Shown: one piece after another, positions 1 through 12,377 of the stretch
Layout of the letters: each line of letters starts with the position of its first letter
Numbering within the stretch: position 1 is the stretch's first letter
Source: a virus
Lineage: Duplodnaviria > Heunggongvirae > Uroviricota > Caudoviricetes
IMG/VR virus record: IMGVR_UViG_3300037307_000441
Reading direction: 5' to 3' (one strand)
DNA length: 12,377 bases
Made by a program: the position numbers and the translations under genes
The notes under the pieces: model-generated
The model's database searches: none
What the model was told of the DNA's origin: nothing
Seen by the model: the letters and a program-made list of their open reading frames with translations, nothing else

Positions 1-1377
1 TAATCCGCCATATGTATTAGTAGCACACTGACTTCCACTAGCTACCGATAATGTGGCAGTAACTTGTCCAGTTAGATCACCCTGCCATGTAAATCCAACA
101 TTAACAATAGTATTGGAGTTTATTGGGCTATTAGATCCATCTCTTAGTTTTGCCGTAACTTCTATTTGACCACTTCCGTTAGATTGAGCTGACATACAAA
201 GGTCTGCATAAACTTGTAGACTTGTCGTTGTTGTCGTTGTTGTACTTGTCGTTGTTGTTGTCGTCGTTGTCGTCGTCGTTGTCGTCGTTGTCGTCGTCGT
301 TAATGGACAATCCGCAACTAAATTTTGTAGGAACAATCCAGAATTTATATAACTACCTGATGTATATAATAACTCTAAATTCGAAGGAGTTGCGTTGCCA
401 TATGGTGGCATAGAATTTAATATGCTGGTTAGTGATGAAAAACTATTACCATAAACATCAACTCCTAATGCTCCAACAGAACCTTGATTATAATTTACGA
501 CAGTTATCCTTCGTATACCGGCTGATATAGTAACTGGGTAGATATTCCACCACCTAAAAAACTCCGCATTACCGAAGTTAGTTTGACTAAAAGCTGTAAC
601 ACCATCTATAGCTATTTGTCCACCATTATCAAATCCAGTTCCTATATAATATGTTCTAGTGGTGGGTACATTTATTGTAAAATTCAAAAAACCATTACCG
701 ACATATTGAAGTTGTGTAGTTGGGTTAACAGGCACATTGGTAGCATTCCACAATCCAGTTCTATTTAGTCTGCCAGAGGTGGCCCCGGTTGTTATATTAA
801 TCCACCAAGAATTAGACCAAGTTCCAGTATTAACCACCCCGCTATAGGTTGCCGCAATTACAATAGGAGTCCCATCATAATTATATGATGAAAATATCTT
901 AATACCTTGCCATCCATAAGCGGCATTTGCTGAAGCAACTGATTGGCCAGTGATAGCACTGCAACTGCCCCCAACAGAATATGTCGCGTTTACTAAATTT
1001 GATATAGCATACCTTCCATCCCAATTTCTTCTTACACAATAACTATTTCTACCAGAAAAGGTTACTGTAATCAAATTTTTATAATAAGTAACTAAAGTAG
1101 CACTTCCTGTAGCTGCTCCACTTGCAGAGAAACCAACACATCTATAAATAGCTTCTTGACCATAAAAAGCGGACATGCTGAATCCTGCTGTTTGTTTAAC
1201 CCCAGCGGTAGCGACGTTGCCTGGTCTAAAAAAATAAGATAAGGAAAACGTACCAGGTGTTCCAGCTCCACTTGGGCCTGGAATCGGTCCTGCTAAACTA
1301 TGTTGTATACTCATTGTATATCCAACTTCATCAGCTATTAAATCAGTAGAAAGAGGACCAGCAACTGGTAATGGCAT
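1..1377 (-). CDS. Putative virion surface/adhesin (fibre-like) protein with a PA14-like beta-sandwich and a poly-Thr linker; partial, runs off the left edge (at least 459 aa)
   Basis: Not in the ORF track. Hand translation from ATG at 1377 is open for 459 codons to position 1: MPLPVAGPLSTDLIADEVG...GFSMSAFYG...TRTYYIGTGFDNGGQIAIDGVTAFSQTNFGNAEFFRWWNIYPVTISAGIRRITVVNYNQGSVGALGVDVY...CPL-T18-S-T7-S-LQVYADLC... It is G/S/T/N-rich, its N-terminus resembles the M(A/P)LPxSGPxS...(I/F)S(L/M)SxFYG leader common in phage glycine-rich fibre/adhesin proteins, and AATATATAG lies 21 nt upstream. Confidence 0.8.
   Translation of the reverse strand, partial: MPLPVAGPLSTDLIADEVGYTMSIQHSLAGPIPGPSGAGTPGTFSLSYFFRPGNVATAGVKQTAGFSMSAFYGQEAIYRCVGFSASGAATGSATLVTYYKNLITVTFSGRNSYCVRRNWDGRYAISNLVNATYSVGGSCSAITGQSVASANAAYGWQGIKIFSSYNYDGTPIVIAATYSGVVNTGTWSNSWWINITTGATSGRLNRTGLWNATNVPVNPTTQLQYVGNGFLNFTINVPTTRTYYIGTGFDNGGQIAIDGVTAFSQTNFGNAEFFRWWNIYPVTISAGIRRITVVNYNQGSVGALGVDVYGNSFSSLTSILNSMPPYGNATPSNLELLYTSGSYINSGLFLQNLVADCPLTTTTTTTTTTTTTTTTTTSTTTTTTTSLQVYADLCMSAQSNGSGQIEVTAKLRDGSNSPINSNTIVNVGFTWQGDLTGQVTATLSVASGSQCATNTYGGL
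220..300 (-). repeat. (ACG/ACA)n trinucleotide tract encoding T18-S-T7-S
   Basis: Read directly: the plus strand shows gtc/gtt triplet runs; the minus-strand frame gives 25 Thr and 2 Ser. Confidence 0.95.
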
Positions 1378-1397
1378 TAATTAAAAACTATTTTTTA

Positions 1398-1406
1398 CTA
1401 TATATT
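1398..1406 (-). promoter_or_regulatory. Putative phage late promoter AATATATAG
   Basis: The 8-mer AATATATA ends 21 nt before the ATG at 1377; the same motif and spacing occur before ATG 7424 and ATG 9434. Confidence 0.6.
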
Positions 1407-1431
1407 TAAAACTTTGCTTCTTGTAATTTAT

Positions 1432-1462
1432 TTTGTAATTTCAATTATTTTTCGTATATTTG
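1432..1462 (+). promoter_or_regulatory. Bacteroidota sigma-A-type promoter (-33 TTTG, 19 nt, -7 TATATTTG)
   Basis: TTTG at 1432-1435 and TATATTTG at 1455-1462 match the TTTG-N19-21-TAnnTTTG consensus; 15 nt upstream of ATG 1478. Confidence 0.8.
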
Positions 1463-1477
1463 TATAAAATATAGTAT

Positions 1478-1738
1478 ATGTTTTACAATCTAATCAGATT
1501 ATTTGGGTTTTTATTCTTTATATTTTTGATATTTGCCTTTAATGTGTTAGTATCATTAGTTATTTTATCAATGCTTATCGTTCCTGCCACATGGGTTTAC
1601 TCAAAAATGATAGGTAGAAGTTACAATTCTGTCATTGATAGTTCAAATATGTTATATAAATTAAACAAATTTGGTCAATGGGCTTTGGTCATTTTTGGAT
1701 CAATATATTTTATGTATCTTATAATTTTAAATAGTTAA
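1478..1738 (+). CDS. Small integral membrane protein (2-3 predicted TM segments), function unknown
   Basis: 86 aa with long hydrophobic stretches at the N- and C-termini; first gene behind the promoter. Confidence 0.75.
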   Translation: MFYNLIRLFGFLFFIFLIFAFNVLVSLVILSMLIVPATWVYSKMIGRSYNSVIDSSNMLYKLNKFGQWALVIFGSIYFMYLIILNS

Positions 1739-1739
1739 T

Positions 1740-1934
1740 ATGAAATTTTTTTATTTAGTATCAATTTTATTTATGATATCTTGTCATGACAAGTCGGCAC
1801 CTAAAATTATCACATCAAAATCGGTTAGTATAACTGGAACTTGGTTGTATAAATATGATTGGGGTGGAAAGGAGTTTTGGTTTGAGGAAAAGTTAGATAA
1901 ATATAATGTTGGTGATACATTAACCGGAAAATAA
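1740..1934 (+). CDS. Small putative lipoprotein
   Basis: MKFFYLVSILFMIS-C: basic N-terminus, hydrophobic core and a lipobox-like Cys15; starts 1 nt after the upstream stop. Confidence 0.7.
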   Translation: MKFFYLVSILFMISCHDKSAPKIITSKSVSITGTWLYKYDWGGKEFWFEEKLDKYNVGDTLTGK

Positions 1935-1964
1935 ACTTTTTCGGTTTTTTATTTTATAAAAAAT

Positions 1965-2540
1965 ATGCATACAATCAATATTAAAATCGAACAGATATTA
2001 GAAGAATGCCCATTTGTGCAAGAATGGATAGATGTTCTTAAAAAGGATATTCTTAAAAAAGAAATAAATAACTCTTCAATAATTTCCTATTACAGTTATG
2101 GATTTTTTGTTAAAAAATCTGAAAATAATATGGATTCTATTATCGATAGAATAGAAAATAATTTTAAATTAAAATATGATGACAGACTTAAAGAAGAGCT
2201 TTCTAAAGTAAGAGTAGATATTATATTACAGATGGGAAATGTGGTATTTTCTAACAGAGTAGAAAAAAATTTTATTCCTAAAACAATATCTGATATTATT
2301 ACAGAAATAACAAAAATTAAGATGAATTTAGAATTTGAAGAACATGGTGATATTGAAATAAAAAATACAATACCACCCTATAGTGATACCGTTATTATAG
2401 AATTTATCGATTATTCTAATCAATCAGAAGAAATTGAATATGATATGGATGATCTTTTAGATAAGATTCACAACCAAGGATACGACTCATTAACACCAGA
2501 AGAAAAATCATTTTTAGATAAAAAAAGTAAAGATGTATAA
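1965..2540 (+). CDS. Hypothetical protein with a C-terminal DUF6576-like helical motif
   Basis: The C-terminus MDDLLDKIHNQGYDSLTPEEKSFLDK resembles the (V/I)DxILDKIxxxGYxSLTxEEK motif at the C-terminus of Bacteroidota rhomboid proteases (recognised from memory). Confidence 0.65.
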   Translation: MHTINIKIEQILEECPFVQEWIDVLKKDILKKEINNSSIISYYSYGFFVKKSENNMDSIIDRIENNFKLKYDDRLKEELSKVRVDIILQMGNVVFSNRVEKNFIPKTISDIITEITKIKMNLEFEEHGDIEIKNTIPPYSDTVIIEFIDYSNQSEEIEYDMDDLLDKIHNQGYDSLTPEEKSFLDKKSKDV

Positions 2541-2994
2541 AATATTACTTATTTTATTATTTACCCCATTATCACTTTTATCACAAAAGATATATAAGTC
2601 AAATTCTACTTTTAGTGAAGATATATTGTTCACTATAAAAAATGATAGGGTATACGAAAAAAACTCTACTTTTAGTAACGATATAATTTTAACCATAAGT
2701 GAAAATAAAATTTATAAAGGTAGAAATAATACTCAGAGTAATTTAATCTATATTATTGAAGATAATATAGTATATAAATTTAGTAAATTAACACAAAATA
2801 TTGTCTTTACCAAAAAAGATAACTTTTTATATAAAAAAAATAGTACATTTAGCAGTGATATATTTATAAACATAGATGGTAATAAAGTGTATCAAACAAG
2901 TAAGTCATATTCACAAAACTTAATTTTTAATAGTAATGAGAATATTGATTTAGTTGAATTAACAGCAATTTTATACTTACTAAAAATAATTTAA
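2533..2994 (+). CDS. Secreted protein built from six ~20-aa tandem repeats
   Basis: Signal peptide MYKILLILLFTPLSLLS followed by Q, then repeats KIYKSNSTFSEDILFTIKND / RVYEKNSTFSNDIILTISEN / KIYKGRNNTQSNLIYIIEDN / IVYKFSKLTQNIVFTKKDN / FLYKKNSTFSSDIFINIDGN / KVYQTSKSYSQNLIFNSNEN. Confidence 0.8.
   Translation: MYKILLILLFTPLSLLSQKIYKSNSTFSEDILFTIKNDRVYEKNSTFSNDIILTISENKIYKGRNNTQSNLIYIIEDNIVYKFSKLTQNIVFTKKDNFLYKKNSTFSSDIFINIDGNKVYQTSKSYSQNLIFNSNENIDLVELTAILYLLKII
2587..2943 (+). repeat. Six imperfect 57-60 nt intragenic repeats (protein repeat x(I/V/L)YxxNSTFSxD(I/L))
   Basis: NSTFS recurs three times (DNA aattctacttttagt, aactctacttttagt, aatagtacatttagc) with ~20-codon periodicity. Confidence 0.8.
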
Positions 2995-2995
2995 T

Positions 2996-4180
2996 ATGTT
3001 TGATGTTGAAAAATATCTTAAAAAAGCTCTTCTAAAATTAAAGCTTAACTATGGTCTGCCTAAAAGTGGGTTTATTGCGGGTGGTTCGATAGCTAATCTA
3101 ACATGGGAGATGGTGTCTGGTCACAAAGCTGTAGTAAATGATATTGACATATTTATTGTTGATAATAGTAACGAAGATAAAATTTATCAATTTGAGAGAA
3201 AAGAATTAGAGTATTTTGAAACTTATGGTCAAATATCATACACTACCAAGGTAAAAGATAGTTATAAAATACACGAATCATCAAACGATGGTATATTTAA
3301 TCGTATTACATATTCTTCTAAAAATACTTCACCACAAATTATAATTGACTCTTTTGATATCAATTCAGTAATGGTTGGATACTCTGTAGATGAAGATAAA
3401 TTCTATTATAGACCAGAATTTGTAGAATTTCTAAAAACAGGTGTATTAAAAGTAGTAAACTTACACACCCCAGCACATACTGCTATAAGATTAATTAAAA
3501 AATCAAATGAGTTAAACGCCAAGGTAGATGAATTAGAATTTAAGATTTTATCACATTGCGTAAAGAATAAACTTCATTTTTCTGATATAGATAGGTATCG
3601 TTTTTTACAGAGGTATGCTGATATGTTTGAAAAATATAAATCCTTTTTACTTAGATATTTTGAACTTAAAAGAGACGCTGAAATAGAAGAATACTTAAAA
3701 GAATCTAAAAAGGTAGAAACTCCTGTTTATTATATTGAACCAATTTCTGAATTTAATTTTGGGGAATTCAAACATAGTATGGCATCTGATTTTTTATTTT
3801 ATGTCAGAAATGTTTTTATAAAGGGTGATGAAAAATTATTTAACATATGGAATAATCTTCATTTTTATTTCAAAGATATTAATTATGTAAATGGTGATGA
3901 AAAGGATGAAGACATAAAATATTTAACTAAGCTTTCAAATCTATATCCTAACATAATCAACAATCTTAAAGGAATGAATTTTGCGGAACAAATAAATATT
4001 GTAAGAAATGTTATGCAAAAAATAACAAATTACTATGACTATGATACAGCCATTTCAGTTTTAGAAAATATTAAATTAAGTAGAAACACCAAGTTTGATG
4101 AAGATAGTTGTTTAATTATAGGTTTAAGTGTAAGAACAAAGGTAAGAAGAAATGATAACAAACCACATTTACCTTTTTAA
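2996..4180 (+). CDS. Nucleotidyltransferase with a poly(A) polymerase/CCA-adding-enzyme-like head domain
   Basis: GFIAGGSIANL...VNDIDIFI matches the (Y/F)xxGGxxRD...DxD class II NTase signature; DSFDINSVMVGY aligns with RRDFTINAMAY. Confidence 0.65.
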   Translation: MFDVEKYLKKALLKLKLNYGLPKSGFIAGGSIANLTWEMVSGHKAVVNDIDIFIVDNSNEDKIYQFERKELEYFETYGQISYTTKVKDSYKIHESSNDGIFNRITYSSKNTSPQIIIDSFDINSVMVGYSVDEDKFYYRPEFVEFLKTGVLKVVNLHTPAHTAIRLIKKSNELNAKVDELEFKILSHCVKNKLHFSDIDRYRFLQRYADMFEKYKSFLLRYFELKRDAEIEEYLKESKKVETPVYYIEPISEFNFGEFKHSMASDFLFYVRNVFIKGDEKLFNIWNNLHFYFKDINYVNGDEKDEDIKYLTKLSNLYPNIINNLKGMNFAEQINIVRNVMQKITNYYDYDTAISVLENIKLSRNTKFDEDSCLIIGLSVRTKVRRNDNKPHLPF

Positions 4181-4186
4181 CTAAAA

Positions 4187-4717
4187 TTATATTTGGTTTC
4201 TCCCAGCTTCGCTTATGTAGACAACTCTACCCTTATCCTCATCATACACCATTATTCTTTTTATCTCATCTATCCACTCTCTTTCAGTTTTATTGTAAAC
4301 TTGTTCTTTAACCTTTTTGATTATATAATCAACATCCTCTCTATTTTTAAAGTTGAATATATTTGATAATTTTAGATATTGAAATCCTGACTCTAAATAT
4401 TTTTCCATAGTGGGCCATTTCTTCATTCTTTTTTCAATCAACCTTAATCTTTTCCTTATCTTGTTTAATTTAGATGGTATTTCAATATCATATTTTATAT
4501 CTTCAAGAATTTCATATTCTGCTTTTTCTACATAATAGTTATCAATAGCGGTGTTGACTAAAAAATCAATTTTTTTATCAGTTGAGAAATTTGCCCAAAT
4601 TGGAGTTACCACAGGGGCCATAATTAATCCAAAAAACATTTGAGCATAGTAGTTAAGATTTCTCTCTTGTCCTATTGATTCATTTACAAAATCATCAAAT
4701 TTATTTATATGTTTCAT
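4187..4717 (-). CDS. Hypothetical protein with a capsid-targeting-like N-terminus (MKHINKFDDFVNES); probable internal head protein
   Basis: 176-aa ORF; the N-terminal peptide resembles T4 IPII/IPIII MKTYQEFIAE; AATATATAC lies 8 nt upstream. Confidence 0.7.
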   Translation of the reverse strand: MKHINKFDDFVNESIGQERNLNYYAQMFFGLIMAPVVTPIWANFSTDKKIDFLVNTAIDNYYVEKAEYEILEDIKYDIEIPSKLNKIRKRLRLIEKRMKKWPTMEKYLESGFQYLKLSNIFNFKNREDVDYIIKKVKEQVYNKTEREWIDEIKRIMVYDEDKGRVVYISEAGRNQI

Positions 4718-4718
4718 A

Positions 4719-5981
4719 CTAATTGTATATATTATTTTTAATAAATGATGAATAATTCATTAAAATAGACTCTCTAACAAGTTGATAACCTTTACCTATT
4801 TTTTGTAATTTTTTTCTATTCTTTTTCAAATCAGATCCAAACTTATTTAAATTAGCTCCTTTTTGGTATATAAGAAAATCAAGTTGAGCATCTGTTAGTT
4901 TTCCATCATTTTTATCAAACTCAGACATAATCAAATTGTAAAAATCATGTCTGTTTAATTTTTCTATACCAAAATGTTTTTTAAAATCCTCAAGATTATT
5001 AAAGACTAAATCATTCATATAAATCAAACCATTTTGAACACTTATTTCTAATTCATCATCTTCATGCCATTTAGTGAAATGATATTTTCTACCAGATTTG
5101 AAGTGATATAAATAATTCTTATAACTTCTAACTTCTTGACAAACATAATATAAGTTATCTAATATAGTAAATACTTCTTGGAATATTTTTTGATCGTTAG
5201 ACAGTTGTATTTCTTCGGTTTCTAATCTAGAATCAATTTGATAATTTCTATCAAGCAATCTAACGGTTGGTAAGTTATCCCATTTTATTTTGATGGCGGC
5301 TTTCGCAACACTTTCAACATATTTAATATCCACATATTCATTTGTGGTGTGTTCATTATAAACCCCTACTGATAGGTTAACAATTTCAGGAATTAAATCT
5401 CCAAAAAATGCCGTATCTGTATAATAACCAGTTCTATCTTTTTGATAATCAATGCCATTTGATTTAAAATCTTCAATTAACTTATCAGCAAATTCATCTG
5501 AACAACAACTTCTTCCAAATTGACGTGTTATTAATTGCCCCTTTTCTTTTCTATCAAATGATACAGCCCTTTTGAATTTTTTAAAAAATTCAGGATTAGA
5601 TTCAATTGCTAATAAAGAACCGTGTGGTAAATCTTTATGAACGGCACCTTCTTCACCTAAGAAAAAATAATAAGTTCCTGGAACAAAATTTTCAATCATA
5701 TAAAACAAAACGCAACACCCTGCTTTATTATCACCCCCCAAAATTGTGGTTCCGTCAGTTTTGATTATATTTCCGTTTATTATATGATTGACTTTTTCTT
5801 TCTTATCGGTTGATACATCTAGGTGTGATGTAAATAAGGTTTCTGAAGTTCCAATTTGATAGTAATAATTACCAACCGAATCTTTTTTCCATCCACTTGG
5901 TAGTAGATGCTCTAGTTCCGATTCGTGTCCAAAAGGTATTGTCCACTCTGTTAATTTTAAAAATGTATCTTTAAAGTTCAT
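4719..5981 (-). CDS. M20/M28-clan zinc metallopeptidase (probable start 5981, MNFKDTF; the track starts at 5993)
   Basis: Full set of clan MH ligands: TSHLD (His), GGDNKAG (Asp), LGEEG (Glu-Glu), SFDR (Asp), NEHTTNE (His). ATG 5981 lies 1 nt after the upstream TAA, the same coupling as at 4717. Confidence 0.85.
   Translation of the reverse strand: MNFKDTFLKLTEWTIPFGHESELEHLLPSGWKKDSVGNYYYQIGTSETLFTSHLDVSTDKKEKVNHIINGNIIKTDGTTILGGDNKAGCCVLFYMIENFVPGTYYFFLGEEGAVHKDLPHGSLLAIESNPEFFKKFKRAVSFDRKEKGQLITRQFGRSCCSDEFADKLIEDFKSNGIDYQKDRTGYYTDTAFFGDLIPEIVNLSVGVYNEHTTNEYVDIKYVESVAKAAIKIKWDNLPTVRLLDRNYQIDSRLETEEIQLSNDQKIFQEVFTILDNLYYVCQEVRSYKNYLYHFKSGRKYHFTKWHEDDELEISVQNGLIYMNDLVFNNLEDFKKHFGIEKLNRHDFYNLIMSEFDKNDGKLTDAQLDFLIYQKGANLNKFGSDLKKNRKKLQKIGKGYQLVRESILMNYSSFIKNNIYN
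4725..4733 (-). promoter_or_regulatory. Putative late promoter AATATATAC embedded in the last codons of the peptidase gene
   Basis: The motif lies within codons N-N-I-Y, 8 nt before ATG 4717. Confidence 0.4.
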
Positions 5982-5982
5982 A

Positions 5983-6216
5983 TTAGTCAACATATATTAA
6001 TACTATATCATCATCAACATCATATTCTTCTCCATTTGTTATACTAATCATAAAATAAGAGGTGCTATCTAAATTAGAATTATAAACAATAACTTTTTTA
6101 TCATCATCGATGTTGGATAAAAGTTTTTTTAAATCACCAACTGTTGTTGGAGCCTCCAACTTTAGCCTAAATTCTTTGTCAATATCTTCTGTAATAATCT
6201 TTGTAAATTTTTTCAT
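5983..6216 (-). CDS. Small acidic hypothetical phage protein with a targeting-like N-terminus (MKKFTKIITE)
   Basis: 77 aa; TVGDLKKLLSNIDDDKKVIV resembles the common phage MTVxELxxxLxxxxxDxxV motif; co-oriented within the cassette. Confidence 0.75.
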   Translation of the reverse strand: MKKFTKIITEDIDKEFRLKLEAPTTVGDLKKLLSNIDDDKKVIVYNSNLDSTSYFMISITNGEEYDVDDDIVLIYVD

Positions 6217-6230
6217 AAATATTTATATTT

Positions 6231-7424
6231 TTAATCATCATCATCATATCCAGCATTGTGGTCATAATCATCTTCATAATCATCATCTTCAGACCACTCT
6301 ATATATGTTGATTCAGGAAAACTTTGATTACTAATTTTCCCAGTATCTGGATTCCATTTATCCATTGTATCAACAGATGGAAATTTTTCCATACCAGTTT
6401 CTTTTAACTGAGCAACATATGTATTATTATAATTATTACCATCATCTATTGCATCCCATTCCATATGTTTTGCATAATCCTTAAATATTTTCACATCAGA
6501 ATCATTACTAACATATATTCTATCCATCATTTTTTTACCATCAACTAAATTCCATACCAGAGCTCTACCAACTATTTTATCAGGATTTTCATCTGATTTT
6601 AATATTAATAACTTTACTGTTTCTGGATTCTTAATGTATATCTCTAACCAGTCTAATCTACCAACCGCTTGACAAGATGATCCTAAACTCCCTTTATGTG
6701 GATGTAAATAGTTTTTTCTGTGATACCAAAAACCTAAATCATCTCCCTCTACAATTTCAAAATTAGAAAAAGCATCATTTATAACTTTAAGAGTTCCCTT
6801 AAAATCATTTACAAATTTTTCTATTTCACTGTCACTTACATTATTAATTCCATTTGCTGATAATAAACTCCTGACTAATCTTCCAATTCTTATTTCTTGT
6901 CTACTTTTGTTAAACACTATTTTATATAATTTATCTTTAGCATCTTTTAACTTTTCATAATTATAGACCCCTTGACCATTTTCAAATTTAACATAACACC
7001 ATGTTTTTCCACTTTTTTCTGACTTAATTTTACTTACAATCTCACCAATTTCTCCACCTTGTGGGTTATATACTTCCTTTGTTGTTGGAACATATCCAAG
7101 TGAATCGAAAATATTTTTATTAGCTTCTACATTATTAGTCAACCATCCACCTCTTCCCCCCTCATAACTAACTACTTCTTTATCTGTCTTTAATACTTCT
7201 TGAGCAACTCTGTCTGGAGTAAAGGTTAAAGATGAATCATCGTCTTTCTTTATACCAATAAAATTAGCAGTTACATTTAGATCTTTATTTTCAATCTCTA
7301 ATAATTTAGAGGCAATTTTATTATCACTCATTTTATTGAGCACTTTTTTAAATTTATCAGAATAAATTACATTAGATTCTAATAAAAGAGATTCAATTAT
7401 AAATTCAGAATAATTAGTTATCAT
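6231..7424 (-). CDS. Conserved phage protein of the SC(M/Q)...GRALxW...MDRIY type (possibly GNAT-like) with a capsid-targeting-like N-terminus and an acidic tail
   Basis: 397 aa; motifs RQEIRIGRLV, GSLGSSCQ, IVGRALVW, MMDRIYV; N-terminus MITNYSEFIIES; C-terminus EDDDYEDDYDHNAGYDDDD. The fold assignment is inference. Confidence 0.75.
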   Translation of the reverse strand: MITNYSEFIIESLLLESNVIYSDKFKKVLNKMSDNKIASKLLEIENKDLNVTANFIGIKKDDDSSLTFTPDRVAQEVLKTDKEVVSYEGGRGGWLTNNVEANKNIFDSLGYVPTTKEVYNPQGGEIGEIVSKIKSEKSGKTWCYVKFENGQGVYNYEKLKDAKDKLYKIVFNKSRQEIRIGRLVRSLLSANGINNVSDSEIEKFVNDFKGTLKVINDAFSNFEIVEGDDLGFWYHRKNYLHPHKGSLGSSCQAVGRLDWLEIYIKNPETVKLLILKSDENPDKIVGRALVWNLVDGKKMMDRIYVSNDSDVKIFKDYAKHMEWDAIDDGNNYNNTYVAQLKETGMEKFPSVDTMDKWNPDTGKISNQSFPESTYIEWSEDDDYEDDYDHNAGYDDDD

Positions 7425-7441
7425 TTAATAAGAAGTATTTT

Positions 7442-7472
7442 TTTGTATATATTAAATTTTTAGTTATATTTG
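7442..7472 (+). promoter_or_regulatory. Bacteroidota sigma-A-type promoter (-33 TTTG, 19 nt, -7 TATATTTG)
   Basis: TTTG at 7442-7445, TATATTTG at 7465-7472; 14 nt before ATG 7487. Confidence 0.8.
7445..7453 (-). promoter_or_regulatory. Putative late promoter AATATATAC
   Basis: The 8-mer ends 21 nt before ATG 7424 and lies in the spacer of the opposite-strand sigma-A promoter. Confidence 0.6.
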
Positions 7473-7486
7473 TAGAAAGTGTATAT

Positions 7487-8101
7487 ATGATACCTACTTT
7501 AGATTCAATTATTAAAATATCTGGAATACATCCCTCAAGGGTATTTAATGTATACCTATTTGGTTCAAGGGTTTATGGAACTTCTGATCTCAACTCGGAT
7601 TGGGATGTTATTATGATTGCAAATAATCATGCCGAATCAACTGAAATTCGTAGAGGTATTTTTAATATTCATGTTTATACCCCGGATAAATTTAGAAAAG
7701 ATTTAGATTGGCATCGCATCAATAATTTGGAATGTATTTATGCCCCTGATTGGGCTAAGCTTAAAGAAGCCATAAAATTCGACGACTTCAAGATTCATAA
7801 AAATAAATTACGACACGCTATTTCTCACATTAGTTCAAATTCTTGGGTTAAGTGTAGAAAAAAAATGGAGGTCGAAAATGAATATTATATTGGTATTAAG
7901 TCACTATTTCATTCAATTAGAATTCCTATGTTTGCTACACAAATAGTAGAATTTGGAAAGATAAGGGATTTTGAGTGTGCGAATTTTGTGTGGGATAAAT
8001 TAAAGAAAAATCATTTGACATGGGGAGAGTTGGATAGAGAATTTAGACCATTATTAAATTCGACTATGACACAATTCAGAAAATTAGTACCAAAAATTTA
8101 A
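7487..8101 (+). CDS. Pol-beta-superfamily nucleotidyltransferase, RlaP-like
   Basis: YLFGSRVYGTSDLNSDWDV (GS...DxD); NIHVYTPDKF...NNLECIYAP and KSLFHSIRI...IVEFGKI follow the RlaP/PF10127-type pattern. Confidence 0.75.
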   Translation: MIPTLDSIIKISGIHPSRVFNVYLFGSRVYGTSDLNSDWDVIMIANNHAESTEIRRGIFNIHVYTPDKFRKDLDWHRINNLECIYAPDWAKLKEAIKFDDFKIHKNKLRHAISHISSNSWVKCRKKMEVENEYYIGIKSLFHSIRIPMFATQIVEFGKIRDFECANFVWDKLKKNHLTWGELDREFRPLLNSTMTQFRKLVPKI

Positions 8102-8104
8102 TAT

Positions 8105-8887
8105 ATGAGAAATAATTCAAATAATTATCATTTTGGTCGTCATGTATTTGATTATTTTCCATGGAATAAATATAATAATGAGAATATTTATTCTGATCCG
8201 GTTGTAAATATGGAGATACATAGAGATTTCAAATTTGCTTTTTCTGACGAGTTTTCTCCGGCTTCATTTTTTTGGTATGATAATTCAGTGACGATAAGTA
8301 AATTATCTAATATATTTAATGATGATAGTAGAATATACCGTGGTCCAAATAATATAATAACCTACCGAGGAATAAGTGAAACTGCCTATACTTGGGAAGA
8401 TATTGAAAAAATTAGGTTAAGATGTATATTTGGTGTTGAAGATGTGGCAAATAGATATATGAAAATTATTGATCTTTATACTAAAAATAGATATTTGATA
8501 TTAGATGCACTCTATTTAGATTCTGGTGAAGAAGAGATAGAAACACCACTCATTAGTTTATCAGATATAGTAAATAGGGAGCAAGAAGAACTGTGTATGG
8601 AATTTATATCAGAGAGTGATGTATATGAATCTATTAATAAAAGAAATTATAAAAGAAACAAATTCACCGACTCTATTAGTGAATTCTTTAGAACTCGTGG
8701 ATATTTAACTGAAAAACAAGTAAGCGCATTTGCTAAGACATCTTATAAAGAAATTCTATCTAATAAAGACATGGTTTTTTTTAGTATAAAGACAAACAAA
8801 CTAAGAAATATTGATAGAATGATTAAATATTTTGAATCAATCGAATTAACTTGTAAAAAAACAAATAATTTATTATTAATTTACTAA
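8105..8887 (+). CDS. Hypothetical protein
   Basis: 260-aa ORF, 3 nt after the upstream stop; its C-terminal FTDSISEFFRTRGYLTEKQ resembles a recurrent phage FxxSI...GxL(S/T)xKQ motif. Confidence 0.75.
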   Translation: MRNNSNNYHFGRHVFDYFPWNKYNNENIYSDPVVNMEIHRDFKFAFSDEFSPASFFWYDNSVTISKLSNIFNDDSRIYRGPNNIITYRGISETAYTWEDIEKIRLRCIFGVEDVANRYMKIIDLYTKNRYLILDALYLDSGEEEIETPLISLSDIVNREQEELCMEFISESDVYESINKRNYKRNKFTDSISEFFRTRGYLTEKQVSAFAKTSYKEILSNKDMVFFSIKTNKLRNIDRMIKYFESIELTCKKTNNLLLIY

Positions 8888-8898
8888 TTTATAATTTT

Positions 8899-9129
8899 AT
8901 GTTCTTCAATAAAAAGCAAAGAAATAAAGAAACAGATTCACTTATCAATGAATATAAAAATATTCAAGGAAGTATAGATTTTTTAGAAAATGAAGTATCC
9001 AATTATATCATAAAATCTTTAAAGGAAGATGTTGCTCAATATATCAATAATTTAAAATCTGGTTCAACTGCACATAAAAATGTCTATTGGTATATAGAAA
9101 AGGAGTTAGAGCAAATGAGTTTATATTAA
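8899..9129 (+). CDS. Hypothetical protein (76 aa), possibly the 5' half of a frameshifted gene
   Basis: ATG start with operon-like spacing; overlaps the next open frame by 43 nt. Confidence 0.6.
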   Translation: MFFNKKQRNKETDSLINEYKNIQGSIDFLENEVSNYIIKSLKEDVAQYINNLKSGSTAHKNVYWYIEKELEQMSLY

Positions 9130-9401
9130 AAAAGAATATTAGATTAGAAATCAATATTATGACCAATGGTTTTTTTGATGAAAAATTTGAAATAAATGAA
9201 ATCAAAATGATTAACCCAAGACATATGAATATAAAAATAACTAAAGAAATAAAAGATATAATATTCAAATATGTAATGGAATTTAAAATAAGTAGTCTAA
9301 ATTCTAAATTAGAAGAAACTAAGAATGCATTCGCTTCGATAGAAAATTTGGTTGGTAAATCAGTAGTCAGAGATTCAAAAATTGATAATATATTTAAATA
9401 A
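9087..9401 (+). CDS. Hypothetical protein with a C-terminal RDSKIDNI motif (start uncertain: TTG 9087 or ATG 9159)
   Basis: Open frame ending VVRDSKIDNIFK; the same octapeptide occurs in the 10232..10555 product. Confidence 0.65.
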   Translation: MVYRKGVRANEFILKKNIRLEINIMTNGFFDEKFEINEIKMINPRHMNIKITKEIKDIIFKYVMEFKISSLNSKLEETKNAFASIENLVGKSVVRDSKIDNIFK

Positions 9402-9404
9402 AAT

Positions 9405-9413
9405 AATATATAG
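9405..9413 (+). promoter_or_regulatory. Putative late promoter AATATATAG
   Basis: In the 32-nt intergenic gap; the 8-mer ends 21 nt before ATG 9434. Confidence 0.6.
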
Positions 9414-9433
9414 ATAAAACTATACTATTTTTA

Positions 9434-10237
9434 ATGGCATTAATTAAAAAATTCGAATCACTATCAATTGACACAACTATAGAACACTGTAAAGACGTTA
9501 TTGAGACTTTATCTGATTTCGAAGATGATGTTGAAATTAAAAATTATGCCATAGGATATATATATTCGGATAGGGTAGAACAAAATCCAACAACAGAAAG
9601 GGATAAAAAAGGTATAAAATTTAATTTATTCTTAAAGAAAGAATTCAAATCAATAACAGGTAAAGAATCTTTTGATGATCAAATATTTTTACTACAAAAA
9701 TCTAAATACCTTTACTCTAAAATACGTAGTTACTGTGATGAAATAAAAATAGATGTAAGAACAGGATACGTTACATTTATTTTACAATTTGAAAATACTG
9801 ATGAATCAATAAAAAATAAAGCTAAATTAAATAGGGTTTATAAAGGATTGGGAGAAGCTCTTAAGGATTATGATAGGTTTAAAACTATTTATCTATCATC
9901 TGAAGAGCAATTAACTAAAGCTAATAATGATTATTATAAAGATTGTTTAAATATATTAAGATCAATTAATAAAGGTTTAGAAAAGAAAAAGGAATTCACA
10001 CATTTCAGATTTTCAGTTGATATGTCAGAGGAAAATGGTATTATTACTTTAAAACCAAAGCAATTCAGGTATAAAGATGGTTATAGTTGGAAGACAGTAA
10101 GATATAATTCTGAGTTGGCAAAAAATGTTGTTAGATGTTTACAACATAACTTAGAATCAGGGTATATCTATAATGTTAGTCGTGGTGATATAAAGTATGA
10201 GGAAAAAGATACCGAACTAAAGATTATAATATTATAA
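9434..10237 (+). CDS. Hypothetical protein with a MALIKKFES leader; possible internal head protein
   Basis: 267-aa ORF with its own AATATATAG motif and a short (I/L)KKFES leader. Confidence 0.75.
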   Translation: MALIKKFESLSIDTTIEHCKDVIETLSDFEDDVEIKNYAIGYIYSDRVEQNPTTERDKKGIKFNLFLKKEFKSITGKESFDDQIFLLQKSKYLYSKIRSYCDEIKIDVRTGYVTFILQFENTDESIKNKAKLNRVYKGLGEALKDYDRFKTIYLSSEEQLTKANNDYYKDCLNILRSINKGLEKKKEFTHFRFSVDMSEENGIITLKPKQFRYKDGYSWKTVRYNSELAKNVVRCLQHNLESGYIYNVSRGDIKYEEKDTELKIIIL

Positions 10238-10555
10238 TCTTGATTGTGATAATCCAGTATCATCCGGGTCATATTTAAAATCTAAGTAAAATAATTCACC
10301 TCTTGGCATTTCTTTATAATAATCAGGATGTTCTTCTGGTTTCATTTCTTTATATTCTTTTCCTTCTATAATATTATCAATTTTACTATCACGATTTATA
10401 GCATTTACTTCTGCTTTAATTTCATCAGTAGCAAATCCTACTTTACCAAAAGGATCAACAGATACTAAATCCATTCCGATTGTTTTTGATGCAACTTTCA
10501 TTACCATTGGAAACAATGAATTAAAATCAGTTTCTTCCCACTTTTTATTTTTCAT
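10232..10555 (-). CDS. Mini-protein resembling a fragment of T4 gp23-type major capsid protein (Gol region) with a ~45-aa insertion
   Basis: LFPMVMKVASKTIGMDLVSVDPF...MPRGELFYLDFKY aligns with gp23 VMGMVRRAIPNLIAFDICGVQPM-NSPTGQVFALRAVY (gp23 sequence from memory). Confidence 0.6.
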   Translation of the reverse strand: MKNKKWEETDFNSLFPMVMKVASKTIGMDLVSVDPFGKVGFATDEIKAEVNAINRDSKIDNIIEGKEYKEMKPEEHPDYYKEMPRGELFYLDFKYDPDDTGLSQSRL

Positions 10556-10736
10556 TTTTAAATATTATTTTTCTATAATATGAAAGAAGCTTCCGATGTT
10601 CTTTGAATTCATCATCATCGGAAGCTTTGTGACCTTTAGAAATAGCTAAAACAATTTCTAATTCCATCTTAATAATTTGACTTATTAAATATTCTTTATC
10701 TACCTTGTCCTCTATAATTTCTTTCTTTTTTTTCAT
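10545..10736 (-). CDS. Hypothetical protein (probable start ATG 10736, or a later ATG near 10667; the track's TTG start lies inside the upstream gene)
   Basis: Open frame MKKKKEIIEDKVDKEYLISQIIKMELEIVLAISKGHK...; its stop overlaps the start of the next gene. Confidence 0.55.
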   Translation of the reverse strand: MKKKKEIIEDKVDKEYLISQIIKMELEIVLAISKGHKASDDDEFKEHRKLLSYYRKIIFKNEK

Positions 10737-10827
10737 GTTTATTATAAGCCTTTTTATATTTACCGCTTCTTCTTTTACCAAAACTTACTTTGTTGCTGGA
10801 TGTAGATCCCCCTTTAGCTTTTGCCAT
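10696..10827 (-). CDS. Small basic protein (43 aa) ending in YRGQGR
   Basis: Not in the track. Hand translation: MAKAKGGSTSSNKVSFGKRRSGKYKKAYNKHEKKERNYRGQGR*. A C-terminal YRGQG(R/K) is a motif I recognise from small basic proteins of T4-like phages. First gene behind AATATATAC. Confidence 0.8.
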   Translation of the reverse strand: MAKAKGGSTSSNKVSFGKRRSGKYKKAYNKHEKKERNYRGQGR

Positions 10828-10866
10828 TTTTATATGTTTATTTTTTATGTTGGTTTAACCAATAAA

Positions 10867-10875
10867 GTATATATT
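10867..10875 (-). promoter_or_regulatory. Putative late promoter AATATATAC
   Basis: In the divergent intergenic region; the 8-mer ends 40 nt before ATG 10827. Confidence 0.5.
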
Positions 10876-10876
10876 T

Positions 10877-10909
10877 TTTGTTAAAATCAGAAAAAAATAA
10901 TTATATTTG
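10877..10909 (+). promoter_or_regulatory. Bacteroidota sigma-A-type promoter (-33 TTTG, 21 nt, -7 TATATTTG)
   Basis: TTTG at 10877-10880, TATATTTG at 10902-10909; 16 nt before ATG 10926. Confidence 0.8.
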
Positions 10910-10925
10910 TGGTAAAATTTAAACT

Positions 10926-11222
10926 ATGGCAACAATCCAAGGATTAAAAATCAATGAGGCTGAATATGAATTAGAAAATGGTGAAAAAGCTAAATTAGCC
11001 GTTCTGCTTTATGCTGGAGAAGAGGACCCAAAACCAATATTAGATTGGGCAGTCGCCAACTATACAGAAGGTAGTGGTGGTAAATATTATGAATTAATTG
11101 ATGCTGAATTAAATTGTCCTTGGGTTAGAGTTATTCTAAGTAATATTAACGACATGAAACAAATTACTTGGGCGGAAGCCATGAGAGAAATAAAACTTAA
11201 TAAATTATTAGATATAAAATAG
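10926..11222 (+). CDS. Hypothetical protein with a C-terminal REIKLNKLL motif
   Basis: 98-aa ORF directly behind the promoter, 2 nt before kptA. Confidence 0.75.
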   Translation: MATIQGLKINEAEYELENGEKAKLAVLLYAGEEDPKPILDWAVANYTEGSGGKYYELIDAELNCPWVRVILSNINDMKQITWAEAMREIKLNKLLDIK

Positions 11223-11224
11223 AT

Positions 11225-11758
11225 ATGGAAATAACAAGAAAATCAAGATTGTTAGTAAGAGCGCTAAGACATGACCCATCATCATTGGGGTTGACGCTGG
11301 ATCCTAGAGGGTGGGTGAGTGTCAGTGATGTATTAAAATCATTATCGATTGACAAAAATTCTCTGGATATTATGGTCTCCACTAACAACAAAGGTAGGTT
11401 TGAATATAACGACAATAAAACCAAAATAAGAGCATGTCAGGGGCACTCTATAAAAACACTTGAAGTTTATAAAGATTGGAAAATATTTGTACCTGACTCT
11501 GATTTGTACCACGGGACAGCTACCAAATCGGTAGACCAAATATTAAAATCTAAATTGATATCGAAAACAAGAACACACGTTCATCTATCAAAAGATTTAG
11601 AGACTGCATATAATGTCGGTGCTAGACATGGAACACCAGTAATATTAAAAATAGATGCGGTCAAAATGCAAAAAGATGGATTTAAATTCTATGAGTCTAA
11701 AAATGGTGTAGTATTAGTTGATGAAGTTCCGAATAGGTATATACAAGTTATTTTTTAA
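11225..11758 (+). CDS. kptA: RNA 2'-phosphotransferase (KptA/Tpt1), NAD+-dependent
   Basis: All hallmark motifs present: LRHDP, GWVSV, KGRF, IRACQGHS, LYHGT, RTHVHLS, GARHG, NGVVLVDEVP. Confidence 0.95.
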   Translation: MEITRKSRLLVRALRHDPSSLGLTLDPRGWVSVSDVLKSLSIDKNSLDIMVSTNNKGRFEYNDNKTKIRACQGHSIKTLEVYKDWKIFVPDSDLYHGTATKSVDQILKSKLISKTRTHVHLSKDLETAYNVGARHGTPVILKIDAVKMQKDGFKFYESKNGVVLVDEVPNRYIQVIF

Positions 11759-12377
11759 ACTTGACTCTTAATTTATTATAAATTTCTTTAGCCTTTCTCC
11801 TACTAACATTCATTATTTTATCATTATAGTATACATTATAATCAGTTAATCCTGGGGTTTTTATTGGATGGAGCCAATTTGAAAATTCCACTCTGATATC
11901 TTCATATTCCACAAAGCTTCTATGAGTTTCTATTTTAAATGAAAAGATTTTAATAAATTCTTCTTTAACTTTTTTCTCGGAATATTCCAAATCAAATATT
12001 TTATTTGTATCAATTAAATGTTCTAATTCCTCAGCATCTACTTCATGTTCGTATTTTAATCTACGTATGGTTTTCCCAATTCCTAATAATTCGTTTACTC
12101 TATTAATATCTTTAAGATCTTTAGGAGGAGGATCTCCATATTCTGATACTCTAATGTTTAATTCTTCATCATCACAATTGATAATTTCAAAGTCTACTAT
12201 TATGTTATAAATATATGATTTTTTAAAATATTTTAATCCAAGAACAAATCCTCCTATCTTATCACCTATTTTATCATCATAATAATTTCCATAAAACTCT
12301 AATATATCATCAACATAGCAAGCAGAAACATCACCATCTGAAAAATCAACTCTTGTTACTTTAATTTTATTGATATC
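11748..12377 (-). CDS. Hypothetical protein, partial (at least 209 aa, start beyond the right edge)
   Basis: The frame of the track's 80-aa ORF stays open to the window end: DINKIKVTRVDFSDGDVSACYVDDILEFYG...DLEYSEKKVKEEF...KLRVKFKK*. Confidence 0.8.
   Translation of the reverse strand, partial: DINKIKVTRVDFSDGDVSACYVDDILEFYGNYYDDKIGDKIGGFVLGLKYFKKSYIYNIIVDFEIINCDDEELNIRVSEYGDPPPKDLKDINRVNELLGIGKTIRRLKYEHEVDAEELEHLIDTNKIFDLEYSEKKVKEEFIKIFSFKIETHRSFVEYEDIRVEFSNWLHPIKTPGLTDYNVYYNDKIMNVSRRKAKEIYNKLRVKFKK

Follow-up and report, generated by a model that had tools for sequence, protein, structure and literature searches.

Promoter-like motifs in the window

The window, i.e., the whole analysed stretch of 12,377 nucleotides, is part of a huge freshwater T4-related phage of the 'Mahaphage' kind, with hosts predicted to be Bacteroidota. 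Ahead of genes on both strands it carries two recurrent motifs, a late-type box of the form AATATATAS and a two-part host-type element ending in TATATTTG. The relevant features, with predicted transcription starts and leaders, are as follows:

1398-1406, minus strand: late-type box AATATATAG, then an A run; AATATATAS match and context; would drive the gene 1-1377 (minus)
1432-1462, plus strand: host-type TTTG-N19-TATATTTG; pattern match; predicted start 1467, predicted leader 11 nt; would drive 1478-4180 (plus)
4725-4733, minus strand: late-type box AATATATAC; AATATATAS match, 7 nt before the ATG at 4717; would drive 4187-4717 (minus)
7442-7472, plus strand: host-type TTTG-N19-TATATTTG; pattern match; predicted start 7477, predicted leader 10 nt; would drive 7487-9401 (plus)
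7445-7453, minus strand: late-type box AATATATAC, then an A run; AATATATAS match; predicted start ~7441/7440
9405-9413, plus strand: late-type box AATATATAG between co-directional genes; AATATATAS match; predicted start ~9417
10850-10862, no strand assigned: palindrome TTGGTTTAACCAA, read from the sequence; within the predicted leader of the late transcript from the 10867 box
10867-10875, minus strand: late-type box AATATATAC with no A run; AATATATAS match; long predicted leader of ~36 nt
10877-10909, plus strand: host-type TTTG-N21-TATATTTG; pattern match; predicted start 10914, predicted leader 12 nt; would drive 10926-11758 (plus)

The initial annotation had reported five AATATATAS copies, each just 5' of a start codon, and the search returned exactly these five, all sense-oriented and preceding the starts at 1377, 4717, 7424, 9434, and 10827. 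Shuffled windows contained 1.47 matches on average, and a count of five was reached in 4 of 200 shuffles. The plain 8-mer AATATATA is indeed not rare by itself (6 copies versus 5.45 expected), and position and spacing had been named as the evidence for the motif; the sixth copy, at 9559-9566 on the minus strand, is intragenic and, as had been pointed out, lacks the G/C, the next base being T. The G/C is separated from the ATG by 20, 7, 20, 20, and 39 nt; therefore, the 21-nt spacing ascribed to three boxes is true when counted from the last A. The 4725 box had rightly been placed upstream of the ATG at 4717, but it represents a second, near-leaderless class with a spacing of 3-8 nt, seen in the related phage genome LR756504.1, rather than the 21-nt class. 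It is not intergenic, lying within the 3'-terminal codons of the upstream peptidase gene 4719-5993, and its predicted start at ~4720 would yield a nearly leaderless mRNA for 4187-4717, the product of which begins MKHINKFDDF.

The 1398 box, with a predicted start at ~1394/1393 and a predicted leader of ~17 nt, fits the class-B consensus of LR756504.1 (T-rich/AATATATA/N3/AAAA). The 7445 box is predicted to drive the minus-strand genes 6231-7424, 5983-6216, and 4719-5993 (peptidase), the 9405 box the gene 9434-10237 (plus), whose product begins MALIKKFES, and the 10867 box the gene 10696-10827 for a 43-aa basic protein together with the minus-strand genes that follow. None of the five box-downstream genes of the window could be placed in a recognised structural family.

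The host-type pattern TTTG-N17-22-TANNTTTG matched three times, always on the plus strand, once per divergent gap, and each match ends 14-16 nt ahead of the plus-strand ATG, in agreement with the earlier description of TTTG-N19/19/21-TATATTTG in all three divergent gaps. The count alone is not significant (3 versus 1.19 expected, with 24 of 200 shuffles reaching 3), and the weight for this motif rests on position and conservation. All three sites match the Bacteroidota sigma-A -33/-7 consensus (TTTG, TAnnTTTG), whose elements have been positioned in Flavobacterium, with the -7 box occupying -12 to -5 (PMC9723704). The predicted starts 1467, 7477, and 10914 are all A residues located 5 nt after the -7 box G. 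Together with the retention of the motif in relatives, this match bears out its previous assignment to host sigma-A. At 7442-7472 the minus-strand box 7445-7453 sits inside the spacer of the host-type promoter, as had been noticed, and shares G7445 with TTTG.

Conservation of both motifs in close relatives

The syntenic relative L002 is 67%-83% identical to the window at the DNA level (~76% over the longest blocks) and contains exactly five AATATATAS copies, all orthologous to those of the window. Across the five boxes 40 of 40 bases are identical, against 75.5% identity in the ±40-nt flanks, and at the ninth position G and C interchange between the two phages; for example, the L002 ortholog of the 1398 site reads AATATATAC. 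In alignments of the window with L002 and a second relative, L038, both motifs appear as identity islands. The site orthologous to the 4725 box in L002 lies 5 nt ahead of the ATG, and the 9405 box has the identical sequence and the same 20-nt gap. The 7445 box is kept in L002 and L038 despite a different downstream gene in each. Both relatives also retain the 10867 box and its leader, with gaps of 40-41 nt from the last A to the ATG, the called gene for the 43-aa basic protein, and the palindrome, kept as TTGGTTTTACCAA, which is a candidate hairpin or protein site.

Among the host-type promoters, cGTATATTTGTATAAA at 1432 is identical in L002, with diverged spacer and flanks, and the core TTTGGTATATATTAAATTT..GTATATTTGTA at 7442 is common to all three genomes. 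At 10877 TTTG and TATATTTG are kept in L002, while in L038 an insertion is present and the box reads TATCTTTG. In the alignments of the window with its relatives, no further conserved element appeared upstream of the minus-strand units in the three divergent gaps.

Genome-wide enrichment and architecture of the late-type box

The functional reading of the box was drawn wholly from relatives rather than from the window's own genome. The main reference was LR756504.1, a complete related phage of 636 kb with 903 genes from crude gene calls (ATG starts only, the most upstream ATG taken). An unbiased 8-mer scan of 60 nt upstream of these genes, corresponding to the enrichment check suggested earlier, ranked the box words ATATATAC (14×), ATATATAG (13×), and AATATATA (12×, upstream of 113 genes) first, followed by Bacteroidota -7 boxes of the TAnnTTTG type. 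The same two classes came out on top in a 7-mer scan of the window with L039, L003, and L001. A third class in LR756504.1 has the two-part structure AAACTT-N15-17-TATAAT.

With 478 copies, ATATATA is less frequent in LR756504.1 than any other 7-mer of its composition, yet 34.5% of its copies are located no more than 35 nt sense-upstream of a start, compared with 2.5%-17%, mostly 3%-5%, for the other 34 7-mers of the same composition. The full AATATATAS occurs 90 times, 51 copies being sense-upstream and 10 antisense. The T4 box TATAAATA has no sense-upstream excess in this genome (29 sense versus 23 antisense of 321), and six of its seven copies in the window are intragenic. The box is therefore a variant and not the canonical T4 box, a distinction already drawn in the initial annotation. 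The base following AATATATA in LR756504.1 is A, C, or G, with T alone disfavoured, so the trailing G/C described as part of the motif stands as a habit of the window's lineage and does not extend to LR756504.1.

The box-to-ATG gap in LR756504.1 is bimodal, with peaks at 4-5 nt and 16-26 nt; 62 genes fall at 3-8 nt and 103 at 14-27 nt. Logos of the 103 and 62 sites contain information only in the box, a short T tract just upstream, and a downstream A run, which in the long-gap class lies 4-6 nt after the box, with no information at -35. The window sites fit this logo. The host TAnnTTTG box shows an equally sharp peak, 4 nt from the ATG, which corresponds to +1 at the ATG because this box spans -12 to -5 (PMC9723704). 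The spacing pattern shared by the late box and the host -7 box suggests that the promoter ends at -5/-6 and that many late mRNAs are leaderless. The late-type element would comprise a T-rich tract, AATATATA, and any base but T, forming a -10-only box with no -35 element that ends at about -5/-6, with an A 4-6 nt downstream as the most likely transcription start. The distance to the ATG would set the outcome: at 1398, 7445, and 9405 the mRNA would have a leader of ~17 nt, and at 4725 it would have no leader or almost none.

Genes behind the box and its probable reader

In all four complete relatives compared (LR756504, LR756501, LR745206, and LR756502), the box precedes the genes of the gp23-family capsid and gp20-family portal proteins, and in LR756504.1 also the tail sheath gene and the terminase operon, as had been anticipated for structural genes. 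The related phages with the box ahead of capsid, portal, and tail-sheath genes are 0.6-0.7 Mb in size. The association with structural genes is not exclusive, since in LR756504.1 the box also precedes a DNA helicase and a fragment of a DNA polymerase. The ten largest host-type genes scanned include CCA-adding enzyme, RNA ligase, DNA polymerase, and AAA ATPase. In the window the host-type promoters, with leaders of 10-12 nt, would drive RNA-repair and nucleotidyltransferase genes, and Tpt1/KptA is included in 10926-11758. The TTTG-N19-21-TATATTTG class would represent a Bacteroidota sigma-A -33/-7 promoter read by unmodified host RNA polymerase, presumably early, and the late box would drive virion and other late genes.

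A distinct phage sigma factor had been proposed, and the relatives do encode a candidate. A 134-aa protein beside the head genes (L015:12391-12795) matches phrog_234, 'late sigma transcription factor' (E 8e-10), and its only PDB match is T4 gp55. Homologues with 55%-93% identity occur across many contigs of 0.5-0.77 Mb, and with further matches in LR745206 and LR756502, three of the four complete relatives have a member of the family; the phrog_234 search of LR756501 gave no match. The RNA polymerase beta subunit was not found in LR756504.1 by a search whose control was positive in 14 of 14 genomes. No gp45-type clamp (PF09116 or PF02916) was detected in LR756504.1 in two weakly controlled searches, one run without a positive control and the other with a control below the cut-off. 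In T4, late promoters consist of a -10-only box requiring gp55, gp33, and gp45 (PMC6024815). Group-2 jumbo phages encode a minimal sigma and no RNA polymerase, and gp33 orthologues have been reported in gp23-type jumbo phages in general (PMC7824862).

The AATATATA box most likely represents the form that the T4 late promoter takes in this phage group, and T4-type late promoters would thereby gain a new consensus variant, AATATATA. Taken jointly, it is likely that the window contains two promoter classes, the Bacteroidota sigma-A type and the T4-type late box, that the latter is the clade's T4-type late promoter, most likely recognised by host core polymerase in combination with a phage gp55-family minimal sigma, and that the back-to-back layout has no dedicated switch role.

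An unlikely alternative is that the box is real and phage-specific but is read by an ECF-like sigma with regions 2 and 4 or by a phage-altered host sigma-A. In LR756504.1 the gp55-like protein is accompanied by three ECF-like sigmas that could in principle read the box, and LR756501 lacks a phrog_234 match though its capsid and portal genes carry the box; the failure of the weakly controlled searches to find the gp45 clamp family in LR756504.1 points the same way. However, ECF-type sigmas normally require a -35 element, whereas the box-class logo contains no information upstream of the T tract, and the two-part AAACTT-N15-17-TATAAT class suits a region-2+4 sigma better. Moreover, the gp55-like gene adjoins the head genes, and among these proteins its product shows the strongest conservation within the clade.

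Back-to-back promoters and other explanations

In the window each of the three divergent gaps combines one promoter of the host type with one of the late type, and no more than 36, 51, and 73 bp separate the predicted starts. This layout had been interpreted as an early/late toggle repeated along the genome, which was not upheld in LR756504.1: among its 122 divergent gaps, host/late pairs number 14 versus 14.8 expected under independence, with 15 late/late and 3 host/host pairs. The layout would follow from the T4-like distribution of early and late units over opposite strands. A dedicated early/late switch acting by exclusive occupancy, especially at 7442-7472, and helping to shut off early units seems marginally less probable still than a different reader. 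The 31-bp core at 7442-7472 is kept with both boxes in three genomes, and mutual exclusion appears sterically plausible there, given a distance of 36 bp between the predicted starts. However, the downstream gene of each box explains its presence, and a conserved pair needs no interaction.

It is quite improbable that the box is not a promoter but an A/T-rich translation-initiation or mRNA-processing signal in a host group without Shine-Dalgarno sequences. The box is always close to start codons, and Bacteroidota leaders are A-rich and unstructured, replacing Shine-Dalgarno sequences (PMC6847099). On the contrary, the enrichment is word-specific, with most 7-mers of the same composition not enriched, the distance to the ATG ranges from 16 to 41 nt around an invariant box, and the short-gap peak falls where the sigma-A -7 box has its own. 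The box also segregates by gene function and is the only upstream element conserved for the minus-strand units of the three divergent gaps. An origin by chance or from the composition of AT-rich intergenic DNA, with which the counts of the plain 8-mer and of the host-type pattern would agree, is ruled out by the top rank of the box in unbiased scans of independent genomes, the composition-matched 7-mer control, the 40/40 retention against 75.5% flank identity, and the 51-to-10 strand asymmetry.

Comparison with known promoter systems

Like T4 late promoters, the box is a -10-only A/T element without a -35 region, and it is predicted to end a few bases before the start. In the relatives it likewise precedes capsid, portal, and tail genes, and a gp55-family minimal sigma is encoded, with no RNA polymerase found in LR756504.1; late and early units also tend toward opposite strands. 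In contrast to T4, the box is AATATATA and matches TATAAATA, which is not enriched here, at six of eight positions, the host phylum is Bacteroidota with its own -33/-7 promoters, and a large subclass with the box 4-5 nt from the ATG is predicted to give leaderless mRNAs. T4 also needs the gp45 clamp, a family not found in LR756504.1 (in weakly controlled searches). The T4-like cyanophages S-PM2 and Syn9 use the late promoter NATAAATA (PMC2984593), also a lineage-specific variant of the T4 late box that was recognised by upstream-motif analysis, lies by late-gene homologues, and occurs with g55. The variable position differs: the AAATA core is kept there, whereas the box described here is an alternating ATATATA.

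The host-type promoters match both elements of Bacteroidota sigma-A promoters in the transcription start map of Flavobacterium psychrophilum, with 19-21 nt spacing (PMC9723704), but their predicted leaders of 10-12 nt are shorter than the median of 24 nt in that species, and a subset in the related phage is predicted to be leaderless. Bacillus phage SPO1 relies first on host sigma-A and afterwards on its own sigmas for the middle and late genes (PMC13401047). The related phage similarly orders host-type, third-class, and late-box promoters by sigma and structural genes; unlike in SPO1, this order is inferred from motif placement only, and the late sigma is of T4 type and not SPO1 type.

The placement of host-type promoters ahead of the ECF-like sigma genes of LR756504.1, of AAACTT/TATAAT ahead of its gp55-like gene, and of the late box ahead of structural genes suggests a cascade. 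As a tentative and rather doubtful extension, four proposals may hold together. Huge Bacteroidota phages may have a three-tier cascade in which sigma-A serves ECF-like sigma genes, AAACTT/TATAAT the gp55-like gene, and AATATATA the virion genes; at 7442-7472 two forms of polymerase would be rivals for a single stretch of 31 bp; the late box may often be fused directly to a start codon and a conserved MK(Y/H)(L/I)K..F N-terminal peptide; and the late promoter, leaderless start, and capsid-targeting-like leader may form a portable cassette copied ahead of many cargo genes.

Organization of the window and its promoter boxes

The window comprises 12,377 bases with a G+C content of 28%, is densely coding, and belongs to a contig of 76 kb, judging by the length given for the contig of its own peptidase. 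Its DNA is present in freshwater metagenomes, with matches in two DNA sequencing runs, one of which is probably the source. Two nucleotidyltransferases, a phrog_4191 peptidase, and a Tpt1/KptA RNA 2'-phosphotransferase were recognised among its products. The strand switches repeatedly along its seven transcription units:

1..1377, minus strand, transcription unit
1478..4180, plus strand, transcription unit
4187..7424, minus strand, transcription unit
7487..10237, plus strand, transcription unit
10232..10827, minus strand, transcription unit
10926..11758, plus strand, transcription unit
11748 to window end, minus strand, transcription unit

Each of the three divergent gaps contained one plus-strand match to the Bacteroidota sigma-A promoter TTTG-N19/19/21-TATATTTG (1432-1462, 7442-7472, and 10877-10909), and the coordinates reported in the initial annotation, including the overlap of this host-type promoter with a second motif at 7442-7472, were as described. 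The second motif, AATATATA(G/C), hereafter the late box, had exactly five matches (1398, 4725, 7445, and 10867 on the minus strand, 9405 on the plus strand). All were sense-oriented 5' of start codons, as had been claimed, and the G/C is separated from the ATG by 20, 7, 20, 20, and 39 nt at 1398, 4725, 7445, 9405, and 10867, respectively. Shuffled sequences contained a mean of 1.47 copies, and five or more were reached in only 4 of 200 shuffles. One correction concerns the box at 4725, which is not intergenic and falls within the final codons of the gene for the peptidase.

Conservation in related contigs and huge phages

Close homologues of the peptidase were found on metagenome contigs, including the syntenic contig L002 (22 kb) and the contig L038 (58 kb). 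The window and L002 share 67-83% DNA identity, and L002 carries exactly five copies of AATATATA(G/C), at all five orthologous places. Taken over the five sites, the eight bases of the box are identical at 40 of 40 positions, versus 75.5% in the 40 nt on either side, and the ninth base was swapped between G and C twice. When the three divergent gaps are aligned, the minus-strand late box and the TTTG and TATATTTG elements of the plus strand stand out from their surroundings as identity islands. The window, L002, and L038 all retain the 31-bp core at 7442-7472, though the gene behind its late box differs in each; at this site the promoter core is fixed and the genes behind it are reshuffled. This place is taken in the window (5983-7486 region) by a 397-aa gene and in L002 (8460-8800) by the 77-aa gene that the window has further downstream; in L038 (9903-10010) the peptidase is preceded by no more than a remnant of 15 codons (MIKLFEGF...).

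Peptidase homologues with about 60% identity were also present in genomes labelled "uncultured phage", 634-735 kb in size. These are the largest ones of Al-Shayeb et al. 2020 and were assigned to the "Mahaphage" clade, with replication predicted in Bacteroidetes (PMC7162821). All functional evidence on the late box comes from such relatives of the window phage. In one of them, LR756504.1 (636,363 bp, 26% G+C), 903 genes were predicted with a simple codon-usage caller under the standard code, giving a coding density of 90%.

Enrichment of the boxes upstream of genes

The initial annotation proposed a genome-wide motif search of upstream regions, and in LR756504.1 the late box was enriched there. 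An unbiased scan of 8-mers in the 60 nt preceding each of the 903 starts, compared with the whole genome, ranked ATATATAC first (14-fold enrichment), ATATATAG second (13-fold), and AATATATA third (12-fold, 113 genes), followed by the Bacteroidota -7 boxes TACCTTTG, TATATTTG, and TATCTTTG. The control consisted of all 35 composition-matched 7-mers of four A and three T. ATATATA was the rarest of them (478 copies), and 34.5% of its copies were located no more than 35 nt sense-upstream of a start, versus 2.5-17% (mostly 3-5%) for the other 7-mers. Copies of AATATATA(G/C) were sense-upstream in 51 of 90 cases and antisense in 10 of 90. A 7-mer scan of 93 genes from the window and the non-orthologous contigs L039, L003, and L001 placed TATATAG, TTTGTAT, and ATATATA on top. 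The G/C following the box did not hold up as a strict requirement across the clade. The proposed distinctness from the T4 late box was borne out: the T4 consensus TATAAATA has two mismatches to AATATATA over eight positions and was rejected as the late box, with 29 of 321 copies sense-upstream, 23 of 321 antisense, and no enrichment in LR756504.1.

Genes behind each promoter class

Structural genes, which had been predicted to carry the box, do so in the relatives. The LR756504.1 genes for the gp23-family capsid and gp20-family portal have a late box 21 and 25 nt before them, respectively, and the tail sheath gene, identified by PHROG, and the gene heading the terminase operon are also preceded by one. 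The box stands 20-31 nt before the capsid, portal, and adjacent head genes alike in LR756501 (735 kb), LR745206, and LR756502. Pfam models PF04984 (tail sheath), PF06841 (gp19 tube), and PF04965 (gp25) gave no match in LR756504.1, several of the Pfam searches having been run without a positive control.

The ten largest LR756504.1 genes behind full host-type promoters include those for a CCA-adding enzyme, RNA ligase, DNA polymerase, AAA ATPase, and TerB-like protein. The separation by function is not absolute, with a helicase and a polymerase fragment also behind the late box and peptidase paralogues under both promoter classes. The phrog_4191 peptidase (window copy 4719..5993) is highly paralogous and occurs in 6 places in LR756504.1; some copies are about 700 aa long, with the peptidase domain in the first ~300 residues, and stand behind late boxes, and others of about 390 aa stand behind host-type promoters.

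The N-terminus MK[YH][LIF][KN] was observed in 25 of 160 late-box genes, 0 of 56 host-type genes, and 11 of 684 others in LR756504.1. In many of these genes the late box is just 4-5 nt from the ATG. This peptide is similar to the T4 capsid-targeting leader. The corresponding N-termini in the window are MKHINKFDDF (4187..4717) and MALIKKFES (9434..10237).

Promoter geometry and predicted transcription starts

In LR756504.1 the distances from the last A of the late box to the ATG are bimodal, with a short class of 3-8 nt (62 genes, sharp peak at 4-5 nt) and a long class of 14-27 nt (103 genes, broad peak at 16-26 nt). Gene starts came from a crude caller, and most of them are probably right, since the spacing peaks are sharp. 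The long-class consensus was T-tract/(A)ATATATA/N3/AAA(A), with a -35 region devoid of information. The host-type TAnnTTTG box behaves alike, peaking sharply at 4 nt (20 genes) and broadly at 16-40 nt. The Flavobacterium sigma-A box covers positions -12 to -5 (PMC9723704), and a 4-nt gap therefore sets +1 on the A of the ATG. On the simplest reading, the ATATATA box would end at -5/-6, with predicted starts on the A run, and the short-gap class would then yield leaderless mRNAs. Applied to the window, this geometry gives the following starts, late and host-type alike on an A:

1394/3, minus strand, predicted late start, leader ~17 nt
4720, minus strand, predicted late start, leader ~3 nt
7441/0, minus strand, predicted late start, leader ~17 nt
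9417/8, plus strand, predicted late start, leader ~17 nt
10863, minus strand, predicted late start, leader ~36 nt
1467, 7477, and 10914, plus strand, predicted host-type starts, leaders 10-12 nt

ATATATA almost equals its own reverse complement, so that one palindrome, such as TTTTTAATATATATTAAAAA, serves both genes of a divergent pair at a distance of about 21 nt from either (for example LR756504.1 genes 390/391, 313/314, and 473/474).

Divergent promoter pairs

In all three divergent gaps of the window a host-type and a late promoter are paired, with predicted starts 73, 36, and 51 bp apart. Steric interference between them is plausible from this layout, above all at 7442-7472. The initial annotation saw in this pairing an early/late "toggle". 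Special pairing was rejected in LR756504.1, where the 122 divergent gaps were compared with the expectation under independence: 14 host/late pairs were observed versus 14.8 expected, 15 late/late versus 13.1, and 3 host/host versus 4.1. Being at chance level, the pairing is best regarded as a side effect of early and late units occupying opposite strands, an arrangement that T4 has as well.

Candidate sigma factor reading the late box

No RNA polymerase beta-subunit gene was found in LR756504.1 by a search whose positive control matched in 14 of 14 genomes. PF00940 (T7-type RNA polymerase) and PF09116 and PF02916 (gp45 clamp) likewise had no match in this genome, again with several of these Pfam searches lacking a positive control. 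Four sigma-like genes were identified, three of them ECF-like with regions 2 and 4. The fourth product, a 134-aa protein encoded beside head genes, matches the PHROG "late sigma transcription factor" family (E 8e-10). Its only PDB match is T4 gp55, over the HNFD..K..N..AY.T stretch, and is weak pairwise (E 0.45). The gp55-like sigma proposed in the initial annotation was thus found in relatives, with family matches in LR745206 and LR756502 as well. Proteins 55-93% identical to it occur on numerous 0.5-0.77 Mb contigs, and a Hymenobacter genome has one too. The latter homologue (P0228, 129 aa, 56% identical) is an annotated product of Hymenobacter sp. APR13 (Bacteroidota, genome of 4.87 Mb); it may represent a prophage remnant and hints at the host range of the phage group.

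The T4 late arrangement consists of a -10-only box before structural genes and a gp55-type sigma, without a phage polymerase (PMC6024815), and the same arrangement was described in general for gp23-type jumbo phages by Iyer et al. (PMC7824862). LR756504.1 resembles T4 in all three respects. The gp55-like protein is a candidate reader of the late box.

Sites of a third promoter-like type, (T-rich)AAACTT-N15-17-(c)TATAAT, number 82 in LR756504.1 (L006-L037) and lie 15-50 nt before starts, including in front of the gp55-like sigma gene (L015:12391-12795) and within the region of the DNA polymerase. Of the ECF-like sigma genes, one is immediately preceded by a host-type promoter, and another belongs to an operon that follows a host-type -7 box. 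The order of promoter classes at the sigma genes suggests a three-step sigma cascade.

Implications for uncultured megaphages

No description of a late promoter in these megaphages was found in the literature searched. Systems of this kind are well known, and the novelty lies in the consensus, the host phylum, the conservation across the clade, and the large subclass predicted to be leaderless. The T4 late system, with its gp55-type sigma and -10-only box, appears here retuned in a phylum with very different promoters of its own. For the largest phages known, which are uncultured (0.6-0.74 Mb, with hosts predicted in Bacteroidota), the late and host-type boxes enable early and late (likely virion) genes to be sorted straight from sequence, gene starts to be corrected, candidate packaged proteins to be flagged, and promoters to be chosen for work in Bacteroidota. 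The prediction of many leaderless late mRNAs is testable.

Other sequence features of the window

A scan for E. coli-type sigma-70 promoters gave 117 sites versus 90 +-10 expected and is uninformative in such AT-rich DNA. A hairpin resembling a terminator (AACCGGAAAATAAACTTTTTCGGTT, then a T run) is located at 1922-1950, directly 3' of the gene 1740..1934 and within a plus-strand unit. The next gene, at 1965, may require its own start signal, neither main box being present there. AAACTTT at 1933-1939 was rejected as a third-class promoter because it is inside the terminator-like hairpin (1922-1946). The perfect palindrome TTGGTTTAACCAA at 10850-10862 lies within the long leader of a gene for a very basic 43-aa protein (10696..10827). 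Being also just upstream of the plus-strand promoter, it could form a hairpin in the RNA or bind a protein. L002 and L038 keep this palindrome as TTGGTTTTACCAA.

What the first reader, a model, noticed from the sequence alone, without database searches (positions are those of the whole stretch)
2996..11758. Distributed early RNA/tRNA-repair toolkit: CCA-like NTase, RlaP-like NTase and KptA/Tpt1, one in each sigma-A unit
Each of the three host-promoter-driven units contains one RNA-end-processing enzyme. Established knowledge: Tpt1 removes 2'-phosphates left at ligation junctions using NAD+; RlaP-type Pol-beta NTases are associated with RNA ligases in repair systems; CCA enzymes rebuild tRNA 3' ends. 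Inference: together they counter host anticodon nucleases and tRNA-end toxins. No RNA ligase or Pnkp is in the window, so either it lies elsewhere or these enzymes form an unconventional pathway (Tpt1 can also ADP-ribosylate nucleic-acid ends).
Basis: partly seen in the sequence, partly recalled or inferred. Interest (0 to 1): 0.7.

Follow-up and report, generated by a model that had tools for sequence, protein, structure and literature searches.

The report
Three unlinked early RNA-end enzymes
A large freshwater phage carries three real nucleic-acid-end enzymes behind three host-type promoters, but relatives do not inherit them together, so they look like independent accessory genes rather than one tRNA-repair kit.

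Summary
The layout is real. Exactly three Bacteroidota sigma-A-type promoters (TTTG-N17-22-TAnnTTTG) occur in the window, each just upstream of one + strand unit, and each unit holds one enzyme.

- 11225-11758 is an intact Tpt1/KptA (Pfam 3e-43, catalytic tetrad aligned).
- 2996-4180 has a class II CCA-adding-enzyme head and neck (Z 10.7). It gets no PolyA_pol Pfam match and appears to lack the specificity motifs. By Pfam PF26128 and by fold (TM 0.60) it belongs to the Gad2 (anti-Gabija) family.
- 7487-8101 is a very conserved 204-aa Pol-beta nucleotidyltransferase. It misses the RlaP Pfam cut-off (E 0.042), but its model matches an all-RlaP cluster at TM 0.75, so "RlaP-like" holds by shape only.

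- Tpt1 is absent from all 31 more distant records that carry the Gad2-like gene.
- It is truncated in the nearest relative, missing in the next, and sits elsewhere in another.
- The small NTase occurs in only 5 of those 31.

RNA ligases and tRNA arrays do exist in this phage group. In many huge phages the Gad2-like gene sits in a sigma factor-SmpB-YqeY-tRNA block.

Verdict: ordinary members of known kinds, with one modestly new lead, a CCA-fold Gad2 family in a tRNA setting. The scan had already noted this gene's altered motifs on this same window.

The parts
1432..1462 (+). Promoter 1, Bacteroidota sigma-A type (TTTG, 19-nt spacer, TATATTTG), heading + unit 1
   Evidence: Pattern match; sequence read. 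That it functions as a promoter is inferred.
1965..2540 (+). 191-aa ORF with a C-terminal DUF6576 match; unit 1
   Evidence: Pfam PF20216 E 1.4e-7. 79% identical and syntenic in L005.
2533..2994 (+). 153-aa Bflower_3 (6-fold beta flower) protein, immediately upstream of the NTase
   Evidence: Pfam PF21786 E 2.9e-26. The same pairing occurs in L005-L008.
2996..4180 (+). 394-aa Gad2-family nucleotidyltransferase with a class II CCA-adding-enzyme-like head and neck (P0001)
   Evidence: Precomputed PF26128 hit. AF2 model pLDDT 92. VIA Z 10.7 to 3h39 over residues 2-226. Atlas TM 0.60 to a Gad2-named cluster. G29, G30, D49, D51 and D121 are invariant in 33 homologues. 28 of 33 homologues match NTP_transf_6.
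4187..7424 (-). Intervening - strand unit of 176-aa, 424-aa (peptidase), 77-aa and 397-aa ORFs. It separates units 1 and 2 and is not part of the claimed toolkit.
   Evidence: ORF list. PHROG 4191 peptidase E 1.4e-49. AATATATAC motifs face this strand at 4725-4733 and 7445-7453.
7442..7472 (+). Promoter 2, same type (TTTG, 19-nt spacer, TATATTTG), heading + unit 2
   Evidence: sequence read.
7487..8101 (+). 204-aa two-domain Pol-beta nucleotidyltransferase (P0002), very strongly conserved
   Evidence: Pfam Polbeta E 3e-5 and NTP_transf_2 E 5.5e-5. More than 600 clusters at 65-90% identity. G26, S27, D38 and D40 are invariant. AF2 model pLDDT 93.5. Best PDB matches are HalB 9dbj and ANT enzymes. 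Atlas TM 0.75 to an all-RlaP cluster.
8105..10237 (+). Rest of unit 2: 260-aa (P0003), 76-aa, 104-aa and 267-aa ORFs of unknown function. The last has its own AATATATAG motif at 9405-9413.
   Evidence: No Pfam, PHROG, PADLOC or NCBIfam hits for those scanned. Atlas uninformative. Motif.
10877..10909 (+). Promoter 3, same type (TTTG, 21-nt spacer, TATATTTG), heading + unit 3
   Evidence: sequence read.
10926..11222 (+). 98-aa ORF of unknown function, co-directional with Tpt1
   Evidence: ORF list. No homologue in L005 or L007.
11225..11758 (+). 177-aa RNA 2'-phosphotransferase Tpt1/KptA (P0004), full length, with R14-H15-R69-R116 aligned to the conserved R-H-R-R positions
   Evidence: The nearest representative is 68% identical, the rest about 50% or less.

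Best explanation
The window is the start of a 76-kb contig from a large, low-GC freshwater phage whose promoters are of the Bacteroidota type. Three short + strand units carry host sigma-A-type promoters, so they are probably early genes. Each encodes one apparently active nucleic-acid-end enzyme, but the three are independent accessory or core genes, not one co-inherited pathway.

1. P0001 is a Gad2-family nucleotidyltransferase. Its catalytic head and neck derive from the class II CCA-adding / poly(A) polymerase fold. It appears to lack that family's nucleotide-selecting motifs. It most likely adds nucleotides without a template to an RNA 3' end, tRNA-like or otherwise, or to a defence-related nucleic acid. 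The one tested relative blocks Gabija defence.
2. P0002 is a small Pol-beta NTase with an RlaP / HalB / ANT-type two-domain shape. Its substrate is unknown. Its extreme conservation suggests a housekeeping step of this phage group.
3. Tpt1 is a sporadically acquired gene. It uses NAD+ to remove RNA 2'-phosphates or to cap 5'-phosphate ends. It probably works with RNA ligases encoded elsewhere in the genome.

Shown here: the gene identities, folds, promoter motifs and phyletic patterns. Inferred: early timing, substrates, and any anti-defence or repair role.
For: Promoters: three matches, all heading the + units.

Tpt1: Pfam 3.4e-43, best solved relative Runella Tpt1, conserved R-H-R-R positions aligned.

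P0001:
- PF26128 Gad2 by precomputed Pfam.
- Atlas TM 0.60 over residues 2-394 to a cluster named Gad2 family.
- hhalign against the verified SPbetaL7 Gad2 clade gives E 1.7e-4, probability 49%, 139 collinear columns covering the GG, DxD and FD(I/F) motifs.
- VIA Z 10-10.7 to CCA-adding enzymes.
- Catalytic G29, G30, D49 and D51 are invariant.

P0002: 65-90% identity across more than 600 clusters, and still 70-71% identical in the two huge phages where P0001 is only 38-40% identical.

Non-linkage:
- Tpt1 is in 0 of 31 relatives. P0002 is in 5 of 31.
- Tpt1 is truncated to 138 aa in L005, absent from the same slot in L007 and L008, and in a different setting next to TyrRS in L060.
- In the huge phages the P0001 and P0002 homologues lie about 160 to 250 kb apart.

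Ligases elsewhere in the lineage.

Literature: Gad2 is needed for Gabija escape and is a predicted NTase of unknown mechanism (bioRxiv 10.1101/2023.05.01.538930). KptA in jumbo phages has been assigned to RNA repair (PMC9503650).
Against: - All three genes do sit together, in the same order, in the window and in its nearest relative, so a lineage-specific combination cannot be excluded.
- The neighbourhoods of all three families in relatives are translation-themed. P0001's family lies next to SmpB, YqeY, an aaRS and tRNA arrays. A P0002 relative shares an operon with TyrRS, an RNA ligase and IF3. A Tpt1 relative lies next to TyrRS. This fits a shared RNA theme.
- The link to verified Gad2 is remote: blastp finds nothing significant and hhalign probability is only 49%.
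- IMG/VR contigs are often fragments, so some absences may be false. Even so, 8 are at least 90% complete and none has Tpt1.
- The rest of this phage's genome could not be searched.
Confidence: 0.6

Rival explanations
1. The three enzymes form one distributed early tRNA/RNA-repair pathway. A CCA-like enzyme rebuilds 3' ends, an RlaP-like NTase assists a ligase, and Tpt1 clears 2'-phosphates. Together they counter host anticodon nucleases, using ligases encoded elsewhere.
For: - All three lie behind host-type promoters.
- Every one of 12 large relatives has at least one RNA ligase family gene, and the two huge phages have Rnl1-type plus 4-5 PF09414 genes.
- tRNA arrays rich in Lys, Arg, His and Phe lie near the P0001 family.
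- The P0002 fold resembles RlaP, and one relative shares an operon with an RNA ligase.
- Earlier notes, not checked here, place tRNA-like genes, Pth2 and another CCA-head NTase on the same contig.
- The published view of phage KptA is RNA repair (PMC9503650).
Against: - Co-occurrence fails: Tpt1 is in 0 of 31 relatives and P0002 in 5 of 31.
- Tpt1 is decaying or absent in the nearest relatives.
- The genes lie in three separate units split by opposite-strand genes.
- P0001 has no PolyA_pol match and appears to lack the RRD and EDxxR specificity motifs (motif reading from my own knowledge, also noted).
- Bona fide RlaP genes sit at other loci in the relatives.
- No ligase or end-healing enzyme is in the window.
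Confidence: 0.2
2. A purely counter-defence reading. Each enzyme neutralises a different host immune system. P0001 would act like Gad2 against Gabija. P0002 would act as a HalB-like maker of a decoy oligonucleotide signal against Hailong-type systems. Tpt1 would ADP-ribosylate or de-phosphorylate a defence-related nucleic acid.
For: - Gad2 family assignment.
- The best solved structural matches of P0002 are Hailong HalB chains, E 5e-6, TM up to 0.58, with a weak NCBIfam HalB hit, E 1.1e-4.
- Early, host-promoter-driven expression suits anti-defence genes (inference).
- Tpt1's patchy distribution is typical of accessory arms-race genes.
Against: - P0002 is far too conserved (about 70% identity across very distant phages) for a typical arms-race gene.
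- Its HalB score is 21.9 bits against a cut-off of 190. ANT and RlaP folds match about as well or better.
- No PADLOC support beyond weak PDC-S09 hits.
- The P0001 family sits in a conserved translation-themed block, not in a variable anti-defence island, in 22 of 29 loci.
- No anti-defence activity is known for any Tpt1.
Confidence: 0.2

Closest known systems
Tpt1/KptA RNA 2'-phosphotransferase (Runella slithyformis Tpt1, PDB 7kw8; jumbo-phage KptA genes such as Erwinia phage vB_EamM_Y3 gp272)
   Same: - Full-length match, 177 against 178 aa, E 3.2e-39.
- The conserved R-H-R-R positions align.
- 44-46% identical to annotated Tpt1 genes of Erwinia, Dickeya and Bacillus jumbo phages.
   Different: - No adjacent ligase, 2H or Macro gene in the window. 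The Erwinia phage copy also has none nearby.
- Patchy within its own phage group.
- The substrate in bacteria and phages is not established (PMC6573784 abstract).
Gad2, Gabija anti-defence protein 2 of Bacillus phage SPbetaL7 (WIT28108.1; Pfam PF26128)
   Same: - Similar length, 394 against 400 aa.
- Predicted NTase with collinear IAGG, NDxD and FD(I/F) motifs.
- Same Pfam family by precomputed hits.
- Phage-encoded.
   Different: - Only remote similarity: blastp not significant, hhalign probability 49% over the N-terminal 140 columns only.
- 28 of 33 members of the P0001 clade also match NTP_transf_6, against none of 24 members of the Bacillus clade.
- Different genomic setting: Bflower_3 here, and a sigma-SmpB-tRNA block in huge phages.
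- Anti-Gabija activity is untested.
Class II CCA-adding enzymes and poly(A) polymerase (PDB 3h39, 4wby, 1miv, 3aql)
   Same: Head plus neck fold: Z 10.0-10.7, rmsd 3.8-4.1 A over 175-181 residues, 14-16% identity. The two catalytic aspartates after a GG turn are kept. Overall size is about 400 aa with a helical C-terminal half.
   Different: - No PF01743 or PF12627 match.
- GGxVRD reads GGSIAN, the RRD position reads IDS, and the EDxxR position reads TPAHTAIR. This motif reading is mine from memory and is also noted.
- The C-terminal half did not align.
RlaP, RNA-ligase-associated Pol-beta NTase (Pfam PF10127)
   Same: Two-domain NTase plus helical bundle. The model has TM 0.75, 189 residues, rmsd 3.3 A to an ESM-Atlas cluster in which all members carry RlaP. 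17% of its own cluster's members carry RlaP. One distant relative shares an operon with an RNA ligase.
   Different: - Below the Pfam cut-off (14 against 23 bits).
- About half the length of the phage RlaP proteins (204 against 378-400 aa).
- Only the catalytic motif aligns to them.
- True RlaP genes occupy other loci in the same relatives.
- Not next to a ligase in the window.
Hailong HalB oligodeoxyadenylate synthase (PDB 9dbh, 9dbj) and aminoglycoside nucleotidyltransferases (ANT(4'), AadA)
   Same: Best solved-structure matches of P0002: Foldseek E 5e-6 to 1e-3, TM 0.4-0.58.
   Different: 14-17% identity. NCBIfam HalB score is 21.9 bits against a cut-off of 190. Phage-encoded and not beside a HalA-like gene.

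Membership tests
Tpt1/KptA (PF01885) | Profile match above the curated cut-off over the full domain | tested here: met
   148.2 bits against a cut-off of 26, profile positions 5-176 of 177.
Tpt1/KptA (PF01885) | Catalytic Arg-His-Arg-Arg tetrad | tested here: met
   R14-H15, R69 and R116 align with the LRH, IRA and RHHVHLS positions of Runella Tpt1 7kw8. That these are the catalytic residues is established knowledge, not tested here.
Tpt1/KptA (PF01885) | NAD+-dependent removal of RNA 2'-phosphate | not testable with these tools
   Needs an enzyme assay or yeast tpt1 complementation.
Class II CCA-adding enzyme / poly(A) polymerase (PF01743) | PolyA_pol head-domain profile match | tested here: not met
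   No PF01743 hit for P0001 even at E 10. None in 33 homologues at E 0.01.
Class II CCA-adding enzyme / poly(A) polymerase (PF01743) | Head and neck fold | tested here: met
   VIA Z 10.7, rmsd 3.8 A, 176 residues to 3h39_A. 35 CCA, PAP or TENT5 entries score above Z 6, then there is a drop to about Z 3.
Class II CCA-adding enzyme / poly(A) polymerase (PF01743) | Nucleotide-selecting motifs RRD (motif B) and EDxxR (motif D) | tested here: inconclusive
   Read by eye only. The family consensus has SFDIN and TPxHTAIRxxKK at the expected places. No residue-level alignment to a solved CCA enzyme could be obtained.
Gad2 (PF26128) | Profile match to the Pfam Gad2 model | tested here: met
   Precomputed PF26128.2 is listed for P0001 and most homologues. 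It is unmarked (E at most 1e-5) for the 75%-identical P0006 and weak for P0011. The model is not in the local Pfam copy, so I could not rescore it.
Gad2 (PF26128) | Homology to the experimentally verified Gad2 of SPbetaL7 | tested here: inconclusive
   hhalign of profile A1 against profile A3: probability 49%, E 1.7e-4, 139 columns. Profile A1 against the single SPbetaL7 Gad2 sequence by hhalign: probability 14%. P0001 against that sequence by blastp: nothing significant. Atlas fold match TM 0.60 to a Gad2-named viral cluster in which 47% of members carry PF26128.
Gad2 (PF26128) | Inhibition of Gabija defence | not testable with these tools
   Needs a phage plating assay on Gabija-bearing cells.
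RlaP (PF10127) | Profile match above the curated cut-off | tested here: not met
   14 bits against a cut-off of 23, E 0.042, profile positions 20-51 of 249 only.
RlaP (PF10127) | Shared fold with RlaP proteins | tested here: met
   TM 0.75 by the query, 189 residues, rmsd 3.3 A to an Atlas cluster in which 100% of members carry RlaP. HalB and ANT folds also match.
RlaP (PF10127) | Gene neighbourhood with an RNA ligase | tested here: not met
   No ligase in the window. The P0002 homologues in W01, W02 and G007 are 8 kb to more than 100 kb from any ligase. Only the G024 copy shares an operon with one.
Phage tRNA-repair system (ligase plus end-healing enzymes, T4 Pnkp-Rnl1 or KptA-2H-ligase type) | RNA ligase and end-healing enzyme encoded with the other components | tested here: not met
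   None among the 20 ORFs of the window. The rest of the genome is not available.
Phage tRNA-repair system (ligase plus end-healing enzymes, T4 Pnkp-Rnl1 or KptA-2H-ligase type) | Components co-occur across related genomes | tested here: not met
   Among relatives that carry the P0001 family, Tpt1 is in 0 of 31 and P0002 in 5 of 31.
Hailong HalB (NF051895) | Profile match above the curated cut-off | tested here: not met
   21.9 bits against a cut-off of 190.

The most novel reading that the evidence does not exclude
Gad2-family proteins, including the verified anti-Gabija Gad2, may be diverged class II tRNA-nucleotidyltransferase relatives that act on a tRNA-, tmRNA- or other RNA 3' end. In huge phages they would be near-core members of a sigma factor-NTase-SmpB-YqeY-tRNA-array translation-takeover block. 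Their anti-Gabija effect would then work through an RNA or nucleotide product rather than through binding of the Gabija complex.
Probability: 0.2. Interest if true: 0.7.

Novelty: new member of a known kind. Interest (0 to 1): 0.35.

Why it matters
- It shows that three RNA-end enzymes lying near each other in a big phage need not be a pathway. The phyletic test separates a sporadic Tpt1 from two conserved but unlinked nucleotidyltransferases.
- The useful lead concerns the Gad2 family, whose mechanism was still described as unknown in 2026 reviews (PMC13670838, PMC13728456). At least its huge-phage branch has a CCA-adding-enzyme head and neck. In that branch it sits in a conserved block with a sigma factor, SmpB, YqeY and tRNA arrays.
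- That gives a concrete substrate hypothesis, RNA 3' ends, for an anti-defence family.
- The 204-aa NTase is also one of the most conserved genes of this phage group and still has no known function.

Tried and rejected
**Finding the window's own genome**
- No whole genome is held for the window.
- An exact 60-mer was not found in IMG/VR.
- Exact-protein look-ups of P0001 and P0004 returned nothing. The ligase, Pnkp and 2H content of this phage itself could therefore not be checked.
- Megablast of the whole window against GenBank phages found no match.

**Searches of the window that found nothing**
- tRNA scan and Rfam scan: nothing.
- PADLOC: only weak PDC-S09 hits on P0002.
- The sigma-70 consensus scan was uninformative in this AT-rich DNA: 117 sites against 90 expected.

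**Searches in relatives**
- RtcB (PF01139) is absent from both huge phages.
- Close relatives of Tpt1 sought by peptide patterns in viral and genome collections: none.

**Direct family comparisons that were weak**
- P0001 against SPbetaL7 Gad2 by blastp: no significant alignment.
- Profile of the P0001 family against PDB sequences: only weak hits, including 2la3 at E 0.095.
- P0002 profile against three phage RlaP proteins: only the catalytic motif aligns, probability 13%.

**Other**
- Looking for gad1/gad2 in the phi3T region 104-116 kb was a wrong guess. The SPbetaL7 record was then reached by megablast.
- ESM-Atlas look-ups of the 260-aa and 267-aa ORFs of unit 2 gave nothing usable.
- Sequencing runs: no RNA holder is listed. 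The DNA holders are freshwater metagenomes, one of which may be the source sample.
- No literature was found on the Bflower family's function.
- I considered and rejected a recoded genetic code. The ORFs tile the window well under table 11.

Full report
**What the window is.** The window has about 27% G+C and is tiled by 20 ORFs under table 11.
- Its proteins belong to a contig of 76,377 bp. The position of earlier notes suggests the window is at that contig's start.
- No whole genome is held.
- The 394-aa protein has homologues in two complete uncultured phages of 634,780 and 642,428 bp and in IMG/VR contigs of up to 508 kb.
- DNA holders are freshwater metagenomes.
- Earlier notes of this scan, which I did not check, place GOLLD RNA, tRNA-like genes, a Pth2 gene and a second short CCA-head NTase further along the same contig.

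**The units.**
- The Bacteroidota sigma-A promoter pattern TTTG-N17-22-TAnnTTTG matches exactly three times on both strands.
- All three matches are on the + strand, at 1432-1462, 7442-7472 and 10877-10909. Each carries the same TATATTTG box and ends 15-17 nt before the first ORF of a + strand block.
- The number of matches is not remarkable (24 of 200 shuffles reach three). What counts is that all three fall in the three divergent intergenic gaps.
- The opposite-strand genes are faced by AATATATA(G/C) motifs.
- That the + units are early is an inference from promoter type.

**Tpt1 (11225-11758).** This is a solid call.
- Pfam PF01885 E 3.4e-43 over the full profile, PHROG 5470.
- The best solved relative is Runella slithyformis Tpt1, 7kw8, at E 3.2e-39.
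- R14-H15, R69 and R116 align with the conserved Arg-His-Arg-Arg positions.
- It is 44-46% identical to Tpt1 genes of Erwinia, Dickeya and Bacillus jumbo phages.

**The 'CCA-like' NTase (2996-4180, P0001).**
- The local Pfam copy gives only a sub-threshold NTP_transf_6 hit, E 2.2e-4. 28 of 33 homologues give the same hit. There is no PolyA_pol hit.
- A 33-sequence alignment shows invariant G29, G30, D49, D51 and D121. This points to an active enzyme.
- The AlphaFold model is confident, pLDDT 92. Residues 1-245 align to class II CCA-adding enzymes at Z 10.0-10.7, rmsd about 4 A, 175-181 residues. That is clearly above the unrelated rows.
- The expected GGxVRD, RRD and EDxxR motifs read GGSIAN, IDS and TPAHTAIR. 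This is my reading from memory of the family, and one search shows the same note. CCA specificity should not be assumed.
- The precomputed Pfam annotation for this protein and most homologues is PF26128, named Gad2.
- Gad2 is the second anti-Gabija protein of SPbeta-like phages. It is a 400-aa predicted NTase, and its knockout makes SPbetaL7 Gabija-sensitive (bioRxiv 10.1101/2023.05.01.538930). Two 2026 reviews still give no mechanism (PMC13670838, PMC13728456).
- I fetched the verified gene (OQ921347.1, WIT28108.1) and built a profile of its clade.
- Profile-profile comparison with the P0001 family gives E 1.7e-4 and probability 49% over 139 collinear columns that include the catalytic motifs. 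Single-sequence comparisons are not significant.
- A shape search of the ESM Atlas puts a cluster named Gad2 family first, TM 0.60 over residues 2-394, ahead of CCA enzymes at TM 0.38-0.39.
- I read P0001 as a distant, huge-phage branch of the Gad2 family that keeps a CCA-enzyme-like head and neck.

**The 'RlaP-like' NTase (7487-8101, P0002).**
- It matches generic Pol-beta NTase models. It matches RlaP only at E 0.042, across the catalytic motif.
- Its family is strikingly conserved: 65-90% identity in more than 600 clusters. It is still 70-71% identical in the two huge phages where P0001 is about 40% identical.
- The model, pLDDT 93.5, is an NTase domain plus a helical bundle. The best solved matches are Hailong HalB and aminoglycoside NTases.
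- In the ESM Atlas it matches an all-RlaP bacterial cluster at TM 0.75. 17% of its own cluster's members carry RlaP.
- Genuine RlaP genes, E about 1e-19 and 378-400 aa, lie at other loci in three relatives. They align to P0002 only at the motif.
- So 'RlaP-like' holds by shape, fails by Pfam membership, and lacks the defining ligase neighbourhood here.

- Among 29 IMG/VR contigs with a P0001 homologue, 8 of them at least 90% complete, none has Tpt1 and 3 have P0002.
- The two complete huge phages have P0002 but no Tpt1. Their P0001 and P0002 homologues lie about 160 to 250 kb apart.
- In the nearest relative, L005, where P0001 is 75% identical, all three genes keep their order. Its Tpt1 stops at residue 138 and no remnant of the C-terminus was found.
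- In the next relatives, L006-L008 at 48-49% identity, the two NTases stay syntenic. Where the locus extends far enough (L007, L008), the Tpt1 slot is empty.
- A 53%-identical Tpt1 lies in a different place, 1 kb from a TyrRS gene, in another contig of the group.
- Tpt1 is therefore a mobile, dispensable accessory gene. The two NTases are conserved but not linked to it or, beyond the close relatives, to each other.

**What speaks for an RNA theme all the same.**
- Every one of 12 large relatives has an Rnl1-type gene (8 of 12) or a PF09414 ligase (10 of 12). The huge phages have both and no RtcB.
- In 22 of 29 IMG/VR loci and in LR756502.1 the P0001 homologue sits in a conserved block first seen in LR745206.1: sigma-70-family factor, NTase, SmpB, YqeY.
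- tRNA arrays (Phe, His, Trp, several Lys, Arg, Ser) lie 5-9 kb downstream in 18 of 29 IMG/VR loci and within 7-12 kb in both huge phages. In the two huge phages, RNA-ligase-family genes follow the arrays.
- In one 508-kb phage a P0002 relative lies in an operon of TyrRS, HNH, an L7/L12-like gene, the NTase, an RNA ligase and IF3.
- Conserved synteny inside one phage lineage is weak functional evidence. It does keep an RNA or tRNA substrate for the Gad2-like NTase alive, and it is the most interesting lead here.

**Verdict.**
- The 'distributed toolkit' interpretation is not supported by co-occurrence.
- The best reading is three independent early genes: a Gad2-family CCA-fold NTase, a core small NTase of unknown substrate, and a sporadic Tpt1. 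Confidence is about 0.6.
- All three belong to known kinds, so novelty is modest.

Noticed in passing
L001:11279-25125; L002; L019-L037, L040 and L043 (IMG/VR loci): In 22 of 29 IMG/VR huge-phage loci and in LR756502.1, the P0001-family NTase sits in the conserved block first seen in LR745206.1: 624-aa ORF, sigma-70-family factor, NTase, 222-aa ORF, SmpB, 555-aa ORF on the other strand, YqeY (a few loci lack one or two of these ORFs). A tRNA array follows in 18 of the 29 and in both huge phages. The window's own lineage lacks this arrangement.
   Followed up: partly
L019-L035 tRNA arrays, e.g. L019:10184-11074 and L025:19652-19918: Many tRNA-Lys genes in these arrays are 84-91 nt long by ARAGORN, which is oversize for tRNA-Lys. 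There are 3-4 Lys genes per array.
   Followed up: no
L051:434-6910 (G024, 508-kb IMG/VR contig): A 36%-identical relative of the 204-aa NTase lies in an overlapping-gene operon: TyrRS, HNH, L7/L12-like, NTase, four small ORFs, RNA ligase (PF09414), IF3.
   Followed up: partly
window 2533-2994: A Bflower_3 (6-fold beta flower, PF21786, E 2.9e-26) gene ends 1 nt before the Gad2-like NTase starts. The pairing is kept in L005-L008. No literature on its function was found.
   Followed up: partly
window 11748-12377 (- strand) and L057:1075-1728: The ORF converging on Tpt1 is homologous to the 217-aa ORF that converges on the 68%-identical Tpt1 in other contigs. It is also present in L005 and absent in L007, so it comes and goes with Tpt1. 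The full-length L057 copy starts MKWVKSFENI, which recalls the paralogous ORFan family noted further along this contig.
   Followed up: partly
window 1-1377 (- strand): This 459-aa open-ended ORF has clearly higher G+C (0.36-0.39) than the rest of the window (0.22-0.30). It has no family hit and no counterpart in L005, where R2K and NADAR genes occupy that side.
   Followed up: no
window 9405-9413: One AATATATAG motif lies on the + strand inside + unit 2, 21 nt before the 267-aa ORF at 9434. That gene may therefore have a second, phage-type promoter.
   Followed up: no
L005:1-8321 (closest relative contig): Just upstream of the syntenic region the closest relative encodes IF3, a ribosome hibernation factor (S30AE), GrpE, DnaJ, NADAR and R2K-type proteins. 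This is a translation, chaperone and ADP-ribose-themed neighbourhood.
   Followed up: no

Follow-up and report, generated by a model that had tools for sequence, protein, structure and literature searches.

[quoted passage not shown] That T-even phages package a diverse set of cargo proteins with nothing but the CTS in common is established (PMC3012670). The T4 internal proteins are small, highly basic and DNA-associated. The T4 gp23 and gp24 propeptides and the sites within gp22 are also cut after Glu, at short hydrophobic-x-Glu motifs of which the scaffold contains several.

In the phiKZ-like giant phages phiKZ and SPN3US, many head-internal proteins, ejection and inner-body proteins among them, enter the head by way of N-terminal propeptides, which a gp21-related protease (gp175 and gp245, respectively) cleaves after Glu. 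Such propeptides contain redundant sites (PMC5694885, PMC9026906), and SPN3US has roughly 50 head proteins (PMC7411985). The propeptides are mostly longer than 100 residues and have no short common consensus recognisable from sequence, whereas the tag described below is 9-14 residues long and is found on more than 100 proteins. Encapsulin cargo-loading peptides are likewise short and portable and address unrelated enzymes into an HK97-fold shell; they are mostly C-terminal, stay uncleaved, bind the shell protein and have no sequence similarity to the tag.

The window analysed here is a 12,377 nt stretch from the genome of a freshwater huge tailed phage (IMG/VR record IMGVR_UViG_3300037307_000441) in which an initial annotation had claimed four T4-like leaders on otherwise unrelated late genes. 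All four ORFs are present with the N-termini claimed for them, starting at 7424, 4717 and 6216 on the minus strand and at 9434 on the plus strand, and the leaders (9-14 aa) lie at the extreme N-terminus. Phages carrying this tag are all uncultured. The features of the window are as follows.

4187..4717, minus strand: putative cargo gene, 176 aa, an orphan with one ortholog (185 aa) in contig L047
4676..4717, minus strand: leader MKHINKFDDFVNES of the 176-aa protein, a type A prefix with the end F7..F10-V11-x-E13-S
4719..5993, minus strand: M20/M28/M42-type peptidase gene without leader, in the same late operon as the 7424 gene
4725..4733, minus strand: AATATATAC motif of the 'near' class, 7-8 nt upstream of the 4717 start
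5983..6216, minus strand: 77-aa gene, 69-70% identical in three relatives
6187..6216, minus strand: MKKFTKIITE, doubtful degenerate leader of the 77-aa protein, whose gene lies inside the 7424 operon
6231..7424, minus strand: putative cargo gene, 397 aa, of a very large paralog family, with a weak SH3-like middle and a weak GNAT-like C-terminal domain
7374..7388, minus strand: second junction motif LLLES, immediately preceding the fold; possible maturation site of the form (L/I)-(L/N)-E-S with the cut between E and S
7389..7424, minus strand: leader MITNYSEFIIES of the 397-aa protein, type B (Y5..F8-I9-x-E11-S)
7445..7453, minus strand: AATATATAC late-type promoter motif, 20-21 nt upstream of the 7424 start
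9405..9413, plus strand: AATATATAG motif, 20-21 nt upstream of the 9434 start
9434..9460, plus strand: leader MALIKKFES of the 267-aa protein, type A (I4-K-K-F7-E-S)
9434..10237, plus strand: putative cargo gene, 267 aa, with a second family motif (..DVIETLSDFEDDVEI..) at residues 21-35

The motif originally given for these leaders, (K/N)(Y/F)xx(F/I)(I/V)xE, describes those at 7424, 4717 and 6216 and fails for MALIKKFES, which fits instead the main family consensus M-K-x-[IL]-[KR]-[KR]-[FY]-[NE]-E-[SF]; as the sub-types are drawn here, it covers only one of the two. Type A, the commoner, has a hydrophobic [IL] at position 4, an aromatic [FY] at position 7 and an N-E-S end, and type B keeps aromatic..F-[IL]-x-E exactly as in T4. 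A position weight matrix trained on the independent related genome LR745206 (threshold 8 bits) scores the leaders at 9434 and 4717 above threshold, at 13.5 and 11.3 bits. The 7424 leader reaches only 3.4 bits and its 68%-identical ortholog 12.5 bits; the 7424 and 4717 leaders both match the T4-spacing pattern [FYW]xxF[ILV]xE. MKKFTKIITE scores -13 and has only the T4-like spacing F4..I7-I8-x-E10 in common with the others. Because scores and spacing matches differ in this way, we grade the window members as two strong, one supported via its orthologs and one, the 6216 leader, as doubtful and the weakest of the set.

In the 397-aa protein, Y5..F8-I9-x-E11-S reproduces the T4 CTS spacing moved by one residue, and the strict leader pattern occurs in 62 of the 120 best family matches that carry the anchor motif. 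An AlphaFold2 model (pLDDT 90.9) places the leader outside the fold, with residues 5-12 helical at a pLDDT of about 70, and its confident fold begins at about residue 18. E16 and S17 of the intervening LLLES are at least 90% conserved in the family alignment, the motif swaps with L-I-N-E-S among homologs, and paralogs without the leader begin exactly at this junction. The family is large (2661 representative clusters at E<=1e-3); the 397-aa protein gave no Pfam match and no PDB sequence match, and its model resembles GNAT-like (Z about 6) and SH3-like (Z about 5-6) structures. Among the family copies compared, seven tagged ones are paired with the AATATATA motif and four untagged ones, starting at the junction, with the host-type TAnnTTTG motif; none showed the opposite pairing.

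In the leader of the 267-aa protein, M1, A2, I4, K5, F7, E8 and S9 are invariant among orthologs just 37-47% identical; in a model built from a shallow alignment, residues 1-13 are detached from the fold with pLDDT <50. Its second motif is common to about 20-25 tagged proteins of LR745206. For the 176-aa protein, Pfam and PHROG searches gave no match and a database search gave back only the protein itself, and the ortholog in the syntenic contig L047 begins MKHLNTYDTFINEK.

Genome-wide, the search for the leader that had been proposed as a check found 114 of the 921 ORFs of the related 635-kb genome LR745206 to be tagged. Matrix matches occur at a rate of 6.7% at offset 3 from Met1 versus 0.03-0.06% internally, so that the tag stands at a fixed distance from Met1 with an enrichment of about 100-200x over internal positions. 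The original regular expression, defined on the window and tested on LR745206, matches 12 N-termini among the 921 ORFs where 0.11 are expected from the internal frequency, and [FYW]xxF[ILV]xE matches 19 where 0.83 are expected. Independent IMG/VR loci pooled with the window comprise 150 ORFs, of which 19 give an N-terminal matrix match (about 0.5 expected). Relatives of similar GC content have the tag in 0/61 ORFs (PTm1), 0/45 (Lak), 1/77 (phi38:1) and 1/38 (LR756500), and base composition does not explain it. Within the tag, synonymous codons are used at genome-wide proportions, with no excess of A/U, and L/I, F/Y/W and K/R exchange across codon families, which argues for selection on the peptide and not on the codons.

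The tag is also tied to the late promoter. Within the window, all four leader genes lie in AATATATAS units, as claimed, with the motif preceding the genes at 7424, 9434 and 4717 and the 6216 gene lying inside the 7424 operon; the three host-type, TAnnTTTG-led units (starts 1478, 7487 and 10926) hold zero tagged genes. The L047 ortholog of the 9434 gene has its motif 21 nt upstream, and the near AATATATAC motif of the 4717 gene is kept in L047 at 6 nt. In LR745206 the ratio of AATATATA to TAnnTTTG is 86:10 for tagged versus 263:296 for untagged genes (odds ratio 9.7, P 5e-16), which bears out the expectation that the leader is not equally common outside late units; a strict host-type promoter, which 24 genes have genome-wide, precedes none of the 114 tagged genes. 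The distance from AATATATA to ATG is bimodal in this genome, with a sharp near peak at 4-6 nt (81 sites) in which tagged genes are about 4-fold enriched; they are enriched with the 20-nt leader as well. Units led by AATATATA contain portal, protease-scaffold, capsid, sheath and baseplate wedge genes (in LR745206 the portal and protease-scaffold genes have the motif in front of them, and the sheath-containing unit begins with it), and TAnnTTTG units contain elongation factor, NAD-dependent DNA ligase and nicotinamide phosphoribosyltransferase genes. The tag is accordingly real, N-terminally anchored, portable, clade-specific and late-promoter-associated.

A T4-type head module accompanies it in the relatives, outside the 12-kb window, in the T4 order portal, protease-scaffold, capsid (portal PF07230, E 4e-58; capsid PF07068, E 7e-26). 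The protease, which is fused with a scaffold made of repeats, matches the head maturation protease family phrog_207 (E 2.7e-31); against the Pfam T4 protease model PF03420 it reaches 20 bits, short of the cut-off, and a PDB sequence search with it gave no gp21 match. Both end motifs of the tag recur in this protease-scaffold protein: its ORF has 11 Y-S-E-Y-[IL]-A-E-N repeats (0.19 expected, P 2e-16) and 4 hydrophobic-N-E-S sites (0.1 expected), the corresponding ORF of LR756501 has 14 repeats and 4 N-E-S sites, and the L003 scaffold has the same repeats. With these 11-14 repeats bearing the leader motif, the scaffold resembles T4 gp22 in its multiple sites. In a departure from gp23 and gp24, neither capsid nor portal of these huge phages begins with the tag, nor does the sheath, and the exact cut sites proposed here are predictions.

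What follows the tag is diverse. After removal of the first 16 residues, the 114 tagged proteins of LR745206 fall into 107 BLAST clusters, with Pfam domains C-terminal to the tag that include Rnl1 RNA ligase, NUDIX, NFACT-R, a CCA/poly(A) polymerase-type nucleotidyltransferase and a combined 2H-phosphoesterase plus RNase T exonuclease. Part of the tagged family is related by descent, since about 20-25 type A proteins have the second motif. The residue following the leader Glu is Ser in 50 and Asn in 16 of 112 cases. The proteins are acidic (median pI 4.75, 74% below 5.5), so the small, highly basic character that defines the T4 IPI-III family is not found; they are not IP homologs, because what they have in common with those proteins is only the type of tag, without sequence relation. 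The likeness to the T4 CTS otherwise extends to a length of about 10 residues, the extreme N-terminal position, the aromatic..F-I/L-x-Glu pattern, unrelated cargo, a link to late expression and the portal/protease/capsid module. The differences are a shift of at least one residue, a second and commoner sub-type ending F-N-E-S, a protease fused to scaffold, acidic instead of basic cargo, a share of about 12% of ORFs (>100 proteins) as against a handful in T4, and the fact that the system here is known from sequence.

The initial capsid-targeting reading is partly supported by these results, and its sequence-level predictions that were tested came out as expected. We consider it slightly favoured, with a rough probability of 0.52, that the leaders are T4-type CTS propeptides, cut after Glu, for packaging into the head and injection. 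Tagged proteins would be made late in infection, together with the head proteins. The leader would form an amphipathic N-terminal helix in which hydrophobic or aromatic residues stand at a spacing of three and (F/I/L)-x-Glu comes next, and since it resembles one repeat of the phage's own scaffold it is proposed to dock the protein into the prohead scaffolding core. The scaffold-fused T4-type protease would then cut after Glu, mostly before Ser or Asn, leaving the mature protein free inside the head, from which it would accompany the DNA into the next host cell. We infer docking, cleavage, virion retention and injection alike from sequence. This reading must be weighed against a head cargo of 12% of all ORFs, far above any known CTS set and above the roughly 50 head proteins of SPN3US, against the descent relationship of the type A proteins with the second motif, against the acidity of that cargo and the type A end F-N-E-S, unlike the (I/L)-x-E of T4, against the sub-threshold PF03420 score and missing gp21 match of the protease, and against the homolog of the 397-aa protein in Cellulophaga phage phi38:1 (gp037), which lies in the replication arm and has no structural annotation, though the tag is missing from it too.

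Several of these points would sit well with a late-phase address or handling tag that serves something other than head packaging, its proteins acting in the producing cell instead of being injected; its role could be to bring proteins to a different late assembly, to attract a phage chaperone or to set protein stability. Any tag specific to the late phase would be consistent with the observed position, portability and late-promoter association; the cargo is both acidic and very large in number, and RNA ligase, CCA-type enzyme and NUDIX are cytoplasmic in other phages. We nevertheless regard such a tag as rather unlikely, for it leaves unexplained why the T4 CTS is copied at four functionally mapped positions, why the two end motifs cluster in the protein that combines prohead protease and scaffold, and why one enzyme family has an untagged early and a tagged late copy. 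Common descent from one or a few paralog superfamilies, with a first helix that is structural and has no targeting role, could draw on the shared ..D-x-F-x-E-L-x-D-x-G-F.. of about 20-25 type A proteins (residues 18-40, the 267-aa protein included) and on the 397-aa family, which keeps its leader across thousands of members. It is improbable as a general account, because the tag precedes unrelated folds (Rnl1, 2H, NUDIX, nucleotidyltransferase, NFACT-R) and lies outside their Pfam domains, the proteins form 107 clusters, the tag is low-confidence and makes no packing contacts in the 397-aa and 267-aa models, and leaderless paralogs begin exactly at the junction.

The near promoter class raises the alternative that the first ten codons are selected at the mRNA level, for ribosome loading or promoter escape, with the peptide a by-product; since AATATATA is placed 4-6 nt before the ATG, transcription of many late genes would begin on or close to that codon. 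The sharpness of that 81-site peak and the roughly 4-fold excess of tagged genes in it are what this account has in its favour. Synonymous codon usage at the genome average, amino-acid classes conserved across codon families, enrichment also on genes with the 20-nt leader, untagged capsid, portal and sheath genes and the same peptide motifs inside the scaffold make it very improbable. Chance likeness of N-termini in an AT-rich genome rich in K, N, I, F, Y and E, where GC content is 28% and every leader residue has AT-rich codons, is refuted by the N-terminal enrichment of at least 100-fold in the same proteome and by the absence of the tag from equally AT-rich phages, and has next to no chance of being right.

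With more than 100 T4-like-tagged proteins in related 635-kb phages, it may be that these viruses package a large arsenal of proteins and inject it. A bolder version, which we hold only tentatively, is that the largest known phages (630-735 kb) and the freshwater relatives of their clade load more than 100 mostly acidic proteins, RNA-repair and nucleotide-degrading enzymes among them, via one short propeptide that is recognisable in sequence and mimics a scaffold repeat, and that in some enzyme families they have both an untagged isoform, expressed early under a host-type promoter, and a tagged one, made late and destined for the next cell. If the tag is indeed a capsid-targeting propeptide, the packaged proteome would be an order of magnitude above that of any studied phage, the injected proteome of uncultured huge phages would be predictable from genome sequence alone, many proteins now annotated as 'hypothetical late proteins' would have to be reread as first-strike effectors aimed at host defences, and tagged-late/untagged-early paralog pairs would represent a new kind of regulatory logic. 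A tag of 10 residues that has a defined cut site and mimics a scaffold repeat would also give a testable model of how the T4 CTS acts and a new loading tag for phage-capsid engineering.

The remainder of the 7424 operon adds two minor observations. The 77-aa protein belongs to no known family in Pfam and PHROG searches, and its orthologs begin MEKFSKLES and MKKFSHIKEN, so that F4, hydrophobicity at position 7 and a Glu within 8-10 are retained. The peptidase N-terminus scores -16 on the weight matrix, and the protein matches the peptidase family phrog_4191 (E 1.4e-49) and, weakly, PF05343.

All four ORFs to which the initial annotation assigned T4-like capsid-targeting leaders were found with the N-termini it described, in genes starting at 7424 (-), 6216 (-), 4717 (-) and 9434 (+) and encoding proteins of 397, 77, 176 and 267 aa. 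The motif it proposed, (K/N)(Y/F)xx(F/I)(I/V)xE, fits three of them but not MALIKKFES of the 267-aa protein, which follows instead the main consensus of a larger family. LR745206, a related 635-kb phage genome, was taken whole and called as 921 non-overlapping ORFs; a weight matrix converged on [LI][KR][KRT][FY][EN]E[F/S]..E and marked 114 of these, with 62 matches beginning at residue 4 (6.7% of ORFs, versus 0.03-0.06% internally). The initial annotation's motif, which was defined on the window alone, was run over LR745206 and returned 12 N-terminal matches (0.11 expected); with the T4-spacing regex [FYW]xxF[ILV]xE there were 19 (0.83 expected). Among the 150 ORFs of the window and IMG/VR loci, which were kept out of matrix training, 19 score at the N-terminus where about 0.5 were expected. 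We distinguish type A leaders (I/L at position 4, F/Y at 7, an N-E-S-like end) from type B leaders, which have the T4 spacing; N-termini abundant in related contigs include MKHIRKFNES, MKYLKIFENF, MIIKKFNES and MLLKYNDFIFES.

Weight-matrix scores in the window are 13.5 bits for 9434, 11.3 for 4717, 3.4 for 7424 and -13 for 6216; an ortholog of 7424 scores 12.5, and 7424 itself matches the T4-spacing regex. The 9434 leader is kept in orthologs of 37-47% overall identity (MALIKKFES, MAFIKKFES, MALIKRFES), a leader is likewise kept between the orthologs reading MKHINKFDDFVNES and MKHLNTYDTFINEK, and that of the 77-aa protein is less clearly kept (MEKFSKLES, MKKFSHIKEN). Pfam and PHROGs gave no match for any of the four proteins, and an exact-protein look-up of the 267-aa product found no record. 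The other products encoded in the window are a Thr-rich tail-fibre-like protein, two nucleotidyltransferases, a Tpt1/KptA RNA 2'-phosphotransferase, an M20/M28/M42-type peptidase and many orphans. Its best protein relatives are LR745206 and LR756501-4 ('uncultured phage' genomes of 635-735 kb), the IMG/VR contigs L001-L006 and a syntenic 22-kb contig, L047; among cultured phages, Tenacibaculum phage PTm1 comes nearest to these relatives by its capsid protein (29% identity). Megablast found no close DNA match to the window among deposited phage records, and among the public runs listed its DNA occurs only in freshwater DNA metagenomes and in no RNA run.

The leaders had also been placed exclusively in units with the late-type promoter motif AATATATAS, and this was borne out: the motif precedes 7424, 4717 and 9434, as well as the tail-fibre-like gene and the capsid mini-copy unit, and window units led by the host-type (sigma-A-like) motif TAnnTTTG contain no tagged gene. 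Nor is the leader equally common on host-type-promoter genes in LR745206, where membership of units headed by the late-type motif AATATATA versus TAnnTTTG units divides tagged genes 86:10 and untagged genes 263:296 (odds ratio 9.7, P 5e-16). On inspection, the 10 tagged genes in TAnnTTTG units proved mostly to be chance matches of the loose regex within coding sequence; the strict two-box host promoter precedes none of the 114 tagged genes, versus 24 genes genome-wide. AATATATA stands ahead of the portal gene, the protease-scaffold gene and many very large ORFs of LR745206, and heads units that include capsid, sheath and baseplate wedge genes; TAnnTTTG units contain an elongation factor, NAD-dependent DNA ligase, nicotinamide phosphoribosyltransferase and HNH endonuclease. 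In L047 (10001-13286, compared with window 4187-7424) the 77-aa gene comes before a 398-aa gene, the opposite of the window order, and there AATATATA lies ahead of the 77-aa gene, so that the promoter remains at the operon head despite the reversal.

The 397-aa protein (gene at window 6231-7424 (-)) belongs to an uncharacterised family without a Pfam entry, with at least 2661 representative 50%-identity clusters in metagenomes (E<=1e-3) and about 8 paralogs per genome. Most members consist of a leader, a variable spacer, LLLES or L-I-N-E-S, and then an anchor, (I/V)xYSxxF. The copies compared were as follows.

Family copies by leader and promoter
LR745206 90898, 475547 and 140677; L004 9923; L001 10001; window 7424; L047 operon: tagged, with AATATATA
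LR745206 603271 and 531413; L004 6049; L001 7750: untagged, starting at the junction, with TAnnTTTG

The opposite pairing occurs in none of these copies, and because it is never reversed, tag and late promoter associate even with the protein family held constant. In the AlphaFold2 model of the 397-aa protein (66-sequence alignment, pLDDT 90.9) the leader is a separate helix (residues 5-12, pLDDT ~70), and the confidently modelled fold sets in near residue 18, directly after LLLES; in that of the 267-aa protein (shallow alignment) residues 1-13 have pLDDT <50. Residues G181, Y234, S250-C251, Y263, R287, W291, Y304, P349 and D352 are invariant in the 397-aa family; searches with the model of the 397-aa protein (Foldseek, VIA, AFDB) turned up nothing beyond weak GNAT-like and SH3-like resemblances (Z ~6), too little to assign a firm function, and a PDB sequence search with the family profile gave no match.

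In the relatives the portal, protease-scaffold and major capsid genes follow one another as in T4 and form a T4-type head module.

Head-module and neighbouring genes
Portal, relatives: PF07230, E 4e-58
Protease fused to repeat scaffold, LR745206 198546-200669, L003 19277-20980, L046 (a related locus) 17487-19910: phrog_207 head maturation protease, E 2.7e-31; PF03420 20 bits, below threshold
Major capsid protein, relatives: PF07068, E 7e-26
Tagged NFACT-R gene: LR745206 202508-202897 (L019:2508-2894); L003 17040-17435
M20/M28/M42-type peptidase: LR745206 202934-204292 (L019:2934-4289); L003 15656-17014; window 4719-5993 (-)

In LR745206 the protease-scaffold ORF (707 aa) carries the 14-residue repeat NIxYSEY[LI]AENLDK 11 times; such repeats are near-perfect, number 11-14 per protease-scaffold ORF and are followed by a very acidic stretch. 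Every LR745206 repeat contains Y-x-E-Y-[IL]-A-E (11 versus 0.19 expected, P 2e-16), which is the type B leader pattern and lies near YQEFIAE, the core of the T4 capsid targeting sequence (CTS). N-E-S, the end of type A leaders, recurs in the same ORF as 4 hydrophobic-N-E-S sites where 0.1 were expected; one of them marks the protease/scaffold boundary and another the point where the repeats end. LR756501 has the same motifs (14 repeats, 4 NES) and L003 the same repeats; the 462-kb LR756500 has few leaders and degenerate scaffold repeats. The residue after the leader Glu is Ser in 50 and Asn in 16 of 112 cases. The protease domain takes up about the first 160 residues of a relative's protease-scaffold ORF. 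Searched against PDB sequences, it produced chance-level matches only, none of them to T4 gp21; its N-terminus, MKPVLIIE..SLIRE, has two (I/L)-x-E motifs that resemble the LIE-9 motif of gp21 (PMC9026906).

In T4 the ten N-terminal residues of IPIII (MKTYQEFIAE) are enough for packaging (PMC8442874), residues 4 and 7 of the CTS matter for targeting and 8 and 10 for processing (PMC9026906), and the scaffold has many Glu cleavage sites (PMC8442874, PMC9026906, PMC3012670, PMC5694885). The most economical reading, to which we give a probability of about 0.5, is that the tag is a T4-type capsid-targeting propeptide: the leader would mimic the scaffold repeat, dock the tagged protein into the scaffolding core and be cut after its Glu. 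In T4, exchanging the Glu for Asp abolishes processing and leaves targeting intact. The 60 N-terminal residues of the L003 397-aa ortholog, modelled in complex with the L003 scaffold repeats (2 copies), scored 0.00, a value that counts neither for nor against docking.

Base composition could in principle produce such N-termini, the window being very AT-rich (22-39% GC across 12.4 kb); a compositional artefact was rejected on the N-terminal anchoring and on the absence of the tag from equally AT-rich phages (PTm1, 0/61 ORFs in the 50 kb examined; Lak-B5, 0/45). The tag is rare in AT-rich Cellulophaga phage phi38:1 (1/77 ORFs) and LR756500 (1/38) and marks 5-27% of sampled ORFs in LR756504, LR756501 and IMG/VR relatives, and we give chance resemblance practically no weight. 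A signal in the mRNA of near-leaderless late transcripts draws on the spacing between AATATATA and the start codon, which is bimodal in LR745206: 81 sites form a sharp maximum at 4-6 nt, and a second, broad maximum spans 16-29 nt. The window shows the same contrast (near site 4725-4733 versus 7445-7453 and 9405-9413), and the near spacing of the 176-aa gene is kept in L047; such close spacing implies either that these late mRNAs have little or no leader or that the motif has a second role, in translation. Conserved tag positions use synonymous codons in genome-wide proportions, and substitutions stay within amino-acid classes even where the codon family changes (TTA/CTA/CTT/TTG with ATT/ATA, TTT/TTC with TAT/TAC/TGG, AAA/AAG with AGA); on these grounds nucleotide-level selection was rejected, and we consider an mRNA-level signal very improbable.

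That the cargo proteins are unrelated, as had been predicted, holds for most of the tagged set: with the first 16 residues removed, the 114 proteins form 107 BLAST clusters. It does not extend to some 20-25 type A proteins, including the 267-aa protein (window 9494-9538; the others from LR745206), which have another short motif in common at residues 18-40, (I/L)xDxFxEL(K/S)DxGF(x)(I/V), and are probably distant paralogs; this motif delimits a diverged paralog superfamily inside the tagged set. Known domains, where present, begin downstream of the tag (Rnl1-type RNA ligase, CCA/poly(A) polymerase-type nucleotidyltransferase, DHH, NUDIX, NFACT-R, and a 2H-phosphoesterase, with a weak Acb1-like match, plus RNase T exonuclease), and a structural N-terminus of diverged paralogs is an unlikely account of the leader. 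A late-phase tag with some other role would accommodate the promoter association equally and is a possible, if less probable, explanation. The capsid-targeting reading must be tempered by the unprecedented scale of tagging (12% of ORFs), by cargo that is acidic (median pI 4.75) where T4 internal proteins are basic, and by gp037 of phi38:1, an untagged homolog of the 397-aa protein that is encoded in the replication arm beside an M20 peptidase (gp038) and carries no annotation as structural. One copy each of the 114 tagged proteins amounts to 22,739 residues, or ~2.5 MDa, compared with the >40 MDa of ejection proteins packed by SPN3US (PMC7411985), so capacity is no obstacle in principle.

The CTS concept, and diverse cargo with only the CTS in common, are already known for T-even phages (PMC3012670); a non-exhaustive literature search found no paper that reports this tag from huge phages. 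Distinctive here are a tag of two types that is specific to the clade of the largest phages, its occurrence on over 100 proteins in each genome (RNA-repair and nucleotide-degrading enzymes among them), its likeness to the scaffold repeat, and the tagged-late/untagged-early paralog pairs. All phages bearing the tag are uncultured.

The tail-fibre-like ORF (window 1-1377 (-), truncated by the window edge) contains a run of ~27 Thr with one Ser; the AATATATAG motif that drives it lies 20 nt ahead of its start. A small tagged NFACT-R protein (PF05670, E 1.5e-16) is conserved directly 3' of the major capsid gene. The window peptidase, within the tagged late operon, ends in ..RESILMNYSSFIKNNIYN (4737-4772 (-)), whose NYSSFI resembles NYSEFI in the neighbouring leader, and its pairing with a 397-family gene is common to the window and phi38:1 (gp038/gp037). 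LR745206 has 5 peptidase paralogs, one of which (phrog_4191, E 7e-65) lies just 3' of the capsid gene in the head module; the enzyme may clear propeptide or scaffold fragments.

Follow-up and report, generated by a model that had tools for sequence, protein, structure and literature searches.

The 12,377-nucleotide stretch of viral DNA analysed here (the window), which originates from a freshwater metagenome, carries on its minus strand a gene (10232-10555, start ATG at 10555) whose 107-residue product, P0001, is a mini-copy, extended by an inserted helix, of the first ~135 residues of the huge phage's T4-like major capsid protein (MCP). The open reading frame and its translation, the homologs, the dN/dS ratio and the match to an MCP profile identify it as a real gene that is maintained by selection. 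Other genes in the window encode a Tpt1/KptA phosphotransferase, nucleotidyltransferases and a peptidase-like protein.

Homology to the major capsid protein

The reference MCPs, including an alignment and an HMM of 41 such proteins, were those of related genomes of the Mahaphage clade and not the window phage's own. In a six-frame search of the window the HMM of the 41 Mahaphage-type MCPs matched solely the ORF of the mini-gene (E 4.3e-7), in two pieces which place MCP positions 90-112 on residues 13-35 of P0001 and positions 116-137 on residues 84-105. A BLASTP comparison of P0001 with one Mahaphage MCP yielded 13 identities in 23 positions (E 2e-7). Using hhalign, the profile of the mini-copy family was matched to one MCP with a probability of 99.3% (E 3.9e-20) and to the alignment of 41 MCPs with a probability of 99.6% (E 1.5e-24), in both cases with a clean insert of 46 residues. 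Against the MCP of this phage group the split alignment is far above chance. According to hhalign the homology spans MCP residues ~7-132, and nothing beyond the first ~135 MCP residues has a counterpart in P0001.

The mini-copy contains the conserved N-terminal block of gp23-type MCPs (LLPxAxKxAxxTIGxDLVxVxP ... LxYxDFxY). Residues 13-35 (SLFPMVMKVASKTIGMDLVSVDP; 10451-10519, minus strand) are the equivalent of the MCP N-arm helix and first strand, as indicated by BLASTP, hhalign and an AF2 model, and are aligned to residues ~90-116 of T4 gp23. Residues 83-95 (MPRGELFYLDFKY; 10271-10309, minus strand) correspond to the MCP stretch GPKxDLLYIDFQY based on hhalign and the second HMM domain. In the MCP this stretch directly adjoins the first segment, and contiguous second matches were detected in the MCP ORFs of five genomes.

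The family was located by tblastn in the 634-kb and 642-kb genomes of two uncultured phages. Both are members of the Mahaphage clade, whose hosts are predicted to be Bacteroidetes (PMC7162821). In the genome LR745206 the family profile recovered the small gene with an E of 5.5e-58 and, with an E of 1.8e-14, the N-terminus of a 560-aa ORF, where a second match for the last segment directly adjoins the first. The 560-aa ORF is matched over its full length by the MCP profile A3 (E 7.4e-300). In other phages its counterparts, which adjoin a T4-type prohead protease, were scored as Gp23/phrog_138 MCPs.

The first-pass annotation had proposed a free-standing mini-paralog of a capsid protein stretch, and a relation to the most conserved N-terminal stretch of gp23-family capsid proteins is borne out by hhalign, BLASTP and the MCP HMM; the profile match to this family is significant, reaching the 99.6% probability (E 1.5e-24) given above. 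It had also held that a protein of 107 aa cannot form a capsid. The full HK97 fold with its P domain and A domain (~450-600 aa) is indeed absent, the AF2 model of P0001 comprising two helices only. Since the protein matches only about the first 135 MCP residues and lacks the bulk of the capsid fold, it is unable to build a shell. P0001 alone gave no match in sequence searches of Pfam, PHROGs or the PDB, and a feature search of the ESM Atlas returned matches at chance level (scores ~0.9, fewer than 170 shared features).

Family size, selection and genomic distribution

The 90%-identity collection contains 56 homologs of the mini-copy, and an exhaustive search recovered 165 clusters at 50% identity, nearly all with a length of 80-190 aa. 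The family is large and undescribed. No description of a small MCP mini-copy was found in the literature on huge phages and capsid paralogs, and in the literature on the T4 head the full-length gp24 is the only gp23 paralog described.

The members follow a common pattern composed of an optional N-terminal KW... extension, the block LLPIAMKVAAxTIGxDLVSVxP, a helical stretch with NRDxKIDSIxExKEY and EDHPDY, and finally PxGxLFYLDxxY, in some members followed by a basic tail. The propeptide-like KW... segment, which aligned to the MCP propeptide, occurs in 38 of 84 family members, and the short form encoded in the window has lost most of it. A conserved protease site (H-x-x-N-E) in this part was considered and dropped, being present in just 10 of the 38 long members.

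Comparison of the window gene with its three closest relatives (Nei-Gojobori) gave a dN/dS of 0.08-0.16 at a dS of 0.6-1.2. The gene is under strong purifying selection, and these values remove the option of a decaying remnant with a dN/dS near 1, which the first-pass annotation had considered.

The number of mini-paralogs per genome, a count proposed in the same annotation, came out as one full-length mini-copy (145-178 aa) beside one MCP (560-601 aa) in each of six large genomes, namely five IMG/VR contigs of 175-476 kb and LR745206. When four of these genomes were searched in reverse with the MCP profile, no second full-length MCP paralog appeared. A 735-kb genome and the Lak phages gave MCP-type matches and no full-length mini-copy, which indicates that the family is confined to a part of the clade.

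In most genomes the mini-copy lies ~100 kb or more from the MCP gene (G003: 165.8 kb versus 62.1 kb). Most loci show the order 319-aa protein, 103-aa protein, mini-copy, small ORF, T5orf172, small ORFs and SbcC-like nuclease. The 103-aa protein, which is acidic and starts with MKYLKKYNEN (L019:9530-9841 and equivalents), is conserved directly 5' of the mini-copy in ten loci, and its gene is preceded by the upstream motif described below; its leader recalls the T4-like targeting leaders described for the window. The T5orf172/MUG113 gene is located downstream of the mini-copy in nine loci (L002, L008, L014, L016, L017, L019-L022). Locus L023 has the gene order protease, MCP, HNH endonuclease and mini-copy, the latter thus being two genes after the MCP with the HNH gene (L023:8734-9837) in between.

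The homing-endonuclease-like neighbours in these two contexts (T5orf172 in nine loci, HNH in L023) may be taken to indicate that the gene is a non-functional by-product, which arose when the 5' end of the MCP gene was partially duplicated via a homing endonuclease and which has been carried passively ever since. However, the dN/dS of 0.08-0.16, the retention of the motifs and the 46-residue insert in all 165 divergent clusters and the conservation of start and operon leave hardly any probability for this explanation, and the data on selection and conservation effectively refute it.

Transcription unit and upstream motif

The mini-gene is preceded on the same strand by a 63-aa ORF (10545-10736, minus strand), the stop of which overlaps the ATG of the mini-gene by 11 nt. 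Based on this overlap, translational coupling of the two genes is likely. In the relatives L115-L117 the 63-aa gene was likewise called 5' of the mini-gene. The first ORF of the unit encodes a very basic protein of 43 aa (MAKAKGGSTSSNKVSFGKRRSGKYKK...; 10696-10827, minus strand) that is conserved in L001, L116 and L117, and the order of the three genes (43-aa, 63-aa, mini-gene) is conserved in close relatives from other samples. The composition of the extremely basic 43-aa ORF recalls the basic tails of long members of the mini-copy family.

At a distance of 40 nt 5' of this unit the motif AATATATAC was detected (10867-10875, minus strand), which by comparison with the MCP and prohead-protease genes of relatives is a candidate late-type promoter. 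In several relatives motifs of the TATATATA[GC] type are found ~30-48 nt 5' of the MCP and protease genes, and the related AATATATA[GC] precedes many other genes, among them the mini-copy unit of the window and of relatives. Both forms may belong to one phage-specific promoter class in which the leaders are very short. The motif fits a co-regulation of the mini-copy with the head genes but was also found before non-structural genes, so that a late timing is no more than a possibility. Either AATATATA[GC] or TATATATA[GC] was noted 12-48 nt before start codons in L019, L017, L021, L022, L023, L098 and L099 and at 10867-10875 of the window.

The inserted helix and the RDxKIDxI tag

The insert absent from the MCP comprises 46 residues (37-82; 10310-10447, minus strand) and is predicted to consist of a long helix (44-64) followed by the conserved motif EDHPDY, as derived from the hhalign gap and the AF2 model. 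This model of P0001 is moderately confident (overall pLDDT 67), with the highest values (88-90) in the insert helix, and predicts a further helix at residues 15-27 and no strands. The AF2 model of the MCP, calculated from a shallow alignment, has a helix at 91-102 and is, with a mean pLDDT of 51, too poor to use.

Pattern search and alignment place the motif RDSKIDNI at residues 55-62 (10370-10393, minus strand), that is, inside the insert as the first-pass annotation had stated. Across the family N54, R55, K58 and I59 are nearly invariant. The motif is an internal copy of what is otherwise a C-terminal tag: the identical RDSKIDNI ends two residues from the stop of an unrelated 80-aa ORF (9159-9401) at 9369-9392 on the plus strand, and a second window site of the form R[DN]xKIDxI[LIF] is located at 11184-11210 on the same strand. 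A search of five genomes with the back-translated pattern R[DN]xKIDxI resulted in 18 matches compared to none for the reversed control. Nineteen in-frame instances were inspected, two of them in the window and the others in related genomes (loci L097, L100-L114). In 15 of these the tag lies 2-7 residues ahead of the stop codon, the proteins being unrelated and 70-581 aa long; the mini-copies of the window and of L109 are among the internal instances. R[DN]xKIDxI is thus mainly a C-terminal tag in these huge phages. Looser forms were also observed (REIKLNKLLDIK, REFKLNEILK, RNQKINSVLK).

The possibility that the K-I-D codons (AAAATTGA) form a signal at the DNA level was rejected due to synonymous variation and the in-frame position of the motif at C-termini. 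Arginine is encoded by AGA, CGT or CGA and isoleucine by ATT, ATA or ATC; given this synonymous variation the constraint acts on the protein.

Some of the tagged proteins are encoded within ~6-16 kb of the MCP, and two of all the tagged proteins are partial MCP look-alikes. A further ORF in G003 (L113:1158-1997, minus strand) combines a homolog of the nucleotidyltransferase encoded at 7487-8101 of the window with a 77-residue N-terminal piece ending in VRNIKIDKI, which suggests the fusion of a tag-ended ORF with the enzyme.

Reuse of other capsid protein pieces

One of the tagged proteins, with 249 aa and the ending QRDIKIDNILDG (L107:1734-2480, minus strand; G003 69912-70661), is partially paralogous to the C-terminal half of the MCP (hhalign probability 94.4%, E 8.9e-8); its gene is situated ~6 kb downstream of the MCP gene. 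A 258-aa protein (L122:200-976, plus strand; G003 75553-76329) combines a FIDFEE strand with a tag-like helix (NRELAIDAIIEDK) and a region similar to MCP residues 447-540 (probability 78%); the 258-aa and 249-aa proteins are unrelated by BLASTP. Furthermore, a 170-aa protein (L121:297-809, minus strand) copies the Gly/Ala/Thr-rich MCP linker GMGAVV.AQPS.LAG.TIG...GSGDV and ends in a basic tail. Together with a cluster of ORFs that match the insert only, these three proteins indicate that pieces of the MCP and the insert helix are reused as modules in these phages. The cluster was observed on the contig of L024 (G009 44162-48955), where four or five adjacent ORFs lie in tandem, each matching the insert module only; one 251-aa ORF contains a full copy plus an extra insert.

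One conceivable, though rather doubtful, purpose of such modules would be a capsid-docking system in which the small proteins copying the MCP and the RDxKIDxI tag serve as address labels by which proteins are loaded into the giant head or anchored there.

Relation to T4 gp23 and the Gol region

The first-pass annotation had derived the split match from T4 gp23. It holds against the Mahaphage MCP (E 1.5e-24, 46-residue gap), whereas the similarity to the T4 protein itself is weaker. With hhalign the family reached a probability of 73% (E 3e-5) against T4 gp23, covering only T4 residues 85-121 at 21% identity and placing P16-V21 of P0001 opposite P93-M98, and a pairwise BLASTP comparison of P0001 with T4 gp23 found nothing. 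In a profile search of the PDB T4 gp23 ranked second (E 0.33). The Pfam family Gp23 (PF07068) was matched weakly by 32 of 84 members at E values up to 1 (best E 3.9e-4); eight members examined singly scored 11.8-16 bits, all below the gathering cut-off of 24.4 bits. The phrog_138 family (major head protein) was also matched by 32 of the 84 members (best E 3.5e-7). The matches to both profiles fall within the first ~90 profile positions, and in one long member the second segment, PxGxLFYLDFKY, aligned to Pfam Gp23 positions 31-60. Judging from these alignments, the homology is anchored in the phage group's own MCP rather than in T4.

The Gol stretch of T4 gp23 presumably covers about residues 93-122, with 13 critical residues in a core of 20. 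Gol is described as a 29-residue region and the most conserved part of gp23, which binds domains II-III of EF-Tu and licenses its cleavage by Lit (PMC3014915), and capsid proteins are known to act as immune triggers (PMC9712102). P0001, which is small, conserved and single-copy, keeps exactly the stretch aligned to T4 gp23 85-121 and might therefore be an anti-defence decoy or sponge whose MCP epitope soaks up Lit-like or CapRel-like sensors, or a translation modulator binding to EF-Tu. However, an abortive-infection sensor should be triggered and not blocked by a copy of its trigger epitope, unless the copy was produced early and in excess; there is no sign of early expression, and the unit is preceded by the motif type of the MCP and protease genes. 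Many members furthermore retain a propeptide-like part and a basic tail, neither of which has any bearing on a Gol-type epitope, and the identity to T4 over the aligned stretch is only 21%. We know of no Lit/Gol system in Bacteroidota. The host of these phages is predicted to belong to this phylum (PMC7162821). Taking these points into account, a role as decoy or translation modulator seems improbable; an immune decoy of this kind, if true, would represent a new counter-defence principle.

A presumed role in head assembly

Among the three options named in the first-pass annotation (decoy, translation modulator, capsid-assembly regulator) the circumstantial evidence favours the last. We tentatively propose, with a probability of roughly 0.4, that the mini-copy is a head-assembly or head-size accessory, or a head-internal protein, which mimics the N-terminal segment of the MCP. 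The protein retains the N-arm helix and the first two strand segments of the MCP, preceded by a remnant of the propeptide, and the helical insert of 46 residues with its RDxKIDxI lies between the two strand segments. As it keeps only the N-terminal segment of the MCP, one would expect it to share the partner of this segment in the prohead or to compete for it. It may dock there in the assembling prohead, the partner being the scaffolding core, the protease-scaffold, portal-proximal sites or a neighbouring MCP subunit, and the inserted helix would provide the docking motif which many other proteins of these phages carry as C-terminal tag.

In T4 the N-terminus of gp23 up to L106 is disordered and, before expansion, directed towards the inside of the head, presumably in contact with the gp22 scaffolding core; it contains the portal-anchoring M98 as well as the sites of the head-length mutations A94V and G97S (PMC9546572). 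This presumed contact of the T4 segment with the core, together with the propeptide-like part in almost half of the family, is the reason for favouring the accessory role. Regulation of capsid assembly is furthermore favoured over the other two options by the upstream motif, the presence of the tag near the MCP and the orientation of the T4 equivalent towards the scaffold and its link to head length.

The location of most loci outside the head module, beside small ORFs, T5orf172 and the SbcC-like nuclease, counts against this proposal. Comparison with hhalign gave no similarity between the family and T4 gp67 or gp68 (probability 0.7% and 0.06%, respectively), and the cognate protease-scaffold protein did not match the family. 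The head scaffolding family phrog_172 was matched by 2 of 84 members (best: residues 84-120 of P0008, E 8.6e-4).

Huge capsids commonly require auxiliary proteins, and the mini-copy could alternatively be a decoration or cement protein which adds its strand segments outside the expanded MCP lattice where N-arms and linkers meet and which, once bound, would stabilise the very large shell. In T4 the equivalent region is externalised on expansion, when it takes part in intercapsomer contacts and the Soc binding site (PMC9546572), and the poor order of the two strand segments in the AF2 monomer may fit a folding upon binding. Searches of Pfam, PHROGs and the PDB, however, revealed no similarity in fold or sequence to known decoration proteins, and the propeptide-like part of many members suggests an interior location prior to cleavage, so that we consider this explanation unlikely. 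The probability remaining after the accessory, decoy, decoration and by-product readings falls to something else.

Phages with genomes of 300-700 kb have very large heads, and almost none of these phages is cultured. The mini-copy and the shared tag offer a concrete, testable handle on assembly or protein loading in giant capsids. Whatever the role of the mini-copy, its family of 165 clusters and the tag are now open to annotation in phage genomes from metagenomes.

Comparison with known systems

The block shared with the N-terminal region of T4 gp23, including Gol, consists of a helix, D-[LI]-x-x-V-x-P and a strand at the start of the mature capsid protein. Unlike the 521-aa capsid protein the mini-copy is free-standing and interrupted by the helix of 46 residues; the identity is ~21%, and the predicted host phylum is a different one. 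Similar to the T4 vertex protein gp24, the mini-copy is a second genome copy derived from the major capsid gene. However, gp24 has the full-length HK97 fold and forms pentamers, whereas the mini-copy covers only approximately the first 135 MCP residues.

The small size, the proposed site in the prohead interior and the proposed use of a short targeting motif are reminiscent of T4 gp67, gp68 and the capsid-targeted internal proteins, and many mini-copy members resemble gp68 in having an acidic body and a basic tail, although homology to gp67 and gp68 is not detectable (hhalign probability <1%). The T4 targeting sequence is N-terminal and cleaved, whereas the motif shared in the mini-copy phages is C-terminal or internal.

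Small proteins or C-terminal peptides that dock on an HK97-fold shell or its scaffold are represented by CpmB of SaPI, Sid of P4 and the cargo-loading peptides of encapsulins. The likeness to these would be one of analogy only, with no relation in sequence, and the mini-copy is encoded by the phage and not by a satellite. Within these bounds, the address-label system proposed above would be the phage counterpart of the encapsulin cargo-loading peptides.
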